Shown here piece after piece: positions 1-64,000 of a stretch of DNA of 64,000 nucleotides. Positions within the stretch are counted from its first letter, which is position 1; each line of letters begins with the position of its first letter. The stretch covers positions 1 through 64,000 of the forward strand of contig JAVKIH010000008.1 of the NCBI GenBank assembly GCA_031459625.1. Reading direction: 5' to 3'. Both the position numbers and the translations under genes were made by a program. The notes under the pieces were generated by a model. It did no database searches, was not told where the DNA came from, and saw only the letters and a list, made by a program, of their open reading frames with translations. The stretch is from Candidatus Geohabitans tengchongensis (GTDB lineage: Bacteria > Sysuimicrobiota > Sysuimicrobiia > Sysuimicrobiales > Humicultoraceae).

Positions 1-938
1 AGGCAGGTGGTGACGTCGAGGAGCCGCCCGTCCGCCGCCGGCATGTAGCGGCGGACGAACGCCTCGCGCAGCGCCTCGACCTCCCGGGGGTCGACCTCGC
101 GGCGGACCGTCTCCGCCGTCGTCGGCGCCCCGGCGGTGACGTGCTCGGCGATCTTCACCCCGCTGTCCCCGAGTTGCGGAAAGCCGTAGTAGAGGCGCTC
201 GCCCACCATCCAGATGTAGATCGGGCAGCGCTCCGGGGCGAAGGCCTCCGGCAGGGCCGCCGGGCGGAACCAGGGCACCACCTGCCGCTGCACGGTGAGC
301 TCGAGCCCCAGCTCGGCCAGCAGGTGCGGCGCCCACGGGCCCGGGGTGAGGACCAGGAGGCCGGCCTCGTAGTCCCCCCGCGCCGTGCGCACGGCCACCC
401 CGGTGGGCCCGGCCGCCCAGGTGAGCACCGGCTCCTCGTGGTGCAGCTCCGCGCCGGCTCGCGCCGCCTCCTGCAGGGCGGCCAGGATGGCTTCCTCGGG
501 GAAGAGCACGCCGGCCCGCGGTTCCAGCACCCCCGCCATCTCGTCGTCCGGCTGGAAGACGGGGAAGCGCCGCCGCACCTCCCTGCCGTCGAGGAGCTCG
601 TGGGCAAGCCCGTGGGTGCGGGCGCTGGCCAGGGCCCCCCGCACCAGCACGCTCTCGGGCCGCCCCAGCATGATGCCGCCGGTGGTCAGGAGGAGGAGGC
701 GGCCGCAGGCGCGCTCCAACTCGGCCCACAGCTCGTAGGCGCGCTGCACCAGCGGGACGTAGGCGGGGTGTTCGAAGTAGGCTTCCCGGATGATGCGCGA
801 GCGGCCGTGAGAGGCGCCGCGGTCGTGAGCGGGCGGGTATCGGTCGAGCCCCAGCACCCGCCGGCCGCGGCGCGCCAGCTGCCAGGCCGCCGCGCTGCCC
901 ATGGCCCCCAAACCCAGGACGATGGCATCGTAGAGCAT
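1..938 (-). CDS. solA: N-methyl-L-tryptophan oxidase / monomeric sarcosine oxidase family (3' end outside window)
   Basis: ATG at 938 reads MLYDAIVLGLGAMGSAAAWQLARRG..GASHGRSRIIREAYFEHPAYVPLV; FAD GxGxxG and SHGxSRIIR motifs. Confidence 0.85.
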   Translation of the reverse strand, partial: MLYDAIVLGLGAMGSAAAWQLARRGRRVLGLDRYPPAHDRGASHGRSRIIREAYFEHPAYVPLVQRAYELWAELERACGRLLLLTTGGIMLGRPESVLVRGALASARTHGLAHELLDGREVRRRFPVFQPDDEMAGVLEPRAGVLFPEEAILAALQEAARAGAELHHEEPVLTWAAGPTGVAVRTARGDYEAGLLVLTPGPWAPHLLAELGLELTVQRQVVPWFRPAALPEAFAPERCPIYIWMVGERLYYGFPQLGDSGVKIAEHVTAGAPTTAETVRREVDPREVEALREAFVRRYMPAADGRLLDVTTC

Positions 939-1144
939 TGTTTCCCTCTTCGGCGGTGGCCAGCGCGGCCCTCTTGTCGACCGGGCCTGCAGGCGTGGAA
1001 TGGTGACGATTCGGGTATACCAGCATGGTAGAATTGCTCGTCAACAGGACGACCGTGGTGCGCCTGCGCCGCCAGGCGCGGGCCTGGGGGTGAGACTGCC
1101 GGTGGCGGGGTGGGCTCCCGGCCATCTCTCCAGGAGGTGAGCGC

Positions 1145-3391
1145 ATGCGCGTCCCGCGGTTGCTCCTTGCCTTCGTGGCCGTCGCGGTCGCGGCGGCGCT
1201 GTCGGTCCTGCCGGTGGTGGCCGGCGGTCCGGCCGCCGACCGTCCCGTCCAGGTGCCCGCCCCGATCGACCCTGAGGCTGCGTTGCGCCAGGCCGCCGCC
1301 TCCGGCGGTCCGGTCAAGGTGGTCGTGCGGCTGAGCGACGCGCCCGTCGCCGCCCGCTTCGGCCCCACGCCACGGCTGGACCTCGCGCGGGGCGACGTGC
1401 AGGCCTACGCCCGCCAGCTGGCGGACCGGCAGCAGGTCGTCCTGAGCCGCATCCAGGCGGTCGCCCCCGGGGCGCGGGTGCTCCAGCGCTTCAGCCTGAC
1501 GCTGAACGGGTTCGCGCTCGTCGTCCCGGGCAGCGCCATCCCCGCCCTGCGACGCGTGCCCGGGGTGGCCGGGGTCACCGTCGCCCGGGAGTTCCGCCCG
1601 GTGATGAACGTCAGCCTGCCGCTCATCAACGCCAGCGCCCTGTGGAACGACCTGGGGGGCGCCCGGCGCGCCGGCGAGGGCATCCGCATCGGCGTCATCG
1701 ACACCGGGATCGACATCCGCAACCCCTGCTTCGGCGACAAGGGGTACCAGGCCCCGGCGGGGTTCCCGCGCACCGACAACCCGGAGAACGCGGCCTTCGT
1801 GAACAACAAGGTCATCGTGGCGCGCGCCTACCCGGCCGAGGGGCCGGACAGCGCGCGCGACACCCACGGCCACGGCAGCCACGTCGCCGGGACGGCGGCG
1901 TGCAACCACCGCACCCGGGCGACCTTCCAGGGGGTGCGCTTCGAGATCAGCGGCGTGGCCCCGCGCGCCTTCCTGGGCAACTACAACGTCTTCCCCAACG
2001 AGGCGGAGTCCGCGAGCGACGAGCAGATCATCGCAGCCATCGAGGACGCCGTGCGCGACGGCATGCACGTCATCAACATGAGCCTGGGGGGCGCGGCCCT
2101 GCCCAACGTCGCCGACCCGCTGGTGGAGGCCACCAACAACGCGGCGCGTGCCGGCGTGGTGCCGGCGGTGGCGGCCGGCAACTCCGGTCCGGGCGCGCAG
2201 ACCATCACCTCGCCGGGGACGGCCCCCGGGGCCATCACGGCCGGCGCCAGCACGAACCCGCACTTCGTCGGCCAGCCGGTCTCGGTCACGGCGCCGGCCA
2301 ACCCGCCCGCCGACCTGCAGAACTTCGGCGGGGCGGCGGGGGACTTCCGGACGTACGACACGCAGACCGAAGCCCTCTACGCCTGGTGGGCCGGGACCAC
2401 CGACAGCCCCGGCACGGCCTGCACGGCCACCGATCCCACACCGGCAGTCTCCGTCAGGGGGAAGATCGCGCTGATCGCCCGTGGGGCGTGCACCTTCACC
2501 GAGAAGATCACCAACGCGCAGAACGCGGGCGCCGTCGGGGTGCTCATCTACAACAACGTCGCCGGCGACCCCGTGGCCATGGGGCACGCCGGGGGTCCGC
2601 TCCCCACGATCCCCGCGCTGATGGTGGCGCGGGACAAGGGGGTGGGGATGCGGGAGTGGTTCCAGAGCCACCAGGACACAGCCGCGGTACGGGTGGACCC
2701 CACCTTCGCGGAGTTCCTCACCCCCAACGCCGACATCATCGCCGGCTTCAGCTCGCGGGGCCCCACACCCTTCGACTTGCACATCAAGCCGGACGTGGCC
2801 GCCCCCGGCGTGAACATCCTCTCGGCGATCAACCAGCCCGCCGGCTTCGCCTTCTTCCAGGGGACGAGCATGGCCACGCCCCACGTCGCCGGGGCGTCGG
2901 CCCTGCTGCGCCAGAAGTTTCCCACCTGGCACGTCGACCAGATCAAGTCCGCCCTGGTGAACACCGGGAAGCGGCCGGTCTTCGACCACGTCCTGGGCAC
3001 CCGGCCCACCGGCGTGATGACCCGCGGCGGCGGGCGCATCGACCTGGCCCGGGCGCGGGACCCGCGGGCCACCGCCCGGCCCGCCCACGTGAACTTCGGC
3101 GTGGTGGCGATCGGGCAGCACGAGGAGGTGGTAACCCTCACCGGCGTCGGCGCGGGCGGGTCGTGGAGCGTGACGGTCACCGGTCCCTTCCGTCCCGACG
3201 GCTCGCCCGCGGCGGGGGTGACGGTGAGCGTCCAGGCAGCGTCCATCACGCTGGCCCCCGGGGCCTTCGCCGACCTGCGCGTCACCGCCCGGGTGGCCAT
3301 CGGGGCCCGCGGGCAGTACGAGGGGGACATCGTGCTCACCGGCACGACCACCCTGCGCATCCCCTACTGGCTCAGCGTCGGCCCGCCGTAG
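1145..3391 (+). CDS. Secreted S8 subtilase (Vpr-like) with I9 propeptide and PA domain
   Basis: Signal peptide; catalytic motifs IDTG, HGSHVAG, GTSMATPHVAG; PA insert RGACTF. Confidence 0.93.
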   Translation: MRVPRLLLAFVAVAVAAALSVLPVVAGGPAADRPVQVPAPIDPEAALRQAAASGGPVKVVVRLSDAPVAARFGPTPRLDLARGDVQAYARQLADRQQVVLSRIQAVAPGARVLQRFSLTLNGFALVVPGSAIPALRRVPGVAGVTVAREFRPVMNVSLPLINASALWNDLGGARRAGEGIRIGVIDTGIDIRNPCFGDKGYQAPAGFPRTDNPENAAFVNNKVIVARAYPAEGPDSARDTHGHGSHVAGTAACNHRTRATFQGVRFEISGVAPRAFLGNYNVFPNEAESASDEQIIAAIEDAVRDGMHVINMSLGGAALPNVADPLVEATNNAARAGVVPAVAAGNSGPGAQTITSPGTAPGAITAGASTNPHFVGQPVSVTAPANPPADLQNFGGAAGDFRTYDTQTEALYAWWAGTTDSPGTACTATDPTPAVSVRGKIALIARGACTFTEKITNAQNAGAVGVLIYNNVAGDPVAMGHAGGPLPTIPALMVARDKGVGMREWFQSHQDTAAVRVDPTFAEFLTPNADIIAGFSSRGPTPFDLHIKPDVAAPGVNILSAINQPAGFAFFQGTSMATPHVAGASALLRQKFPTWHVDQIKSALVNTGKRPVFDHVLGTRPTGVMTRGGGRIDLARARDPRATARPAHVNFGVVAIGQHEEVVTLTGVGAGGSWSVTVTGPFRPDGSPAAGVTVSVQAASITLAPGAFADLRVTARVAIGARGQYEGDIVLTGTTTLRIPYWLSVGPP

Positions 3392-3573
3392 TCAGGCGGC
3401 AGGCGGCGATGACGGAGGGGCCGGCCGCACCGGGGGCCGGCCCCTCATCACTCCTGGCCGGGTCCCCGGCCACTTGGTGCGGCACCCCGCCGCCCCGCCG
3501 ATCCAAGAGGGACCGGCCTCGCCCGGGGCGAAGTGCCGAGCGTTCCTCCACGACATCGCCCCCAGGAGGCCCG

Positions 3574-4254
3574 ATGACGACTCCTCCGGCCCGTCCCTGG
3601 CATGAATTCCGCACACGCATCGCCCTGGCCATCGCTGCCGTCTCGGTGCTCGGCGCCGTGGCCGCCTGGCACGCCGCGGTCACCGCCAGCGCCGCTACGG
3701 ACCTGGACCAGCAGGCGGTGCAGGAGCGGCTGCGCTACGAGCTGCGCCTGCTGGAGCAGGAGGGCATCGTCAACCAGGACCTGCGCTTTGCCGTCCGCTA
3801 CCAGGAGCACCTGAAGGCCTGGCGGCTGCTCCGCCGGGCGGCGGCGGAGGCGCGGGCGACCCCGCCGTTGGCCCGGGCCCTCGACACCCAGGCCCACGCC
3901 GAGCTGGCCCTGGCCCGCGCGCTGCGCCCCTACTTCCGCGGTGCGCAGGTCAGCTTCGGCGACGGCGACGGGACCTTCTCGTACGACCGGGCCTACGTGT
4001 TGCGCCAGAACCTGGCGCACGACAGCGTGCTGGCTGAACTGCGCCCCGACGCGCTCCGCGTCCAGGCGGAGCGCGCCCATCTGCGGGCGTGGTGGCTGGT
4101 CGGCGTCGTCACCCTCTTCGTCGCCGCCCTGGTCCTGCTGACCCTGGCCGAGCTGGGCGGCGCCCGGGTGCGCGGCCTCTTCGCCCGGACCGGGACGGGG
4201 CTGGCCGGCGTGGCGCTCGTCCTCTGGGGCGTGGTGGGGACGGTGACGCGGTGA
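3574..4254 (+). CDS. Hypothetical membrane protein (DUF4337-like architecture)
   Basis: AGGAGG SD; N-terminal TM, helical loop, two C-terminal TMs; GTGA overlap with next gene. Confidence 0.6.
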   Translation: MTTPPARPWHEFRTRIALAIAAVSVLGAVAAWHAAVTASAATDLDQQAVQERLRYELRLLEQEGIVNQDLRFAVRYQEHLKAWRLLRRAAAEARATPPLARALDTQAHAELALARALRPYFRGAQVSFGDGDGTFSYDRAYVLRQNLAHDSVLAELRPDALRVQAERAHLRAWWLVGVVTLFVAALVLLTLAELGGARVRGLFARTGTGLAGVALVLWGVVGTVTR

Positions 4255-6464
4255 GTCGCCCGCCGGACCGCATCGAGCTGCCGGACCCGGACGAGGTGCG
4301 CGAGCCCTTCGCCCGGTTCCTGGCCATCTTCATCGTCGTCACGACCTTCCTCGGCGCCCTGGTCGGCTTCCAGGAGAGCTATGCGGAGATGCGCGCCGAC
4401 CGGGCGGCGGTGGAGGCGCAGGACCTGGGCGTGCGCGCGGTGGGGGAGCTGCTGCGGGCGCAGGACCTGGCCAACGTCCACCTGGAGACCTACGCGCTCG
4501 TGGACGAGCAGCGCGCCCGGGAGGCGAACGCCCGCCTGCAGATGGTCGCGCAGGACGTCACCACCCCGGGCCAGCCGCGTGACACGTTCCTGCGGACGAT
4601 GGCCCGGTCGCGCGCGCTGGCTGCCCGCACGGCGGAGCTGACCGACATCCGCCTGACCGGGCCGGAGGGCCCGCTCCGGGACGCTGCGTTCCCCCACCGG
4701 TTCTTCGTGCAGCGCCTGGCCCGCCGGCACGAGCTGCTGGCGCTCCAGGACGCCGCCAACGAGGAGGACGCGGCCTGGCGCCGTCAGGCCAACACCTACG
4801 CGGCGGCGCTCACGGCCTTCGCCGTGGCCGTCTACCTGGCCGGCCTCTCCCTGACCCTGCGCACCGGCGTGACGCGCCTGCTGGCCGGGGTGGCGGTGGG
4901 GCTCGTCGCCGTGGGGACGGTGCTGGCCGGGCTGGCCGCGGCCGCGCCGCCGCGCCGCGCCCCGGCCGCCGCGGCCCGTGCCTACGCCGAGGGGATGGTG
5001 GGCCACGCCCTGGCCACGACCCCCGCCGCCTACCTGGAGGCACGGGCCCACTTCGACGAGGCCATCCGGCTGCGCCCCACCTTCGCCCGCGCCTACCTGG
5101 ACCGGGCGCGGGCGTCCTTCCGGAGCGGCTCACCGCAGACGATGGGGATGCTGAGCGTCACGGGGCCGAACGAGTTGCGCGCCTCGACAGCCGACCTGCT
5201 GCGGGCCTACGACCTGGGCCTGCGGTCGACCCCGGTCATGCACAACCTGGGGTTCGAGTTCTTCCTCCAGGCCCTCCTCCCCGGGGCCGACCGGGCCGCG
5301 CTGCTGGCGCGCAGCGTGCGCTTCGCGCAGGAGGCGCTGCGCCTGGCGCCCGACGACCCCATCCTCCACTACAACCTGGGCGTCGCACTGCTGGCGGCCG
5401 GGCGCACCGGTGCGGCCGAGGCCGCCTACACCTCGGCGGTGGAGGCCACCCGCGTCCTGCGCGTCCAGGGACCCGACGGTCCGCGCGAGGAGCCGCGCGG
5501 CAGCGGCTACCGCCGCTCCGCCGTGGCGGGAGCACTCACCGACCTGGAGATCCTCCTGCGGGCGCGCCCCGACCTGGGGGTCGAGGTGCGGCGGATGAAG
5601 GAGTTCATCGTGCGCTCGGTGTGGCCGCCCGACGCCGCCGCCCGGGGGGCGGAGGTGCGCGTGGCCGACCTGCGCGTCCACCTCTTCCCCGCCACCCTGC
5701 AGTGGATCGGCCGGCTCGAGGGCTACGATCCGGACCGGGACACGCTCTTCGTGCAGTGGTACCACCTCGATCCCGGTGGGCGGGGCTGGTCGGGGCTGCA
5801 CCGCGTCTCGGGCGCCGTACGCCCTCGCGTCAACCGCCGGGGGGAGTACTTTTGGGAGGTGCACTACCTACCGGCCACCTCGCCGCCTCGCTGTCTGCCA
5901 GCGGGGCGCTACCGGGTGGAACTGTACGGCAACGGCCGTCTGGCCGGGACGGCCGAGGCGGCGGCGGAGGATGCCACTTTCGAGGGGGCGGCCCTGCCCG
6001 ACCTGAACCTGGCCCTCTGTCGCCCGGTGGGGTGGGAGCGCTGGAGACGGTCCACGTTCGGGTTCGCCGGCGGGTACGTGAGCCCGGAGGGGACGCGTGG
6101 GGCGCTGCTCTTCCGCTACCACCCGCCGCTCGCCCTCGCCGCTGGCGCGGGCCAGCCGCAGGTCACCGCGGCGCACGTGGCAGCGACGCTGCGCATCCTC
6201 ACGGCTGCCGGCGTCTTCCCGGCGCAGCCGGCGTTCGTCCGGCCTAGCCGCACTTCTTACTTCCTGGGGATCGGGGCCGTCACCAAGGGGTGGTACGCCT
6301 ACGGGCCCGGGAGCGAGCGGGGCCAAGTCTACGTGGGGGCCGGACTGCACCCCGAAGACGGTGCGGTCCTGGTAGGGCTGGTCTTCGGCCCGGAGGACTA
6401 CTTCCGGACGCCCGAGCCGCTGCGGATCTTCGAGTCCTTCATCGTCCTGGAGTCCTACCGCTAG
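4251..6464 (+). CDS. Membrane protein with DUF4337-like N-terminus, TPR repeats and C-terminal domains of unknown function
   Basis: 3 TMs, then TPR-like segments (AIRLRPTFARAYLDRA; LAPDDPILHYNLGVALL). Confidence 0.65.
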   Translation: MSRPPDRIELPDPDEVREPFARFLAIFIVVTTFLGALVGFQESYAEMRADRAAVEAQDLGVRAVGELLRAQDLANVHLETYALVDEQRAREANARLQMVAQDVTTPGQPRDTFLRTMARSRALAARTAELTDIRLTGPEGPLRDAAFPHRFFVQRLARRHELLALQDAANEEDAAWRRQANTYAAALTAFAVAVYLAGLSLTLRTGVTRLLAGVAVGLVAVGTVLAGLAAAAPPRRAPAAAARAYAEGMVGHALATTPAAYLEARAHFDEAIRLRPTFARAYLDRARASFRSGSPQTMGMLSVTGPNELRASTADLLRAYDLGLRSTPVMHNLGFEFFLQALLPGADRAALLARSVRFAQEALRLAPDDPILHYNLGVALLAAGRTGAAEAAYTSAVEATRVLRVQGPDGPREEPRGSGYRRSAVAGALTDLEILLRARPDLGVEVRRMKEFIVRSVWPPDAAARGAEVRVADLRVHLFPATLQWIGRLEGYDPDRDTLFVQWYHLDPGGRGWSGLHRVSGAVRPRVNRRGEYFWEVHYLPATSPPRCLPAGRYRVELYGNGRLAGTAEAAAEDATFEGAALPDLNLALCRPVGWERWRRSTFGFAGGYVSPEGTRGALLFRYHPPLALAAGAGQPQVTAAHVAATLRILTAAGVFPAQPAFVRPSRTSYFLGIGAVTKGWYAYGPGSERGQVYVGAGLHPEDGAVLVGLVFGPEDYFRTPEPLRIFESFIVLESYR

Positions 6465-6477
6465 CGGGATCGGGCGG

Positions 6478-7854
6478 TCACGGCCCCGGCCGCGCCGGCG
6501 CACCCGCCGCCCGGATGGCGTCGCGGACGATCTCGACGATGCGGTCCACCTGCGCCTCGGTGACCACCAGCGGCGGCGCCAGCAGCAGGGTGTCGCCGAT
6601 GGGGTACTCCCCTGCGCTCCCCACCCGGATGCGCGTGAGCAGCCCCCGCCGGCGGGCTTCCGCCAGCACGCGCGTGCCGTAGCCCAGCGCCGGCGCCTTG
6701 GTGGCCCGGTCGGCGACGAATTCCACCCCGCACATGAGCCCGAGCCCGCGCACCTCCCCCACCGCCTGCAGGTCCGCCAGCGCGCTGCGCAGGCCCTCCA
6801 GCAGGCGGTGGCCCATCACCGCCGCCCGCTCCACCAGGCCCTCCCGCTCGTAGAGCTCCAGCGCCCGCACCCCCACCGCACAGCACGTCGGGTGGGCGGA
6901 GTAGGTGGCGGCGTGCATGAACCGCTCCGCCGGCGGGGCTTCCAGGATCGCCCGGTGAATGGCCCGCGAGACCATCACGCCACCGAGCGGCAGGTACGCG
7001 CTCGTCACCCCCTTGGCGAAGGTGACGAGGTCGGGCTGCACGCCCCAGTGGTCGAGGGCGAACCAGCGCCCCGTGCGGCCGAAGCCGGTGATGATCTCGT
7101 CGGCGATGAGGAGGACCTCGTAGCGGTCGCACACCTGGCGCAGGCGCGGGAAGTAGTCCGGCGGCGGGACGATCACCCCGCCCGCTCCCATGACCGGCTC
7201 GGCGATGACGGCGGCGACGGTCTCCGGCCCCTCGCGCTCGATGGCCTCGGCCACGGCGTCCGCCGCCTGCCCCGGGTGGCGGTAGGGGTAGGGCGGGGTG
7301 ACGTGCACGAAGCCCGGGACGGTGGGGCGGAACATCGTGTGGTAGGCGGGGATGCCGGTGGCCGACATCGCCGCCAGGGTGACGCCGTGGTAGGCGTGCC
7401 AGCGCGCAATGACCTTGGTCTTCTCCGGCCGCCCCCGACGTCGCCAGTAGTAGCGGGCGATCTTGAAGGCGCTCTCGTTGGACTCCGCACCGCCGGTGGT
7501 GAAGTACACCCCGGAGAGGTTGGGGTAGGCCAGGCGGATCAGGCGCCCGGCCAGGCGCGCCGCCGGCGCGTTCGTTAGGCCGACGTAGGCGGAGGCGTAG
7601 GCCAGGCGGCGCATCTGCTCAGAGGCCGCCTCGGCCAGCTCCGGCCGCCCGTGCCCCAGGTTGACGTTCCACAGCGAGGAGAGGCCGTCCAGGTACTCGC
7701 GCCCCTGGGCGTCGCGCAGGACGGCGCCGCTGCCCTCGGTGAGGAGCAGCGGGGCCTCGTGCTCCTGGGGGTGGTGGAGCGGGTGGATCAGGTGGGCCTG
7801 GTCGGCTTCGAGCAGCGCTGCGGCGTCGTGGCTTGTGGCGGTGTCGTCGGGCAT
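6478..7854 (-). CDS. Class III PLP aminotransferase (omega-amino acid/diamine type)
   Basis: LWNVNLGHG, GGAESNE, DEIITGFGRTG, PDLVTFAKG motifs. Confidence 0.93.
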   Translation of the reverse strand: MPDDTATSHDAAALLEADQAHLIHPLHHPQEHEAPLLLTEGSGAVLRDAQGREYLDGLSSLWNVNLGHGRPELAEAASEQMRRLAYASAYVGLTNAPAARLAGRLIRLAYPNLSGVYFTTGGAESNESAFKIARYYWRRRGRPEKTKVIARWHAYHGVTLAAMSATGIPAYHTMFRPTVPGFVHVTPPYPYRHPGQAADAVAEAIEREGPETVAAVIAEPVMGAGGVIVPPPDYFPRLRQVCDRYEVLLIADEIITGFGRTGRWFALDHWGVQPDLVTFAKGVTSAYLPLGGVMVSRAIHRAILEAPPAERFMHAATYSAHPTCCAVGVRALELYEREGLVERAAVMGHRLLEGLRSALADLQAVGEVRGLGLMCGVEFVADRATKAPALGYGTRVLAEARRRGLLTRIRVGSAGEYPIGDTLLLAPPLVVTEAQVDRIVEIVRDAIRAAGAPARPGP

Positions 7855-7939
7855 CGCGACAGGGGTCCTCCTGGGTGGGGATATGTGCGACGAGGAGGAG
7901 TCTTAGGCACACGACCCAGGAAGACCTGCGGAGGCGGGC

Positions 7940-8529
7940 GAAGAGTGCGTACACCGCGGGCGAGGGCGTCCGGAAGAGGAGCGGCGCGAACATCACCCAC
8001 AGCCCCACCAGGGCGTTGGCCCAGGGCGCCCAGCGGCGGCCGGTGAGCGTGAGCACGGCGAGGACGATCACCAGGGCGCCGCTCAGCATGTCGCTCCACG
8101 CCAGGGCCGCGCGCGGGTAGGCCAGGGCGGAGGGGGCGGCGAGCAGCCAGGCGCCCAGGGTCGTCACGGCGACGTGCACCCAGCGCTCGCCCACCACCAT
8201 GCCGGTCATCAGCGGGTCGGGGAGCGCCTGCGGCGAAGGCTGCGGCCCGCGCAGCCGCACGACCTCCCGGTACAGCGCGGCCTCCTGGCGCAGCACCTGC
8301 TCGGGCAGCTCGCGCACCAGCGCCTCGTCCTCCTGCATCGGGCGCATCATGGCGACGTGCCCCCGCGGGTCGGTCTCCATCAGGCGCTGGGCCTCGTCGT
8401 CCCGGGCGAGCTGGCGGGCGAGCTCACGGCGTAGCGCCGGCTCAGGCGCCGGGCGACGGCGTAGCCCAGGTAGCCGCTGCTGCCGGTGACCAGGACCGTG
8501 TCCGGTCTGCCGCGCAGGTCGTTGTCCAC
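7940..8529 (-). pseudogene. Deleted remnant of an NAD-dependent epimerase / SPW-repeat membrane fusion protein
   Basis: GTG 8529 gives ..TVLVTGSSGYLGYAVARRL (Rossmann start), then a frame change into SPW-like TMs (LGAWLLAAP..WSDMLSG..WANALVGLWVMFAPLLF); most of the enzyme is missing. Confidence 0.6.
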
Positions 8530-8781
8530 TGCTCAGGTTCTTACCCGGCCGGAACCACCGAAATGGTGACCCGCATCCCGGCGTCCTCGTGGCCAGGGAC
8601 CGTACAGACCGCCTTGTGCCTTCCCGGCTTCGGTTCGCATTCCACCATCCCGAAGGACGAGTGCGGTGCGCGGGTGCATGGGGCGGAGCGGTATCATGAA
8701 ACCTATCGTAGCATCGTTCGTCGGCAGGACCGAGAGGCCGTTCGTCCCGTGAAGCCTCACTTGTCGTCGGAGGAGGTTACA

Positions 8782-9915
8782 ATGCGCCACCGCTTCGTCA
8801 TCTGCTCCCTCCTCGTGGCCATCCTGATGGCGGCCTGCGCCACCGGGCAGGGCGGGTCAGCGGGCTTCGTGTACGCTCGCTACGCCATCGAGGAGCTGGA
8901 TCTGCCCGACGAAGAGAAGCAGGACATCGTGGCCTGCCCCGCCGACCCGCGCCGTTCGCAGGCGGCCTACCTGGTGACCCGGCGCGGCGAGGTCTACGCC
9001 CTGACCCCAATCCATGCTCAGTGGACGCACACGCTGATCGCGCGGGTGGCGGGGGACCGTGCCCGCATCGCCTGCGGGGACGCCTGGCCGGGCAACGGCC
9101 CGATCCCGGAGCTCTACCTCAGCGCCGGCCGTCGTCTGGTCATGCTCGCTTGGCGCGGGGGATCCTGGCTCTCCCCTCTGGTCCTGCACGAGGCTGCCTC
9201 CCTCGTGCGCGTGAGGGCGGCGGTCGGTGATGTCGACCCGCGATGGCCGGGGAGCGAGGTGTACGTGTCGGCGGGCGGCCTGGTGCAGCTCTCCTGGAAC
9301 GGGCGGACCTGGCGCACCGACACCCTGCCTGGCGCTCCGGGGGACATCGCCGTGGGGGACGCCGACCACGGCCTCACCGGACCGGAACTGTACGTCAGCG
9401 GCCCGGGGCGGACCGACCAGCTCTGGTTCGGCCGCGGATGGGTCCGCCGGCGTATCGCGCCGGTGGGGACGGGAGTGCCCCAGAACGCGATCGTGGTGGG
9501 CGACGCGGACCCAACGTCCCCAGGCCAGGAAGTGGTCCTGAACTGGCACGCGACGGACGTCCGTGGACGTGTCTGGCTCCTGGCCCGTCATCCCGAAGGC
9601 TGGCGCAGCGAGCTGGTCTTCGCGGTCGGCGAGGGGACGCCCTGGACGCTCCACCACCTCCACGCCCTGGCCATCGAGGACTTCGACCCGGCGGTGCCGG
9701 GACGGGAGATCCTCATGGCCTGGAGCCCGGTGACACACCGGCCGGGGCGGATTTCGCTCTTCGCCAGGCGTGGCCAGCGCTGGGAGCACCAGCTGCTCTG
9801 GCAGGACCTCGACGAGGCACACGGGATCGCCATCCTCAGCCTCCCACCTGGGATGCGCCGGGCGCTCGTCGCGGTGGGCCACCCCCGCGACGGGGTCCTG
9901 CTCAGGATCCGGTAG
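8782..9915 (+). CDS. Lipoprotein with FG-GAP-like beta-propeller repeats
   Basis: GGAGG SD; lipobox LMAAC; repeated GD(A/V)DP...PG.E(V/L)(Y/V) motifs. Confidence 0.7.
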   Translation: MRHRFVICSLLVAILMAACATGQGGSAGFVYARYAIEELDLPDEEKQDIVACPADPRRSQAAYLVTRRGEVYALTPIHAQWTHTLIARVAGDRARIACGDAWPGNGPIPELYLSAGRRLVMLAWRGGSWLSPLVLHEAASLVRVRAAVGDVDPRWPGSEVYVSAGGLVQLSWNGRTWRTDTLPGAPGDIAVGDADHGLTGPELYVSGPGRTDQLWFGRGWVRRRIAPVGTGVPQNAIVVGDADPTSPGQEVVLNWHATDVRGRVWLLARHPEGWRSELVFAVGEGTPWTLHHLHALAIEDFDPAVPGREILMAWSPVTHRPGRISLFARRGQRWEHQLLWQDLDEAHGIAILSLPPGMRRALVAVGHPRDGVLLRIR

Positions 9916-9924
9916 CCGAAGGGA

Positions 9925-9990
9925 TCAGCTCAGCCCTGCAGCACCTGCGTCCAGGAGGAGGATGAGCAGCGTCGCAGGCAGGATCCTCAT
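9925..9990 (-). pseudogene. 21-codon signal-peptide-like stub coupled to the TlpA gene (possibly truncated CcmH)
   Basis: ATGA overlap with TlpA stop, SD-like AGGAAAGG, MRILPATLLILLLDAGAAGLS*. Confidence 0.35.
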
Positions 9991-10535
9991 GGCGTCGCGC
10001 CTTTCCTCAGCAGGCGCTCGACGTGCTCGGTGAGCCACTCCTCGGTGACGGCGCCCACGTGCTTGGCGACGATGACCCCCTGCGGGTCGATGACGAAGGT
10101 CTCGGGCACGCCGTAGACGCCGAAGTCGATGGAGATCCGCCCGAGCGGGTCGGGGCCGTTGGGGAAGGTCAGCCCGAACCGGCGGATGAACTGGCGGGCC
10201 GGGGCCTCCTGGTCCTGGATGTTCACGCCCACGACCACCACCCCGCGCTCCCGGTACCGCTCCCAGACGCGCTGCAGGCGGGGCGCCTCCTCGTAGCAGG
10301 CGGGGTAGCACCACGACGCCCAGAAGTTCACCACCACGATCCGGCCTCGCAGGCGTGGGGTCTCCAGTGTCCCGCCCTCGAAGAGGCGCAGGGTGAACGC
10401 CGGCGCGGGCCGGCCGATGAGGGGCGAGGGGATGGCGCGCGGGTCGCGCGTAAAGCCGAAGGCGAAGAGAGCGCCGACGACGGCGGTGACGGCCAGCGCG
10501 ATCAGGAAGGCTCTTGCACGCATCGGTTCCCCCAT
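9987..10535 (-). CDS. TlpA/CcmG/ResA-like membrane-anchored thiol-disulfide reductase
   Basis: N-terminal TM, PSPLIGRPAPAF, NFWASWC, GVYGVPETFVID. Confidence 0.88.
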   Translation of the reverse strand: MGEPMRARAFLIALAVTAVVGALFAFGFTRDPRAIPSPLIGRPAPAFTLRLFEGGTLETPRLRGRIVVVNFWASWCYPACYEEAPRLQRVWERYRERGVVVVGVNIQDQEAPARQFIRRFGLTFPNGPDPLGRISIDFGVYGVPETFVIDPQGVIVAKHVGAVTEEWLTEHVERLLRKGATP

Positions 10536-10681
10536 GACAGTACCACCTGCCGGGAGGCTGCGCCGTGGCGAGGGCAGCCCCGCGGGTGCGGCGCCGGTGC
10601 GGCCCTCCCGGACCATCGCCGCGCGCGTGTGAGCCGTCGCTCCCGCTACGCGCCTCTGCTACCCTGTCAGCCGTGGGTCAG

Positions 10682-11299
10682 ATGCAGGGAGCACCACTCG
10701 ACGCGACCGCCCGGACGGCGCGGCTCAGCGCGGACGACCGGCAGTTGCGTCGCGCAGGCCGCCGCGCGTTGCTGGCGACTGCCGCCGTCACTGCGGTCCT
10801 TTACGCCGTCCTGGGCTACGCCCTCACCCTGCACCGGCCGCTCGCCCCGGGCCCGGCGGTGGCCGCGTTCCTGGCGGCGGCGCCCACCGTCATCGCCCTG
10901 GTCAACGCCACCGCGCTGGTCTGCCTGCTGCGAGGGTACCGGGCCATCCGGGCGCACCGGGTCGCCACCCACCGCCGCGCCATGCTGGCGGCCGCGGCCT
11001 GCATCACCGCCTTCCTCGTCCTCTACGTGGCCCGCGTGGGGCTCGGCGGGGTGAAGCCCTTCCCGGGCCCGGCGGCCGTGCGCACCTACGTCTACCTCCC
11101 GGTGCTGACGGTGCACATCGTGCTCTCCATCCTGTCCGTGCCGCTCGTCATCTACAACCTGCTGGTGGGCCTGACCTTCGACCTGCGCGACGTGCCCCGT
11201 TCCGCGCACGTCCGGGTGGGCCGGCTGGCCGTCCTGCTCTGGTCGGTCAGCCTGACGCTCGGCATCGTCGTCTACGTGATGCTGAACGTGCTCTACTGA
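10682..11299 (+). CDS. DUF420-family membrane protein
   Basis: HRRAMLAA..FLVLY, HIVLS, H.RVGR..LW.VS..LG..VY pattern. Confidence 0.8.
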   Translation: MQGAPLDATARTARLSADDRQLRRAGRRALLATAAVTAVLYAVLGYALTLHRPLAPGPAVAAFLAAAPTVIALVNATALVCLLRGYRAIRAHRVATHRRAMLAAAACITAFLVLYVARVGLGGVKPFPGPAAVRTYVYLPVLTVHIVLSILSVPLVIYNLLVGLTFDLRDVPRSAHVRVGRLAVLLWSVSLTLGIVVYVMLNVLY

Positions 11300-11392
11300 G
11301 CCCGCTCTCCCGGGCCGGCTCGACCGCCTGCCGCGGAGCCAGCCCCCCTCGGCCGCTCTGCTCGCCCGTCCGCTCGCGCTGCTGAGCCGCCG

Positions 11393-12838
11393 CTACGGCT
11401 CCAGGCGGATGGCTACCATCTGGATGTTCGTCATCTCCTCCATGGCGTAGCGCACGCCCTCGCGGCCGATGCCGCTGCGGCGGTTGCCGCCGTAGGGCAT
11501 GTGGTCGGCGCGGAAGGCCGGGGTGTCGTTCACGACCACCCCGCCGAAGTTGAGCCGCCGGATCGCCTGGAAGACCCGCCCCAGGTCGCGGGTGAAGACC
11601 GCCGCCTGGAGGCCGTACTCGGTGGCGTCGGCCTGGCGCAGCGCCTCCTCGAAGTCGTCGGCGGCGATGACCGAGGCCACGGGCGCGAACGCCTCCTGGG
11701 CCACCACCTTCATCTCCGGCCGGACGTCGGTGAGGACGGTGGGCCAGACCACGGCGCCCTCGCGCCGGCCGCCGGTGACGACGCGGGCGCCGCCCTGCAG
11801 GGCTTCGGTGATCCAGGCCTCGATGCGCTCGGCCTCGCGCCGGTCGATCATCGGGCCCACGTCCACCCGCTCGTCCAGCGGGTCGCCCACCACCATCGCC
11901 TCGCTGGCTTGGACGAAGCGGTCGAGGAAGGGCTCGTAGACACGGCGCTCGGTGTAGATGCGCTGCACGGAGATGCACACCTGACCGGAGTTGTAGTAGG
12001 CGCCCACGGCGCAGCGCCGGGCCACGTACTCCAGGTCGGCGTCCGGGGCGATGATCACCGGCGAGGTGTTGCCGAGCTCCAGCGTCACCTTCTTCAGCCC
12101 GGCCAGCCGGGTGATGCGCTCCCCCACGGCGGGGCTGCCGGTGAAGGTCACCTTGGCCACCCGGGGGTCGGTGACGAGCCACTCCCCCACCGTCCCGCCG
12201 GGGCCGTGCACCAGGTTGAGCGCCCCGGCGGGCAGCCCGGCCTCCTCCAGGACCCGGCAGAGGCGGACCGCGGTGAGGGGCGTGGCGCCGGCCGGCTTCA
12301 GCACCACCGTGTTGCCCGCCGCCAGGGCCGGGGCCACCTTGTGGGCCACCAGGTTCAGCGGGAAGTTGAAGGGCGTGATGGCGGCGATGACCCCCACCGG
12401 GCGGCGCACCCAGAAGCCGAAGTAGCCCTCGCCGGCGGGGACGGCGTCCAGGGGGACCGTCTCCCCGTGCAGCCGGCGGGCTTCTTCGGCGGCGATGGTG
12501 AAGGTGGTGATCCCCCGGTCCACCTCGATGCGGGCGTACTTCAGCGCCTTGCCCGCCTCGGCGGCGATGGTGCGGGCGAACCCCTCCCGGTCGGCGGCGA
12601 TCAGCTCGGCGGCGCGCCGGAGGATCGCGGCGCGGCGGTGGACCGGCATCTCCGCCATGACGGGCGCCGCCCGCTGGGCCGCCTCCACCGCGGCCTCGAC
12701 GTCCTCCCGCCGGGCCACGGGCAGGGTGCCCAGCACCTCGCCGGTGTACTTGTTCCGCACCTCATCGGGCGCACCGCCGTCCACCCACCGGCCGCCGATG
12801 AAGAGTCGGTACTCCACGGGAGCCTGCGTGCGCTCCAC
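11393..12838 (-). CDS. Aldehyde dehydrogenase family
   Basis: ITPFNFP, FTGS, LELG, GQVCIS, EAFAPV; GGAGG SD before GTG 12838. Confidence 0.93.
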   Translation of the reverse strand: MERTQAPVEYRLFIGGRWVDGGAPDEVRNKYTGEVLGTLPVARREDVEAAVEAAQRAAPVMAEMPVHRRAAILRRAAELIAADREGFARTIAAEAGKALKYARIEVDRGITTFTIAAEEARRLHGETVPLDAVPAGEGYFGFWVRRPVGVIAAITPFNFPLNLVAHKVAPALAAGNTVVLKPAGATPLTAVRLCRVLEEAGLPAGALNLVHGPGGTVGEWLVTDPRVAKVTFTGSPAVGERITRLAGLKKVTLELGNTSPVIIAPDADLEYVARRCAVGAYYNSGQVCISVQRIYTERRVYEPFLDRFVQASEAMVVGDPLDERVDVGPMIDRREAERIEAWITEALQGGARVVTGGRREGAVVWPTVLTDVRPEMKVVAQEAFAPVASVIAADDFEEALRQADATEYGLQAAVFTRDLGRVFQAIRRLNFGGVVVNDTPAFRADHMPYGGNRRSGIGREGVRYAMEEMTNIQMVAIRLEP

Positions 12839-13189
12839 GGACGTCACCTCCCGCACTCTGGTCTGTCTCGATCATAGCCCGGCGTGCCCACCCCAGGGAC
12901 TCACAGAGGGCGCGACGGCCGTCACCACGCGGGCGATCACTCGCCGCGGGGGCATGGGTGATGCCTGAAAACGGGGAGCCTTGAGGCGCGCGCAGCTCTT
13001 CGCCGGTCGGACCGGCGGTCGTCCTGGCGGGGTGATGCGGCAGGGTGGGTGGAACGCCTTCGGCGTGCCTGCGACGTCCCGGCTACGCCTGGGCCCCACA
13101 GCGGCGGCAACCCCGCACGACCCCGGCCGCCTTCGCCGCGGCGTCGGAGCCGTCGAGGTCACCGAGCCGCAGATCCGCCGCTGGCGCGG

Positions 13190-13219
13190 CTAGTTGTTGT
13201 TGTTGTTGTTGTTGTTCAT
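13190..13219 (-). CDS. Poly-asparagine micropeptide MNNNNNNNN
   Basis: ATG-(AAC)8-TAG; AGAGGAGG SD with GGAGG 7 nt upstream; 59 nt downstream of the AsnRS-like gene on the same strand. Confidence 0.85.
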   Translation of the reverse strand: MNNNNNNNN

Positions 13220-13278
13220 CCGTTCGCCTCCTCTCTGACTGGCGTGACCGGCACTCGGCCCGGTGTGACAGAGACCGC

Positions 13279-14217
13279 TCAGGCCATCGCGTACTCCCGC
13301 AATCCGTACCGGGCGTCCACGGGGAAGGGGATGACCGTGGTGACGTCGCTGGCGCCCCACAGGTACTGGATCAGCCGGTCGAACCCCAGCCCGTAGCCGG
13401 CGCGGCGGACCGGGTTGCCCTCGAAGAGCGCCAGGTAGGGCTCGAAGACCTGCGGGTCGCCGCCCGCCTCGACGAGCTGCCGGTACATCACGGAGGTGTA
13501 GAGCTTCTCCCGCAGGATGGCGACGTCGTGCTCCCGCGCCGCCGAGCCGAAGGTCTCGCCGCTCAGCGGCAGGAGCAGGTCGCAGCACTCGACGGTCCGC
13601 CCGCCGTTGTGCCGGCTGTCCAGCATGTTGAAGAACTTGATCTCGCGCGGGTAGCGGATCACTGAGACGATCCCGTACCGGTCGGTCAGCCGGGCTTCGT
13701 CCGCCGCGCTCAGGTCCGTGCCCCACGGCAGCCCCAGGTCACCGATGGCCTGCTCGTAGGGGACGACGGTGAACGTGGTCAGGTCCTGGAGCAGGGCGTC
13801 GCGGCGCGGGGCGGGCAGGGCGGGGTGCTCCAGGGCGGCGTGGATGACGTGGCGCACCAGCCGGTGCTCGTGGGCCACCAGGTCCTCCAGGTCCCAGTCG
13901 CGCGCCTCCGCCTCGACCAGCACGAACTCACACAGGTGGCGTCCGTCCGCGCGCGGCTCCGCCCGGAAGGAGCGGCCGCGCGTGATCACCCGCGGCAGGT
14001 CCCACCGCACCACGGCCACCTCCAGGTCGAGCTGGGCGGTCTGCCGCAGGAACTGGGTGCGGCCGAGGAAGTCCAGCCGGAAGACCGTCGGGACGTTCTC
14101 GCACGCCCCGGTGCCGGGGGTGATCTCGGGCGTCTCGAGCTCGATGAAGCCCTCGCTGCGGCAGAACTGGAAGACGGCGTCCATCATCGCCGCCCGGAAC
14201 TCGACCAGGTCACGCAA
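13279..14217 (-). CDS. Class IIb aminoacyl-tRNA synthetase paralogue, catalytic domain only (AsnRS2 / asparagine synthetase-like)
   Basis: Motif 1 GFIELETPEI, motif 2 SFRAE..RHLCEF, motif 3 GYGLGFDRL; no N-terminal OB anticodon domain; probable TTG start after GGAGGG. Confidence 0.85.
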   Translation of the reverse strand: MRDLVEFRAAMMDAVFQFCRSEGFIELETPEITPGTGACENVPTVFRLDFLGRTQFLRQTAQLDLEVAVVRWDLPRVITRGRSFRAEPRADGRHLCEFVLVEAEARDWDLEDLVAHEHRLVRHVIHAALEHPALPAPRRDALLQDLTTFTVVPYEQAIGDLGLPWGTDLSAADEARLTDRYGIVSVIRYPREIKFFNMLDSRHNGGRTVECCDLLLPLSGETFGSAAREHDVAILREKLYTSVMYRQLVEAGGDPQVFEPYLALFEGNPVRRAGYGLGFDRLIQYLWGASDVTTVIPFPVDARYGLREYAMA

Positions 14218-14370
14218 TTCCCATCCCTCCCTGCAGGCCACGCGGGCCCGTCGGTGTGTGGGCGCACTGCGCCCGACTCGTGCACGAACGGGGAACCCCT
14301 CCGGTCCGGATGCCCGTGGGCGATGCGGTCGGTGGCCGTGTCACCGTTCGGGGGCGGCGAGGGCGGGGAC

Positions 14371-14402
14371 AGGAAAAGCGCCGGGAGGCGTCTCCCGGCG
14401 CT
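14371..14402 (-). terminator. Intrinsic terminator (attenuator) in the leader of the AsnRS-like gene
   Basis: Minus strand AGCGCCGGGAG-ACGC-CTCCCGGCGCT followed by TTTCCT. Confidence 0.8.
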
Positions 14403-14427
14403 GCACGATGGCGTACTCCTGCTGCAT

Positions 14428-14460
14428 CCCTTCTCCGCCTCTCCGGACGAAGTTAAAGGG
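14428..14460 (-). promoter_or_regulatory. PyrR-binding RNA hairpin (anti-antiterminator)
   Basis: Minus strand CCCTTTAACTTCGTCCGGAGAGGCGGAGAAGGG matches PyrR consensus elements CUUUAA and UCCNGNGAGGY; CCCTT/AAGGG closing stem. Confidence 0.8.
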
Positions 14461-14486
14461 TCTCGTCCTGCACGCTTGCCAGGCCC

Positions 14487-14492
14487 ACTATA
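14487..14492 (-). promoter_or_regulatory. Putative -10 box for the PyrR leader
   Basis: TATAGT about 27 nt upstream of the hairpin; no good -35. Confidence 0.4.
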
Positions 14493-14592
14493 CGACGCGG
14501 GCTCGCCATCTCCTGCTGTCCCGCCGGACCTGGCCTCGAAAATTTCCCCCTCCCCCCGAAACCCCCGGCTCCCTGCCGATCTTTCACGTGGG

Positions 14593-15264
14593 ATGGGCGA
14601 CGTGCGGATGGTCGGGGCGCGGCAGGCGGGCGGGTTCACCCTGGTGGAGCTGGCGGCAGGCCTGGCCCTCCTGGGGCTGACGGCCAGCGCGGTCTACCTC
14701 ACCGCCACGGCCTCGACGTCGGTCCAGGCCCTGGACCGCGCGCGGGAGACTCAGCAGGCCCTGCGCACGGCGCTCGACCGGGTGGCGGAGGAGCTGCGCT
14801 GGGCGGAGGCGGTCCTGCCCGACCCCGGCTGCGGCGGGCTGTGTGCCGACCGCCTCACCGCCCAGGTGCCGGCGGGCAACCCGTTACGGGGTGCACCGTA
14901 CGTGGTCACCTTCCGGCGGGACGCACGGGAGCGTGAGGTGGAGCGACGGGTGGGCAGGGGCGTCACCAACGTGGCGGGGGGCATCGACGCGCTGGCCTTC
15001 GCCTACTTCACCGCCTCGGGCGCTCCGGCCGCCCGGGCCGAGGAGGTGCGGCGGGTGGCCATCCTCATCGAGGGGTCGCCGGGTGGCGCCGGGACGGGGC
15101 GGCAGCGGGCTACGGTCGAGGTCTTCCTGCGGAACGCCTCAGCAGCCGGCCGTCCCGGGGGTTCCACGCCCTCTCCTCCACCGTTGCCGGCGGCTCGCCC
15201 GACACCCGACCTCAGGCCCAGACCTCCCGATCCTCCGGTCGGTCCGGCCATCCGGCGGCGGTGA
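14593..15264 (+). CDS. Prepilin-type N-terminal cleavage/methylation protein (minor pilin, PilW-like)
   Basis: G|FTLVEL motif followed by a hydrophobic helix; Pro-rich tail. Confidence 0.78.
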   Translation: MGDVRMVGARQAGGFTLVELAAGLALLGLTASAVYLTATASTSVQALDRARETQQALRTALDRVAEELRWAEAVLPDPGCGGLCADRLTAQVPAGNPLRGAPYVVTFRRDAREREVERRVGRGVTNVAGGIDALAFAYFTASGAPAARAEEVRRVAILIEGSPGGAGTGRQRATVEVFLRNASAAGRPGGSTPSPPPLPAARPTPDLRPRPPDPPVGPAIRRR

Positions 15265-15385
15265 GGCTATGCCGACCGACGAGCGAACAGCGCGGACCCG
15301 GGGTCAGTGGTGTTCGGGCGCTGAGGTGACAGGAGCGTTACAAATCCCCTCCAGCATGACCCCGGGCCTGTAAGACAGGGGAGGG

Positions 15386-15868
15386 ATGGGGATGCGTGAC
15401 GCCTGGCGGACGGTCGCGACACTGGCCGCACTGGTGGTGCCGGCCGCGCTCGTCGTGGTGTCGGTGACGGCTCAGCAGGCCGCGGCCCAGGATCCGGTGG
15501 CGGCCGTGCGAGTGCAGCTGCGGACGGCGATCTTCCACTCCAGCGAGCTGGCGCAGCGCGGCACGGCGGTGGCCGCCTCACGGCTGCACATGCAGCATAC
15601 GGTGAACTGTCTGGAGGGGCCGGAAGGCCCCAACTTCAGCGCGGCGGCGGGGCACCCGTGCCAGGGACAGGGGAACGGCATCATCCCCGACCTGCAGCGC
15701 GCGGTGTCGGCCGGCGCGCGGGGCGCGGAGCGGGCGATGGTCTTCGTGCGCGCGGCGCACACCCTGGCCCTGCAGGCGCTCAAGTCCAACGACGTGAACG
15801 AGGTGCAGCCCTTCGCCATCGTGGTGGCGCGGAACCTGCAACAGGCGATGGCCGTCCTCGGCCCGTAG
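15386..15868 (+). CDS. Secreted helical hypothetical protein with two Cys
   Basis: GGAGGG SD, signal peptide, HMQHTVNCLEG..GHPC. Confidence 0.7.
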   Translation: MGMRDAWRTVATLAALVVPAALVVVSVTAQQAAAQDPVAAVRVQLRTAIFHSSELAQRGTAVAASRLHMQHTVNCLEGPEGPNFSAAAGHPCQGQGNGIIPDLQRAVSAGARGAERAMVFVRAAHTLALQALKSNDVNEVQPFAIVVARNLQQAMAVLGP

Positions 15869-15994
15869 CGTTCCTCGCCGTCCCGGAGCGGTACCAGGCC
15901 GCCGAACAGACGAGGGGGAGCGGCCTGCGCGCCCGGCCGCTCCCGTCGTGGTCTCTGACAGTTGCAGGATCCTGTCGTCCTCGCGTGTTGGCCG

Positions 15995-16486
15995 TTACTT
16001 CCCGCCATTGACGGGCAGGAAGCTGCAGTTCTGATCGTTGGCCTCTTCCAACCGATCGGCCAGGGAGAGCATGGCTGACCGGGACCCGCCCAGGGCGGTG
16101 TTCACCGCACTCTGCAGGGCGCCGATGGATTCGGCCCCCTGGTAGGCGCCGACGAACTGGGCCTCATTCAGCAGCGCCGCCACGGCCTGGCGGAGCAGGA
16201 TTCTGGCCCCGCCCAACGTGCCAGGGCCTCCGCGGAAGCGCAACGCGTCCAGCAGAGTTGCACTGCCGAGGCCGTGCGACGTCGATCCACCAAAGACCTC
16301 ACTGAGGGGCTGTTCAGCGATGTATGGACGCGGCCAGCGCTCCGTGTGATTCTTCCAGAACCCGATCGTGCACCCTCTGGGGACGTCATCCTTGTCGTGA
16401 GCAGCGGCGGGAACGTTTGGCAAACCGAGTAAGGTGAGGATCGTCAAGAGAGCCGCCACCGGCCACACGCCTGTACGCACACCCAT
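15995..16486 (-). CDS. Secreted hypothetical protein with a GCTxGFWKNH motif
   Basis: GGAGG SD, signal peptide ending PAAA, LLRQAVAALLN segment. Confidence 0.7.
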   Translation of the reverse strand: MGVRTGVWPVAALLTILTLLGLPNVPAAAHDKDDVPRGCTIGFWKNHTERWPRPYIAEQPLSEVFGGSTSHGLGSATLLDALRFRGGPGTLGGARILLRQAVAALLNEAQFVGAYQGAESIGALQSAVNTALGGSRSAMLSLADRLEEANDQNCSFLPVNGGK

Positions 16487-16677
16487 CCCTCCTCCCGGCC
16501 GTGGGGTTGGCCACGCTAGGAATGTGGGTCCCCGGCAGGGGATCAGGCAGCCAGGCCCGCGCCACCCGAAGCCCTGTAGGTCCCGAAAGAGCCCCCCTTG
16601 TCGGCGTCAGCGCAGGGCTTTCCCCGAAGCGCGGAGGAGGCCCTTCTGTCAAACGAGTGATCTTTGGTCTTCCGACC

Positions 16678-17568
16678 TCAGCCCTTCAGGGCCCCGGCCA
16701 GCAGGCCGCGCAGGAAGAACCGGCCCAGGAAGATGTAGACCAGCAGGGTGGGGAGGGCGGCCAGCAGGGCGCCCGCCATCTGCACGTTCCACTCCACGAT
16801 CTGGCTCCCGGCCAGGTTCTGCAGCGCTACCGTCACCGGCTGCCGGGCCGGGTGGCTGGTGATCGTCACGGCGAAGAGGAACTCGTTCCACACCGCCGTG
16901 AACTCCCAGATGGCCACGACCACGAAGGCCGGAGCCGACAGCGGCAGGACCACGTGGCGGTAGATACCGGCGAAGCCCGCCCCGTCGATGCGGGCCGCCT
17001 CGACCAGGTCGGCGGGGATGGTGGCGTAGTAGTTGCGGAAGATGAGCGTGGTGATGGGGATCCCGTAGACGACGTGCACCAGGACGAGCCCGCCGATGGT
17101 CCCGTAGAGCTGCACCCCCAGCGTCTGGCCCGCCCACTGCAGGAACTGCACCAGCGGGATGAGCACCGACTGGTAGGGGATGAACATCCCGAAGAGCAGC
17201 AGGGGGAAGAGGAGGTCCGCCCCGCGGAACTTCCAGTGCGCCAGCACGTAGCCATTGAGGGAGCCGACGACCGCGGCCAGCACCGTGGCGGGCACCACGA
17301 GGCGCACGCTGTTCAGCACGTTGGGGCGCAGGCGGGCGTAGGCGGCGGCGAAGGAGTCGAAGGAGAGGTCGGCCGGCAGCGCCCACATGCGGCTCAGGCT
17401 GACCTCCCGGAAGGACTTCAGCCCGTTCACCACCAGCACGTAGACCGGCATGAGGTAGAAGGCGGCGAAGAGGAGGAGGGCGCCGTAGACCAGCACGCGG
17501 CCCCAGCGTACCCGCGGCGTGACGGTGCGGGCGGCCGACCGGGGGAGGGCAGCTTCCGCCAGCGTCAC
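16678..17568 (-). CDS. Carbohydrate ABC transporter permease
   Basis: EAARIDGA motif, WNEFLF; GTGA overlap. Confidence 0.92.
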
Positions 17569-18443
17569 GTCCGGGCCTCCTGGCGGGTCGTGGACCAGAG
17601 GTAGGGCACGATGAGCACGGCGACGAGGAGGAGCATGACGATGGCGATGGCCGCCCCCTCGGCGAAGCGGTTGCCGCGGAAGGTGGTCTCGAACATGAAG
17701 ACGCCGGGGACGTCGGTGGAGAAGGCCGGGCCGCTGCCGGTCATGGCGAAGACCAGGTCGAAGATCTTCAGGGAGATGTGGCCGAGCACGATGACCGCGC
17801 TGAGCGTGATCGGCGCCAGCAGCGGTACCACGACGTACCGGTAGAGGGCCCACTCGCTCGCGCCGTCCACCCGGGCGGCCTCGAGCAGCTCCTCGGGGAT
17901 GCCCCGCAGGCCGGCCAGGTACATGGCCATGGTGAACCCGGAGAGCTGCCACGTGGCCGCCAGCACCACCGAGAAGATGGCGATGCGCGGTTCGGTGTAC
18001 CAGGGGGAGCGCAGCACCCCCAGCCCCACGTGCTCGAGGAGCAGGTTGATGCCCGTGCTGGGGTTGAGGAGCCACTGCCACACCACGCCCGTGACGATGA
18101 ACGAGATGGACATGGGGAAGAGGAAGACGTTGCGGAAGAGGGCCTCGCCCCGCACCCGCTGGTCGAGCAGTACGGCCAGCAGGAACCCCAGCACCAGGCA
18201 GGCGGCCAGGAAGGTGAGCGTGAAGACCACGGTGTTCCGCAGGTCGGCCTGGAAGCGGAAGGTCTGGAAGAGCTCGACGTAGTTGCGCCGCCCGACGAAG
18301 GAGAGGTCGGGGATGAAGGTGGTCCACCCGCTCAGCGAGACGTAGGCGGTCCAGCCGATGAACCCGTAGACGAAGACCCCCACTGCCACCACGGAGGGGA
18401 CCAGGACCAGGACGGCCGGGAGGCGGTCGCGGGCGCGGCTCAC
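17565..18443 (-). CDS. Carbohydrate ABC transporter permease
   Basis: EAARVDGA motif, KIFDLVF. Confidence 0.92.
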
Positions 18444-18584
18444 CGCGGGCGCAGGCTCGGGCAGCCGCGGCGGCTCAGGGCGAGCACCAGCGGTCGGCGG
18501 GGGCGACGCATCGGGGCCGCAGCGGTGGGGGGGCGGGAGCGGTGGCCGGCTCCCGCCCTTGGCAAGGCCGGACGCCGCCAGCAG

Positions 18585-19847
18585 CTACCGGCACATCTTG
18601 GCCCGCACGCAGGCCTGCTGCAGGGCGCGCTGGGCCGCGGCCACGTCGCGCCGGGTGACGAAGACGTTCACGATGTCGTTGAACTCGGTGGCGAAGGTCT
18701 CCGGCGCCGCCGAGCCGTGCACTTCGCTCGGGACCAGCGCGTTGCGGGAGAAGTCCCGGGCCGAGGACTGCAGGTAGGCGTCGAACTTGCTCATGTCGCA
18801 GTCGGTGCGGGCGCAGATGGAGCCCTTGAGCGGGTTGAAGGCCTCCTGCCCCTCCTTCGACCCGGCCACCCGCAGCCAGTTGATGGCGTTCTGCCGGTGG
18901 GGCGCCCGCTTGGGCAGCCCGAAGGTGTCGGTGACGACGACGAAGGTGCCGGCGGTCCCCGGCGCCGGGGCAAAGCCATAGTGGACGTTGGGCTTCCACC
19001 CCTTGGAGGTGAAGTAGCCCGCCGCCCAGTCCCCCATGACGTTCATGGCGGCCTTCCCGTCGATGAGCAGCTGCACCGCCTGGTCCCACACCAGCGCGGC
19101 GTGGTCCGTGTTGGCGAAGGAGAGGATGCGGGCCATCGTCTCCAGCGCGCGGCGCACCCCCTCCCCGGTCCAGGGGGTCTGGCCGGTCCACAGCCCGCGG
19201 TAGCCGTTGGCACCCAGGCTGGCCAGGAGGACGTCCTCGAAGAGGTGGGCGGCCTCCCACTTGTTCTTGTCGCCCAGCGCCAGCGGGGTGATCCCCTTGC
19301 TGCGCAGCGTCTGGGCCACCTGGAAGAACTGCTCCCAGGTCGTCGGCGCGCGCAGACCGTTGTCGTCGAAGAGCTTCTTGTTGTACCAGAGGACGTTGCC
19401 GCGGTGGACGTTCACCGGGACGGAGTACATCTCGCCCTGGTAGCTGACGATCTGCACCAGGTCCCTGGGCATGACCCGCTGCCAGCCCTCCTCCCGGGCG
19501 ATGGCCGTGATCGGCTCCATGAACCCCGTCTTCACCCAGGTGTCGATCAGCTCCGCACCGCCGTGCACCTGGAAGGAGTCGGGCGGATTGCCCCCTTGCA
19601 TGCGGGTCTTCAGCACCGCCTTGGCGTTGGTGCCGGCACCACCGGCGACGGTGGCGTTGATGATCTCGACCCCGGGGTACTTGCGCCGGTAGATCTGGAA
19701 GAGCGCGTTGAGCCCGTCGGCCTCGCCGCCGGCGGTCCACCAGGAGAAGATCTCCAGCTGGTTGGCGCCCGCCCCCTGGACGGTCAGGGTCGGTGCCAGC
19801 AACAGGGCGATCGCGAGGAGGATGGCCACATGCCCTCGCCGTGACAT
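18585..19847 (-). CDS. Sugar (glucose/galactose-type) ABC substrate-binding protein
   Basis: FSWWTAGGE, PVNVHRGN, MGDWA, FNPLKGSI. Confidence 0.9.
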   Translation of the reverse strand: MSRRGHVAILLAIALLLAPTLTVQGAGANQLEIFSWWTAGGEADGLNALFQIYRRKYPGVEIINATVAGGAGTNAKAVLKTRMQGGNPPDSFQVHGGAELIDTWVKTGFMEPITAIAREEGWQRVMPRDLVQIVSYQGEMYSVPVNVHRGNVLWYNKKLFDDNGLRAPTTWEQFFQVAQTLRSKGITPLALGDKNKWEAAHLFEDVLLASLGANGYRGLWTGQTPWTGEGVRRALETMARILSFANTDHAALVWDQAVQLLIDGKAAMNVMGDWAAGYFTSKGWKPNVHYGFAPAPGTAGTFVVVTDTFGLPKRAPHRQNAINWLRVAGSKEGQEAFNPLKGSICARTDCDMSKFDAYLQSSARDFSRNALVPSEVHGSAAPETFATEFNDIVNVFVTRRDVAAAQRALQQACVRAKMCR

Positions 19848-20080
19848 CGCTCTCGACCTCCTTTGCCGGGCTGTCGCGCGCAGGATTCGACCCCTGCGGA
19901 CCTGGCCGTGGATTGTCGCCCGGGTGGCTCCACCGCTCGGGTTCTGCGGCCCGCAGCGGATCCCCTCCTCAACAGGCGATTGCGGCGCGGCGGGAGGTCC
20001 TCGCCCTTGCTCTGGAGCGGAGGGGTCCCGATCGCGCCGGCGGGCAGGAGGGCCTCCGCCCGCACAGGAAGGGAAGGGCG

Positions 20081-21277
20081 ATGGACGACGCTGCGGGGCC
20101 CACCACACCGCGGGCCGGGGCCGAGACCCTCCTGCGGGCCCGATACGGGCTCTCCCCCGCCGTCGTCGTCCGCGCACCCGGCCGGGTCAACCTGATCGGC
20201 GAGCACACCGACTACAGCGAGGGGTTCGTCCTCCCGGCGGCCACGGACGCGGCGCTGTGGGCCGCCGCCGCTCCCCTGCCCGAGCCCCTGGTGCGCGCCG
20301 TCTCCGCCGCGGAGGCCGAGGAGACGGTCTTCCCCACGTCCGCCCCGCGCCAAGGGCCGGTGCCGTCCTGGGGGCGCTATCTCCAGGGGATGGCGGCGGT
20401 GCTGGCGGAGGCGGGGGTGTCGCTGCGCGGGCTGGCCCTGGGCCTGGACGGTGACCTGCCGGTGGGGGCAGGGCTCAGCAGTTCCGCCGCCCTGGAGATC
20501 GCCGCGGGGCTGGCCTTCCTGGCCTGCGCCGGCCACCCCCTCGACCGGCGGTCCCTGGCCCGCCTGGCCCAGCGCGCCGAGGTGGAGCACGTGGGGGTCC
20601 GCTGCGGCATCATGGACCAGCTGGCGGTGACTCTGGCCCGGGCGGGCCACCTCCTCCTCATCGACTGCCGGAGTCTCGAGGTCGAGCCCGTGCCGCTGCC
20701 GGCGGAGGCGGTCCTGGTCGTGTGTGACACCGCCGTGCCGCGCCGTCTGGAGGAGTCGGGTTACAACACCCGGCGCGAGGAGGTGGAGGCGGCCGCGCGG
20801 GCGCTGGCGGCCGCCCGGCCCGGGGTGCGGTCGCTGCGCGACCTGGCGCTGCGCGACCTGCCTCTCGTCCACGCGCTGCCGGCACCGCTGGACCGGCGGG
20901 CCCGCCACGTCGTCACCGAGAACGCGCGGGTGCTGGAGGCGGTGCAGGCGCTGCGCCGGGGGGACCTGGCGGCGGTGGGGACGCTGCTGCGGGCCTCCCA
21001 CCGCAGCCTGCGCGACGACTTCGAGGTGAGCACGCCCGAGCTCGAGGCGATGGTGGCCGCCGCCCAGGAGTCCCCCGGGTGCGTGGGCGCCCGGCTCGTG
21101 GGCGCGGGCTTCGGCGGAGCCGTGCTGGCGCTGGTGGAGCGCGGGCGGGAGGCGGCGTTCGTCGCGGCGGCGGGAGCGGCCTACCGCCGGCGCACCGGCC
21201 GCAGCGGCCGGTTCCTGGTCACCGGTGCGGCGGCGGGGGCGGAGGTCCTCACAGGGAGCCAGGACGGAACGTGGTGA
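20081..21277 (+). CDS. galK: Galactokinase
   Basis: GRVNLIGEHTDY, PVGAGLSSSAA, CGIMDQ, GAGFGG. Confidence 0.95.
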   Translation: MDDAAGPTTPRAGAETLLRARYGLSPAVVVRAPGRVNLIGEHTDYSEGFVLPAATDAALWAAAAPLPEPLVRAVSAAEAEETVFPTSAPRQGPVPSWGRYLQGMAAVLAEAGVSLRGLALGLDGDLPVGAGLSSSAALEIAAGLAFLACAGHPLDRRSLARLAQRAEVEHVGVRCGIMDQLAVTLARAGHLLLIDCRSLEVEPVPLPAEAVLVVCDTAVPRRLEESGYNTRREEVEAAARALAAARPGVRSLRDLALRDLPLVHALPAPLDRRARHVVTENARVLEAVQALRRGDLAAVGTLLRASHRSLRDDFEVSTPELEAMVAAAQESPGCVGARLVGAGFGGAVLALVERGREAAFVAAAGAAYRRRTGRSGRFLVTGAAAGAEVLTGSQDGTW

Positions 21278-21782
21278 GGATCTCGTCGCAACTCTTCTGG
21301 GCCTGGCGCCACTCGCCCAGCGGCCGCGCGCAGACGACGTAGCGCACGCGCTCCCGCCCCGAGACGAGCAGGCCGACGGAGGCCCACTCGCCGCCCCGGC
21401 TCGCGCCGGTCACCTCGAAGCGGTGCCAGGCCACGCCACCGTCGTTGCGGAAGCGGCGGAAGCCGGAGACGCCGTGGATAGGCAGCAGGCTCAACCCCAG
21501 GCGTCGCGCCTCGTCGTCGCTGACCGGCCCCGGGACGTCCAGGGTGAAGACCGCAAGGAAGCTGGCCGTCTCGAGATGCGGGACCTCCCCCTCGCCGACC
21601 AGCCCCGGCGGGACGAACCACACCCGGCCCTCCTCGGGGCGCTCGACGACCTCCCATCCCCGCGGGTAGGCGATGGCGAAGCCCAGCTGCGGGTGGGTGT
21701 AGGTCTCGTAGGCGGGGCCGCGCTGGCCGCACCCGGCCAGGGGCGCCAGGAGGAGCAGGAGCCCGCACAGCAGCGGGCGCAT
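21249..21782 (-). CDS. Lipoprotein, PsbP/Mog1p-like fold
   Basis: Lipobox LAGC; YT...LGFAIAYPRGW start and ILTTFR end; alternative start 21878. Confidence 0.6.
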   Translation of the reverse strand: MRPLLCGLLLLLAPLAGCGQRGPAYETYTHPQLGFAIAYPRGWEVVERPEEGRVWFVPPGLVGEGEVPHLETASFLAVFTLDVPGPVSDDEARRLGLSLLPIHGVSGFRRFRNDGGVAWHRFEVTGASRGGEWASVGLLVSGRERVRYVVCARPLGEWRQAQKSCDEILTTFRPGSL

Positions 21783-21874
21783 CGGGCTCAGGCGGCGGGG
21801 CGGTGCAGAACCGTATCGGGGCGCGGCCCGGTGCACGGCGACGCGGCGGGGATGGCGCACGGACCGGGCCGGGT

Positions 21875-22555
21875 TCATGGCGGGAAGGCCAGCGCCTCGG
21901 GGCGGAAGCGCAGTTCGAATTCCGGAAGCGCGCCCACCTGCCGCCGCCGCTCGAAGAGCCACAGCGGCCGGACGACCAGCTGGACGTCGCGCGCCGCCGG
22001 CTCGACCCGCGGAAAGGCGTAGGCACGCAGGAAGCGGCTCCGCGGCGGGATCTGCTCGACCTCGCGGGGAGGGAGGAGGGAGGGGGCGAGGCGGGCCAGC
22101 GCCGCATCGGCGATGGGCCGCCGCAGCACCCCCTCGACGCGCAGGCGCACGTTCACCGACAGGTACCCCTCCAGGGTGAGCGGGCTGACGTTGTCGACCT
22201 CGACCAGCATGACGGTGTAGAGACCTGCGGCACGGGCGTGCACCGTCCGCTCCCGTTCGTCCGGGACCCACGCTGCATAGTACGGATCGGCGGCAAGTCC
22301 CGCCGTCACCCACACCGCCGTGACCGTGACGAACCCCCCGCGCGCCAGGGCGACACCCGTGCTGGCCTCGTGCCCCGCCGGGGCCGCGGGCGGGGTGACT
22401 CTGGCCGATGCGGCGGTGGCCGCGTCCTTCCCGGGGGTCGGGGTCGGGGTCACGGCCGACCGCCCTGTGGCCGGCGCGGCAGCCGCCCGCGGGGGGACCT
22501 GCGCGGTCGCCACACTCAGCAGGGCCATCAGGACGGCGAGCCACAGCGGTGCCAT
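21875..22555 (-). CDS. Secreted hypothetical protein
   Basis: Signal peptide, Ala/Pro/Thr linker, beta-rich C-terminal domain. Confidence 0.55.
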   Translation of the reverse strand: MAPLWLAVLMALLSVATAQVPPRAAAAPATGRSAVTPTPTPGKDAATAASARVTPPAAPAGHEASTGVALARGGFVTVTAVWVTAGLAADPYYAAWVPDERERTVHARAAGLYTVMLVEVDNVSPLTLEGYLSVNVRLRVEGVLRRPIADAALARLAPSLLPPREVEQIPPRSRFLRAYAFPRVEPAARDVQLVVRPLWLFERRRQVGALPEFELRFRPEALAFPP

Positions 22556-22654
22556 GCCCGACCACGCTCCCCACCAGGGTGGTTGTACACGGGTCCGGTC
22601 ACACCCTTTAATGGTGACCGTCGCGGCGGTGTTCGGAGCGGATGGCGGAGGACG

Positions 22655-23344
22655 ATGCGCGAGGTGACGATCGCCCCGGAGGTGGTCCCCCTGGTGCGGG
22701 TGGGCCTGGTCGAGGTGGACGGGGTGCAGGTGGGCCCGCGCAGTCCCGAGCTGGCCGCCGAGATCGCCGTCCTGGTCAGCGCATTGCGCCGGCGCTACGC
22801 CGGCCGGGAGCCGGCCCAGATCGAGGCGCTCGCCCCGGCGCGGGAGCTGTACCACCGCATCGGCATCGACCCCACCAAGCTCCGTCCCTCCTCCGAAGCG
22901 CTCCTGCGCCGCGTGCTGCGTGGCCAGGACCTCCCGGAGATCAACGCCGTCGTCGACACGAGCAACCTCTGCTCGCTGGACTTCCTCCTCCCCATCGGCC
23001 TGCACGACCTGGAGGCCGCCGTCGGCCCGCTGGTCCTGCGGCGTGGGCGCCCCGGCGAGGGGTACGAGGCGATCGGCAAGGGGTGGTATTCGGTGGAGGG
23101 GCGCCTCACCCTGGCGGATGGGGCCGGGCCCTGCGGCACCCCCACCAGCGACTCCCGCCGCACGATGGTGACCGGGCGGACCCGCCGCGTCCTCATGGTG
23201 ATCTACGCGCCGTCGGCGTTCCCGCTCCGCCAGTTGGAGGATCACGTGGCGCGCGCGGCCGAGCGGATGCGGCGGTTCGCTGGCGGGGAGCCCGTCGGGG
23301 TGGCCGTCCTGCCTGCGGCGGCGGACCGCCACGCGGACGCCTGA
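22655..23344 (+). CDS. Stand-alone B3/B4 domain protein (PheRS-beta editing-domain-like)
   Basis: GIDPTKLRPSSEALLRR, INAVVD..N..S, PIGLHDL, PTSDS.RT. Confidence 0.88.
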   Translation: MREVTIAPEVVPLVRVGLVEVDGVQVGPRSPELAAEIAVLVSALRRRYAGREPAQIEALAPARELYHRIGIDPTKLRPSSEALLRRVLRGQDLPEINAVVDTSNLCSLDFLLPIGLHDLEAAVGPLVLRRGRPGEGYEAIGKGWYSVEGRLTLADGAGPCGTPTSDSRRTMVTGRTRRVLMVIYAPSAFPLRQLEDHVARAAERMRRFAGGEPVGVAVLPAAADRHADA

Positions 23345-23358
23345 GGGAGGACGGAGCG

Positions 23359-24375
23359 ATGCCCGCCATGGTGCTCACCCGGCCGGCCCCCGTCGAGACG
23401 GACCCCCTGGCCGCCGCCGACCCGCCGCGCCCGGACCCCGGCCCGGGCGAGGTCCTGCTGCGGGTGCGGGCCTGCGGCGTCTGCCACACCGACCTGCACA
23501 TCGTGGAAGGGGAGCTCGTACCGCACCGCCTGCCGGTGATCCCCGGCCACCAGGTGGTGGGCACCGTCGAGGCGGTGGGCCCGGACGGGCCAGCTGCGGG
23601 GCTCGCCCCCGGGCAGCGGGTAGGCGTCACCTGGCTCTTCCGGGCCTGCGGGGCCTGCGCGGCCTGCCGGCGCGGGGAGGAGAACCTCTGCCCCAGCGCC
23701 CAGTTCACCGGCTACGACGTGGACGGCGGCTACAGCACCTGGATGGTCGCCGACCGTCGCTTCGTCTTCCCGCTGCCCGAGCGCTTCGACGACGTCTCCG
23801 CCGCCCCGCTGCTGTGTGCGGGGGTGATCGGCTACCGGTCGCTGCGCCGGGCGGAGGTCCTCCCGGGTTCGACGGTGGGCCTGTACGGGTTCGGCGCCTC
23901 GGCCCACCTGGCCATCCAGGTGGCCCGCCACTGGGGGTGCCGGGTCTACGTCTTCACCCGCAGCGAGGCGCACCGCCGCCTGGCCGAGGACCTCGGCGCG
24001 GTGTGGACCGGGCCGGTGGACGCCGCCCCGCCCGAGCCGCTGGACAGCGCCGTCTCCTTTGCGCCCGCCGGTCAGGTCATCCCGCGCGCGCTGGCCGCCC
24101 TGCGCCCCGGCGGCACGCTGGCCGTGAACGCCGTCCACCTGGACCGCCTGCCGGAGATGCCCTACGCGCTGCTCTACGGCGAGCGCACCCTGCGGTCCGT
24201 GGCCAACCTGACGGCGCGCGACGCCCGCGAGTTCCTGGCCCTGGCCGCAGAGATCCCGGTGCGCACCGAGGTGGAGCGCTACCCGCTCCGCGAGGCCAAC
24301 GCCGCCCTGCGCCGCCTCAAAGCCCGGGCGGTGCAGGGGGCCGCGGTGCTGGAGGTGGCCTCGACCCCGGCGTGA
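23359..24375 (+). CDS. Zinc-dependent alcohol dehydrogenase
   Basis: CHTD, GHQ, CxxCxxC..C, LCAGVIGYR, YGFGASAH. Confidence 0.92.
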   Translation: MPAMVLTRPAPVETDPLAAADPPRPDPGPGEVLLRVRACGVCHTDLHIVEGELVPHRLPVIPGHQVVGTVEAVGPDGPAAGLAPGQRVGVTWLFRACGACAACRRGEENLCPSAQFTGYDVDGGYSTWMVADRRFVFPLPERFDDVSAAPLLCAGVIGYRSLRRAEVLPGSTVGLYGFGASAHLAIQVARHWGCRVYVFTRSEAHRRLAEDLGAVWTGPVDAAPPEPLDSAVSFAPAGQVIPRALAALRPGGTLAVNAVHLDRLPEMPYALLYGERTLRSVANLTARDAREFLALAAEIPVRTEVERYPLREANAALRRLKARAVQGAAVLEVASTPA

Positions 24376-24414
24376 GCGCCTGCCGCTCCACCGCCGGCGG
24401 CCTGATGGAGCCTC

Positions 24415-24954
24415 CTACCGCCACTTGATGGAGCAGCCTCGCGGCGGCGTCTCCGTGGTCTCGGGACGCCGGCCCGCCAGGACCGCCTCGAGGGCCTCGC
24501 GCAGGTAGTGGTGCCGGACCGCGGTGGGGTCCTCGACGTTGTCGTCCGGCGCGCCGTGGTAGACCAGCCGGCGCTCCCCGTCGAAGAGGAAGATCTCCGG
24601 CGTGCGGGTGGCCCCGTAGCGCCGGGCCACCTCCTGCGACTCGTCGTGCAGGTAGGGGAAGGGGTACCCCTTGGCCTCGGCGCGGGCGCGCATCTGGTCG
24701 AAGGAGTCCTCCGGGTACTTGGTGGCGTCGTTGCTGTTGATGAGGACGAAGCGCACGCCGCGGTCGGCGTACTCCCGCTGCAGGGCGATGATGCGGTCCT
24801 CCCAGGCGCGGACGTAGGGGCAGTGGTTGCACCAGAAGATGACCGCCAGCGCCCGGGCGTCGGCGAAGTCCTCCGGCCCGTAGGTCCGGCCGTCGGTGGC
24901 GGGCAGACGGAAGGGGATGAGGCGCTCATCGGTGGCGATGGCCATGGCGTTCAC
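24415..24954 (-). CDS. Thioredoxin/AhpC-TSA family protein
   Basis: CNHCPYV, FPYLHDESQ, GCSIKW. Confidence 0.9.
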   Translation of the reverse strand: MNAMAIATDERLIPFRLPATDGRTYGPEDFADARALAVIFWCNHCPYVRAWEDRIIALQREYADRGVRFVLINSNDATKYPEDSFDQMRARAEAKGYPFPYLHDESQEVARRYGATRTPEIFLFDGERRLVYHGAPDDNVEDPTAVRHHYLREALEAVLAGRRPETTETPPRGCSIKWR

Positions 24955-24975
24955 CTCCGTGGCGAGGATGTGGGA

Positions 24976-25293
24976 TCAGGACACCCCCGCCGCCGCCCGG
25001 AGGGCCCGGCGGATCATCTCCACCGAGGGGAGCGGCGAGGGGCGACCATCCTCCAGGATATACAACCGGCAGGTGAGGGCCGGTCGTCCCGCCGTCTCCG
25101 GCTGGATGTCCCGGCCCTCGATGCGGATCGTCGGCGAGCCGGGGAAGGCCCGCGCCCGGGCCTCCGCCTCGCTGGCCACGTGGACGACCTCGACCGCGGC
25201 CAGGATCCCCTCCTCGCGCAGCGCCTGCCGCAGCCGCTCCAGCGCCTCCGGGTGGGAGGGGCACCCCTCCCAGTACAGGAACTCCACCCGCAT
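24976..25293 (-). CDS. Small thioredoxin-fold protein (GCP..GSPT..CR type)
   Basis: YWEGCPS, FPGSPTIRI.G.D, LTCRLY. Confidence 0.75.
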   Translation of the reverse strand: MRVEFLYWEGCPSHPEALERLRQALREEGILAAVEVVHVASEAEARARAFPGSPTIRIEGRDIQPETAGRPALTCRLYILEDGRPSPLPSVEMIRRALRAAAGVS

Positions 25294-25398
25294 CACGTCC
25301 AGTATAGCCAGCGAGGAGCGGTGGCCCGCCCGGCGCGCCCGGGGAGCGCGGAGGGAACCTTGCGGCCGTCCGGGTATTATGGAGGTAGTACGGGCGTT

Positions 25399-26217
25399 AT
25401 GCTGACCGACGCCGACTATCGCTTCATCGTCGAGACGCTCGCCGCCACGCCCACCGAGCGGTCCCGGCTCCTGGCCGACCTGCGCCGCGACCCCGAGGCC
25501 CAGGACCGCCTCCTGGAGGACGAGCGCCTGATCAACCGGCTGCGGGAGGACGAAGAGCAGATCCTGCGCATCTCCCCGCGCCTGCTCTTCGCCATCCTCC
25601 TGCGCCAGGTGCGGCGCGACTTGGAGCAGCAGCGCTACACCCTGGAGCGGCTGGGCCTGACCGAGCGCGTGCCGGTCTTCGACGCGGGGGCCGTGCGCAA
25701 CGTCCTGGCCGACCGGCGGCTGCTGGACTACCTGGTGGACATGCTCGCCTCCTTCGTCCGCACCGAGACGATCACGGTCCTGCGCCGGCGGGCCGGGCGG
25801 ATGGAGCGGCGGCGGCTCAGCACGCTCAGCATCGACGACATGATCGAGCTGGCCGCGCTGCTGGACGAGGAGGCGCGCTTCCCCCTGTACAAGCGCATCG
25901 CCGACATCGCCCTCTTCACCTCCGGGATCTTCGCCGACCACGTCACCCGCGGGGCGGTGCGCACCGGGGCGCAGGCGCTGGGGCTGTGGATGGACGAGCG
26001 GCGGCTGCGGGGCCTGGACGAGTACGAGGAGGAGGGGCGGCGCTTCTACCGGTTGGCCGCCGCCCACAGCGTGGCGCGCGCGCTGCGGCTGGACCGCGTC
26101 CTCGACCGCCTGGCCGAGGAGTTCCCGCTCGTCCGCAAGCCGCTGGCGGTGATGGCGGACCGGTACATGACCTGGACGCGGTTGCGCCTCTTCGAGGGCC
26201 CGGCCGCCGCGCAGTAG
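25399..26217 (+). CDS. Hypothetical protein
   Basis: GGAGG upstream; GC3-biased coding; RIADIALFTSGIF and YEEEGRRFY segments. Confidence 0.75.
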   Translation: MLTDADYRFIVETLAATPTERSRLLADLRRDPEAQDRLLEDERLINRLREDEEQILRISPRLLFAILLRQVRRDLEQQRYTLERLGLTERVPVFDAGAVRNVLADRRLLDYLVDMLASFVRTETITVLRRRAGRMERRRLSTLSIDDMIELAALLDEEARFPLYKRIADIALFTSGIFADHVTRGAVRTGAQALGLWMDERRLRGLDEYEEEGRRFYRLAAAHSVARALRLDRVLDRLAEEFPLVRKPLAVMADRYMTWTRLRLFEGPAAAQ

Positions 26218-26240
26218 CGCTGGCCCGCCCCGGTCGCGGC

Positions 26241-27617
26241 GTGGCGTCGGCCCGACCCGCCCGCCCCCCGGCCCCGGGCGAGGAGGTGGTGGTGCGGGTC
26301 GACCGCCTCGCCTACGGCGGCGCCGGGGTGGGGCGGCTGGACGGCTTCGTTGTCTTCGTCGAGGGGGCCGCCCCCGAGGAGACCGTGCGTGCCCGCATCC
26401 GCCGCGTGCGCCGCCGCCACGCCGAGGCCGTGGTGGCGGCGGTGGAAGCGGCCTCCCCGGTGCGGGTCGAGCCGCGCTGCCCCCACGTCCGGGACGACTG
26501 CGGCGGGTGTCGCTGGCAGCACGTGGCCTATCCCGCCCAGGCGCAGGCCAAGGCGGCCATCGTGCGCGAGTCGCTGGCCCACCTGGGCGGCTTCGGCGAC
26601 GTCCCCCTGGCGCCGATCCTCACCCCGCCCGAGCCCTGGTACTACCGCAACAAGATGGAGTTCAGCTTCCATCCGGACGGCGTCCTCGGCCTCCACCGGC
26701 ACGGGGCCTGGGACCGCATCGTCGCCCTGCAGACCTGCTTCCTCCAGTCCCCGCGCGCCGTCGCCCTGGTGCACGCCGCCCGGGCCTTCGCGCTGGAGCA
26801 CGGGCTGAGCCTGTACGACCCGCGCACGCGTCAGGGGTTCCTGCGCCGGCTGGTGGTCCGGGAGGGGCGGCAGACCGGGGAGACCATGGTGGTGCTGGTC
26901 ACGCGCAGCGGCCCCTTCCCGCAGGCGCAGGCCTTCGCCGAGCGGATGGCGGTCACGGACCCCAGCGTCGTCAGCGTCGTGCGGGGGACGAGCGACGCCC
27001 CCTCCGACGGCGCCCCCCTCGAGGCGGTAGAAGTCCTGCACGGCCGCGAGGCCATCGCCGAACGGGTGGGGGAGCTCACCTTCCGCATCGGTCCGGAGAC
27101 CTTCTTTCAGACCAGCACGTGGGGGGCGGAGCGGCTCACCGAGCTGGTCCTGCGCTTCGCCGAGCCGGCGCGGGGCGGCCTGGTCTTCGACCTGTACTGC
27201 GGGGTGGGCACCTTCACGCTGGCGCTGGCGCGCCTGGCCCGGCACGCGGCGGGGGTGGAGGTGGCCGCCGCGGCGGTGGCGGCGGCCCGCCAGAACGCGG
27301 CCCACAACGGCATCGGCAACGCCACCTTCCACGCCGGGGACGTGCGCCTGGTCCTGCCGGCCCTGCTGGAGCAGTTCGGCACGCCCCAGGTCATCGTGCT
27401 CGACCCCCCGCGGGCGGGGGCCGGCGCCAGGGTGATGCGCAAGATCGGCCGGGCAGGAGCGTCGCGCGTTGTCTACGTCTCCTGCAACCCCACCACGCTC
27501 GCCCCCGACCTGCGGGAACTGGCCGCCTTCGGCTACCGCATCGCCGCCGTCCAGCCGGTCGACCTCTTCCCGCAGACCTACCACGTGGAGACGGTCGTCG
27601 CCCTCGACCGCACCTGA
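26241..27617 (+). CDS. rlmD: 23S rRNA (uracil-1939-C5)-methyltransferase
   Basis: TRAM domain, C..CGGC.WQH, FFQ, DLYCGVG, DPPRAG, YVSCNP, DLFPQTYHVE. Confidence 0.93.
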   Translation: MASARPARPPAPGEEVVVRVDRLAYGGAGVGRLDGFVVFVEGAAPEETVRARIRRVRRRHAEAVVAAVEAASPVRVEPRCPHVRDDCGGCRWQHVAYPAQAQAKAAIVRESLAHLGGFGDVPLAPILTPPEPWYYRNKMEFSFHPDGVLGLHRHGAWDRIVALQTCFLQSPRAVALVHAARAFALEHGLSLYDPRTRQGFLRRLVVREGRQTGETMVVLVTRSGPFPQAQAFAERMAVTDPSVVSVVRGTSDAPSDGAPLEAVEVLHGREAIAERVGELTFRIGPETFFQTSTWGAERLTELVLRFAEPARGGLVFDLYCGVGTFTLALARLARHAAGVEVAAAAVAAARQNAAHNGIGNATFHAGDVRLVLPALLEQFGTPQVIVLDPPRAGAGARVMRKIGRAGASRVVYVSCNPTTLAPDLRELAAFGYRIAAVQPVDLFPQTYHVETVVALDRT

Positions 27618-27627
27618 CCGGCCCACC

Positions 27628-29658
27628 GTGGCGTCGCGCCTGCGGCTTCCGCTCGCCTGCCTGCTCCTGCTCCAGCTTGTTTCTGCCCCTCCGCCTGCCC
27701 GCTCCGGCGCGGCCGCCGGCTCGCAGACGGATGGAGAGCCCGCCGCCACTTACGCCCGGGGCCTGGAGTCGGCGGCGCGCGGCGAGTGGCAGGTGGCCGT
27801 CGCCGCCTTTGACGGGCTCGTGCGCGCGGGCTCGATGCTGCCCTATGCGCGGTTCCACCGCGGGAGGGCCCGGCTGGCCGTGGGCGACGTCCGCGGTGGA
27901 GCGGAGGACCTGGCGGCGGTGGCGCGGGACCAGGCTCCTCCTGCGCTCCAACGTCGCGCCCGCCTGCGCCTGGCGGAGGCTCGGCTGCGGCTGGGGCGGA
28001 CCGCGGAGGCCGCCGCAGGGCTGCGGGCGGAGGTGGCGCGTCCCGAGTACTACCCGCTCGTCGTCGACACCGCGCTGGCTCGCATGCCGGAGCGGGCTGA
28101 CCTGGCGGAGGCGTGGTGGCTGCTGGCCCGGGCCCTCCGGGGGCCGGACCAGCGTGCGGCGGCGCGGGCGGCGATGGTGGCCGGATGGGGGTTCCCCGAG
28201 CAGGCCCGCGCCCCTCAGGCCCGCCGGGCCGCCACTGCCTGGCTCGGGCGTCATCCACGCCCCGCCGACCTGCCCGCGGAGGCGCACCTGGCGCGGGCGG
28301 TGTGGCTGTGGGGACGGGGGAGCTTCGCCGAGGCGCGCACGGCCATCGTCCGTGCCGTGCGCCGCCCGCCCCGCGCGCCGGCCGCAGCGGCCCAGGCGTG
28401 GTTCGTCTGGGGCGTGCAGCACCTCGGCGCGGACCCGCGCGCGGCCGCCGGGGCGATCGCCCGTGCCGTGGCGCTGGCCGGTCGCCTGGGCATGGACCCG
28501 GGCACGGCACCCTACTGGCAGGCGCGGGCGCTGCTGCGCGGCGGCGACGAGGCCGGGGCCGCGCGGGTCGCCGAAGGGCTGCAGCGTCGCGACGCACGCC
28601 AGGCCGCGCGCATCGCCCTCGACCTCGCGCTGGCGGCGGAGCGGCGCGGCGACCTCACCACTGCCGAGCGGTGGCTGCGGGTCGCTGCGCAGGCGCGGGA
28701 GGGCCTGAACGCCGAGGAGGCGCGCTGGCGCCTGGGGTGGGTGGCGTGGCGCGCCGGGCGGTCGGAGGAGGCGCGGGCGCGCTGGGTCCAGGCCGCGCAG
28801 ACCGAGCCGCGCGTGGCCCGCGCGGCGGCCGCGCTCTACTGGGCGGCGCGGGCCACACCCGACCGCAGCGAACGCCTCCGGCTCCTCCAATCCGCCGCGC
28901 AATCCCCTCCCTGGAGCCTCTACGCGGCGCTGGCCAGGGAGCGTCTGGGACTGGGGACGACGCTGGTGCCGCCGGGCGCGCTGTCCGACAGCTCCTCCAG
29001 CCCCCCTGCGGGCAGCGCCGCCGAGCGCACGGCGCTGGCCCGTGCTCTTCTGGAGGCGCGGGCCTCCGGTGAGGCTGCGGAAGCCGCCGCCTGGGCGGGG
29101 GACCGGGTGACGCAGGCCACCGCCCTGCACGCCGCCGGCCGTCACCCCGAGGCCATCCGCATCGCCGAGGAGCTCCTCTTCGACGACCTTGCCGCACTCC
29201 ACCTGGCCTATCCCCGCCTCTTCGCGCAGGCGGTGGCGGAGGAGGCCCGGCGCGCGGGCCTGCCGGCGGCGCTCCTCTTCGCGCTCGTCCGGGAGGAGAG
29301 CCGCTTCGACGCGCAGGCGGTCTCGCCGGCGGGCGCGGTAGGCCTCACCCAGGTCACGCCGGGCACGGCGGCAGGTCTGGCCGGCCGTCCGCTCCCGGTG
29401 GACGAGCTGCTGCGCCCGGCGGTGAACCTGCGCCTGGGCGCCACCTACCTGGCCCGCCAGCTCCGCCGCTTCCGCGGGAACGAGGTGCTGGCGCTCATCG
29501 CCTACAACGCGGGGCCGGGGGTGGCGGCACGCCTGGCCCGCACCCTCCCGCTGGACGACCTCCCCGCCGCGCTCGAGACCATCCCCATCCGGGAGACCCG
29601 CGGGTACGTCTACCGGGTCTTGCAGGGCCGGCGGATCTACGCCGCCCTGGGGCGCTGA
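27628..29658 (+). CDS. Soluble lytic transglycosylase with TPR-like repeats
   Basis: REESRF, AVGLTQV, AYNAGP, ETRGYV. Confidence 0.88.
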   Translation: MASRLRLPLACLLLLQLVSAPPPARSGAAAGSQTDGEPAATYARGLESAARGEWQVAVAAFDGLVRAGSMLPYARFHRGRARLAVGDVRGGAEDLAAVARDQAPPALQRRARLRLAEARLRLGRTAEAAAGLRAEVARPEYYPLVVDTALARMPERADLAEAWWLLARALRGPDQRAAARAAMVAGWGFPEQARAPQARRAATAWLGRHPRPADLPAEAHLARAVWLWGRGSFAEARTAIVRAVRRPPRAPAAAAQAWFVWGVQHLGADPRAAAGAIARAVALAGRLGMDPGTAPYWQARALLRGGDEAGAARVAEGLQRRDARQAARIALDLALAAERRGDLTTAERWLRVAAQAREGLNAEEARWRLGWVAWRAGRSEEARARWVQAAQTEPRVARAAAALYWAARATPDRSERLRLLQSAAQSPPWSLYAALARERLGLGTTLVPPGALSDSSSSPPAGSAAERTALARALLEARASGEAAEAAAWAGDRVTQATALHAAGRHPEAIRIAEELLFDDLAALHLAYPRLFAQAVAEEARRAGLPAALLFALVREESRFDAQAVSPAGAVGLTQVTPGTAAGLAGRPLPVDELLRPAVNLRLGATYLARQLRRFRGNEVLALIAYNAGPGVAARLARTLPLDDLPAALETIPIRETRGYVYRVLQGRRIYAALGR

Positions 29659-29780
29659 CGCTCCTGGAACCCTGACGCCCCTGGAGCGCTAACGCCCTGG
29701 CGCGGTGACGCGCCCAGGAGCGCCCGACGGGCCCCGGAGCGCCGACGGGCCCCGGAAAGCGCGGACGCCGCCCGGACCTG
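29655..29780. repeat. Degenerate tandem array of about 7 units of 16-20 nt
   Basis: ctgacgctcctggaacc/ctgacgcccctggagcg/ctaacgccctggcgcg/gtgacgcgcccaggagcg/cccgacgggccccggagcg/ccgacgggccccggaaagcg/cggacgccgcccggacc. Confidence 0.55.
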
Positions 29781-29928
29781 GACGCGGTGTGACCTCCAGG
29801 CGCTAGAATGCCCGAGGCGGCCCGTTCCGGCCTCGTCCAGGGTGGTGGCGGTTGCCGTGCGCGCCGCCACCGCGGGTCGGGACGCCCACATCCGCCGGAC
29901 ACACCCGATCCCGGCACCGGAAGGAGGG

Positions 29929-30516
29929 ATGCCCGTGGCCTCGATGTCCGTCCTGGAGGCGATCCGCACCCGCCGCAGCATCGCCCGGCTGCGCCCCGAC
30001 CCCGTCCCCCGCGAGGTGGTAGAGCGGGCGCTGGACGCCGCGGTGTGGGTGCCGAACCACCGCCTCACCGAGCCCTGGCAATTCTTCGTCCTGCAGGGCG
30101 CGGCCAAGCGCCGCTTCGCGGAGATCCGCCGCGACTTCCGGCGCGCCTCCCTGCCCAACCCCGACGCCCCGGAGGCCCAGCCGGCGCTGGAGAAGCTCTA
30201 CGCGGACACGCTGGCCACCCCGCTCGTGATCGTCGTCACCGCGCACGTGGCCGAAGACCCCGAGGTGCGCGAGGAGGACTTCTGGGCCACCTTCGCGGCG
30301 ACGTACGCGCTGATGCTGGGGCTGTGGAGCGAGGGCGTGGGCAGCTACTTCCGGACGGGGCCGCTGCGCGACTACCCGCCGCTGCGGGAGCTGCTGGGCC
30401 TGCCGGCGGACCGGCGCATCACCGGCGTGCTCTACGTCGGCTACCCCGCCGACGTCCCGCAGAAGCGGCGCACGCCGGCGACGGAGAAGACGGTCTGGCT
30501 CGACGGCCAGGGGTAG
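29929..30516 (+). CDS. Nitroreductase family (YdjA-like)
   Basis: IRTRRSI, PNHRLTEPWQF, YVGYP. Confidence 0.88.
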   Translation: MPVASMSVLEAIRTRRSIARLRPDPVPREVVERALDAAVWVPNHRLTEPWQFFVLQGAAKRRFAEIRRDFRRASLPNPDAPEAQPALEKLYADTLATPLVIVVTAHVAEDPEVREEDFWATFAATYALMLGLWSEGVGSYFRTGPLRDYPPLRELLGLPADRRITGVLYVGYPADVPQKRRTPATEKTVWLDGQG

Positions 30517-30635
30517 GAGACCACCCGCCACCAGGCGGCCGGCAGGGGCGCCTGGCGGACCCGCCGAATGTCGCGAACGGTCCCGTCGGGGCCGGACGTC
30601 GCAGCCGCCCGGCAGTGGGGCCAGGGAGGGTGCGC

Positions 30636-31064
30636 GTGAGCGACACGGCCGCCTACGTGGCGTCGCTGCGGAAGGTCCCGCTCTTCGCCGGGCTCACCGC
30701 GGAGGAGCTGAGCCTCATCGCCCGCTCGGTGAAGGAGCGGGTCTACGAGCCCGGGGCCGTCATCGTCCGCCAGGGGGACCCGGGGGTGGGGTTCTACCTC
30801 ATCGTCGACGGGCGGGTCGAGGTCACCCACGACGGCCACCGCATCCGGGAGCTGGGCCCGGGGGAGTTCTTCGGGGAGATGGCCCTCATGGAGGAGCGCG
30901 CCCGCACGGCCACGGTCACGGCGCGGGAGCGCACCCGCTGCCTGCAGCTGGTCCGCTGGGACTTCCGCGCTCTGCTGAAGGAGCACCCCGACCTGGCGGT
31001 GCGCCTGCTGGAAGTGGTGGTCCGGCGCCTCCGGGAGCACCCCCTCTCGCGCGAGCAGGAGTAG
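30636..31064 (+). CDS. Stand-alone cyclic-nucleotide-binding domain protein
   Basis: GEFFGEMAL..RARTATV. Confidence 0.88.
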   Translation: MSDTAAYVASLRKVPLFAGLTAEELSLIARSVKERVYEPGAVIVRQGDPGVGFYLIVDGRVEVTHDGHRIRELGPGEFFGEMALMEERARTATVTARERTRCLQLVRWDFRALLKEHPDLAVRLLEVVVRRLREHPLSREQE

Positions 31065-31113
31065 CCCCGCCGACCCGCGCCCTCACGCCACGTCGGGTCG
31101 GCTCACGCACCAT

Positions 31114-31142
31114 TTGACGAGCTCCGCGCGGTTCGCTACCAT
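31114..31142 (+). promoter_or_regulatory. Sigma70-like promoter of the IclR operon
   Basis: TTGACG-N17-TACCAT. Confidence 0.6.
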
Positions 31143-31169
31143 ACTCCAAATTCAGAATCCTCTTCCGCC

Positions 31170-32021
31170 ATGCGAAATGGACACCCGGCCCCGCGACTGA
31201 ACGGCGCTCGCGCCCTGGAGAAGGGCGTGCGCCTCCTCCTGCTCCTGGCGTCCCGCGACGGCCCGCAGCCCCTCTCCGCGCTGGCCCTCCGCGGCGGGCT
31301 CCCGCCCAGTACGGCCCACCGCCTGCTGGCCACCCTGGTCCGCCTGGGCGTCGTGGAGCAGGAGCCGGAGACGCGGCGCTACCGGATCGGTCCGCGCACG
31401 GTGGCCTTCGCCGCCGACGTCCTGCAGCAGACCGACCTGACGCGGGAGGCGGCGCCGGTCCTCCACGCGTACGTGCGGGAGACCGGCGAGGCGATCTCCC
31501 TGGCCACCCTGCAGGAGGGCGAGGTGGTGCTCCTGGAGCAGGTCCGCGGCGTGGACGCCCCGCGCCTCTTCCTGCACATCGGCCGCCGGGCCCCGCTCCA
31601 CAGCACGGCGCTCGGCAAGGTGCTGGCCGCCGGCCTGCCCGACGAGGAGGTGCGGCGGCTCCTCGGTCAGCGCGGGATGGCCCGGCTGACCCCGCGCACG
31701 ATCACCTCGCCGCGGCGCTTCCTGGAGCACCTGGCAGAGGTGCGCCACCTCGGCTACGCCCTCGACGACGAGGAGACGGTGCAGGGCGCCCGCTGCCTGG
31801 CCGTCCCCGTCCGCGACCACCGCGGGCGCGTCGTGGCCGCACTCAGCAGTTCCGGGTCGACCGGCGCCTGGAGCGCCGGGCACATGGCCGCCGTGCGCGA
31901 GGCCCTGGTACGCGCCGGCAGCCGCCTGTCCGCGCGGCTCGGCTATCGCCCTGACGGCGTCGCCGCCGCGGGCGCGCGCGTGCCGGCCGGACCGCCGGGC
32001 CCGGGAAGGGAGGGACGATAG
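31170..32021 (+). CDS. IclR family transcriptional regulator
   Basis: HTH LPPSTAHRLL; PLHSTALGK; GYALDDEE. Confidence 0.92.
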   Translation: MRNGHPAPRLNGARALEKGVRLLLLLASRDGPQPLSALALRGGLPPSTAHRLLATLVRLGVVEQEPETRRYRIGPRTVAFAADVLQQTDLTREAAPVLHAYVRETGEAISLATLQEGEVVLLEQVRGVDAPRLFLHIGRRAPLHSTALGKVLAAGLPDEEVRRLLGQRGMARLTPRTITSPRRFLEHLAEVRHLGYALDDEETVQGARCLAVPVRDHRGRVVAALSSSGSTGAWSAGHMAAVREALVRAGSRLSARLGYRPDGVAAAGARVPAGPPGPGREGR

Positions 32022-33095
32022 ATGGCTCGAGTCACATCCACCACCCTCTGGCGGGGAGCCGCCCTGTGCCTGGTCGGCGTCCTCCTCCTCGGCCTGCTGG
32101 TCCTGCCGGCGGCGGTCGCGGCGCCCCGCGTGCGGCTCACGATGTTCATCTGGGCCGGCGCCAACCAGGGCGTGGTCCCCCGCGAGGTGGTCGCCCGCTA
32201 CGTGCGGACCCACCCGCACGTCGAGGTGGAGTTCTGGGAGTCCAACAACACGGTGACCTACCCGCGCATGGTGGCGGCCAAGCAGGCCAACCCCAACAAC
32301 CCGCTGATCCACTTCGGCTACTTCAACGTCGACGCCAGCAGCCGCGGGGACGTGGACGACATGTGGCTGCCGCTCGACCCGGCGCGCATCCCCAACATGC
32401 GGGCGGTGCACGCCAGCCTGCGGCGCCCCGGGAACCGGGGCATCGGCTACGGGATCAGCGCCCTCGGGCTGATGTACAACAAGGACCTGGTCAAGGACCC
32501 GCCCGACTCGTGGACCGCCCTGTGGGACCCGAAGTGGCGGGGCAAGGTCACCTTCTTCGACAACAACTTCTTCCCCCTGGTGCTGGCGGCGCGGCTCAAC
32601 GGCGGCTCCGAGCGGAACATCGACCCCGGGTTCCGGATCTGGGCCGAGAACGCCAAGAACATCCGTGCCCTGGTGACCAGCAACGACCAGCTGAAGAACA
32701 TGCTGGTGAGCGGCGAGGCCCTCCTGGCCCCCTGGTTCACCAGCATCTGGGCCTTCTGGGCGGCGGAGGGGGCCCCCCTCGGCTTCGTCAACCCCAAGGA
32801 GGGTGTGATCGCCTTCCCCATCTACCTCCAGATCGTCAAGGGCAGCACCCCCGAGCAGGTGCGGGTGGCCGAGGAGATCATCAACGAGCTGCTCGCCACC
32901 GAGAACAACGCCCGCTACGCCCGGCTGACCTACAGCATCCCGGCGATCCCCGGGGCGCCGCTGTCGCCGACCGTGGAGAAGATCCTCAACCCCCGCCTGC
33001 TCGACACGGCCATCTGGCTCGACTGGGCGACCATGGCGCAGCAGGCCAGCGTGTGGCGGCAGCGCTGGGAGCGCGAGGTGAAGTCCCGGCTGTAG
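32022..33095 (+). CDS. ABC substrate-binding protein (PotD/PotF-like)
   Basis: Signal peptide; PPDSWTALWDPKWRGK; PKEG. Confidence 0.85.
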   Translation: MARVTSTTLWRGAALCLVGVLLLGLLVLPAAVAAPRVRLTMFIWAGANQGVVPREVVARYVRTHPHVEVEFWESNNTVTYPRMVAAKQANPNNPLIHFGYFNVDASSRGDVDDMWLPLDPARIPNMRAVHASLRRPGNRGIGYGISALGLMYNKDLVKDPPDSWTALWDPKWRGKVTFFDNNFFPLVLAARLNGGSERNIDPGFRIWAENAKNIRALVTSNDQLKNMLVSGEALLAPWFTSIWAFWAAEGAPLGFVNPKEGVIAFPIYLQIVKGSTPEQVRVAEEIINELLATENNARYARLTYSIPAIPGAPLSPTVEKILNPRLLDTAIWLDWATMAQQASVWRQRWEREVKSRL

Positions 33096-33179
33096 GCCGG
33101 CGGAGGCAGGGCGCCGCGCCCGGGGGCGCGGTGGGGAAGCAGAGCGCCGCGCCCCCGGGGGCGCGGCGGGGAGGCAGGC

Positions 33180-34379
33180 GTGGACGCACAGGGAGCGGGA
33201 GTCCCGGCCGTCGAGGTGCGGGGGGTCACCAAGCGCTTCGGCGCCCTGGTGGCCGTGTGCGAGGTCTCGTTCGCCGTGGCCGAGGGGGAGTTCTTCTCCC
33301 TGCTGGGGCCCTCCGGGTGCGGCAAGACGACCACCCTGCGCCTCATCGGCGGGTTCGAGCTGCCCGACGCCGGCGAGGTCTGCATCGGCGGCCGGCCCAT
33401 GGGCCGGACCCCGCCCAACCGCCGGGAGACGAACATGGTCTTCCAGCGCCTGGCCCTCTTCCCCCACTACACGGTCTACGAGAACGTCGCCTTTGGCCTG
33501 CGGATGCGGCGGGTCCCCGAGCGGGAGGTGCGGCGGCGGGTGGGCGAGGCGCTGGAGCTCGTGCGCCTGGAGGGGCTGGGGCCCCGCCGGGTGACGGAGC
33601 TCTCCGGCGGCCAGCAGCAGCGCGTGGCGCTGGCCCGCGCCCTCGTGACCCGCCCGCGCGTCCTCCTGCTGGACGAACCCCTCAGCTCGCTCGACCTCAA
33701 GCTGCGCCTGCAGATGCAGGAGGAGCTCAAGCGCCTGCAGCGCGAGGTGGGCACGACGTTCATCTACGTCACCCACGACCAGGGCGAGGCGCTGGCGATG
33801 AGCGACCGCGTCGGGGTCATGGCCGGCGGTCGCCTCTACCAGGTGGGCGACCCCCTGGAGATCTACGAGCGCCCCCGCACGCGCTTCGTCGCCGGCTTCA
33901 TCGGGGATGCCAACCTCCTGGACGGTGTCGTGGAGGCGCTGGGGCCGACGTGGGTGACGCTGCGCGTCGACGGGGTGCGCGTCCAGGGACGCCGCGGCGG
34001 GTGGGAGGCGGTGGGGCGACGGGCGACGCTGTGCCTGCGCCCCGAGCGCGTGCGGGTGGAGTCGCGGCCGCCGGTCGGCGGTGGCGCGCTGCGCGGCCGC
34101 GTGGAGGACCGGGCGTTCAGCGGGCACGTCGTGCGGTACCGGCTGCACGTCGGGCCGCTGCGGCTGCAGGCGACCCTGCCCTACGTGGCCGGGATGCCGC
34201 TCCACGCCCCCGGCGACGAGGTGTGGGCCACGTGGGACCCGGCGCAGGCGGTGACGGTGCCGCCCGACGATGAGGCGGGGGCGACGGTGGAGGCAGCAGG
34301 CCGGGTGCCCGGGCGCGCGGCCGCCCTGACCCGGTCCGAGGTCGCGGTGCCCGCCGCCCTGAGGGAGGGAAGGGGATGA
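33180..34379 (+). CDS. ABC ATPase (PotA-like, TOBE domain)
   Basis: GPSGCGKT, LSGGQQQR, LLDEP, YVTHDQ. Confidence 0.93.
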   Translation: MDAQGAGVPAVEVRGVTKRFGALVAVCEVSFAVAEGEFFSLLGPSGCGKTTTLRLIGGFELPDAGEVCIGGRPMGRTPPNRRETNMVFQRLALFPHYTVYENVAFGLRMRRVPEREVRRRVGEALELVRLEGLGPRRVTELSGGQQQRVALARALVTRPRVLLLDEPLSSLDLKLRLQMQEELKRLQREVGTTFIYVTHDQGEALAMSDRVGVMAGGRLYQVGDPLEIYERPRTRFVAGFIGDANLLDGVVEALGPTWVTLRVDGVRVQGRRGGWEAVGRRATLCLRPERVRVESRPPVGGGALRGRVEDRAFSGHVVRYRLHVGPLRLQATLPYVAGMPLHAPGDEVWATWDPAQAVTVPPDDEAGATVEAAGRVPGRAAALTRSEVAVPAALREGRG

Positions 34380-35362
34380 GGCGCACGCTGGACGTGGGCG
34401 GCGTCGCCGCCCTGCCGGGCACGCGCGCCCTGGGGGATGTCGTGGCCGGCGAGCTGCCGGACGGCACCCCGGTGCGGTTGCCGCTCCTGGTGCTCAACGG
34501 CGCCGACGACGGGCCGATCCTCTGGCTGGGCGCGGGCCTCCACGGCACGGAGGTCCCGGGCATGGAGGTGATCCGGCGGGTCGTGCGGGAGGCGGTCGAC
34601 CCCGCCCGGCTGCGGGGCGCGGTCGTGGCCGCCCCGCTGCTCAACCCCTTCAGCTTCCACCAGCACCAGATGCTCACCCCCCAGGACGGCTACAACCTCA
34701 ACCGCGTCTTCCCCGGCGACCCCGAGATGCTCCTCAGCCACCGGCTCGCCGCCCTCATCGCCCGGCTGGCGGCGGGGTGCGACGCCTACCTGGACTTCCA
34801 CGCCAACCCCACCCCGGCGATGGAGTTCAGCATCATCCGCCATCCCGGCGACGAGGCGCTCTGGCGGCGCAGCCGCGCCCTGGCGGAGGCGTTCGGGATC
34901 ACCACCATCGAGATGGCCCCCGTGCACGAGCGCCACCGCACCGGGACCTTCACCGACATGGTGCAGGGGTGGGGGAAGCCCTGCCTGGTGCTGGAGCTGC
35001 TGGCCTGGCGGCGCGTGGACCCGCGCTCGCTCCAGACCGGCGTGCGCGGCACGCTCAACGTCATGCGCCACCTGGGGATGCTCGACGGCGCGCCGGAGCC
35101 GCAGGTGGACGTTCCGGTGATCCCCGGCCCCCTCTCCCGGATCGAGCTCACCGCCAACCGGGGCGGGCTGGTCCACCCCCTGCGGGACCCGGGGACGGCG
35201 GTGCGCGAGGGCGAGGTCATCGGGCTGATCCGGAATCCCTGGGGGGACGTGGTGGAGGAGGTTTGCAGCCCGCGGGACGGCTGGATTCTCGCCTGGCCAC
35301 TGCTGGGGACCCAGGCGGTGGCCACCGGCGACATCCTCACCTTCATCGCCTTCCGGCCGTGA
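34376..35362 (+). CDS. Succinylglutamate desuccinylase/aspartoacylase (M14) family
   Basis: HGTE, NLNRVFPG, DFH, C-terminal biotinyl-like hairpin. Confidence 0.88.
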   Translation: MRRTLDVGGVAALPGTRALGDVVAGELPDGTPVRLPLLVLNGADDGPILWLGAGLHGTEVPGMEVIRRVVREAVDPARLRGAVVAAPLLNPFSFHQHQMLTPQDGYNLNRVFPGDPEMLLSHRLAALIARLAAGCDAYLDFHANPTPAMEFSIIRHPGDEALWRRSRALAEAFGITTIEMAPVHERHRTGTFTDMVQGWGKPCLVLELLAWRRVDPRSLQTGVRGTLNVMRHLGMLDGAPEPQVDVPVIPGPLSRIELTANRGGLVHPLRDPGTAVREGEVIGLIRNPWGDVVEEVCSPRDGWILAWPLLGTQAVATGDILTFIAFRP

Positions 35363-35403
35363 GGGGCTGAGGCGGTCTCCCGGCCGTGAGGGGCTGAGGC
35401 GGT
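35353..35403. repeat. Direct repeat, 24 bp x2 (period 27), duplicating the gene end
   Basis: ccggccgtgaggggctgaggcggt at 35353 and 35380. Confidence 0.8.
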
Positions 35404-35424
35404 GTCCGGGGTGGCAGGCGCGCG

Positions 35425-36273
35425 ATGAGGCTCCGGGGGCCCCTGGCGATGGCGTTCCTCGCCCCGGCGCTGCTCGTCATGGCCGGGCTCTACGCCGTGC
35501 CGCTGGGCGTCTACCTGGTGAACAGCTTCCATCGCTTCGAGGCCGGGCGGATCCTCCCGGGCTGGACGTGGGAGACCTACGCGGCGTTCTTCACCGACCC
35601 GTTCGCCTATCGGGTCATCGGCCAGTCCCTCCGCCTGGCCGTCCTGGTCACGGGGCTGGCTCTGCTGCTGGGCTACCCGCTCGCCTACGCGCTGCACACC
35701 CGGGTGCGCCGCCCGGGCAGCCGCGCGGCGGTGGCGCTCCTCCTCTTCTCGCCGCTGGTGGTCAGCGTCGTGGTCCGGACCTACGGGTGGTTCATCCTCC
35801 TGGCCACCCGGGGGCTGGTGAACACGGCGCTGCGGGCGTCGGGCCTGGTCGACACGCCCCTGCCGCTGCTGTTCAACCTGCGCGGCGTGGTGGTCAGCCT
35901 GACCCACATCCTGCTGCCGTTTGCCGTCTTCCCCATCTACAGCGTGCTGGTCCGGCTGGACACCACGCTGAAGGACGCCGCCCGCGACCTGGGCGCCGGC
36001 CCCTGGGCGACCTTCACGCACATCACGCTGCCCCTGACCATGCCGGGGGTCGTCGCCGCGGCGTTGATCTGCTTCACGCTGGCCCTCAGCAGCTTCGTGA
36101 CGCCGCAGCTGCTGGGCGGGGGGCGCGTCCAGGTCCTGCCGCTCGTGGTCTACCAGAGCACGGTGGAGATCAACTGGCCGCTGGGAGCCGTGGCCGGCCT
36201 CACCCTGCTCGTCCTGTCCCTCGCCGCCGTCTGGACCCTCAACGGCCTGCTGCGACGGCTGCCGAGCGTGTGA
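35425..36273 (+). CDS. ABC permease (PotB-like)
   Basis: SVVVRTYGW, DAARDLGA, FVTPQLLGG. Confidence 0.9.
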   Translation: MRLRGPLAMAFLAPALLVMAGLYAVPLGVYLVNSFHRFEAGRILPGWTWETYAAFFTDPFAYRVIGQSLRLAVLVTGLALLLGYPLAYALHTRVRRPGSRAAVALLLFSPLVVSVVVRTYGWFILLATRGLVNTALRASGLVDTPLPLLFNLRGVVVSLTHILLPFAVFPIYSVLVRLDTTLKDAARDLGAGPWATFTHITLPLTMPGVVAAALICFTLALSSFVTPQLLGGGRVQVLPLVVYQSTVEINWPLGAVAGLTLLVLSLAAVWTLNGLLRRLPSV

Positions 36274-36292
36274 GGGCCGGGAGGTACCGGGG

Positions 36293-37141
36293 ATGAGCGT
36301 GCTGGCGCAGGACCTGCGGGCGGCGTCCCGGGAGGAGCGCGCCGAGGCGGTGCGCACGCTGGTGCTCCGGGCGGGCCTGGCCCTGGGCGTCGGGTTCGTC
36401 CTCCTGCCGCTGGCGATCGTGGTCGTCTACTCCTTCAGCAGCGTCGCCTACGGGGTCTTCCCGCCGCCGGGGCTGTCGCTCCGCTGGTACGGCCACCTCC
36501 TCGCCCAGGAGGCGTTCCGGGGCGCTTTCCTGCGCAGCGTGGGGATCGGGGTGTGCGCCACCGCGCTCGCCCTGGCCGTGGGGCTGCCCGCCGCCGTCGT
36601 GCTGGTGCGGGCGCGCTTCCCCGGCCGCGACCTGCTGCGTGCCTTCCTCCTCTCGCCCATCGTCATGCCGAAGATCGTGCTCGGGGTGGGGTGGTTCATC
36701 TTCTTCGCCCGTCTGGGGCTGGAGGGGGGCGTGGGCCCCCTCGTCCTCGCCCACACCGTCGTCGTGCTGCCCTTCGTGGTGACGATCCTAGCGGCGAACC
36801 TGGTGGGGTTGGACCCCTCGGTGGAGGAGGCGGCCCAGGACCTGGGGGCGGGGGTGGCGACGGTGCTGTGGCGCATCGTCCTCCCGCAGATCCGCCCGGG
36901 GGTGGCGGTGAGCGCCGTGCTCGCCTTCATCGTCTCCTTCGATCAGGTGGAGAGCTCGATCTTCTTGACCCGCGGCGCCAACAACACGCTGCCGGTCGAG
37001 ATGTTCCTCTACATGGAGAAGTGGCAGGACCCGACCATCGCTGCGCTCTCCACGGTGCTGATCGGGTTCGCTGCGGCCCTGGTGGCGGCGGGCCTGGTCC
37101 TGGCGCGAGGCGCCGACCTGCGCCGGCTGCTGGGGCGCTGA
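36293..37141 (+). CDS. ABC permease (PotC-like)
   Basis: SLRWY, EEAAQDLGA, SFDQ, TLPV. Confidence 0.9.
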   Translation: MSVLAQDLRAASREERAEAVRTLVLRAGLALGVGFVLLPLAIVVVYSFSSVAYGVFPPPGLSLRWYGHLLAQEAFRGAFLRSVGIGVCATALALAVGLPAAVVLVRARFPGRDLLRAFLLSPIVMPKIVLGVGWFIFFARLGLEGGVGPLVLAHTVVVLPFVVTILAANLVGLDPSVEEAAQDLGAGVATVLWRIVLPQIRPGVAVSAVLAFIVSFDQVESSIFLTRGANNTLPVEMFLYMEKWQDPTIAALSTVLIGFAAALVAAGLVLARGADLRRLLGR

Positions 37142-37177
37142 CGGGGCACGCGGGCGGTGGGCGCGAACGAGGGGACG

Positions 37178-37410
37178 ATGCCCGGGCGCACGGTGGAGTG
37201 GTTGGAGGTGAGCCGGCTCGCCAGTGGGATGCTCCTGCGCGTCCCGGTCTGGACGGTCCGGGGCACGGGCGCCGGGCCCGCCCTGGGCGTAACGGCGGCC
37301 ATCCATGGCGATGAGATCGTCGGCATCGAGGTGGTCCGCCGCCTGCTCGACCGCCTGGAGCGGACGCCCTTCCGGGGGATGGTCCGGGCGGTGCCGGTGG
37401 CAACCCGCTG
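37178..37410 (+). pseudogene. 5' fragment of a second M14 desuccinylase/deacylase
   Basis: GPALGVTAAIHGDEIVG..VPVA(NP); similarity ends at about 37410. Confidence 0.75.
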
Positions 37411-38157
37411 GCCCCCATCCTCTTCGTCTTTGCCTATGCCTTCAGCAGCGTCTCCTACGCCGTCTTCCCGCCGCCGGGGTTCTCCCTGCGCTGGTTCGAG
37501 CGCCTCCTGACCCAGCACGACCTGCTGCGGGCGGCGCTGAACTCCCTGCTCGTGGCGGCGGCGGCCACGGCCGGGAGTCTGGGGCTGGGGACCCTGGCCG
37601 CCCTGGGACTGGTGCGCTACCGCTTCGCCGGCCGGGAGGTGCTGCGCGCGGTCTTCCTGGCGCCGCTCATCGTGCCGCGGATCGCCTTCGGCGTAGCCAT
37701 CATGGTCTACATGATCCTCCTGCGCCGCTTCGGCGGGCTGGACAGCCTCGTCCTGGCCCACCTGATGGTGACGCTGCCGTTCGCCATCTCGATCCTCTCG
37801 GCCAGCCTGGTGAGCGCGGAGCGGGTCCTGGAGGAAGCGGCCATGGACCTGGGAGTGACGCCGCTGCAGACCTTCCTGCGGGTGACGCTGCCGCAGATCC
37901 GCACGGGGCTGGCCGTCAGCGCCTTCTTCGCCTTCATCATCTCCTGGGACCAGGTGGAGACCTCGCTCTTCCTCGTGAAGACCGACAACGTCACGCTGCC
38001 GGTGGCCATGTTCTACTACATCCAGCGCCACCAGGACCCGGTGATCGCCGCCCTCTCCACCGTGCTGATCGCCGCGGCGGCCGTGGCCGGCGCGGCGGCG
38101 GTGGCCGCCACCGACCCCCGCGACCTCTCCCGCCTGCTGGGCGCCCGCGGGCGGTGA
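37402..38157 (+). pseudogene. PotC-like permease paralogue lacking its own start (5'-truncated)
   Basis: LAPILFVFAYAFSSVSYAVFPPPGFSLRWF parallels 36293 permease; no in-frame start before it. Confidence 0.7.
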
Positions 38158-38159
38158 GC

Positions 38160-38337
38160 CGACCCACACCGGGACCAGCAGCCGGTCCAGATCGTCCCGG
38201 TGGATCCGCACCGGCCGGCCCAGCCGGATGGCCGGAAGCCGTCCCTGCCGGACGTAGGCGTACACCGTGAGGCGGTGGAGCTGCAGGTAGGCGGCCGCCT
38301 GCCGGACCGTGAGGAGCTCGGGCAGCTCGCGACGCAT
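38160..38337 (-). CDS. Excisionase-type (HTH_17) DNA-binding protein; no nearby stop codon
   Basis: MRRELPELLTVRQAAAYLQLHRLTVYAYVRQGRLPAIRLGRPVRIHRDDLDRLL. Confidence 0.65.
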
Positions 38338-38534
38338 GCCGCCATGGTGGCAGAGCCCGCGGCGAGGATGGAGTGATGCGGCGCATCCCCGGCCGGTGAC
38401 TGCGGTCACAGCCTTCCGCGGCCGCCGCCGGGAGCGTGTTTGGCGGCGAGGGGGAGGTGGCGGCGTGGAGGGTGAAAACCCCCTTCGAGGGCGGTCTGCC
38501 CCCAGACCGCGTCCGGCATCACGGAGGAGGTCCC

Positions 38535-39521
38535 ATGGCCCGACCCAAGGTCTACGTCACGCGGCCGCTCCCCGAGCCCGCCCTGGCCCTCATCCGGGAG
38601 CGGACGGAGATGCGCCTGTGGGAGCAGGACGAGATCCCCCCGCCCCGCGACGTCCTGCTGCGCGAGGTCGCCGACGTCGACGGGCTGCTCGCCCTGCTCA
38701 CCGACCGCATCGACGAGGAGCTGCTCGCGCGCGCCCCCCGCCTGCGTGTGGTGGCCAACTATGCCGTCGGCTTCGACAACGTGGACGTGGCGGCGGCCAC
38801 GCGGCGCGGCGTCGTCGTCACGAACACCCCGGGGGTCCTCACCGAGACCGTGGCGGACTTCGCCATGGCCATGATCCTGGCGGCGGCGCGGCGCCTGGTC
38901 GAGGCCGACCGCTACACCCGCAGCAACCTGTGGCGCTCCTGGCAGCCGATGCTCTTCCTGGGGCAGGACGTGCACGGCGCCACCCTGGGGCTCGTCGGGC
39001 TGGGGCGGATCGGCAGCGCCGTGGCCCGGCGTGCCCGCGGCTTCGACATGCGCGTCCTCTACTACGACGTGGTGCGCCGGGAGGACCTGGAGCGGGAGAT
39101 GGGCATCGTCTTCCGCCCCCTGGAGGAGGTGCTGCGCGAGAGCGACTTCATCAGCATCCACACGCCGCTGACTCCCGAGACCCGCCACCTCATCGGCCGC
39201 CAGCAGCTGCGGATGATGAAGCCGACGGCGGTGCTGGTGAACACGGCCCGCGGGCCCATCGTCGACACCATGGCGCTGTACGAGGCCCTGCGCGACGGCG
39301 TCATCTGGGCGGCGGCCCTGGACGTCTTCGAGGTGGAGCCGGTCCCCCCGGACCACCCGCTGCTCACGCTCGACAACGTCACCGTCGCCCCGCACATCGC
39401 CAGCGCCTCGGTGCGGACGCGCACGCAGATGGCGCTCATGGCCGCGGAGAACCTGCTGGCGGTGCTGGAGGGGCGGCGGCCCCCCAATCCCGTCAACCCT
39501 GAGGTCCTGGAAGGACGGTAG
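38535..39521 (+). CDS. D-glycerate dehydrogenase / glyoxylate reductase
   Basis: [32 protein letters not shown]. Confidence 0.92.
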
Positions 39522-39525
39522 GGGG

Positions 39526-40533
39526 ATGGCCCTCCTCTACCTGGGGATGGAGGACGCCGTGGTGGTCGTCCGGGAGGGGAGGTCTGGGTGGGCCGTCGAG
39601 GAGCGCCTCACCGGCCAGCCGGTCCAGGGCGTGGCGGCGGACCCGCAGGATCCTGTGCGGGTCTACGCAGCCACCGCCGAGGGGCTGTGGCGCAGCGCCG
39701 ACGGCGGCCGCACCTGGGAACGCGCGGCGGCCCCGGGACTGGACGACGTCACCGCGGTGGCGGTGGCTCCGGCCCACGACGGCGGTCCCGGCCCCGTGTA
39801 CGCCGGCACCGAGCCGAGCCGCCTCTTCCGCTCCGACGACGGCGGGGTCACCTGGCGGGAGCTGCGCGGGCTTGTGGCCCTGCCCTCGGCCCGGACCTGG
39901 AGCTTCCCGCCTCGTCCGAAGACCCACCACGTCCGCTGGATCGCCCCCGACCCGGCGCGGCCGGGGCGCCTCTACGTGGCCATCGAGGCCGGGGCCCTGG
40001 TGCACTCCGCCGACGGCGGGGAGACCTGGCACGACCGCGTCCCCGGCGGGCCCTACGACACCCACACGCTGGCCGTCCACCCCCACGCGCCCGACCGCCT
40101 CTACTCCGCGGCGGGGGACGGCTACTTCGAGAGCCTGGACGGCGGCGCGTCGTGGCGTTCACCCGAGGAGGGCCTGCGCCACGGCTACCTCTTCGGCGTC
40201 GCCGCGGATCCGGGCGATCCCGAGACCGTGGTGGTCTCGGCGGCGGCGGGACCGGGGAGTGCGTACGTGGCCGGGCGGGCGACCACCTACCTCTACCGGT
40301 GGCAGGGCCAGGGCCCGTGGGCGCTCCTCCGGGAGGGGCTGCCGGAGGCGCGCCGCACCACGATCACGGTGCTGGCCACCCACCCGCAGGCACCCGGGGT
40401 GGTCTACGCCGCCAACAACCGGGGGATCTTCCGCTCGCGCGACGGGGGAGCGCGGTGGACGGCGCTCGAGCTCCCCTGGCCGGCGCGCTTCCAGGACCAC
40501 GCCGTCCAGGGGGTGGTGGTGATCGAGCCCTAG
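39526..40533 (+). CDS. BNR/Asp-box beta-propeller protein
   Basis: Repeated S.DGG.TW. Confidence 0.85.
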   Translation: MALLYLGMEDAVVVVREGRSGWAVEERLTGQPVQGVAADPQDPVRVYAATAEGLWRSADGGRTWERAAAPGLDDVTAVAVAPAHDGGPGPVYAGTEPSRLFRSDDGGVTWRELRGLVALPSARTWSFPPRPKTHHVRWIAPDPARPGRLYVAIEAGALVHSADGGETWHDRVPGGPYDTHTLAVHPHAPDRLYSAAGDGYFESLDGGASWRSPEEGLRHGYLFGVAADPGDPETVVVSAAAGPGSAYVAGRATTYLYRWQGQGPWALLREGLPEARRTTITVLATHPQAPGVVYAANNRGIFRSRDGGARWTALELPWPARFQDHAVQGVVVIEP

Positions 40534-40682
40534 TGCGGGTGCTCCGTCTCGCCGCGGCGCGTCGCGGACCTCCCGCCGGGGGCCGGGGCCGCGGGCCCGC
40601 CGGGCGCGGCTCGCGACGGCCAGAGAGAGCGCAGGGCGCCGGAAGCTCCCGGCGCCCTGCGCGAGTCGACGGGCGACGTCCC

Positions 40683-42266
40683 CTACTGCTTGCCGATCGT
40701 CCAGGTGCGGAACTGCATGTCCGGGCTCAGCTGGATGCCGGTGACGTTCTTCTGCGCGACCGCGAAGGCCTGCAGGTTGTTCGTCCACATCGGCACCAGG
40801 ATGGCCGACTCGGCCAGCAGCCGCTGGGTCTGCTGGTAGAGCTGGGTGCGCCGAGCCCGGTCGGTGGTCTGCTTGGCCTCGGTGAGGAGCTGGCGGAACT
40901 GCTGCGCGTACTGCTTGTCCCGCGCGCTGGTGGCCTTGTTGAGGAAGGTGCCCAGGCTCTCCGGCGACTCGATGAGCCAGGGGGCCAGGAAGTTGTCGGG
41001 GTCGACGAAGTCCGGGAACCACCCCAGGAAGAACATGCCGAACTGCCCGGCGGCCATCGACTTCGTGTAGGTGGCCCACTCCTGCGTCTTGATCTCCACC
41101 GTGGCCAGGCCCGTCTCCTCGATGGCCCGCTTCACCACCGCGCCCGCGTCCGGCTCGGTGTTACCGTAGCGGACCGGGGTGAGCCACAGGGTGAGGGCGA
41201 GCTTGCGGCCGGAGCTGTAGCCGGCCTCGCGCAGCAGCGCCCGGGCCTGCTCCAGGTTGCGGCGCGGGAAGGCCTCCACGTGGCTCCACAGCCCTGGCGG
41301 CACCATGCTGTAGAGCGCAGTGTTGAGGCCGCCGAAGACGTTGCGCACGATGCGGTCGCGGTCCAGCGCCAGCGCCACGGCGCGGCGGACGCGGACGTCG
41401 TCGAAGGGTTTCACCGTGACGTTGAAGACGATGTAGCGCACCGAGAGGCTGGGGCCGCGGATGACGGTCACCCGGGGGCTCTGCTGCAGCCGCCGCAGGT
41501 CCTCCGGGTTGAAGGTGCGGAACCCGACGTCCACCTGCCCCGACTCGACGGCGGCGGCCAGGGCCGAGGCGTCGGCCAGGAAGACGGTGATGACCCGACG
41601 GCTCTTGGGGGCGGGGCCCCAGTAGCCGCGGTAGGCCTCGTAGACCGTCCGCTGGTCCGGCACGTACTGGGCCAGCCGGTACGGTCCGGTGCCGGCGAAG
41701 CGCCCCTTGGCGAACTCGTTGGCCGGGGTGGAGCGGGGGCTGAAGACGTGGGCGGGCGCCACCCCGTGGGTCATGCGCGCCAGGAAGGTGGCGTCCCGCT
41801 CGCGCAGCCGGATGCGCACCGTCGTGGCGTCGACGACCTCGACGGGCAAGCGGATGTTCTTGATCAGCCCGACGCCGCCCTCGGGGCCGTCCAGCTTGAG
41901 GGCGCGCTCCAGCGAGAACTTCACGGCCGCGGCGTCGAAGGGTGTCCCGTCGGTGAACGTCACCCCGCGGCGCAGCTTGAAGGTGTAGGTGAGCCCGTCA
42001 TCGGAGACCTGCCAGGACTCCGCCAGCTGCCCCACGATGTCCGTGGTCCCGGGTTTGAACTGCACGAGCGCCTCCGAGACCTGCGCGAAGACGTGCCAGG
42101 TCCAGTAGTCGTAGGAGTTCTCCGGAGAGAGCTCGGTGATCTTGTCGGTGGTTCCCAGGACCAGCGTGTCGCGCGGCGTGGCTGCGGGCGCCCGGGACGC
42201 CGGCGCCCCCAGGACGACCACGAGCCCCGCCACCAGCAGGACGGCACACAGGCGTGATGCGGTCAT
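40683..42266 (-). CDS. Peptide/nickel-type (family 5) ABC substrate-binding protein
   Basis: LAESWQVSDDGLTYTFKLR.GV.F.DG, GTGPY. Confidence 0.92.
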   Translation of the reverse strand: MTASRLCAVLLVAGLVVVLGAPASRAPAATPRDTLVLGTTDKITELSPENSYDYWTWHVFAQVSEALVQFKPGTTDIVGQLAESWQVSDDGLTYTFKLRRGVTFTDGTPFDAAAVKFSLERALKLDGPEGGVGLIKNIRLPVEVVDATTVRIRLRERDATFLARMTHGVAPAHVFSPRSTPANEFAKGRFAGTGPYRLAQYVPDQRTVYEAYRGYWGPAPKSRRVITVFLADASALAAAVESGQVDVGFRTFNPEDLRRLQQSPRVTVIRGPSLSVRYIVFNVTVKPFDDVRVRRAVALALDRDRIVRNVFGGLNTALYSMVPPGLWSHVEAFPRRNLEQARALLREAGYSSGRKLALTLWLTPVRYGNTEPDAGAVVKRAIEETGLATVEIKTQEWATYTKSMAAGQFGMFFLGWFPDFVDPDNFLAPWLIESPESLGTFLNKATSARDKQYAQQFRQLLTEAKQTTDRARRTQLYQQTQRLLAESAILVPMWTNNLQAFAVAQKNVTGIQLSPDMQFRTWTIGKQ

Positions 42267-42346
42267 GCCTCACCCCCCGTGGTTGGGATCGCTTCTCCCG
42301 GTAGCGATTTCAGTGTAGCGCAGGGGGCATCCTGCCGCGCAGCGAC

Positions 42347-43222
42347 CTACTCGACGGCGCGGCGCCGGCGGGGGCTGAGCCGGTCGGCCAGCCCTTCCCC
42401 CAGCATCCCGAACCCCAGGGAGAGGAGGATGATCATCAGGCCGGGGAAGGTAATGAGCCACCAGTAGCCCGCCTGCAGGAACTTCTGGCCGTTCTGGATG
42501 TCGAAGCCCCAGTCCGGCGTGGGAGGCGGCAGCCCGAAGCCCAGGAAGGCCAGCGCCGCTTCGGTGAGGATGGCGTCGGCGATGTTGAAGGAAGGGACGG
42601 TCATCACCGCGCTCAGGGTGTTGGGGGCGATGTGCCGCAGGAGCACGCGGCTGCCGGAGGCCCCCACCGCCCGCGCCGCCTCGACGAACTCCTGCTCCCG
42701 CACCACCAGCACCTGCGCCCGCGCCACCCGGAAGTAGGCCGGGACGTAGACGAAGGCGATGGCCGCCGTCATGTTGGTCAGCCCCGGGCCCAGCATGGCC
42801 ACGATGGCGATGGCCAGGATGAGGGCGGGGAAGGAGTAGATCGCGTCCATCACCAGGGAGAGGACCCGATCCAGCCCGCCGCCGGCGGCCCCGGCCACCC
42901 ACCCGAGCGCCGTCCCCGCGCTCAGCGAGATGGCCACCGAGAGCGCCGCCACCAGGAGCGGGACGCGCCCCCCGTACAGCACCCGGCTCAGCACGTCGCG
43001 CTGCAGCTGGTCCGTCCCCATGGGGTGGGCCGGCGACGGGGGCTGGAGGCGGTCCGCGCCCGTCGGGGCCGTGGGGTCGTAGGGGGCCAGGACGGGGGCG
43101 GCCAGCGTCACCAGCACCACCAGGGCGACGATGGCCGCGCCGCCCACGAGCAGGTACCCGCGGCGGACCGGGTGGCGCACGCGGCGGCCCGGGGGCACCG
43201 GCGCGCGGCGGACCCGGCGCAT
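42347..43222 (-). CDS. Peptide ABC permease (DppC-like)
   Basis: HPMGTDQLQRD, EFVEAARAVGA, PPTPDWG. Confidence 0.92.
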   Translation of the reverse strand: MRRVRRAPVPPGRRVRHPVRRGYLLVGGAAIVALVVLVTLAAPVLAPYDPTAPTGADRLQPPSPAHPMGTDQLQRDVLSRVLYGGRVPLLVAALSVAISLSAGTALGWVAGAAGGGLDRVLSLVMDAIYSFPALILAIAIVAMLGPGLTNMTAAIAFVYVPAYFRVARAQVLVVREQEFVEAARAVGASGSRVLLRHIAPNTLSAVMTVPSFNIADAILTEAALAFLGFGLPPPTPDWGFDIQNGQKFLQAGYWWLITFPGLMIILLSLGFGMLGEGLADRLSPRRRRAVE

Positions 43223-44232
43223 CAGAAGCGGATGCGCGGGTCCACCCGGGCGTAGAGGACGTCCACCGCCAGGTTGACCGCCGAGATGAACAGCGCGATG
43301 AAGACCACGGCGCCCTGGATGGCGGCGAAGTCTCGCGAGGAGATCGCCTCCAGCAGGTAGCGGGCCACCCCGGGCCAGGAGTAGACCGTCTCGGTGAGGA
43401 TGGCCCCGGCCATCAGCAGGGCGAACTGGAGCCCCACCACCGTGACGATGGGGATGAGGGCGTTGCGCAGGGCGTGGCGGCGGACCACCACCGGCTCGGG
43501 CAACCCCTTGGCCCGGGCCACGGTGACGTACTCGCGCTCCAGCACCTCCAGCATGCTCGTGCGGGTCATCCGCCCGATGAACCCCGACACGACCAGCCCG
43601 AGCGTGAGCGTCGGGAGCACCAGGTGGCGCAGGGCGCCGAGAAACAGGCGCAGGTCCCCGCGCAGCAGCGTGTCCACCGTGTAGAGGTGGGTGATCGGCT
43701 CGAAGAAGGCGGCGGCCACCGGGTCCAGGCGGCCCCCCGCCGGCAGCACCCGCCAGCGCACCGCGAAGAGCATCAGCAGCATGAGCCCGATCCAGAAGAC
43801 GGGCATGGCGAAGGAGGCGATGTTGAACAGGCGGACCAGGTGGTCGGCGGGGCGGTCGCGGCGGACCGCGGCCACGAGGCCCGTCCCCACCCCGATGGCG
43901 GTGGCGGCGAGCATGCCGAAGACCGCCAGCTCCAGCGTGGCCGGAAGGCGCAGCAGCAGCTCCTGGGTCACCGGGAGCCCGGTGCGGACGGAGGTGCCGA
44001 AGTCCAGTCGGGCCACGTCGCCGAGGTAGTCCAGGTACTGCACCGGCAGGGGGCGGTCGAGCCCGAGCTGGGCGCGGCACCGTGCCAGGGTCTCCAGGGT
44101 GACGTTGCGCCCGCCCAGCAGCGCCAGGCACGGGTCGCCCGGCAACACCCGCAGGATGACGAAGACGACCGTGAGCAGCACCAGCAGCATAGGCAGGGTG
44201 AGGGCCAGGCGGGTGAGGATGTAGCGCAGCAC
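43222..44232 (-). CDS. Peptide ABC permease (DppB-like)
   Basis: GLDRPL..QY, ARAKGL, HALRNA, DPRIR. Confidence 0.92.
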   Translation of the reverse strand: MLRYILTRLALTLPMLLVLLTVVFVILRVLPGDPCLALLGGRNVTLETLARCRAQLGLDRPLPVQYLDYLGDVARLDFGTSVRTGLPVTQELLLRLPATLELAVFGMLAATAIGVGTGLVAAVRRDRPADHLVRLFNIASFAMPVFWIGLMLLMLFAVRWRVLPAGGRLDPVAAAFFEPITHLYTVDTLLRGDLRLFLGALRHLVLPTLTLGLVVSGFIGRMTRTSMLEVLEREYVTVARAKGLPEPVVVRRHALRNALIPIVTVVGLQFALLMAGAILTETVYSWPGVARYLLEAISSRDFAAIQGAVVFIALFISAVNLAVDVLYARVDPRIRF

Positions 44233-44235
44233 CGC

Positions 44236-45054
44236 TCAGGGGTGGGGGCGCACGCCCCGGCCGGCCCAGCGCTCCAGCGCCCGCACGCCGGCCGAGCCCA
44301 CGAGCGTCATGAGCAGGTAGAGCAGCGCCACCATGTTGTAGGTCTCGAAGGCCCGGAAGGTCCGCGCGTTGAGCAGGTTGCCCGAGTAGGTGAGCTCCTG
44401 CACGGAGATCACCGAGGCCAGCGACGAGTCCTTCAGCATGGCCACGAAGTCGTTGCCCAGTGGCGGCAGGATGATGCGCAGCGCCTGCGGCAGGACGACG
44501 TAGCGCATCGTCTGCCCGTAGCTGAGCCCCAGCGAGCGGGCCGCCTCCACCTGGCCCCGCGGGATGGCCTCGATGCCCGCCCGGTAGATCTCCGCCAGGT
44601 AGGCCCCGTAGCCGATCCCCAGCGCCAGCACCGCCCGCACCACCGGGTCGCGCCACCAGCGCATCCCCGTGGCGTCGGCGATGGCCGGGGTGGCCACGAA
44701 GGCGACGTAGAGGAGGAAGACCAGCAGCGGGACCCCGCGCACCACCTCGATGTAGAGGATCGCCGGCGTGTGCAGCCAGGGGTTGCGCGAGACCCGCGCC
44801 AGCCCGGCTACGAGCCCGACCACCAGCGCCAGCGCGTAGGAAGCCAGGGAGAGGTAGAGCGTCAGGAGGACGCCCTCGGCCAGGAAGGCGAGGGTCTCGC
44901 GGTAGACCGGGGAGCCGGCGACGCGCAGTGCCACCAGGATCCCCCCGATGGCCAGCACCAGGGCCCACCAGGGGAGGCGCTCGAGCGGGAGGGGGAGGAG
45001 CCGCCCGGTCCCCGCCCGGCGGGCCTCGCTGGTCCCGACCGGGCCCAGGCTCAC
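44236..45054 (-). CDS. Polar amino acid ABC permease
   Basis: RGVPLLV, AEIYRAG, EAARSLG, KDSSL. Confidence 0.92.
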   Translation of the reverse strand: MSLGPVGTSEARRAGTGRLLPLPLERLPWWALVLAIGGILVALRVAGSPVYRETLAFLAEGVLLTLYLSLASYALALVVGLVAGLARVSRNPWLHTPAILYIEVVRGVPLLVFLLYVAFVATPAIADATGMRWWRDPVVRAVLALGIGYGAYLAEIYRAGIEAIPRGQVEAARSLGLSYGQTMRYVVLPQALRIILPPLGNDFVAMLKDSSLASVISVQELTYSGNLLNARTFRAFETYNMVALLYLLMTLVGSAGVRALERWAGRGVRPHP

Positions 45055-45115
45055 CAGGAGCGGCGAGGGGACCGGGAGGGCGCTGCCCCCGGTCCCCTGG
45101 CGCCGCCGTCCTCCC

Positions 45116-45946
45116 CTACTGCGTGGGCTTCCACTCCTCGAACCACTTCTTCTGGAGCTGGGCCAGGGTGCCGTTGGCCTTGAGCTGGTCCAGCGCGGCG
45201 TTGAAGGCGTTGCGCAGCTCCGTGTTGCCCTCGCGCACCACGATCCCCAGCTGGTCCCGCGTCAGCTTCTCCCCGACGGTCTTCAGCTTCCCGGGGTTGG
45301 TCCCCATGTACCCGAGCGCGGCCACGCTGTCGATGATCACCGCGTCCACGTCCCGGTTGAGCAGGGCCTGCACCGCCAGGTCGAAGGTGCGGTAGCGCTT
45401 GACCTCCTTGACCTTCCCCTCCTTCTGCATCTGGGTGGCCAGCTCGTCGTTGGTGGTGCCGATCTGGACGGCCACCGTCTTGTCGGCCAGGTCCTCGGCC
45501 CCGCGGATGCGCGTCTCGTCCTGGCGCACCAGGACCTGCTGCCCCACCTCGATGTAGGGCTGGGTGAAGTCGACGGTCTTGTCCCGCTCCGCGGTGATGG
45601 TGATGCCGGAGATGGCCACGTCGAAGTCGCCCTTCTGGACGCCGGCCAGCACGCCCTCCCAGGCCACGCTCTGGATCTGGGGCTTGCAGTTGGCCAGCTT
45701 GCAGATCTCGGTGATCAGGTCGACGTCGAAGCCGATGATGTTCTTGTTCGGGTCGAGCATCTCGAAGGGCGGGTAGGTAGCGTCGGTGGCGACGCGAAGC
45801 GTCCGGCCGCCCAGGTCGGGGACCTGCCCTGCCGCCGGCGAGGCCTGGCCGGGCGGAGCCTGCTGCGCTTGCCGCTGGCAGCCGGCCGCGACCAGCACGG
45901 CCACCAGCAGGGCCACCAGCACGATGCCTCGCGGAGTTCTCCTCAT
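45116..45946 (-). CDS. Polar amino acid ABC substrate-binding lipoprotein
   Basis: Lipobox AAGC; DATYPPFE, GFDVDL, ITITAER. Confidence 0.92.
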   Translation of the reverse strand: MRRTPRGIVLVALLVAVLVAAGCQRQAQQAPPGQASPAAGQVPDLGGRTLRVATDATYPPFEMLDPNKNIIGFDVDLITEICKLANCKPQIQSVAWEGVLAGVQKGDFDVAISGITITAERDKTVDFTQPYIEVGQQVLVRQDETRIRGAEDLADKTVAVQIGTTNDELATQMQKEGKVKEVKRYRTFDLAVQALLNRDVDAVIIDSVAALGYMGTNPGKLKTVGEKLTRDQLGIVVREGNTELRNAFNAALDQLKANGTLAQLQKKWFEEWKPTQ

Positions 45947-46107
45947 GGGCACCCTCCCCCCTCCGGGGCGTTCATCCTGCGCCGTCTACCAGGGACTATA
46001 ATCTAGTTTGCACGTCACCGCCGGTTTTCCTGGCGTGGGGGCGGCGCGGTCGTCCGCCGGCGAGGCCGGCCGCCGTGACACCCGCTCCTGGCAGGAGGGA
46101 GGGACCT

Positions 46108-46623
46108 GTGAGGACGCGTGACCTGGCTGCCGCCGGGATCTTCATCGCCCTGGTCTTCGTCATCACCCGGTACACGGTGATGCCCATCCCGGCGACGAAG
46201 GGCTACTTCAACCTGGGCGAGGTGGCCATCTACATCGCGGCCATCGCCTTCGGCCCGCTGGTGGGGCTGCTCGCCGGAGGCCTGGGGTCGGCGCTGGCGG
46301 ACCTGCACGCCGGGTACCAGCACTACGCCCTCTTCACGCTGATCATCAAGGGGGTGGAAGGGTACCTGGTGGGCCGCCTGGCTGGCGCCACGCTGGGGAG
46401 CCGCCTGCGGGGGCTCGTCGTGGGCGGGGCGTGGATGGTGCTGGGCTACTTCCTGGCCCAGACTGTCTTCTTCCGGTTCCTGGGCTTCGCGGACACGCGC
46501 AGCGCGGCCCTGACGGCGGCCCTCACCGAGCTGCCCTTCAACGTGGTGCAGGCGGTGGTGGGGATCGTCGTGGCCCTGCCGGTGACGCTGCGCCTGCGGG
46601 CGCTGGCGGGGCAGGCGTCCTAG
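46108..46623 (+). CDS. ECF transporter S component
   Basis: GYFNLGE, GSALADL, TLIIKG.EG, ELPFN..Q. Confidence 0.88.
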   Translation: MRTRDLAAAGIFIALVFVITRYTVMPIPATKGYFNLGEVAIYIAAIAFGPLVGLLAGGLGSALADLHAGYQHYALFTLIIKGVEGYLVGRLAGATLGSRLRGLVVGGAWMVLGYFLAQTVFFRFLGFADTRSAALTAALTELPFNVVQAVVGIVVALPVTLRLRALAGQAS

Positions 46624-46680
46624 GACGCCGGGCGGCCGACCCGCCGGCCGCGCTCGGTTCCCTCCCCGGTGTAGCTCCGG

Positions 46681-46686
46681 TATACT
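46681..46686 (+). promoter_or_regulatory. -10 box upstream of the tRNA
   Basis: TATACT 15 nt before the tRNA 5' end. Confidence 0.55.
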
Positions 46687-46701
46687 GAGGGTGTCTGCCG
46701 C

Positions 46702-46776
46702 GGGCGCTTAGCTCAGAGGTAGAGCGCCTCTCTGACGCAGAGGAGGTCGGAGGTTCAAGTCCTCCAGCGCCCACCA
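46702..46776 (+). tRNA. tRNA-Val(GAC)
   Basis: Acceptor GGGCGCT/AGCGCCC, anticodon stem CCTCT/AGAGG with loop CTGACGC, T-loop TTCAAGT, encoded CCA. Confidence 0.97.
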
Positions 46777-46789
46777 CTCGAAAATGTAG

Positions 46790-46830
46790 ACGGGACGCGG
46801 GGTTTCGCACCGCGTCCCGTTACGCTTCCT
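46790..46830 (+). terminator. Hairpin downstream of the tRNA (probable terminator)
   Basis: ACGGGACGCGG..CCGCGTCCCGT followed by a weak T-rich tail. Confidence 0.55.
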
Positions 46831-46859
46831 TCCCGCCGGAGGCCCTGACTACAGCTTAA

Positions 46860-47112
46860 TTACAGCCATTCTAAGGGAATCACCGAGTGCACGCGGCGCA
46901 GCCAGTCTTCTGCGAACTCCCCGAACCGCGCCGTCCGCGAGGCGGCAGGTTCGAGATCCCTAGGCGCGTTTGGCCTCGCGCTGCGCGAGCACCTTCCGGG
47001 CCAGGCGCCGGCCCTCGTCCCCTTCCCCGATGGTCTGTCGGATCCGCTGGCCGCTCGCCGCGATGTTGTCGATGAAGAACACGACACGGCTCCGCCACGT
47101 ACGCTTGTGCAT
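46860..47112 (-). mobile_element. Frameshifted N-terminal remnant of a tyrosine integrase
   Basis: FFIDNIAASGQRIRQTIG..ARKVLAQREA*, then in another frame RFGEFAEDWL; adjacent to the tRNA 3' end. Confidence 0.55.
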
Positions 47113-47242
47113 AAATCCCCCTCCCCGGGGTACGTCGCAGGTTCTGAGAGCGGGCCCCAGGGAGCTGAGGTACCCGCTCCGAGAAGGACAGCGATCCCCA
47201 GTCCTGTGAAGATCGCGACCAGCAGCCATACAGCGAAAACGC

Positions 47243-47701
47243 CTAGCGCGGGATCTTCCGGCGCAGCGTCAGCTCGCTGCGCCCACTGTCCTTGTCGAGG
47301 ACGACCTCGTCGACGAAGGTGCGGATGAGGAAGAAGCCCAGTCCCGGGCGGCTGAGGCTGCTCGGCCGGCCCGGCGGGGGCAGCTCCCAGGCCAGGTGGC
47401 GGCTCGTGGTGCGGCACTCGAAGACGCCGCGGCGCACGCGGTGCTGCACCCGCACCAGGTCCTCCTGGCGGCTGGGGGAGCCGTGGGTGGCGGCATTCGC
47501 GACCGCCTCGTGGACGGCCATCGCCAGGTCCCAGGCGGCCTGCTCGGCGAAGCCGGCCTCCCGCGCCCGTCGGTAGATCTCGGCCCGGATGGCCTGAAAG
47601 GGGACCTGCCCGGCCACGTCCTCGAAGATGGTCGTCCATTCGTTGTCGGAGCCAACGGAGGGGTGGGAGTGCGTCGGCGTGCCGTTGGCGGGACCTTCCA
47701 C
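47243..47701 (-). CDS. Anti-sigma factor / Ser kinase (RsbW-like)
   Basis: AVHEAVANAATHG, GLGFFLI..FVDEV. Confidence 0.8.
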   Translation of the reverse strand: MEGPANGTPTHSHPSVGSDNEWTTIFEDVAGQVPFQAIRAEIYRRAREAGFAEQAAWDLAMAVHEAVANAATHGSPSRQEDLVRVQHRVRRGVFECRTTSRHLAWELPPPGRPSSLSRPGLGFFLIRTFVDEVVLDKDSGRSELTLRRKIPR

Positions 47702-47725
47702 CAGCGCCTCCTCCTGGCCCGGGGG

Positions 47726-48088
47726 TCAGTTCCCGCGCGGGTCCTCCATCAGGAAGGCCGTCGCCGCGGCCACGCTGTCACAGACCTGAATGCGCTCGTC
47801 GAGCCGGACGATGTTCAGCAGTCGCCGAATGGACGACCGCTCCGGCGCCACCAGCGCCAGGCGGGTGCCGTGCTCGCTGGCCAGCACGGCGATCTGGTCC
47901 AGCACGCGCAAACCGCTGGCATCGAAGAACTCCGCCTCCGACAGATACACCACGAGATCCCGCCCCCGCCGCGCGGCCTCGGCCAGCCTGGTGCGGAGCG
48001 CCGGCGCGGTCAGGATGTCCACCTCACCCCGCACGCGGACGATCGTGACTGCATTCCCTTCCACGATGACCTCCAACGTGTCCGGCAT
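47726..48088 (-). CDS. STAS anti-anti-sigma factor (RsbV-like)
   Basis: GEVDILTAPALR, FFDASGL. Confidence 0.85.
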   Translation of the reverse strand: MPDTLEVIVEGNAVTIVRVRGEVDILTAPALRTRLAEAARRGRDLVVYLSEAEFFDASGLRVLDQIAVLASEHGTRLALVAPERSSIRRLLNIVRLDERIQVCDSVAAATAFLMEDPRGN

Positions 48089-48370
48089 GGCCCTCCCCCT
48101 TGCCAGGCCGACACTCCGACCACCAGGTGCCCTCGGCCAGTGGTGGGAAGGCTTCACCGTGGCTGCCCTGTCCCCTGCCCTGCAGGCCGCCGTCACCGGC
48201 AGGGCGCGCATGCGCATCCGCCAGGCGGGACATTTCCCCTCGAGACCGTACATTCTGTGGTAGACGTCGCCGGGTGGGTCGCTGCTCGGCTACCGGCAGC
48301 AGCCCCCCGGGGAGGGATGCCTCGTCCCTGTCCCGGAGCGGGGCGCCCCCTGCGCTGTTCGGGAACGGGC

Positions 48371-48997
48371 ATGGAGCTGGCCACCGTCATCAAGAACCGC
48401 TCGATGTGCCGGCGCTACCACGACCGTGACGTGGAACCGGAGAAGCTGGCGCGCATCCTCGACCTGGCCCGCCGCTTCCCCTCGGCCGGACACACCCAGC
48501 CCCAGGAGTTCATCGTCGTGCGGGACCAGGCGGTGAAGGACGCCCTGGCCCAGGCGGCGCTGGCACAGACCTTCCTCGCCGAGGCGCCCGTGGTGATCGC
48601 CGTCGTCGCCGACACCCGCCGCTCGGCCGCCCGCTACGGTCAACGGGGCGTCCACTTCTACAGCCTCATCGACGGGGCGTTTGCCGCCATGCTCGTCTTG
48701 CTCGCCGCGGTCGACCAGGGGCTGGGGGCCGCCTTCGTCGGGGCGTTCGACGACCGGGAGGTCCAGCGGGTCCTCGGGGTGCCGGCCCCCGTGCGGCCGA
48801 TCGGCCTCATCGCGCTCGGTTACTGCCGGGAGGGCGGGCGGCGGCGGCTCCCTCGGCGCCGGCCGGACGAGATCCTCCACTACGATCGCTACGGCCGCCG
48901 GGGGGCCGCGGTGGGAGGCCGGGCTGGCGCTCCTCGGCCTGACCGGGTTCAGCGACGCACGGGCGAGGGCGGTGCGGTCACGGCGTCAGTTCCATGA
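48371..48997 (+). CDS. Nitroreductase family
   Basis: NRSMCRRY, PSAGHTQP.EF, GLGAAFVG. Confidence 0.88.
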   Translation: MELATVIKNRSMCRRYHDRDVEPEKLARILDLARRFPSAGHTQPQEFIVVRDQAVKDALAQAALAQTFLAEAPVVIAVVADTRRSAARYGQRGVHFYSLIDGAFAAMLVLLAAVDQGLGAAFVGAFDDREVQRVLGVPAPVRPIGLIALGYCREGGRRRLPRRRPDEILHYDRYGRRGAAVGGRAGAPRPDRVQRRTGEGGAVTASVP

Positions 48998-49964
48998 CCT
49001 GCTGCTCCGGGTCCCAGCGGGTGCGCGTGCCGAAGGGGTGGCACAGCCTGGCCAGCAGCCCGGCGATCGCCTCCGCCTCCGCCGGGTCGGCCCGGGAGGC
49101 CTGCATGGCCCGGATCACCGTCGGGTAGAGCCGCACCCGCCGCACCGCCCCCGCCGCCCACTCGACGATGCAGATCACCGACTGGTCGTTCCGCTCGACC
49201 TCGTCGACCGCGTAGTCGTCGACGAAGTCCCCCAGGCAGTAGAGGATCGGGCGACCGCGGTAGAACTCGACGCCGCGGACCACGTGGCCGGAGTGGCCGA
49301 AGATGATGTCCGCGCCCGCGTCGACCAGCGCCCGGGCGAAGGGCGGGTGCTCGGGCGGCGGGCGGTAGCCCCAGTTCGGTCCCCAGTGGGCGGAGACGAC
49401 GAGCACGTCCACCTCGGCCTTCGTCCGGGCGACCACCTCCAGGAGGTGCACCGCCCGCGGGTCCTCGAGGGTGACGGGGACGTACCACACCCCCGGACGG
49501 TCGTCCCCGGCCTCCCAGTCGGGCTCGTTGTCCGTGAAGGCGAGCACCCCGACGCGCAGCCCGCCGCGGACGACCACCGCCGGGCGCGTCGCCTCGGCGA
49601 GGGTGCGCCCCGCCCCGGCGTGGGCGATCCCCGCGCGGTCGAGCCGGTCGAGCATCTCCAGGAGGGCGTCCGCCTCGAAGTCGAAGGTGTGGTTGTTGGC
49701 CAGGGCGACGACGTCGATCCCGGCGACCTGGAGCACCTGTACGTTCTTCCCGTCGGACCGGAAGTGGAAGACCTTGGGCGTGGCGCTCCACGGCCGGCCG
49801 CGGTCGGCGATGACGCACTCCAGGTTGCAGCAGCGGACGTCGGCGGTGCGCACGAGGTCGAGGGTGTCGCCCCACGGGTAGTCCGGGGGGACCCGCCGCA
49901 ACAGGTCGTTCACCAGGCGGCCCAGCATGACGTCGCCGACGAAGAGGAGCTGGATCCCACCCAC
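48978..49964 (-). CDS. CapA family metallophosphatase
   Basis: GDVMLGR, NLEC, LANNH, HWG, GHSGH, LGDF. Confidence 0.9.
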
Positions 49965-50127
49965 GCTTCTATTGTCGACCACCCTGAGCCGCCCGCGGGC
50001 CATGAGGGATCCCGGAGGAATCCCGGCGGTCGCCGCCGACGTTGTTCCTTATGAGCCCCGGGAACCGGTCTGGCCGGACCGAGGGTGCACGGAGGCCGTC
50101 CGGCCGCAGCGGCGAGAGGAGGCCGAG

Positions 50128-51300
50128 ATGCTTCACAACCGTCCTACCGCCCACCTGGCGCACATCATCGTCCTGACCGTGGTGACCTGGGCGCTGGGCG
50201 TCCTCGTCGCCACGGTGCCGGTGGCCGGGCAGGCGCCGCGCTCACCCACGCCCGAGCCCACCGACGCTCCCGTCCGCGTCGAGACCGTCGCGCGCGGCCT
50301 GGAGCACCCGTGGGGGCTGGCCTTCCTGCCGGACGGGCGAATGCTGGTCACGGAGCGGCCGGGCCGGCTACGCCTGGTGGAGCGGGACGGACGGCTCTCG
50401 GAGCCGCTGTCCGGCGTCCCCCCGGTGTACGCCCGGGGCCAGGGCGGGCTGCTGGACGTGGCCCTCAGCCCGACCTTCGCGCAGGACCGCCTCGTCTACC
50501 TCTCGTTCGCGGAGCCGGGGGCCGGGGGTGCCGGAACCGCCGTCGCCCGCGGCCGGCTCGGGGAACGGGGCCTGGACGGGACCCAGGTGATCTGGCGGCA
50601 GCAGCCCAAGGTCGAAGGCCCCAACCACTGGGGGTCCCGCCTGGTCTTCCGGCGCGACGGGACGCTCTTCGTCACGCTGGGCGACCGCTTCGCCTACCGG
50701 GAGCGGGCCCAGGACCTCTCCACCACCATCGGCAAGATCGTGCGCCTCAACGCCGACGGATCGGTGCCGCGCGACAACCCCTTCGTGGGCCGCCCGGGCG
50801 CGCGTCCCGAGATCTGGTCCTACGGGCACCGGAACGTCCAGGCCGCCGCCCTCCACCCGCAGACGGGACAGCTGTGGACCGCAGAGCACGGCCCGCGCGG
50901 GGGCGACGAGCTGAACCACCCGGAGGCCGGCAAGAACTACGGCTGGCCGGTGATCACCTACGGGGTCGACTACTCCGGCGCCCGCATCGGCGAGGGGACG
51001 GCGAAGCCGGGCATGGAGCAGCCGGTCTACTACTGGGATCCGGTCATCGCGCCGTCAGGGATGACCTTCTACACCGGCCAGGTCTTCCCCGACTGGCGGG
51101 GGAGCCTCTTCATCGGCTCGCTGCGTCCGGGGCTGCTGGTGCGGTTGACGCTGGCCGACGGCCGCGTGACCCGGGAGGAGCGCTACCTGGCGCACCTACG
51201 GGAGCGCATCCGCGACGTCCGGCAAGGGCCGGACGGCCTGCTCTACCTGCTCACGGACAGCCCCGAGGGGCGCATCCTGCGGGTGGCCCCGGCGCGCTAG
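50128..51300 (+). CDS. PQQ-dependent sugar dehydrogenase (YliI-like)
   Basis: [40 protein letters not shown]. Confidence 0.92.
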
Positions 51301-51349
51301 CGCCGGGCGCCGCCATCGCACACCAGACGACGGGGAAGGGGGTGGTCTC

Positions 51350-51769
51350 ATGACTCCAGTGGATTGGGGGTTGCTGGTCCTGCGCGTCGGGCTGGGGGTG
51401 ACGTTCCTGCCTCACGGCTGGAACAAGATCACCCCCCGGGGCCCGATGAGGGGGCCGGCGGGGTTTGCTGGCTGGCTGCGGCAGCTGGGGGTGCCGGCGC
51501 CGCTCTTCTTCGCCTGGGTCGTGGCGCTGATGGAGTCGGTGGGGGCGGTGCTGCTCATCCTGGGGCTGCTCACGCGCCTGATCGCGCTGGGCCTGGCCAT
51601 CAACATGCTCGTGGCCATCACGCTGGTCAAGCGGGGGATGGCCAAGAAGCGCTTCATAGAGGCGGACGGGACCGGATGGGAGTTGGAGTTCGCCCTGCTG
51701 GTGGCGGCGCTGGCGCTGGTGCTGGCGGGGGCTGGGCGGATCGCCCTCGACCCGATGGTCGGGCTGTAG
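51350..51769 (+). CDS. DoxX family membrane protein
   Basis: LR..LG..F..HG..K, GWELE, GAGRIALD. Confidence 0.88.
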   Translation: MTPVDWGLLVLRVGLGVTFLPHGWNKITPRGPMRGPAGFAGWLRQLGVPAPLFFAWVVALMESVGAVLLILGLLTRLIALGLAINMLVAITLVKRGMAKKRFIEADGTGWELEFALLVAALALVLAGAGRIALDPMVGL

Positions 51770-51994
51770 CATGAAGGGTACGGCACTCCCTCTTCCAGTC
51801 CTTTCTTCCAGTGAAGGGGAATCCCCCGACCGCCAGATTGCCAGCTCCATGGATCCACCCGCCATCGTCACTGAGGGGGGAGTGTCCGTGCGCGGCATCG
51901 AGATCCGGGACCGGGGAGCGTACCTGACCAGGCGTCACGCCGATGCTCCGTCGGCGCGGCAGGCCTTTCAGGTTCGGGAGTAGAACACCCCCTC

Positions 51995-52648
51995 GTGTTC
52001 CTGGGTCACTACGGGGCGGCCTTCGCCGTCAGGCCTGCCGCGCCGCGTCTCCCGTTGGGGACCTGCGTGCTGGCGGCGCAGTGGGCCGACCTGCTGTGGC
52101 CCGCGCTGCTGCTGGCGGGGGTCGAGCGGGTGCGCATCACCCCGGGCACGACCGTCCTGAACCCCCTCGAGTTCATCCACTACCCCGTGAGTCACAGCCT
52201 CCTGGCCCTGGTCGGTTGGGGAGTCGCGCTGGGCGGGCTCACCTGGTGGCGCCGGCGGGCCCTGGCGGACGGGGTCGTGATTGCCGCCCTGGTAGTCAGC
52301 CACTGGGTTCTCGACCTGTTCGTCCACCGGCCCGACCTGCCGGTCTGGCCCGGCAGTCCGCCAGCAGGCCTGGGCCTATGGAACTCCCCACTCGCCACGT
52401 ACCTGCTCGAGGCCGGCACCCTGCTCGTGGGGCTGGTGCTCTACCTGCGCGCCACCGTCCCCCGTGACCGCGTGGGGGCTCTGGCGCTGTGGGGGGTCGT
52501 CCTGGTGCTCGCGGCGGCGTACCTCGCGGGCGTCCTGGGCCCGCCCCCGGCTTCCGTCCAGGGGGTGGCGGTGACCGCGCTGGTGGGCGGCTGGGCGCTC
52601 GTGGCCTGGGCCTACTGGATCGACCGGCACCGCAGGGCGGCCTCGTAG
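51995..52648 (+). CDS. Membrane protein, metal-dependent-hydrolase-like
   Basis: MFLGH, HYPVSHSL, SHWVLD..VH..DLP, GLGLW. Confidence 0.75.
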   Translation: MFLGHYGAAFAVRPAAPRLPLGTCVLAAQWADLLWPALLLAGVERVRITPGTTVLNPLEFIHYPVSHSLLALVGWGVALGGLTWWRRRALADGVVIAALVVSHWVLDLFVHRPDLPVWPGSPPAGLGLWNSPLATYLLEAGTLLVGLVLYLRATVPRDRVGALALWGVVLVLAAAYLAGVLGPPPASVQGVAVTALVGGWALVAWAYWIDRHRRAAS

Positions 52649-52809
52649 CACCGACCCACCTTCGCTCGGGTGGCTACACTCGGGGACAGGCGGCCACCCA
52701 GGACGACCAGGAGCACGGTTACGGCCAGCGGGCCGGGAGGCGCAGCACCAGACCGCGGGCGCCCTCGACCCGCACGCGCCCTCGACTCGCACGCGCATAC
52801 CGTCGCTAC

Positions 52810-52856
52810 TTGACAGTGGACCCCGACCCCGACTATTGATTGATCGATCAATCAAT
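52810..52856 (+). promoter_or_regulatory. -35 box plus perfect 22-bp palindrome (probable TetR operator)
   Basis: TTGACA at 52810; ATTGATTGATCGATCAATCAAT at 52835-52856. Confidence 0.8.
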
Positions 52857-52905
52857 TTCTTCCCCGTCGATGGTCGTTCGGCGTGTGGGACTGCGGGGTG
52901 GCAGG

Positions 52906-54321
52906 ATGCGCGTGGGGGGCAGGGGGTCGACGTCGGGCAGGGGGTGGGACGGCGGCCGGCGGCACGGACGTCGTCCGCAAGGGCGACCGGGCTCCCTGGC
53001 GGTCTCCCTGGTCCTGGGCCTCGTGCTCGTGAGCCAGCCCATGCCGGCGGCGGCCCAGCCGGCACCGGCGGAGCGGTCGCTGACCTTCGCCGAGGTGGCG
53101 ACGGTGGCGCTGCGGGACAGCCTGCAGCTGCGCGCGGCTGCCTTCGAGGTGGCCGTGGCGCAGGCGCAGCTCGCCCAGGCCCGCGCCGGGCGCGGGCCTC
53201 AGCTCACCGTGACGGGCAGCTACACCCGCATCCAGGAGCGCCCCGGCCAGCAGATGACCATCCCCAACCCGTTTGGCGATCCGCCCACCGTGACCATCAC
53301 CCTGCCGCCGCCCGACCCCAACGTCCTGGCGGTGCGGGTGGCCCTGCAGTACCCGCTCTACACGGGAGGACGGCTGGAGGCGCAGGTGGCCCTGGCGGAG
53401 GCCAACCTGCGCGGGGCGGAAGCCGTCTTCGCCCGCGTCCAGCAGCAGGTCGTCTCCGCGGCCCAGCAGCTCTACCTGCGCGGCCTGGCCGCCCAGGCCA
53501 ACCTGCGGGCGGCGGCGAACGCGCTGGCGCAGGCGGAGGAGGGCCTGCGCGTGGCGCGTGCGCGCGAGCGGGCGGGGGTCGCGGCGCGCGTCGACGTCGT
53601 GCAGGCGGAGGTGGCGGTGGCGGGCGCGCGCCAGGGCGTGGCGCGCGCAGACGCCACGGTGCGCAGCGTGGAGGCCGAACTGAACGCTGCCCTCAACCTC
53701 CCCCTGAGCACCCCGCTTCGCCTGACGGAGGCCCTCGTCCCCCGCCCGGTCTCTATCACATTGGAGGCCGCCGTGCCGCGGGCCCTGGAGGCCCGGCCCG
53801 AGCTGCGCGAACTGCGCGCCCGCCAGGACGCCGCCCGGGCGGCCATCGAGCTGGCGCGGAGCGGGGCGCGACCCAACGTCACCGCCGCCGTGAACTACGA
53901 CGTGGGCGGGGGCGGGCTGACGAACCTGAGCGGCGCCTGGTCGGTGACGTTCGCGGTGACGCTGCTCCTCTCCGACGGGGGCGTTACTCGCGAGCGCGTC
54001 CGGGAAGCCGAACTGCGGCTGGAGCAACTCGGCGTCCAGGAGGCGCAGGTGCGCCAGCGGATCGAGCTGGAGGTGCGGCAGGCCTTCCTGGCGCTGCGGC
54101 AGGCGGCGGTGCAGATCGAGGCCGCACAGCAGGGGGTGGAGCAGGCGCGCGAAGCGCTCCGGCTGGCCCGGGTGCGCTACGAGGCCGGCGTGGGGACGGT
54201 GCTGGAGGTCCTGGCGGCTCAGACGGCGCTGGCGCAGGCGGAGGCACAGCACGCGGCGGCGCTCTTCGAGCAGAACCAGGCGCGGCTGGCGCTCCTCCTG
54301 GCCATGGGCGGCGCGTTCTGA
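52906..54321 (+). CDS. TolC family outer membrane efflux protein
   Basis: Signal-like segment; PLYTGG; RYEAGVGT.LEVL.AQ; start uncertain. Confidence 0.88.
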   Translation: MRVGGRGSTSGRGWDGGRRHGRRPQGRPGSLAVSLVLGLVLVSQPMPAAAQPAPAERSLTFAEVATVALRDSLQLRAAAFEVAVAQAQLAQARAGRGPQLTVTGSYTRIQERPGQQMTIPNPFGDPPTVTITLPPPDPNVLAVRVALQYPLYTGGRLEAQVALAEANLRGAEAVFARVQQQVVSAAQQLYLRGLAAQANLRAAANALAQAEEGLRVARARERAGVAARVDVVQAEVAVAGARQGVARADATVRSVEAELNAALNLPLSTPLRLTEALVPRPVSITLEAAVPRALEARPELRELRARQDAARAAIELARSGARPNVTAAVNYDVGGGGLTNLSGAWSVTFAVTLLLSDGGVTRERVREAELRLEQLGVQEAQVRQRIELEVRQAFLALRQAAVQIEAAQQGVEQAREALRLARVRYEAGVGTVLEVLAAQTALAQAEAQHAAALFEQNQARLALLLAMGGAF

Positions 54322-54365
54322 GGGCGGGATGCGGAGGTGGCGGCGGTGCGCCACGGGGGTGAGCG

Positions 54366-55055
54366 GTGAGCCGGGGAGGGCGGACGCAGGAGCGACGGGC
54401 CGGAGGGACGGGACGGGGAAGGAAGGCGTCGGGAGACCGGCGCGAGCAGATCCTGGAAGCCGCCTTCCGCGTCTTCAGCCGCAAGGGCTTCACCGGCGCC
54501 ACCAACCGGGAGATCGCCGAAGCCGCCGGGATCACACCGGGCCTGATCTACTGGTACTTCCCCACCAAGGAGGCCCTCTTCCTGGAGACCGTGTACGCGA
54601 AGTCCCCGGTCCTGGCCGTCGTGCGCCTGACGGACGAGCTGCTGGAGGCCCCGCCGCGGGCGTTCTTCTCCCGGGTGGCGTCGATGATCTTCGAGCACAT
54701 CTACGAGCAGCCGCGGATGATCGCGACGCTGCGGTTCCTCCTGGCCGAGGCCCTCCGCACGCCGGCCGTGCGACGGCTGTTCCGGGAGCACGCCCTCCGG
54801 CGTGGGCTGGAGGCCCTGGCCCGGTACATCGCCCACCAGGTCGAACGCGGGACGCTGCGTCCCGTGGATCCCCAGATGGCCGGACGGCTCTTCCTGGGGA
54901 TGGTGATGTCCCAGGTGCTGCTGGGCCGCCTGCTCGAGTTCCCCCCACCCGGGCCGACGCGGGTGCTGGTGGACGAGCTGGTGGAGACCTACCTGCGCGG
55001 CGTGCTGCGGATGCCGGAAAGGCCTGGAGCGGGAGGAGGGCGGGGGAGCTCATGA
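54366..55055 (+). CDS. TetR family regulator
   Basis: ILEAA..VF..KGF..AT..EIA..AG...GLIYWYFPTKE.LF. Confidence 0.92.
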   Translation: MSRGGRTQERRAGGTGRGRKASGDRREQILEAAFRVFSRKGFTGATNREIAEAAGITPGLIYWYFPTKEALFLETVYAKSPVLAVVRLTDELLEAPPRAFFSRVASMIFEHIYEQPRMIATLRFLLAEALRTPAVRRLFREHALRRGLEALARYIAHQVERGTLRPVDPQMAGRLFLGMVMSQVLLGRLLEFPPPGPTRVLVDELVETYLRGVLRMPERPGAGGGRGSS

Positions 55056-56392
55056 GGCGCGTGCGGATCGCCGTCGTGCTGGTCGGGCTGGTCGGCGCGG
55101 CCGTCGCCTACGTGGTCTGGCCGCGGGCGCGCCCCGACCCCACCCGGCTGGAGGCCTCGGGGACGATCGAGGTCGCGCACGTGGACGTGGCCCCCAAGGT
55201 GGCCGGCCGTGTGGCAGCGCTCCACGTCCGCGAAGGGGACCAGGTGGCGGCAGGTCAGGTGGTGGCCGAGTTGGAGCGCGAGGAGCTGGAGGCGCAGGTC
55301 CGTCAGGCCGAGGCCAGCCTGGCGGCGGCCCGCGCGCGGTTGCGCCTGGCCGAGGCCGGGGTGGCGCTCGCCCGAGCGCAGACCGAAGCGTCGGTGGCAC
55401 AGGCCCGGGCCGCCGAGCAGGGCGCGCGCACCCGCGTGCCCCAGGCCGCGGAGGCGGCGGCGTTGCAAGGCGAGGCCGTGGCGGCGCAGGTGGGCCAGGC
55501 CCGGGCGCAGGTGACCGCTGCCGGGGCGGTGTTGCGGGCGGCCGAGGCCGCCCTGCGCGGGGCCGAGGCCCGCGTGCGGGCCGCGCAGGCCGCGCTCGAT
55601 GGGGCCAGGGACGAGGCCCGCCGGGCAGAGCTCCTGTTCCGGGAGGGGGCCATGGCGGCCCAGCAGGCGGAGGCGGCGCAGACGGCGGCCCTCGCCGCCG
55701 CGGCGCAGCTCGACGCCGCACGGGCCGAGCGGGACGCCCTCCGCCAGCAGCGCGTGGCGGCGGATGCGGCCCTGCGCCAGGCCCGGGCAGCGTTGGCGGC
55801 CGCGGAGGCCAACCAGCGCACGGTGAGCGTGCGCCGCCTCGACGTGGCGGCGGCGCAGGCGCAGGTCCGGCAGGCTGAGGCCGCCACCATGGGCGCCCGC
55901 GCCGGCCTGGTGGCCCTCCGGCAGCGGGAGCAGGAGGTGGCGGCGGCTCGGGCCGCCGTGGCGCAAACCGAGGCCGCCCTGGCCCTGGCCCTGGCTGTCC
56001 GTGACCAGACCGTGCTGCGCGCGCCGCTCCCCGGCACGATCATCTCGCGCCAGCTCGAGGTCGGCGACTTCGCCGCACCCGGCACCCCCGTCCTGACAAT
56101 CGCGGATCTGACCCGGGCCTACCTGCGCGTCTTCGTCCCCGAGACGGCCATCGCGCGGGTGCGGCTGGGGCAGCCCGTGGAGGTGCGGGTCGACGCCTTC
56201 CCCGACCGCGTCTTCCGGGGACGGGTCCAGGAGGTGGCCAGCCGGGCCGAGTTCACCCCCGGCAACGTGCAGACCCGGGAGGAACGCACGAAGCTGGTCT
56301 TCGCCGTCCGCGTCGAGGTCCCCAACTCCCACGGCCTGCTCAAGCCGGGCCTGCCGGCCGACGCCGTGATCCTGACCGCCGTCGAGCCCTGA
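55052..56392 (+). CDS. HlyD family membrane fusion protein (YbhG-like)
   Basis: ASGTIE, coiled coil, AEFTP.NVQT.EER, LKPG.PAD. Confidence 0.9.
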   Translation: MRRVRIAVVLVGLVGAAVAYVVWPRARPDPTRLEASGTIEVAHVDVAPKVAGRVAALHVREGDQVAAGQVVAELEREELEAQVRQAEASLAAARARLRLAEAGVALARAQTEASVAQARAAEQGARTRVPQAAEAAALQGEAVAAQVGQARAQVTAAGAVLRAAEAALRGAEARVRAAQAALDGARDEARRAELLFREGAMAAQQAEAAQTAALAAAAQLDAARAERDALRQQRVAADAALRQARAALAAAEANQRTVSVRRLDVAAAQAQVRQAEAATMGARAGLVALRQREQEVAAARAAVAQTEAALALALAVRDQTVLRAPLPGTIISRQLEVGDFAAPGTPVLTIADLTRAYLRVFVPETAIARVRLGQPVEVRVDAFPDRVFRGRVQEVASRAEFTPGNVQTREERTKLVFAVRVEVPNSHGLLKPGLPADAVILTAVEP

Positions 56393-56395
56393 GCC

Positions 56396-57367
56396 GTGCA
56401 GTCCCCCGAGCTCGCCGTCACCTGCGCGGCCCTCACCCGACGCTTCGGGCCGGTCGTGGCCGTGGACGGCGTAGACCTGCAGGTCCCCCGGGGCGAGATC
56501 TTCGCGCTGGTGGGCCCCGACGGGGCAGGGAAGACGACGCTCATGCGACTGCTGTGCGGCCTCCTCCGCCCCGACGGCGGCACGGCCGCGGTGGCCGGGA
56601 TCGACGTCCTCGCCGACCCCGAAGCCGCAAGACGGCGCCTCGGGTACATGCCGCAGCGCTTCAGCCTCTACGGCGACCTCACCGCGGTGGAGAACCTGCG
56701 CCTCTACGCCGGCCTCTACCAGGTCCCTGCGGCGGTCTTCCGGGAGCGCGCCGAGCGCCTGCTCGGGGAGTTCCGCCTCCTCCCCGTTGCCGACCGGCTC
56801 GCCCAGCACCTCTCCGGCGGCATGCGGCAGAAGCTGGCCCTGGCCTGCACGCTGGTCCACGCCCCCGAGGTCCTGCTCCTCGACGAGCCGACGACGGGCG
56901 TGGACCCGGTCTCCCGGCGGCTGTTCTGGCGCATCCTCTACGACCTCAACCGCGCCGGCCTCACTGTGTGCGTGAGCACGCCCTACATGGACGAGGCGGA
57001 GCGGTGCTCCCGCGTGGGCCTGATGGACCGGGGGCGGCTCATCGCCTGCGACGCGCCGGGGGCGCTGCGGGCGGCCATGGGCGGCGAGATCCTCGAGGTG
57101 GTGGCCGAGCCCCGCGCGCAGGCCAGGCGCCACCTCCGCCACCACCCGCTCGTGCGCAGCCTGGAGGTGTTCGGGGATCGCCTGCACGTGCTCGTCGACT
57201 CGGCCCGGGCGGCGGCCCCCGTCTTGCGGGCCGCGCTGGAGGCGGAGGGTGTCGCGGTGCGGGGCCTCCACCCCGTGCGGCCGACGCTGGAGGACGTCTT
57301 CGTGGCCCGCCTCACGGCCCCGGGCGCAGGCGGCGCCCGGGGCGCCCCATGCCGCTGGGAGGCGTAA
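56396..57367 (+). CDS. ABC ATPase
   Basis: GPDGAGKT, LSGGMRQK, DEPTTGVDP. Confidence 0.92.
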   Translation: MQSPELAVTCAALTRRFGPVVAVDGVDLQVPRGEIFALVGPDGAGKTTLMRLLCGLLRPDGGTAAVAGIDVLADPEAARRRLGYMPQRFSLYGDLTAVENLRLYAGLYQVPAAVFRERAERLLGEFRLLPVADRLAQHLSGGMRQKLALACTLVHAPEVLLLDEPTTGVDPVSRRLFWRILYDLNRAGLTVCVSTPYMDEAERCSRVGLMDRGRLIACDAPGALRAAMGGEILEVVAEPRAQARRHLRHHPLVRSLEVFGDRLHVLVDSARAAAPVLRAALEAEGVAVRGLHPVRPTLEDVFVARLTAPGAGGARGAPCRWEA

Positions 57368-57368
57368 C

Positions 57369-58307
57369 GTGGCGGTTTCGGTCCGCGCCGAGGGCCTGAC
57401 GAGACGCTTCGGCGCGTTCGTCGCCGTCGACCACGTCTCGTTCGAGATCGCGCCGGGGGAGATCTGGGGATTCCTCGGGCCCAACGGCGCGGGGAAGTCG
57501 ACGACCATCCGCATGCTGTGCGGCGTCCTGGCGCCCTCAGGGGGCCGGGCGGAGGTCCTCGGCTACGACGTCCGACGCCACCCCGAGGCGGTCAAGGCGC
57601 GCATCGGCTACATGTCGCAGCGCTTCGCCCTCTGGTCCGACCTGACCGTGCGTGAGAACCTGGCGTTCTACGCCGGGGTCTACGGGCTGCGCGGGCGGGA
57701 GGCGCACGAGCGCATCGCCCTCTGGCTGGCGCGGGTCGGGCTGCTCGACCGGCAGCATGCGCTGGCGGGGACGTTGTCCGGCGGGTCCCGCCAGCGCCTG
57801 GCGCTGGCGGCCGCCGCGCTCCACCGGCCGCCGGTGGTCTTCCTGGACGAGCCCACCGCGGGCATGGACCCGCTCTCGCGCCGGCAGTTCTGGGAGCTGA
57901 TCGGCGGGTTCGCCGAGGACGGGACGACCGTCATGGTCACCACGCACTACATGGACGAGGCCGAGCACTGCGACCGCCTGGCCTTCATCCACCAAGGGCG
58001 GATCATCGCTCAGGGCCCCCCGGTGGAGATCAAGGCGCGCCAGATGGTGGGGCAGGTGCTGGAGGTGCGGGTGGAGCCCCTCATCGAGGCCCTGGGGGTG
58101 GTGGAGGGGCACCCTGCCGTGCGGGAGGCCGCGCTCTACGGGGCGGCGATCCACGCCACGGTGGACCAGCGCGAGGCCGGGCCGGCGCTGGCCGCGGCGC
58201 TGGCGGCCCGCGGCTTCGCGGTGGAGGGCGTGGAGCCGATCCTGCCGTCGCTGGAGGACGTCTTCGTCGCGCTGGTGGAGGCGCGGGAGCGGGAGGCGGC
58301 CGCGTGA
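57369..58307 (+). CDS. ABC ATPase
   Basis: GPNGAGKS, DEPTAG.DP, TTHYMDEAE. Confidence 0.92.
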   Translation: MAVSVRAEGLTRRFGAFVAVDHVSFEIAPGEIWGFLGPNGAGKSTTIRMLCGVLAPSGGRAEVLGYDVRRHPEAVKARIGYMSQRFALWSDLTVRENLAFYAGVYGLRGREAHERIALWLARVGLLDRQHALAGTLSGGSRQRLALAAAALHRPPVVFLDEPTAGMDPLSRRQFWELIGGFAEDGTTVMVTTHYMDEAEHCDRLAFIHQGRIIAQGPPVEIKARQMVGQVLEVRVEPLIEALGVVEGHPAVREAALYGAAIHATVDQREAGPALAAALAARGFAVEGVEPILPSLEDVFVALVEAREREAAA

Positions 58308-59431
58308 GCTGGCAGCGGCTGGTGAGCATCGTCCGCAAGGAGGTGGCCCAGCTCCTCCGCGACCGCCGCACCCTGGGGAGCATGATCAGCCTCCCCGTCA
58401 TCCAGCTGGTGCTCTTCGGCTACCTGAGCAGCCAGGTGCTGCACCAGCCGACGGTGGTGTGGGACCAGTCGACCTCGGCGGAGAGCCGCGCGCTCATCCA
58501 GGCCTTCGAGAACACGCGCTACTTCACGGTGCGCTACGCTGCCCGCACCCTCCCCGAGGTCGAGCGGCGCCTGGACGCCGGCCAGGCCCGGGTGGGGGTG
58601 GTGATCCCGCCCGACTACGCCCGGCGCGTGCGGGCGGGGGAGCCGGCGCAGGTGATGGTGGTGGTGGACGCCTCCGACGCCACCAGCGCCCAGGTCCTGA
58701 TGTCCGTGGCCGCGGGCGTCGGGGCGCGTCTTGCCCAGGATCTCACCGCGCGGGCCCTGGCCCGCCGCGGCCAGCGCCCGCCGGCACCGCCCGTGGAGGT
58801 GCGCACGCGCGCCTGGTACAACCCGAACCTGGAGAGCCGGGTCTTCATCGTCCCCGGGGTGCTGGGGTTGATCATGATGTTCACGACCACCTTCATGACG
58901 ATGGGGACCATCGTGCGGGAGCGCGAGCTGGGGACGCTGGAGCAGATCGTCGTCACGCCGCTGCGCCCCGCCGAGCTGATGCTGGGCAAGATCCTCCCGC
59001 TGGTCGCTCTCGGCTACCTGAACCTGACCTTCATCCTGGTGCTGGCCTGGCTCTGGTTCGGCGTGGCCGTGCGGGGCAGCCTCGTCCTGCTCTACGCGGT
59101 CACCCTGGCGTTCTTCTTCTCGTCGCTGGGGGTGGGCGTCCTCATCTCCACCGTCTCCCGGACGTTCAACCAGGCGACCCAGCTGGCCCAGCTCGTCCTG
59201 CTGCCCAGCATCCTCCTCTCGGGCTTCCTCTTCCCGCGCGAGTCGCTCCCTCTGCTGCTGCAGTGGATCGGCTACGGCGTCCCGCTCACCTACTTCATCA
59301 CCGTGCTGCGGGGGATCATCGTGAAGGGAGCGGGGCTCGCCGACCTCTGGCCGCAGATCCTGGCCCTGGTGGGGCTCGGGAGCCTCGTCTTCACCCTGGC
59401 CATCGTACGCTTCCAGAAGCGGGTCGACTGA
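58304..59431 (+). CDS. ABC-2 type permease (YbhR/S-like)
   Basis: RERELGTLEQ..VTP, LSGF.FP. Confidence 0.92.
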   Translation: MSWQRLVSIVRKEVAQLLRDRRTLGSMISLPVIQLVLFGYLSSQVLHQPTVVWDQSTSAESRALIQAFENTRYFTVRYAARTLPEVERRLDAGQARVGVVIPPDYARRVRAGEPAQVMVVVDASDATSAQVLMSVAAGVGARLAQDLTARALARRGQRPPAPPVEVRTRAWYNPNLESRVFIVPGVLGLIMMFTTTFMTMGTIVRERELGTLEQIVVTPLRPAELMLGKILPLVALGYLNLTFILVLAWLWFGVAVRGSLVLLYAVTLAFFFSSLGVGVLISTVSRTFNQATQLAQLVLLPSILLSGFLFPRESLPLLLQWIGYGVPLTYFITVLRGIIVKGAGLADLWPQILALVGLGSLVFTLAIVRFQKRVD

Positions 59432-59818
59432 CGATTCACCTTCATCGAGCTGTGCACCGCAGGTTGAGCCCAGCTGGACGTCGGCCTGATCCGGGGGGCG
59501 CAGCGGACGGGCCGGGGAATCCCCTCCCTCGTCATCCCCGGACGCTCCTCCGGCCACCGGAGGGCGGCATGGCTCTCCACGGCGCGCTGGGGGCCGGCCC
59601 GGGAGGACACGGAGACAATGGGCGGGCGTCCCACCCGACCCCGCAGTAGGCGCTCCCGGACGGCTCCGGCGCTCCAGAATGGTCAGGTGCTGGCGGAGCG
59701 CGGACCTGGAGGGGGGAAGGGTTGACGATCGGTTCCCTCTCCCCGGGGAGAAGGACCATGGAAGAGGGGCAGGCCATCCGGCGTTGAGACAGGGGAAGTG
59801 AGGGAGGAGGGGAGAGAC

Positions 59819-60796
59819 ATGGAGACGGGCCCGGCACGGCACCTCGGCGGGATCCACCACGTCACCGCCATCGCGGGGCACCCGCAGGAGAACGTGGACT
59901 TCTACATGGGGCTCCTGGGGATGCGCCTCGTGAAGCGCTCGGTGAACCAGGACGACCCGCAGACCTACCACCTCTTCTACGCCGATGGGGTGGGCAGCCC
60001 GGGCACCGACCTGACCTTCTTCGCCTGGCCCGGCGGGCCGGTGGGGCGCCGCGGCGCGGGGCAGGCCATCAGCGTGGCGCTGGCGATCCCACAGGGGGCG
60101 GTGGCCTTCTGGCTGCGCCGGTTGACCGAGGCCGGGATCACCGTGGAAGGGCCGACGCCGCGCGGGGCAGAAGAAGCCCTCGCCTTTGCCGACCCGCACG
60201 GCCTGGCGCTCGAGCTAGTGGCCGGGCCCGACACGGGCGAGCGCGATCCCTGGGTGCCCTGGACCGCCGGTCCCGTCCCGGTGGAGTACGCCATCCGCGG
60301 CATCCACCGCGTCACCCTGGCGGTGGCGCGGTTGGAGCCGACGCGCGCCTTCCTGGAGTCGCCGCTGCGCTTCCGTCTCCTGGAAGAAGGGGACGGCCGC
60401 CTGCGCTTCGCCACCGGGCCCGGCGGTTCAGGAGCGCAGGTGGAGGTGGTGCGCGCCACGGGATGGGGACGCATCGCCGTCGGCACCGTGCACCACGTGG
60501 CCTGGCGCACGCCCGACGACGCTGCGCACCAGGCCTGGCAGCGGGAGCTGCACGGACTGGGGGTGGGCGTGACCCCCATCATCGACCGCTTCTGGTTCCG
60601 CTCGATCTACTTCCGCGAGCCCGGTGGGGTGCTCTTCGAAATCGCCACCGACGGTCCGGGGTTTGCGGTGGACGAGGCGGTGGAGCGCCTCGGCGAGCAC
60701 CTGGTCCTGCCCCCCTGGCTCGAACCCGAGCGGGCGCAGATCGAGCAGGCTCTCCTCCCGATCCGGCTGCCGGTGCCGGCGCCGGGGCGCGCATGA
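59819..60796 (+). CDS. Ring-cleaving dioxygenase (MhqO/LinE-like, VOC fold)
   Basis: GIHHVTAI, VNQDDP.TYHLFY, GTVHHVAW, FEIATDGPGF. Confidence 0.92.
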   Translation: METGPARHLGGIHHVTAIAGHPQENVDFYMGLLGMRLVKRSVNQDDPQTYHLFYADGVGSPGTDLTFFAWPGGPVGRRGAGQAISVALAIPQGAVAFWLRRLTEAGITVEGPTPRGAEEALAFADPHGLALELVAGPDTGERDPWVPWTAGPVPVEYAIRGIHRVTLAVARLEPTRAFLESPLRFRLLEEGDGRLRFATGPGGSGAQVEVVRATGWGRIAVGTVHHVAWRTPDDAAHQAWQRELHGLGVGVTPIIDRFWFRSIYFREPGGVLFEIATDGPGFAVDEAVERLGEHLVLPPWLEPERAQIEQALLPIRLPVPAPGRA

Positions 60797-61098
60797 GGGA
60801 ATCGACAAAGGGCAAAGACGTCGGTCCCACGACGGCCCCGTCGGAGGCGTTGGGATTCGTCCTGCCCCTGGGCTTTGACCCGCGCCGCGTGGTGGCGGCC
60901 AGCTACCCGAACGGCGCCAACATCTGCGCCGGCCGGCACGATCCCCTGGTCCCTATCGAGCTGGCCGAGCGCCTGGCCGACCTCCTGCGCCACGCCGGCG
61001 CCCACCTCACGCTCCTCTGGAACGAGGTGGGCCACGGGCTGACCGCGGCAGAGATCGCCGCCGCGCGTGCGTGGCCGGCGGAGGCGGTGCCTTCGTGA
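60793..61098 (+). pseudogene. Degenerate alpha/beta hydrolase (MhqD-like) remnant
   Basis: SYPNGANI in place of GYSNGANI, fused directly to AGRHDPLVP..GHGL; only about 100 aa. Confidence 0.7.
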
Positions 61099-61964
61099 GC
61101 GGGCGCCGGGCCCCTGCTCCAGCTCCCGCGCCAGCCGCGCTGCGGCCCTTCGGGCCGACCGGCCGCGACGTTCCGGTCATCGGCCAGGGGACATGGATGA
61201 TGGAGCGCACGCCGCGCGCCTCCGTCACCGCGCTGCGGCGCGGCCTCGACCTGGGGCTCACCCACATCGACACGGCGGAGTCCTACGGGCGCGGCGCGGT
61301 GGAGGAGCTGGTGGGCCGGGCCATCGCCGGGCGGCGCGCCGAGGTCTTCCTGGTCTCGAAGGTCCACCCCCGCCACGCCTCGCGCGCGGGGACCGTGGCC
61401 GCCTGCGAGCGCAGTCTGCGCCGGCTGGGGACCGACTACCTGGACGTCTACCTGCTGCACTGGCCCAGCGACCACCCGCTGGAGGAGACCGTCGCCGGGT
61501 TCGAGCACCTGGTGCGGGCGGGGAAGATCCGGGCCTGGGGGGTCTCCAACTTCGACGAGGAGCTGCTGGAGGAGGTGGTGCACCTGGCCGGGCCGGGGCG
61601 CGTCGCCTGCAACCAGGTGTACTACGCCCTGGAGGAACGGGCGGTGGAGCACTTCGTCCTGCCGGCCTGCGCGCGCCACGGGATCGCGCTGGTGGGCTAC
61701 AGCCCCTTCGGGCAGGGCCGCTTCCGCTCCCACCCGGTGCTGGAGGCGGTGGCCCGCGCCCGGGGCGCCACGCCCCGGCAGGTGGCGCTGGCCTTCCTCA
61801 CGCGCCACCCGCACGCCTTCACGATTCCGAAGGCGGCACAGGTGGCGCACGTGGAGGAGAACGCCGGCGCGCTGGGGCTGCGCCTCACCGACGAGGAGGT
61901 GGCGCGCATCGACGCCACCTTCCCGGTGGGTCCGCCCCGCCCCGGCGACGTGCCGGTTCTGTGA
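61095..61964 (+). CDS. Aldo/keto reductase (YeaE-like)
   Basis: IGQGTW, IDTAESY, DVYLLHWP, GVSNF, YSPF, IPKA. Confidence 0.92.
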   Translation: MSGRRAPAPAPAPAALRPFGPTGRDVPVIGQGTWMMERTPRASVTALRRGLDLGLTHIDTAESYGRGAVEELVGRAIAGRRAEVFLVSKVHPRHASRAGTVAACERSLRRLGTDYLDVYLLHWPSDHPLEETVAGFEHLVRAGKIRAWGVSNFDEELLEEVVHLAGPGRVACNQVYYALEERAVEHFVLPACARHGIALVGYSPFGQGRFRSHPVLEAVARARGATPRQVALAFLTRHPHAFTIPKAAQVAHVEENAGALGLRLTDEEVARIDATFPVGPPRPGDVPVL

Positions 61965-62001
61965 CGCGAAGCGCGGTGACCGGTCTCGAGGGTGGACAGC
62001 G

Positions 62002-62712
62002 ATGGTCCGCAGCAGGACGGAGCCAGCCAGGCGAGCCTTCACCAGGGTGTCATACCTGAGGAGTAGGGTCGGGCTCGTACGGGCGGCACTCCTGCTCCTC
62101 CTCGGCGCCCTCCTGGCGACCGGACCGGGGAGCGTGGTCCCCGCCTCCGCTGCGGCGCCGACCGTCCAGCGCTACGTCATCGTCCCGGAGGAGTCCGAGG
62201 TGCTCTACCGGGTCGGCGAAGTGCTCTTCCGGGAGGGCAACCGCTTCAACGTGGCTGTGGGGCGGACGAACGCCGTGCGCGGCGAGGTGCTCATCGACCG
62301 GGCGAGGCCGCGCAACAGCCGCATCGGGCCCATTACGGTGGACATCAGCACCTTCCGCTCCGACCGGGAGCGGCGCGACCAGGCGATCCGCGAGCGCTGG
62401 CTGGAGTCGGCACGCTTCCCCACCGCGACTTTCACCTCGACCGCCATCGAGGGGCTCCCCCAGACCTACGAGGAGGGACAGGAGCTGACCGTGCAAGTCA
62501 CCGGTGACCTGCGCGTGCGCGACGTCACGCGGCGGACCACCTTCGCCACGGTCGTGACGCTCTCCCGGGGTGTCCTGCGCGGCACCGCCACCACCACGGT
62601 GCGGATGACCGACTTCGGCTTCGACCCCCCCGTGATCCTGGGGATCCTCCGCGCCGAGAACGAGGTGCGGCTGGAGTTCCGGTTCACGGCGCGACCGGCA
62701 AATGGTAACTGA
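62002..62712 (+). CDS. YceI family protein
   Basis: SEVLYRV.E, RSD..RRD, FP.ATF, GDL.VR, TDFG; start uncertain. Confidence 0.85.
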   Translation: MVRSRTEPARRAFTRVSYLRSRVGLVRAALLLLLGALLATGPGSVVPASAAAPTVQRYVIVPEESEVLYRVGEVLFREGNRFNVAVGRTNAVRGEVLIDRARPRNSRIGPITVDISTFRSDRERRDQAIRERWLESARFPTATFTSTAIEGLPQTYEEGQELTVQVTGDLRVRDVTRRTTFATVVTLSRGVLRGTATTTVRMTDFGFDPPVILGILRAENEVRLEFRFTARPANGN

Positions 62713-62734
62713 GGTGCCGGGAGGGGTGAGGGGC

Positions 62735-63239
62735 ATGGGCGCGGTCTGCTTCCTCCGGTGGGTGACGACGCTCCTCGTCGCCCTCGCCCTCGGCCTCTCC
62801 CCCTCGCTGGCACCGGCCGCCTCCGCCCCCACCCTCGACGAGCGCGCCGTCTACGAGCGGGCCGCGCCCGCCGTGGTCGTAGTGCGCGCCGTCGCCGACG
62901 GGCGCAGCGGGGTCGGCACCGGTTTTCTCGTCGACCCCGGAGCGCAGCGCGCCGGCCGGGCTCCCGCCGGGACGGAGGCGCTGGTCCTGACCGCCGCACA
63001 CGTGGTGCGGGGCGCAGAACGGCTGCTCGTGGAGTTCCCGGAGGACCGTGCGCTGCCGGCGGAGCTGGTGGGCTACGACGCCCGGCGCGACGTGGCGCTC
63101 CTGCGCATCTACACCCGAGCGGCCGCTCCCGGCGCTCCCCCTGGCCTCGACGGCGGGGCTGCGGCCGGGTGAGCCGGTGCTCGTCATCGGCACGCCGCGC
63201 GGCCGCCCCGGTGTCCCCGGGACCACCAGTCCCTGCTGA
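62735..63239 (+). pseudogene. Frameshifted, truncated trypsin-like (S1C/HtrA) serine protease
   Basis: GTGF, LTAAHVV, DVALL; frame change near 63110 continues LPALPL..LRPGEPVLVIGTP, then stop; no catalytic GxSGG. Confidence 0.75.
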
Positions 63240-63324
63240 CGTGGACCACGAAGATATGTCCTTGTCATCACCTTGCTCGTTGTCGTCGCGCCGCAGGCGA
63301 AGACGTGACGAAAGGAGGGAGGCC

Positions 63325-64000
63325 ATGACCGACCTGGAACGGTACATCCTCGAGGAGTGGCGGGAAGACTACCAGGCGGGGCGCCTGCCGCGCCGGGAGT
63401 TCCTGCGCCGCGTGGCGGTCTTCAGCGGCGGGACGGCGCTCGCCGCCACGGTGCTGGCCCAGCTCGGCATCGTCTTCACCCCCGGCGAGCTGGCCGAGGC
63501 GGCCGCCGCGCCCTCGCCAGCCGAACCGGCGGCGCCCGGGGGCACGGTGCCGCCCACCGACCCGGCCATCACCGTCCGCAACGTCTCCTTCCCGTCGGGG
63601 ACGGTCACCGTCCTGGGCTACCTGGCCCTGCCGCGCACCGGGACGCCGGCGCCCGGCGTGGTCGTCGTCCACGAGAACCGCGGCCTCGTCGAGCACATCA
63701 AGGACGTCGCCCGCCGCCTGGCCAAGGCCGGGTACGTCGCCCTGGCGCCGGACCTGGCCTCGGCGGAGGGCGGCACGGAGCGCTATACCGACCCGGCCCA
63801 GGTGACGGCGATCCTCGGGCGCACCCCGCCGGACCAGCTCGTGGCCATGCTCAACGCGGCGGTGCGCCACCTGCAGGGACTGCCCGAGGTGCGACGCGAC
63901 CGCATCGGGGCGATCGGCTTCTGCTTCGGCGGCGGGATGGTGTGGCGGCTCATCACCCAGAACCCCGACGTGCGCGCCGCGGCGCCCTTCTACGGTCCAT
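63325..64000 (+). CDS. Dienelactone hydrolase family with twin-Arg-like N-terminus (partial)
   Basis: GGAGG SD; RREFLRR, HENRGL, APDL, GFCFGG, PFYG. Confidence 0.9.
   Translation, partial: MTDLERYILEEWREDYQAGRLPRREFLRRVAVFSGGTALAATVLAQLGIVFTPGELAEAAAAPSPAEPAAPGGTVPPTDPAITVRNVSFPSGTVTVLGYLALPRTGTPAPGVVVVHENRGLVEHIKDVARRLAKAGYVALAPDLASAEGGTERYTDPAQVTAILGRTPPDQLVAMLNAAVRHLQGLPEVRRDRIGAIGFCFGGGMVWRLITQNPDVRAAAPFYGP

Follow-up and report, generated by a model that had tools for sequence, protein, structure and literature searches.

The present study suggests that a 312-amino-acid paralogue of the asparaginyl-tRNA synthetase (AsnRS) catalytic domain, encoded in Candidatus Geohabitans tengchongensis, probably makes dihydroorotate as a single enzyme, replacing CarAB, PyrB and PyrC. 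The case is built on gene context, gene exclusion, fold and conserved residues, and the chemistry is what we infer. A role of the enzyme in pyrimidine synthesis as such is likely. To our knowledge, CarAB/PyrB/PyrC is taught as the universal route to the pyrimidine ring; a one-enzyme bypass, if true, would explain genomes that hold pyrD, pyrE and pyrF without the early genes. The 64,000-nucleotide stretch of DNA analysed here (the window) offers a clean test case, because PyrR control, the enzyme and a poly-Asn peptide sit within 1.3 kb and relatives of about 80% identity lack the peptide.

Table 1. Features of the enzyme locus in the window
Feature	Position	Strand	Basis
-10-like hexamer TATAGT	14487..14492	-	Seen directly
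PyrR-binding (anti-antiterminator) hairpin, predicted	14430..14463	-	Rfam RF00515 and hairpin fold
Intrinsic terminator of the attenuator, 11 pairs and U tract	14371..14402	-	Terminator scan and leaders of relatives
AsnRS catalytic-domain paralogue, 312 aa (start TTG at 14217, stop at 13279, GGAGG 8 nt 5' of the start); candidate Asn-dependent dihydroorotate synthetase	13279..14217	-	Pfam, NCBIfam, AlphaFold, pyr context
Shine-Dalgarno of the micro-ORF, GGAGG 7 nt 5' of ATG	13227..13234	-	Seen directly
Micro-ORF ATG(AAC)8TAG, Met-(Asn)8-stop; optional partner	13190..13219	-	Unique in genome; equivalents beside homologues

On the minus strand, a -10-like box, a PyrR hairpin, a terminator, the enzyme ORF and the poly-Asn micro-ORF follow one another, and a direct sequence check found all five parts at the positions and in the order given by the sequence-only reading. 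For the first of them, the hexamer is present but a promoter is unsupported: no recognizable -35 element lies upstream of the enzyme gene, and a sigma-70 scan returned 0 promoters. The leader matches the Rfam PyrR family RF00515 over the full model length (14463-14371, 45.7 bits, E 1.4e-4 in the 2 kb searched), a score that is under the gathering score of 54; a scan at gathering missed the site. An extended PyrR pattern has a single match in the genome, and this is the enzyme leader. The PyrR-binding segment is predicted to fold as a hairpin, and in a truncated transcript the PyrR-loop segment is predicted to pair with the terminator in competition; the terminator scan placed the 11 pairs and U tract of the terminator at 14402-14377 and gave 3 terminator-like sites against a shuffle mean of 0.6. 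The genome also has the expected pyrR gene, on contig C9. Binding hairpin, predicted competing pairing, terminator and regulator gene are thus all present, in agreement with the proposed PyrR-type attenuator. The leaders of five relatives (L038, L039, L041, L042 and L043) hold a similar GC hairpin and T run. At the Rfam gathering score, no PyrR site was found in 12 other family loci or near the pyrD operon of this genome. The only RNA run on record consists of flat-depth contigs without transcription signal. A public contig, which may be the source of this DNA, agrees with the stretch at every position compared, the repeat region being skipped. Elsewhere in the window, an ordinary tRNA gene (46702-46773, plus strand) is the sole Rfam match at gathering score, and an aldehyde dehydrogenase gene (11393-12856, minus strand) lies 330 nt 3' of the micro-ORF; it is probably unrelated and not a recurring neighbour of the enzyme family.

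Homologues place the enzyme in pyrimidine operons. Nine of 61 related genomes, this one included, encode it, with protein and profile searches in agreement. In seven of the eight close relatives, whose enzymes are 70-82% identical to the window protein, pyrD directly follows the enzyme gene, with pyrF and pyrE next on contigs long enough to show them; in the eighth, the gene has a leader with a PyrR loop. The wider family comprises 378 genome stretches confirmed by profile scan, of which the best 80 were kept and joined with 10 viral loci. At 17 of these 90 loci (best 80 of 378 plus 10 viral) the enzyme gene is followed directly by a pyr gene on its own strand, and at least five gene orders occur: enzyme-pyrD-pyrF-pyrE, enzyme-pyrE-pyrF-pyrD (Chloroflexota), enzyme-pyrK-pyrD-pyrE (L045), enzyme-pyrE-pyrD-pyrF (the archaeon L102) and enzyme-pyrF-pyrE (L127). 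The remaining 73 of the 90 have no pyr gene directly downstream. In a FastTree tree of 90 rows, with 30 redundant, partial or off-target rows left out, the family forms a single branch apart from 11 AsnRS rows (support 99), and the pyr-linked label needs 4 changes. The predicted pyrD/E/F linkage of homologues is thereby borne out.

The enzyme and carB rarely share a genome. In counts taken mostly from incomplete assemblies and from kin that are non-independent, carB is present in none of the nine carriers and in 39 of the 52 non-carriers among the related genomes, and in 0/4 carriers against 70/87 non-carriers around one planctomycete carrier. Among 50 of the best 80 family genomes (already covered ones and redundant Bathyarchaeia omitted, the four planctomycete-set carriers counted again; many small, completeness not given), carB was found in two, pyrB in 20 and pyrF in 36. 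The tallies include three genomes flagged as unpublished (G008, G018 and G069), on which no conclusion hinges. Fisher values for such contrasts are overstated, because kin are non-independent. All 10 of the 50 that have a pyr operon directly downstream of the enzyme lack both pyrB and carB. In five of five tested pyrB-less carriers the PyrC-model matches were allantoinases or dihydropyrimidinases, or absent, and G102 gave no PyrC-model match whatsoever. Together with the operons and the genomic pyrR and pyrD/F/E, this exclusion upholds the claimed pyrimidine role.

The host genome (2.76 Mb, 94% complete) carries pyrD-pyrF-pyrE on another contig than the enzyme. The sequence-only reading had asked whether pyrB, pyrC and carAB are missing here, and the answer is mixed: no full carB was found and the best PyrC-model match is an allantoinase, but a PyrB-like gene scores just above the TIGR00670 cut-off (243.5 against 236.95 bits). 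PyrB-like genes of similar score occur in all eight genomes of a genus with neither carB nor the enzyme. At G000:C12:28454-40254, genes for a hydantoinase, PyrB-like and OTC-like carbamoyltransferases, a carbamate kinase and a molybdoenzyme-like ORF are clustered, which looks like ureide or pyrimidine catabolism. The claimed bypass of the carbamoyl-phosphate-dependent steps agrees with the lack of carB in this genome and its rarity in the family. carB is also missing in 13 of the 52 non-carriers. Four relatives (G013, G026, G030 and G040) have pyrD, and neither carB nor the enzyme was found in them; they may use carbamate kinase with the PyrB-like gene, salvage, or another bypass.

The protein itself retains the AsnRS core. 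PF00152 covers the whole 312-aa protein (113.7 bits) as its only Pfam domain, and the anticodon-binding domain is absent. In NCBIfam it stays under every AsnRS, AspRS and AsnA cut-off, with 150.7 bits against 414 for AsnRS, which sets it outside the full-length family. The AlphaFold model (pLDDT 95) superimposes on AsnRS 1X54 with a TM score of 0.83, and the class II motifs and Asn-pocket residues are present. Across 106 family sequences, Q59, Q62, E66, R85, E102, E104, D213, E221, R228 and R281 are invariant and common to AsnRS, and the residues of the ATP and Asn pockets are thus retained. F195 and N197 are likewise invariant where AsnRS has A and Y, and at position 99 the AsnRS Trp is replaced in every one of the 106. 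An invariant Cys39 looked catalytic but was set aside, since 4/5 AsnRS controls also have Cys there. Structure searches found no solved structure of the family, and a protein atlas returned PF00152 clusters only. Among phage and plasmid records the window protein matched only true AsnRS, and a viral scan with this single protein as the query found nothing. Family-like representatives of 410-1134 aa (P0048, P0058, P0063, P0065 and P0100) are possible fusions.

The genome encodes a true AsnRS, AspRS and ND-AspRS, and therefore the paralogue is not needed for charging. One ordinary tRNA-Asn is present. A motif-only scan matched GatB, Pth and deformylase, and found neither AsnB nor bacterial AsnA.

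The poly-Asn micro-ORF begins 59 nt past the enzyme stop and is the sole run of at least four AAY codons on either strand of the whole 2.76-Mb genome, which has 8 runs of at least three. Equivalents adjoin eight homologues (L054, L065, L367, L351, L372, L378, L389 and L390); outside this genome their codons are mixed AAC/AAT, and Shine-Dalgarno and stop are present. The exact SD-ATG-stop framing and the mixed codons in homologues make it unlikely that (AAC)8 arose as a microsatellite. On the tree, the micro-ORF label needs 3 changes, in lineages far apart. An inverse search of metagenomes gave 31 matches, of which 9 were pure poly-Asn micro-ORFs; five of these nine, from only two lineages, adjoin a family enzyme, compared with 0/22 other pattern matches. 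The four pure ORFs without the enzyme comprise one off-frame read of a poly-Gln start, one in an NRPS cluster and two on short contigs without recognizable genes. On the metagenome contig L391 (1590-1640), an SD-Met-(Asn)7-stop is flanked by an NRPS/thioesterase-like pair on one side and a methyltransferase-like ORF on the other; the 4.6 kb of this contig contain no family enzyme, and this is possibly another poly-Asn system. Viral contigs gave 56 matches, and the single pure ORF of at least five Asn adjoins the enzyme, while pure Met-Asn4 ORFs in L215, L285 and L292 have no enzyme nearby, two of them with only about 300 nt of flank. One carrier genome holds a lone Met-Asn3-stop ORF (L171, G106:C25) away from its enzyme locus.

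The tie between enzyme and poly-Asn mini-ORFs claimed from the sequence is therefore real and repeated, but optional. Beside the gene in the eight close relatives no poly-Asn ORF was found, and nowhere in the genomes of five tested relatives do five Asn codons follow one another. Two of the 90 loci (best 80 of 378 plus 10 viral) have a pure Met-(Asn)n-stop ORF, in both cases within 200 nt of the enzyme gene, and there is none elsewhere in the 2.2 million strand-bases of those loci. In 50 carrier genomes there were 44 Met-Asn-Asn-Asn matches, and 3 of the 30 that were read are pure micro-ORFs. The best 80 of at least 593 viral loci hold none.

These distributions bear on two other readings of the peptide. 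The ORF could have a regulatory role and encode a leader peptide for sensing charged Asn-tRNA, here persisting as a displaced relic; this would be compatible with a dihydroorotate enzyme. Strong hairpins do follow the upstream ORFs in L367, L351 and L389 (-27.5, -27.3 and -34.2 kcal/mol, against shuffle means of -11.6, -18.7 and -18.9). In the window, L054 and L065, however, the ORF lies downstream of the enzyme and the sequence past it folds no better than shuffles; the window has no Asn-codon run upstream of the enzyme gene and already possesses a PyrR attenuator. We consider a leader function unlikely. Alternatively, the peptide could be an obligatory substrate, turned residue by residue into dihydroorotate in the manner of a RiPP, which is the sequence-only reading taken strictly. 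The appearances in distant lineages with mixed codons, Shine-Dalgarno and stop would suit this, as would the place of the ORF as a downstream cistron in this genome and two archaea, and so would oroA/oroB, a poly-Asn peptide and an AsnRS-like enzyme that have reportedly been published as acting in pyrimidine synthesis. The conservation of a precursor peptide in a RiPP-type pathway is not what we observe: 8/8 close relatives, 88/90 loci (best 80 of 378 plus 10 viral) and the best 80 of at least 593 viral loci lack it, as do the five carrier genomes without any five-codon run, and few of the matches read in carriers are pure. An obligatory substrate is thus quite unlikely, and the earlier claim is not supported in that form.

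Viral homologues show a different association. Their matches include the protein labelled 'tRNA ligase' in the Prochlorococcus phages P-SSM2, P-SSM5 and P-SSM7, and in P-SSM2 and P-SSM7 a tRNA-Asn lies directly 3' of the enzyme gene. For P-SSM2 (NC_006883.2), ARAGORN puts this tRNA at L397:4813-4900, directly after the gene, and the record places tRNA-Asn PSSM2_199 about 2 kb further downstream, likely a coordinate error. An atypical tRNA-Asn accompanies the enzyme in 74 of the best 80 of at least 593 marine viral loci, which are close kin. All 76 tRNAs (74 viral plus P-SSM2 and P-SSM7) have U1-A72, G73 and GUU, the anticodon having been a condition of the parsing pattern. Their cloverleaf shows strong covariation, the variable arm measures 12-37 nt, and position 37 is a pyrimidine in 65 of 76; a decoding tRNA-Asn is not known to have such a variable arm or a pyrimidine at 37. 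GUU, U1-A72 and G73 are described as tRNA-Asn identity elements for AsnRS and GatCAB in the available part of PMC9976931. The window and the 90 family loci (best 80 of 378 plus 10 viral) contain no atypical tRNA-Asn, nor do six loci of marine or metagenome origin that have a poly-Asn ORF. Since viruses have the tRNA without the peptide and these six loci the peptide without the tRNA, the two look like alternatives, and the viral pairing suggests that what the loci have in common is Asn-tRNA or a supply of Asn. When genomes were scanned with a loose pattern for the atypical tRNA, matches stayed near control level, and such tRNAs may exist elsewhere in cellular carrier genomes; relaxed calls in L045 (inside secA), L061 and contig C14 of this genome were taken as false. 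The tRNA-bearing viral sequences form a long branch (2.5 changes per column), and no pyr neighbour was verified in the viral loci, so that viral members may differ in function. A suspected viral pyrE neighbour was rejected, having no Pfam or phage match.

The enzyme might instead replace only carbamoyl phosphate synthetase, or CarAB and PyrB, making a carbamoyl donor or N-carbamoyl-Asp/Asn that another amidohydrolase cyclises. Loss of carB is indeed the tightest correlate of the enzyme, and the 20 of 50 family genomes that keep pyrB (19 above cut-off, 18 without carB; both genes together in 2/50) are the main gap in the bypass argument and count against a full bypass everywhere. Carbamate kinase occurs in four of five tested pyrB-keeping carriers, so that a classical route is possible there, and PyrB in such genomes may serve catabolism or belong to a second route; hydantoinase or allantoinase paralogues of carriers might perform the cyclisation. 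Against this stand the operons that join the enzyme to pyrD/E/F without pyrB or pyrC, the lack of any PyrC-model match in G102, and the class II aaRS site, which makes adenylates and not acyl phosphates. We regard such partial replacement as highly unlikely.

That the protein acts like asparagine synthetase A (Asp + NH3 + ATP) or charges a private tRNA, its pyr linkage being incidental, is extremely improbable: AS-A is a known anticodon-less synthetase paralogue (PMC9437257, in the part available), this genome shows no AsnB or bacterial AsnA by motif scan and viruses pair the enzyme tightly with tRNA-Asn, but the protein scores 68.6/368, 46.1/309 and 23.9/389 bits (score/cut-off) with the AsnA/AS-A models, outside PRK06462, archaeal AS-A structures reach 28.7-33.7 bits against 97.7 for AsnRS, the pocket has Asn-type features (E102 and a QLxxE motif without Lys), cellular members have no atypical tRNA, and neither function accounts for PyrR control, pyr operons and carB exclusion.

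In the one-enzyme dihydroorotate route that we favour, Asn would occupy the amide pocket kept from AsnRS, the free alpha-amine of Asn would take up CO2 as a carbamate, and the class II site would adenylate this carbamate with ATP. Attack by the side-chain amide nitrogen would then close the ring to the dihydroorotate skeleton. Asn would give N1, C4, C5, C6, N3 and the carboxyl, C2 alone being missing from it. The product would feed PyrD-PyrF-PyrE, and PyrR attenuation would repress the enzyme at high uridine nucleotides. A carrier probably keeps the alpha-carboxyl blocked and so prevents its adenylation. By default the carrier would be Asn-tRNA(Asn), from which hydrolysis would release the product (the genome has a Pth match); Asn-tRNA occurs in every cell, its amine free and its carboxyl blocked, which would explain why most members have no partner gene. 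Marine viruses would supply a dedicated tRNA-Asn, and a minority including this genome would use the poly-Asn micro-ORF as an alternative carrier after removal of Met, although methionine aminopeptidase acts poorly on Met that is followed by Asn. The peptide may alternatively draw Asn off the tRNA pool, and the upstream copies may act as a sensor. Within our confidence in the route, the larger share goes to a carrier-bound substrate and the smaller to free Asn, with peptide and tRNA as supply aids. The broadest form of the proposal, an undescribed second route to dihydroorotate, widespread among bacteria, archaea and marine viruses, by which the ring is built on Asn esterified to tRNA(Asn), poly-Asn and non-decoding viral tRNA-Asn are interchangeable carriers and carbamoyl phosphate synthetase is dispensable, is tentative and stands at somewhat less than an even chance.

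If the route is true, hundreds of genes labelled 'asparaginyl-tRNA synthetase' or 'tRNA ligase' (378 genome stretches and at least 593 viral) would need re-annotation, Prochlorococcus phages would carry a viral metabolic gene, and translation would be directly linked to nucleotide synthesis. Its novelty depends on oroA/oroB, and we put the existence of that work at about even odds. No oroA/oroB paper and no such pathway were found in the literature searched, a range outside which most subscription journals fall. If the work exists, the window is a new member, with the peptide-free and tRNA-linked forms as a variant; otherwise the finding is new in kind. oroA/oroB would resemble the window in having a poly-Asn micro-ORF beside an AsnRS-like gene, but most members of the window family lack the peptide and viruses use a tRNA.

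With class IIb AsnRS (PDB 1X54, 9SH8 and 2XGT) the enzyme shares the fold, the motif 2/3 arginines, the Mg ligands and the Asn amide pocket; in contrast to AsnRS, it has no anticodon domain, reads FFNM where AsnRS has AFYM, has lost the Trp of the EFW motif throughout the family and stands in a pyr context. Archaeal asparagine synthetase A (PDB 1NNH and 3P8T; PRK06462) is likewise an anticodon-less AsnRS/AspRS paralogue in metabolism, whereas the window enzyme scores low against it, has an Asn-type rather than an Asp-type pocket and belongs to a pyrimidine context. In their available parts, the synthetase reviews PMC7373986 and PMC9437257 name AS-A or HisZ and no pyrimidine paralogue, and many bacteria are reported to make Asn only on tRNA (PMC2330236, likewise in part).

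By analogy only, the proposed chemistry and the reserved tRNAs have counterparts in systems whose fold and product are unrelated to those of the window enzyme. TsaC/Sua5, the threonylcarbamoyl-AMP synthase, adenylates an amino-acid carbamate formed from CO2 and ATP, and FemXAB are non-ribosomal users of aminoacyl-tRNA with a dedicated tRNA-Gly. With the classical CarAB/PyrB/PyrC route under PyrR attenuation (RF00515), the window system has in common the regulator, the downstream PyrD/E/F and the proposed product. Unlike the classical route, it would need one enzyme, take both ring nitrogens from Asn and use no carbamoyl phosphate.

Follow-up and report, generated by a model that had tools for sequence, protein, structure and literature searches.

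A poly-asparagine mini-gene behind an asparaginyl-tRNA synthetase paralogue linked to pyrimidine synthesis in Candidatus Geohabitans tengchongensis

Behind a gene for a paralogue of asparaginyl-tRNA synthetase (AsnRS), the genome of Candidatus Geohabitans tengchongensis (assembly GCA_031459625.1) carries a real and unusual mini-gene that consists of a start codon, eight asparagine codons and a stop. We propose, with a probability of about 40%, that ribosomes translate this mini-gene from the 3′ end of the enzyme transcript and that its peptide thereby supplies the enzyme with free asparagine. The enzyme itself, judged from its sequence relatives and gene context, is likely an entry enzyme into pyrimidine synthesis by an undescribed route. 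The window analyzed here is the 64,000-nucleotide stretch at positions 1 to 64,000 of contig JAVKIH010000008.1, and the features that bear on the argument are as follows.

13190–13219, minus strand: mini-ORF, M-N8-stop, read from the sequence
13190–13192, 13193–13216 and 13217–13219, minus strand: TAG, eight AAC codons and ATG of the mini-ORF
About 13227–13234/13236, minus strand: Shine-Dalgarno sequence AGAGGAGG, ending 7 nt before the ATG
13279–14217, minus strand: AsnRS catalytic-domain paralogue, 312 aa, TTG start
14371–14463, minus strand: PyrR-type leader, with an intrinsic terminator stem at 14377–14402
13033–13193, plus strand: what is left of a convergent gene; its stop and that of the mini-gene overlap in CTAG
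11393–12856, minus strand: aldehyde dehydrogenase (ALDH) gene, PF00171, a neighbour outside the unit

The unit of Shine-Dalgarno sequence (SD), ATG, (AAC)8 and TAG spans 13190–13234 on the minus strand, and the sequence confirmed what the initial annotation had described, a perfect (AAC)8 between ATG and TAG with a well-spaced SD in a GC-rich background (G+C is 73% for both the window and the genome). Among the 13 perfect trinucleotide runs of at least five units in the 2.76-Mb genome, (AAC)8 was the longest and the sole A/T-rich one, and no other poly-Asn frame occurred among 754 SD-led frames of 5–20 codons in the whole genome. For a start, a stop and an upstream GGAGG to surround a random position by chance, the probability is ~1e-5; if the stop is left out of the count, given the CTAG that it shares with the stop of the convergent frame, a probability of ~1e-3 remains for the SD and start at the mini-gene. 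AAC is the normal asparagine codon of this genome (6686 of 6987 Asn codons in long frames), and the purity of the run is therefore uninformative on translation.

The stop of the enzyme gene and the ATG of the mini-gene are 59 nt apart, with no terminator in between. A terminator scan of the minus strand between the mini-ORF and the ALDH gene, which starts 333 nt beyond the mini-gene, likewise found no U-tailed terminator, as had been stated in the initial annotation. The AAC repeat remains unpaired in the predicted RNA fold, fold and terminator scans found no switchable RNA structure on the mini-gene strand, and an Rfam search of the mini-gene itself gave no match. On the opposite strand, the remnant aligns to residues 250–297 of a 297-aa convergent frame in a related contig (L024) and matched no Pfam family; its last codons hold a 5-bp hairpin (13177–13190, −9.7 kcal/mol).

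The pattern ATG(AAY)5 was found in one of the 94 genomes of the phylum, namely the source genome. Two metagenome contigs (L024 and L030), whose enzyme is 98% identical to that of the window, carry a mini-gene at the same place, with a GTG start, seven codons including one for arginine, and a stop (MNNNRNNN). The 14-nt block around the SD is identical in both, and the spacer before this block is 22 nt shorter. The sister species thus keeps SD, start, frame and stop, which supports the view that this looks like a genuine mini-gene linked to the enzyme gene upstream of it. Of the marks of a translated gene that had been named with it, the preserved frame was found, with a run of 8 versus 7 codons; synonymous AAT was not, and an arginine codon interrupts the run. 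Between the two species the mini-frame differs by three substitutions and one lost codon; in the enzyme gene, 25 of 313 third positions have changed. The mini-frame has thus evolved at roughly the pace of silent sites and contains the arginine codon, so that the evidence of selection on the peptide is weak.

In L024 the mini-gene faces a convergent gene (297 aa) as its next neighbour, and no ALDH gene lies within 5 kb; the mini-gene is therefore no attenuator of ALDH. With linkage not conserved and no terminator present, this role was rejected, as the initial annotation had done. In runs X7 and X12, ALDH stands on a separate record. A one-off assembly artefact was also rejected: over a 2-kb stretch, the sequence is unchanged in a contig from run X4, which belongs to the same study as the possible source, contigs of runs X5 and X7 from two other studies span the mini-gene, and the sister contigs carry its variant. 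Run X4 is an RNA library stored in contig form and so does not bear on transcription. Depth dips of ~3 bases at the mini-gene bin in X5 and X7, obtained with a tool that drops rows at repeats, would fit a mini-gene one codon shorter.

The enzyme upstream matches PF00152 only; without the N-terminal OB-fold anticodon-binding domain it does not have the domain composition of an AsnRS, and the full AsnRS of the source genome is encoded on contig C23. It scored below the cut-off for the asnS, ND-aspS and asparagine synthetase A models and far below those of PRK06462 (68.6 bits versus 368, and 46.1 versus 309), which by score places it outside the archaeal asparagine synthetase A group (AS-AR); no close AS-AR sequence was found among 46 proteins scanned. 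Its AlphaFold model (pLDDT 90.9) was nearest to AsnRS (Z 35.2, rmsd 1.9, 290 aligned, 29% identity), and the comparison with AS-AR gave Z 30.0 at 21% identity. When the enzyme was aligned with the AsnRS and the second AspRS of its own genome, it followed AsnRS rather than AspRS at the two separating pocket motifs (L-x-L-E versus L-Y-K-Q, and E-x-E versus D-x-E), whose positions presumably set asparagine versus aspartate specificity. An A-C-E motif is conserved in 95 of 106 relatives of 280–420 aa. In one protein, P0155, an intein lies inside the AsnRS-like domain. The partner of the mini-gene is neither an AsnRS nor, by score, an AS-AR. According to the available part of the source (PMC3532385), AS-AR (PDB 3p8t, 1nnh) is likewise a stand-alone class IIb catalytic domain with no anticodon-binding domain, but the enzyme is closer to AsnRS, lies far under PRK06462, has the A-C-E motif and occurs in a pyrimidine context.

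This context was assessed at 23 orthologous loci of 70–82% identity, being those with DNA behind the gene and several of them from the same species: pyrD lies directly behind the enzyme in 21, and an Asn-rich mini-frame behind it in none. The gene order in sister genera is enzyme, pyrD, pyrF, pyrE, and the source genome has pyrD-pyrF-pyrE on contig C12, apart from the enzyme. Domain fusions join the AsnRS-like domain with MGS, dihydroorotate dehydrogenase (DHODH) and PRTase domains in P0191 and with MGS in P0183. The enzyme is carried by 10 of the 94 genomes of the phylum, and carA was found in 0 of these 10 versus 70 of the 84 others (by genus, 0 of 5 versus 25 of 26), counts in which kin are not independent and which include the unpublished genomes G008 and G018 among the 84. 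Counter to this pattern, genus g3 has neither carA nor the enzyme, and several non-carriers in the family also lack the pyrB-pyrC pair.

CarB was not found in the source genome. Speaking against the proposed route, one gene there barely passes the ATCase cut-off and another passes that for PyrC; by their neighbours, we read these as purine-degradation and hydantoinase-type genes. The ATCase match is one of two carbamoyltransferases that lie with a carbamate kinase-like gene in a purine-degradation-type cluster (G000 C12:26500–40600). Genus g8 (G007, G016, G023) has pyrD and carA, with no pyrB over the cut-off and no match to the paralogue. A B12-binding domain was matched on contig C45, outside the window.

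The leader before the enzyme gene matched Rfam family RF00515 at 45.7 bits (E 1.8e-4; gathering score 54), and its terminator has an 11-bp stem followed by a T run. Leaders of the same family were also matched in L024 and L007; a second score, of 46.2 bits (E 2.9e-3), was likewise below the gathering score of 54. By pattern search, the leader is the sole such PyrR-type site in the genome, and a frame on contig C9, found by its motif, is pyrR-like. As in PyrR-regulated pyr operons (RF00515), a PyrR-type site and a terminator precede the first gene, and pyrD-pyrF-pyrE follow in sister genera; the operon differs in that its first gene is the AsnRS paralogue, not pyrB-pyrC-carAB, and in that the leader score is under the gathering threshold. 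An SD-led frame of 28 codons (window 14344–14430, minus strand), kept in L024, runs through the leader terminator. Upstream of the enzyme in L011, L013, L017 and L025, an SD-led frame of 7–8 codons ends just before the leader terminator; an Rfam search of these frames gave no match, and they are perhaps a different pyrimidine attenuator of the sister genera.

With respect to asparagine, the source genome encodes an archaeal-type non-discriminating AspRS (ND-AspRS) over the cut-off, GatB and AsnRS, and AsnA was not found in it. Its one AsnB-family gene lies among glycosyltransferases, scores 549 bits as an exopolysaccharide amidotransferase versus 480 for TIGR01536, and is under the PRK09431 cut-off. 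Given ND-AspRS and GatB and no housekeeping-type asparagine synthetase, asparagine would therefore be made on tRNA. The archaeal-type ND-AspRS is present in only 5 of the 10 carrier genomes. Thermus thermophilus and Deinococcus radiodurans have the same set of AsnRS, second archaeal-type AspRS and GatCAB, make asparagine on tRNA, and are thought to derive free asparagine from protein breakdown; the available part of that source mentions no dedicated gene that releases free asparagine (PMC4206432), which is the role proposed here for the mini-gene.

In the mechanism that we propose, a shortage of pyrimidines would open the PyrR-type leader, and transcription of the enzyme gene would continue across the 59-nt gap as far as the mini-gene. 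Asn-tRNA made by GatCAB would then be used by ribosomes to produce the poly-Asn peptide, and peptidases would degrade this peptide to free asparagine for the enzyme. Dihydroorotate equals asparagine plus one carbonyl, and asparagine, bicarbonate and ATP would therefore be the simplest chemistry; given asparagine, ATP and either bicarbonate or CO2 as the one-carbon donor, the enzyme would form dihydroorotate in a step that would replace CarAB, PyrB and PyrC. Enzyme and asparagine source would rise together when pyrimidines are short. We favor this ribosomal supply of asparagine because it fits the 3′ position of the mini-gene, the lack of a switch, and the stand-alone and tandem copies and locus L064 described below. 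The enzyme does not require the mini-gene, since all 23 orthologous loci lack it and no AsnB match was found in 8 of the 10 carrier genomes either. Asparagine supply is a poor fit to this independence of the enzyme in sister genera, and to genomes outside the phylum that bear AsnB.

Outside the phylum, GTDB was scanned for GGAG followed by a start, a run of Asn codons and a stop. Of the 23 loci that matched, 16 were protein starts or short mixed frames and 7 were clean SD-led poly-Asn mini-genes (two in Iainarchaeum, two in actinobacteria, and one each in a Paenibacillus, a Myxococcaceae and an alphaproteobacterium). Both AAT and AAC occur in those of Iainarchaeum, and L067 carries a tandem pair (N16 and N12). 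In L057, L059 and L062, the next long gene is convergent, and these 3 of the 7 therefore cannot be leaders. At L064 the mini-gene stands behind genes for an adenylation-thiolation (A-T) protein and a thioesterase-like protein, with a HemK-like methyltransferase gene behind the poly-Asn frame. The adenylation pocket, read by motif offsets, is D-L-T-K-V-G-E-V-G. It differs by a single residue from either of two codes that PMC12283262 names under Asp/Asn, and the pocket of this NRPS module would be predicted to be of Asp/Asn type. GatB is present in the L064 genome, in which AsnB, AsnA and AsnRS were not found.

AsnRS was not found in five of the seven outside genomes and is present in two; GatB was present in 5 of the 5 tested, and AsnB-family genes in 4 of the 5. 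The AsnRS paralogue was found in none of the seven. Among 201 genomes around G094 and 151 around G098, no new clean SD-led mini-gene was found except at L086, where an AT-rich poly-Asn frame of an archaeon (L086:1501, N10-KIS) is followed by a small Cys-rich frame and a radical SAM gene. Among the 25 of 45 plasmid matches listed, only ordinary asnS was seen. Several features of these neighbourhoods may be recorded here. In Iainarchaeum, the poly-Asn frames are the last in a series of small SD-led frames (L057:2216–2500, L067:2583–3054), which is transcribed away from an ACT-domain gene, and L057 faces a pair of queuosine transporter-like and tgt-like genes. In actinobacteria (L063:3014–5519, L075:375–2875), an Asn-rich frame lies behind DUF6355 genes and is accompanied by a hairpin, an MFS transporter gene and a convergent PurU-like gene; conserved in two genomes, this frame could be a true leader.

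In viral contigs, query A1 gave no match and the same SD pattern gave one locus, L092. Here a poly-Asn frame lies 130 nt before a distant member of the enzyme fold (a clade 27% identical to the window's enzyme), with a hairpin (z −3.5) and a T run between the two. Two further SD patterns (54 and 13 loci) yielded no new case with at least six Asn, and the pattern without SD gave 120 loci in viral contigs, 32 of them with short Asn frames in an AT-rich background and none beside the enzyme. The AsnRS-like clade comprises 161 marine phage loci (L095–L174, L400–L479 and L480), one of which has a poly-Asn mini-gene. In 150 of the 161, a tRNA-Asn(GTT)-like gene of 83–102 nt with a long variable arm lies behind the phage enzyme, and L092 is one of seven loci, among those with enough DNA, that lack it. 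The phage pair is possibly a minimal synthetase with its own type-II tRNA-Asn; no pyrD, pyrE or pyrF was found within 1.5 kb of the 161 loci. In P-SSM2 and P-SSM7, phage AsnRS catalytic-domain genes are annotated as 'tRNA ligase'. With 0 of 7 outside genomes and 1 of 161 phage loci, a general link of poly-Asn mini-genes to this enzyme family was not found. The position of L092 suits a plain attenuator equally well; L092 and the window tie poly-Asn frames to the enzyme fold twice independently, which favors neither supply nor sensing.

Leader-peptide attenuators with runs of a single amino acid, such as trpL and hisL, resemble the mini-gene in being very short frames of one codon type with a good ribosome-binding site beside a gene for that amino acid. 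Mycobacterial poly-Cys short ORFs are leaders of this kind according to the available part of 10.1101/834739. The mini-gene shares with them the run of codons and the start, but it lies 3′ of its partner and faces a convergent gene, has neither a conserved upstream position nor an overlapping terminator/antiterminator switch on its strand, and, unlike in those systems, its partner already has a PyrR-type attenuator.

A ribosome sensor might also operate at the 3′ end: stalling on the Asn codons when Asn-tRNA is short would alter the stability or 3′ processing of the enzyme mRNA, so that the enzyme, under pyrimidine control at the 5′ end, would respond to asparagine as well. The short terminator-free gap behind the enzyme gene suits this explanation, as does L092, where the same frame, a hairpin and a T run precede a related gene, and codon runs for a single amino acid are, in the available part of 10.1101/834739, a hallmark of ribosome sensors. 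Yet there is no downstream gene to control and no switchable structure was found on the minus strand, and the stand-alone and tandem copies in L057, L059 and L067 have no evident target, so that we regard a sensor as unlikely. To our knowledge, no sensor of such 3′ geometry has been described. We consider it quite unlikely that the frame is instead a relic, an Asn leader left after an operon split or the loss of its target, with slippage keeping or restoring the perfect repeat. Restriction to one genus, near-neutral change with the arginine interruption and the weaker GTG start in L024 and L030, the decay of the neighbouring convergent gene in the window, and the location of pyrD-pyrF-pyrE elsewhere would all agree with a relic; against it, SD block, spacing, start and stop were kept although the spacer lost 22 nt, and no orthologous locus has an Asn gene behind the enzyme as a possible target.

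It is very unlikely, in our view, that the repeat acts as RNA, either by binding an Hfq-like protein through an (AAN)n tract in the minus-strand transcript or as the U-rich terminator tail of the convergent gene on the plus strand. Hfq binds AAN repeats and the genome has an Hfq-like gene over the Pfam cut-off, but its product is under both NCBIfam cut-offs. On the plus strand, L024 and L030 share the 5-bp GC hairpin and the T-rich run behind it, yet in the window only a remnant of the convergent gene is left beside a perfect repeat. Neither role explains the SD and the start at 7 nt. That archaea and a phage have copies in which AAT and AAC are mixed, complete with SD, start and stop, suggests that the amino acid is what matters. 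The initial annotation had leaned to a substrate or precursor, that is, an intact RiPP-type peptide on which the adjacent synthetase paralogue, or an enzyme encoded elsewhere, would act. A gene with an ATP-dependent ligase fold does adjoin the mini-gene, and the HemK-like methyltransferase of L064 and the radical SAM gene of L086 also speak for this reading. Because the mini-gene is missing at the 23 orthologous loci, however, it is probably not a RiPP precursor: peptide and enzyme do not co-occur there, the enzyme is a pyrimidine-operon gene, and neighbours of transporter or tailoring type are unrelated and not conserved. The peptide is Met plus an Asn run, with no leader or recognition region; very short RiPP precursors without a clear leader exist, and this feature alone is not decisive. 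We therefore take an intact peptide as substrate to be highly improbable, and what survives of the precursor role would be a source of free asparagine.

In the open-access literature, we found no description of poly-Asn mini-genes or of an AsnRS paralogue that makes dihydroorotate. Many prokaryotes make asparagine only on tRNA, and the source of their free asparagine has been left to general protein turnover. The full proposal joins a two-part shortcut, in which tRNA-made asparagine is released via a throw-away poly-Asn peptide and converted to dihydroorotate in one step, with a general class of 'amino-acid export' genes, and in this breadth we hold it to be doubtful. If it is true, the poly-Asn mini-genes of archaea, actinobacteria, alphaproteobacteria and marine phage would feed Asn-consuming enzymes such as NRPS modules, and translation would have a novel use, in making a product that merely carries one amino acid. 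A supply role would account for a class of frames overlooked by gene callers, and the partner enzyme points to an entry into pyrimidine synthesis without carbamoyl phosphate.

Follow-up and report, generated by a model that had tools for sequence, protein, structure and literature searches.

PyrR control of pyrimidine genes is classically described as the stabilisation of an anti-antiterminator, modulated by UMP/UTP and PRPP, in PMC6524683. The leader analysed here, from Candidatus Geohabitans tengchongensis, resembles the B. subtilis pyr attenuator and its Rfam family RF00515 in its CUUUAA bulge, its C-N-G-N-G-A hexaloop and its lower and upper stems, and resembles the B. subtilis system further in having a downstream terminator, a pyrR gene in the genome and sites before pyrB or pyrD in relatives. 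It is unlike the B. subtilis pyr leader in that the 3' strand of the hairpin is the Shine-Dalgarno (SD) sequence of a frame crossing the terminator, and in that its target lies outside the known pyr genes. In the Thermus ZO5 pyr leader, the PyrR site reportedly overlaps the ribosome-binding site of a leader peptide whose reading frame runs over the terminator, and in M. smegmatis PyrR is said to repress translation through a hairpin overlapping the ribosome-binding site. The present system differs from these two in its target gene, and in that the frame behind the hairpin is continuous with the regulated gene itself in 7 of 29 leaders.

The regulated gene encodes a paralog of asparaginyl-tRNA synthetase (AsnRS), which we call X. 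A review that covers synthetase paralogs (PMC7373986) names HisZ and YadB, and the word pyrimidine is absent from the passages used. X is like archaeal AsnA (PRK06462; structures 1nnh and 3p8t) and HisZ in being a lone catalytic domain reused outside translation, and unlike archaeal AsnA in scoring far under the family cut-offs, in its pocket residues and in its pyrimidine context. The AsnA pocket carries a lysine and an aspartate for the reversed binding of aspartate. With AsnRS (class IIb; 1x54, TIGR00457) X shares the catalytic fold, motifs 2 and 3 and the amino-acid pocket, and it departs from AsnRS in having no anticodon-binding domain, in forming its own clade, in the exchange of Tyr333 for Asn and in an added helix.

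The enzymes that X may bypass are CarAB, PyrB and PyrC. X shares with that route the operon slot before pyrD-pyrF-pyrE, the regulator and, in some members, an MGS-type domain; unlike that route, to which it shows no homology, X would be one ATP-dependent enzyme in place of three and would take the ring nitrogen from the asparagine amide. N-alkoxycarbonyl-asparagine reportedly cyclises to dihydroorotate, a chemical precedent for such a ring closure. Aminoacyl adenylates give N-carboxyanhydrides within seconds at millimolar, physiological bicarbonate, as described for a tyrosine derivative, not for asparagine, in PMC4262824.

Materials and Methods

The window is the whole stretch of DNA analysed, 64,000 nt, which is positions 1-64,000 of contig JAVKIH010000008.1 (assembly GCA_031459625.1). 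The source genome, G000, is 2.76 Mb in size and 94% complete, and it was compared with 40 relatives (41 genomes in all). X denotes the protein encoded downstream of the PyrR-type leader (Table 1), and its family. A GTDB scan returned 458 relatives of X, of which the best 80, all archaeal, were used; the best 80 of 117 metagenome loci were used, and ten viral loci were examined. Archaeal gene-content counts refer to 50 carrier genomes of the best 80, which are incomplete and for which completeness values are not given. The tree was built with FastTree from 317 sequences. RF00515 has a gathering score of 54 bits, and sites in relatives were counted at E 0.05 or better. The hairpin alignment holds 26 of 29 hairpins, three near-duplicates being left out.

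Table 1. Features of the X locus, in window positions.
Feature	Position	Strand	Basis and remarks
-10-like hexamer TATAGT, candidate promoter element	14487..14492	-	by eye; no good -35; inferred only
Upstream arm GGACGAG	14462..14468	-	folds of growing transcripts; can pair with CUUCGUCC and open the PyrR hairpin
PyrR-type binding hairpin	14428..14460	-	RF00515 match, folding, covariation
Leader ORF, 28 codons	14341..14427	-	starts right behind the hairpin, crosses the terminator, stops 33 nt past it
Intrinsic-terminator-like hairpin with short U-tract	14374..14402	-	folding
X, AsnRS paralog, candidate dihydroorotate synthetase	13279..14217	-	profile, structure and tree comparisons
SD AGGAGG and minigene ATG-(AAC)8-TAG	13190..13232	-	SD 13232-13227, frame 13219-13190
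Hairpin-rich 3' region behind the minigene	13030..13189 (limits approximate)	-	folds; 83% identity over 215 nt to locus L196

Results

A PyrR-type hairpin and a terminator precede X

The first-pass annotation had read the leader as a PyrR-binding hairpin because its loop fitted the consensus. The RF00515 model aligned over its positions 1-115 to 14463-14371 of the minus strand with 45.7 bits (E 1.3e-4 in 1.8 kb; E 4.7e-5 genome-wide, with one match of 13 candidates), and the bulge, the hexaloop and the stems were found over the whole model, which bears out the consensus claim. The score lies under the 54-bit cut-off, and a scan of the element at the gathering threshold gave no PyrR match; the proposed Infernal check against the Rfam model thus yields a whole-model match that the default cut-off misses, and the element, which behaves like a PyrR site, is not filed as an Rfam member. 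Unlike RF00515 members, 27 of the 28 sites in this lineage, that of G000 included, score under the cut-off, and one scores over it.

The segments of the hairpin are CCCUU-UAA-CUUCGUC-CGGAGA-GGCGGAG-AAGGG, with the hexaloop CGGAGA at 14445-14440. The terminator reported earlier, with an 11-bp stem 25 nt behind the hairpin, is present as described; its stem (14402-14377, minus strand) has 9 G-C pairs and a 4-nt loop. Folding of the 100-nt leader gives -46.6 kcal/mol, with a z-score of -3.5, and 1 of 200 shuffled sequences folded equally well. The genome (2.76 Mb) has 35 copies of the 11-nt core of the site and a single copy of the full TTTAA-N3-6-core motif. No pyrR had been noted in the window; the genome search that had been suggested revealed one on contig C9 (NF003549, 255.5 bits against a cut-off of 138). 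The uniqueness of the site and the presence of pyrR together support its identity as a PyrR site. The pyrD-pyrF-pyrE genes of G000 are on contig C12.

A consensus promoter scan of the leader region found none. The sole Rfam match of the window at the gathering threshold was a tRNA gene (46702-46773, plus strand). The diverging upstream gene (about 14589-15264, plus strand) encodes a pilin-type N-terminal motif, GFTLVEL, seen by eye. A single RNA run gave one contig of flat depth, in which DNA was possibly included.

The site recurs in relatives

Among the 41 genomes, 25 had an RF00515 match, giving 28 sites that stand before pyrB (8), pyrD (3), a cytosine-deaminase-like gene (14) and X (3). 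The equivalent sites before pyrB and pyrD in relatives agree with the earlier assignment of the downstream gene to a pyrimidine regulon. The stem covaries: in the 26 aligned hairpins, 83% of its cells were paired, the figure for shuffled sequences being 78% (0 of 500) and that for slid controls 45-59%; one stem pair flips between C-G and G-C, 17 to 9, a kind of count that relatedness inflates. The loop letters were invariant in these 26 sites.

We also looked at X carriers whose leader is without the PyrR consensus. None of the four tested had pyrR, which was not found in G011, G012 and G017; in G001 the leader is truncated where the contig ends. In G025, a consensus leader before X and a pyrR gene are both present. 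The loss of the leader consensus together with pyrR serves as an internal control and supports the PyrR-site reading. Taken together, these data indicate that the element is very probably a PyrR site, which supports the placement of X in the pyrimidine regulon.

The consensus-less leaders (L019, L020, L021, L075, L079, L193, L194 and L197) lie about 200 nt before X. Their upstream hairpin is a different one; the SD, the leader ORF and the terminator are kept, and most of the leader ORFs end on the start of X.

The gene found behind a PyrR leader in 14 places encodes an amidohydrolase like PRK06886, under the cut-off of that model, in relatives of the same family (L055-L057, L059-L063, L066-L069, L071 and L073; for example L082:9688-10878, minus strand). 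Its best solved relative is a cytosine deaminase (E 1e-11). Several of the genomes with this gene keep carB and pyrD and have no pyrB or pyrC ortholog and no X, and the gene may therefore serve salvage or yet another route to dihydroorotate.

The leader frame suggests translation-coupled attenuation

The leader ORF has its SD-like GGAG/AAGGG (14436-14428) in the 3' strand of the hairpin, and 124 nt separate the end of this frame from X. In 27 of 29 leaders, the purine-rich 3' strand of the hairpin is followed after 1-13 nt by a start codon (GTG accepted in four; the ATG background is 0.125). Twenty leader ORFs are open, with 18-43 codons, and 17 of these stop close to a start codon, at -1 to +5 nt. 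At L196, the locus of a 98%-identical ortholog, the leader ORF has equal length with TGA changed to TAA. The weak points of the G000 leader are an SD weaker than in relatives, the short U-tract and the 124-nt distance to X.

An alternative antiterminator fold had also been proposed. GAGGCG (14441-14436) can indeed pair with CGCCUC (14390-14385) on the minus strand, but the fold is favoured in a narrow range of transcript lengths only, namely when the 3' end lies at 14386-14383. The fold of lowest energy for these transcripts has the GAGGCG/CGCCUC helix, drops the PyrR loop and also needs the upstream hairpin formed by GGACGAG and CUUCGUCC. The 6-bp antiterminator helix has -9.0 kcal/mol, against -24.1 kcal/mol for the terminator.

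We consider it probable that control is by translation-coupled attenuation, instead of or beside an antiterminator, because a conserved SD and leader ORF are built into the hairpin. The anatomy suggests that PyrR-UMP would stabilise the hairpin and mask the leader ribosome-binding site, that no ribosome would then trail the polymerase, and that the terminator would form. When PyrR-UMP is absent, translation of the 28-codon leader would carry a ribosome across the 5' arm of the terminator, with the alternative fold as a help, and the polymerase would go on past the terminator. High UMP would thus shut off X through hairpin, leader and terminator. It is doubtful that the switch is instead a classical Bacillus-type RNA antiterminator with an incidental leader ORF. 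Such a switch would suit the transcripts ending at 14386-14383, whose fold sequesters the 5' arm of the terminator and loses the PyrR loop, and the two leaders that have no start codon behind the hairpin (G039 and G028). However, the full-length leader favours hairpin plus terminator over the antiterminator form (-45.9 against -37.8 kcal/mol), no common antiterminator fold was found across the 29 leaders, and neither the layout from SD and start through the terminator in 27 of 29 leaders nor the ending of 17 of 20 leader ORFs at a start codon is expected from it. Within the preferred translation-coupled scheme, the GAGGCG/CGCCUC helix may contribute to switching.

X is an AsnRS paralog without an anticodon-binding domain

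X has 312 residues from the likely TTG start at 14217 and 320 from an upstream GTG at 14241. Its only Pfam domain is PF00152, the class II catalytic domain; the OB-fold anticodon domain that AsnRS has at its N terminus is missing. G000 has a gene for a complete AsnRS at another place. The gene had been named 'asparagine synthetase-like', a name that did not survive comparison: X scored 68.6, 46.1 and 23.9 bits against models of asparagine synthetase A (cut-offs 368, 309 and 389) and 150.7 and 144.5 bits against AsnRS models (cut-offs 414 and 342.6), under every cut-off and closest to AsnRS. Against solved proteins, AsnRS reached 98 bits and AsnA 33 bits. The best solved relative is P. horikoshii AsnRS (PDB 1x54), to which the AlphaFold model of X (pLDDT 94) fits with a TM score of 0.83. 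In the tree, 271 family members were split from 39 canonical AsnRS and 7 shorter AsnRS-like rows with a support of 0.93.

E40, T60, Q62, E102 and R228 of X align to E168, S188, Q190, E228 and R364 of 1x54. E102 is present in 271 of 271 and R228 in 255 of 271 family sequences, motifs 2 and 3 are kept, and the residues that we take to bind ATP, Mg and asparagine are near-invariant over the 271. The pocket has L65 and E66 (QLxLE) with E102, as in AsnRS, and not the lysine and aspartate of AsnA. The position of Tyr333 in 1x54, Tyr in 39 of 39 canonical AsnRS, is Asn197 in 241 of 271 family members, and the family has an extra helix at 242-249. Cys39 was considered as a family-specific nucleophile and rejected, since 23 of 39 canonical AsnRS share it.

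One family member (P0109) has an intein carrying a LAGLIDADG domain, and three (P0144, P0189 and P0207) have N-terminal extensions of 430-500 residues with no Pfam match. In a protein atlas X matched only PF00152 clusters with generic names, and ten unannotated records of a phage collection have 27-29% identity to it.

In some genomes X neighbours or is fused to late pyrimidine genes

An X ortholog was found in 8 of 40 relatives, with pyrD directly after X in five of the eight; one ortholog of the same family is labelled Armatimonadetes by NCBI. G001, G011 and G017 have the order X-pyrD-pyrF-pyrE, and in the same slot G033 has pyrB-pyrC-pyrD-pyrF-pyrE. In G025, G031 and G000, X stands alone behind the PyrR site and pyrD-F-E lie elsewhere. 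Among the best 80 of 458 archaeal loci, pyrD, pyrE, pyrF or pyrG lies within 6 kb in 25, of which 15 are related Bathyarchaeia, and neither pyrB nor pyrC was found within that distance. The best 80 of 117 metagenome loci include 28 with a pyr gene nearby, 14 with an X-MGS fusion and one, L249, with a pyrC-like 3' end directly before X. One of ten viral loci has X-pyrF-pyrE (L184). No pyrB was found in these 170 neighbourhoods (80 archaeal, 80 metagenome, 10 viral), and 55 of the 80 archaeal and 52 of the 80 metagenome loci, many of them short, have no pyr gene nearby. Scanning of 24 long hits revealed three fusions, X-MGS-PyrD-PRTase, X-MGS-PyrD and X-MGS. We judge it likely, with good confidence, that X feeds PyrD in pyrimidine supply.

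X is also found on viral contigs (L183-L190), at L187 amid five tRNA genes, none for asparagine. No asparagine tRNA was found near X in a small sample of 10 viral and 5 bacterial loci with 6-kb flanks. The aldehyde dehydrogenase gene downstream (11393-12856 of the window, minus strand) is not supported as part of the system, as L196 has another, convergent gene there.

Carriers of X seldom have carB

We then compared gene contents. carB was present in none of nine bacterial X carriers, six of which are more than 90% complete, and in 25 of 32 non-carrier relatives, kin that are not independent. In archaea, it was present in 2 of 50 carriers, compared with 71 of 141 genomes in a class-wide sample around G055, and in 1 of 20 Bathyarchaeia carriers. 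About three of the 141 have X, judged by score, none of them with carB; half of the 141 are without carB, mostly also without X. No pyrB or pyrC of the G033 type was found in the nine bacterial carriers; 9 of the 32 non-carriers have them, and the exclusion with pyrB is not significant (p 0.17).

The 50 archaeal carriers include 27 with pyrB, 27 with pyrC and 37 with a pyrD match, 27 of these over the cut-off; no pyrD was found in 13. All three matches occur together in 23, and 11 have a pyrD match with neither pyrB nor pyrC. In G078 and G086, X lies beside pyrE-pyrD-pyrF and there is neither a pyrB nor a pyrC match. Five of five tested genomes with pyrB and without carB were also without X, three of them with carbamate kinase, which in two small sets of carriers was found in 1 of 5 and 5 of 5. 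G098 and G130, of the class of G055, have pyrB, and carB, carbamate kinase and X were not found in these possibly incomplete genomes. Nine relatives without X, pyrB and pyrC keep pyrD over the cut-off, so the pyrimidine gap does not demand X.

G000 itself encodes an ATCase-like protein (243.5 bits; TIGR00670 cut-off 237) that sits in a carbamate kinase cluster; two residues, the Lys of KGES and the Arg of RxQxE, are missing from it. A second protein resembles dihydroorotase and exceeds the TIGR00857 cut-off, and it has MPT and DHAPF, not MPN and DHAPH. Key residues for the substrate are thus wanting in both. The catabolic-looking cluster at G000:C12:27400-40600 (L014, L015) has a xanthine-dehydrogenase-like gene, a carbamate kinase, an amidohydrolase and two transcarbamylases, one of them ATCase-like without the aspartate-binding Lys and Arg. 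The idea that retained pyrB and pyrC run backwards for arginine synthesis was not supported; argG was found in none of five carriers.

An asparagine-only minigene follows X

The minigene, which has a strong SD, lies 59 nt past the stop codon of X, and its sequence ATG-(AAC)8-TAG is unique in G000 and in the 61 genomes searched. At L196 (about 4960-5005), the minigene and the downstream hairpins are kept and the next gene is convergent; at L173 (Aenigmatarchaeota, about 6940-6975), an SD and a five-Asn minigene follow X. In total, 3 of 174 loci have such a minigene behind X, and these three belong to two domains; the downstream controls gave two Lys-rich and one Gln-rich frame. The association with X is suggestive and not strong. 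It points to asparagine as the relevant metabolite and fits either the use or the making of asparagine by X. The minigene is possibly a sensor that acts on the stability of the 3' end.

Discussion

From comparisons of sequence and gene context, we propose that X carries out the net reaction Asn + CO2 + ATP -> dihydroorotate and so bypasses CarAB, PyrB and PyrC, a reading to which we give a probability of about 0.5. From its residues and context, X, like AsnRS, would form asparaginyl-AMP. As no tRNA would take up the asparaginyl group, the alpha-amine would react with CO2 to a carbamate, the N-carboxyanhydride would close and AMP would leave; the side-chain amide nitrogen would then attack C2 of this anhydride to give L-dihydroorotate, which would pass to PyrD-PyrE-PyrF. 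Alternatively, X might adenylate N-carboxy-asparagine directly, as TsaC-like chemistry would have it, with an identical net reaction. Asparagine would provide all atoms of dihydroorotate except C2. In favour of this reaction are the adjacency and fusion of X to PyrD, the scarcity of carB among carriers, the kept asparagine pocket, the Asn-only minigene and the 11 archaeal carriers that have a pyrD match with neither pyrB nor pyrC. Points against it are the 27 of 50 archaeal carriers with pyrB and the 27 with pyrC, the 13 in which no pyrD was found, the many genomes of the class-wide sample without both carB and X, the occurrence of pyrB without carB where X is absent, the nine relatives that keep pyrD without X, pyrB and pyrC, the non-significant exclusion with pyrB, the ATCase-like protein, carbamate kinase and dihydroorotase-like protein of G000, the pyrC-like end at L249 and the loci with no pyr gene nearby.

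Two other explanations leave part of the known route in place. X may yield an open-chain ureido precursor, either N-carbamoyl-aspartate or a beta-ureido compound from aspartate and urea, with an amidohydrolase closing the ring, so that CarAB and PyrB would be bypassed. This is unlikely, although pyrC in 27 of 50 archaeal carriers, the pyrC-like end adjoining X at L249 and the exclusion being strongest with carB are what it would lead one to expect. The amidohydrolases of G000, G011, G025 and G031 score just over the TIGR00857 cut-off, but those of G000 and G025 are without parts of the HxHLRD / MPN / DHAPH signature of true PyrC. G078 and G086, with X beside pyrD, pyrE and pyrF and no pyrC match, the X-PyrD fusions without a PyrC in between, and a pocket of the Asn type, not the Asp type, also argue against an open-chain product. 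The other explanation has X substitute for carbamoyl-phosphate synthetase alone, supplying carbamoyl-AMP or carbamoyl phosphate to a normal PyrB and PyrC. A pyrB ortholog is absent from nine of nine bacterial carriers, six of them more than 90% complete, pyrB lies in 0 of 170 X neighbourhoods, pyrB without carB is common where X is absent, and the amino-acid pocket is fully conserved, all of which makes a carbamoyl donor improbable; in its favour are archaeal carriers with carB in 2 of 50 and yet pyrB in 27, carbamate kinase in only 1 of 5 tested archaeal carriers of this type, and the fusion of X to an MGS-type domain, which is present on CarB too. In CarB, the MGS domain has an allosteric role.

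X might also make no dihydroorotate precursor at all. An ammonia-dependent asparagine synthetase of the AsnA type, merely co-regulated with pyrimidine genes, would leave the PyrD fusion and the PyrR control unexplained, and it sits badly with a score of 68.6 bits against a cut-off of 368, with a match to solved AsnA that is weaker than the one to AsnRS (33 and 98 bits), with QLxLE and E102 where AsnA has its lysine/aspartate pocket, and with AsnB in G000 and G017 and GatB in five of five tested genomes. Archaeal AsnA is likewise an anticodon-less paralog, G001, G025 and G031 have AsnRS and no clear AsnB, and the Asn-codon minigene suits a maker of asparagine equally well as a consumer; we nevertheless think there is little chance that X is such an enzyme. 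The near-invariance of the ATP-, Mg- and amino-acid-binding residues in 271 sequences speaks against X being a non-catalytic, HisZ-like regulator or sensor of PyrD or late pyrimidine enzymes in cells that take up dihydroorotate or orotate, as do the 13 of 50 archaeal carriers in which no pyrD was found and the exclusion with carB. X does adjoin PyrD and is fused to it, relatives without X, pyrB and pyrC keep pyrD, and HisZ offers a precedent (PMC7373986); such a regulator is quite improbable all the same.

Returning to synthesis of dihydroorotate from asparagine, we tentatively extend it, at less than even odds, to a synthetase-derived family of uncultured bacteria, archaea and some viruses that would make dihydroorotate in one site via an adenylate and an N-carboxyanhydride, with the X gene of G000 sensing UMP at its 5' end through the PyrR leader and asparagine at its 3' end through the minigene. 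What is new would be this pathway from asparagine to dihydroorotate, as read from sequence, and not the hairpin. A literature search found no such enzyme; its coverage of subscription papers was partial, and absence from print is not implied.

The PyrR leader is a line of evidence, separate from gene order, that links this unassigned enzyme family to UMP supply. Were the proposal true, pyrimidines would have a second de novo route, and an N-carboxyanhydride would serve an enzyme as its intermediate. Many uncultured bacteria and archaea that are scored as pathway-incomplete, without carAB, pyrB and pyrC and with pyrD, pyrE and pyrF kept, could then be prototrophs when given asparagine. The half-reaction of a synthetase, joined to spontaneous CO2 chemistry, would serve nucleotide synthesis, which would bear on early evolution.
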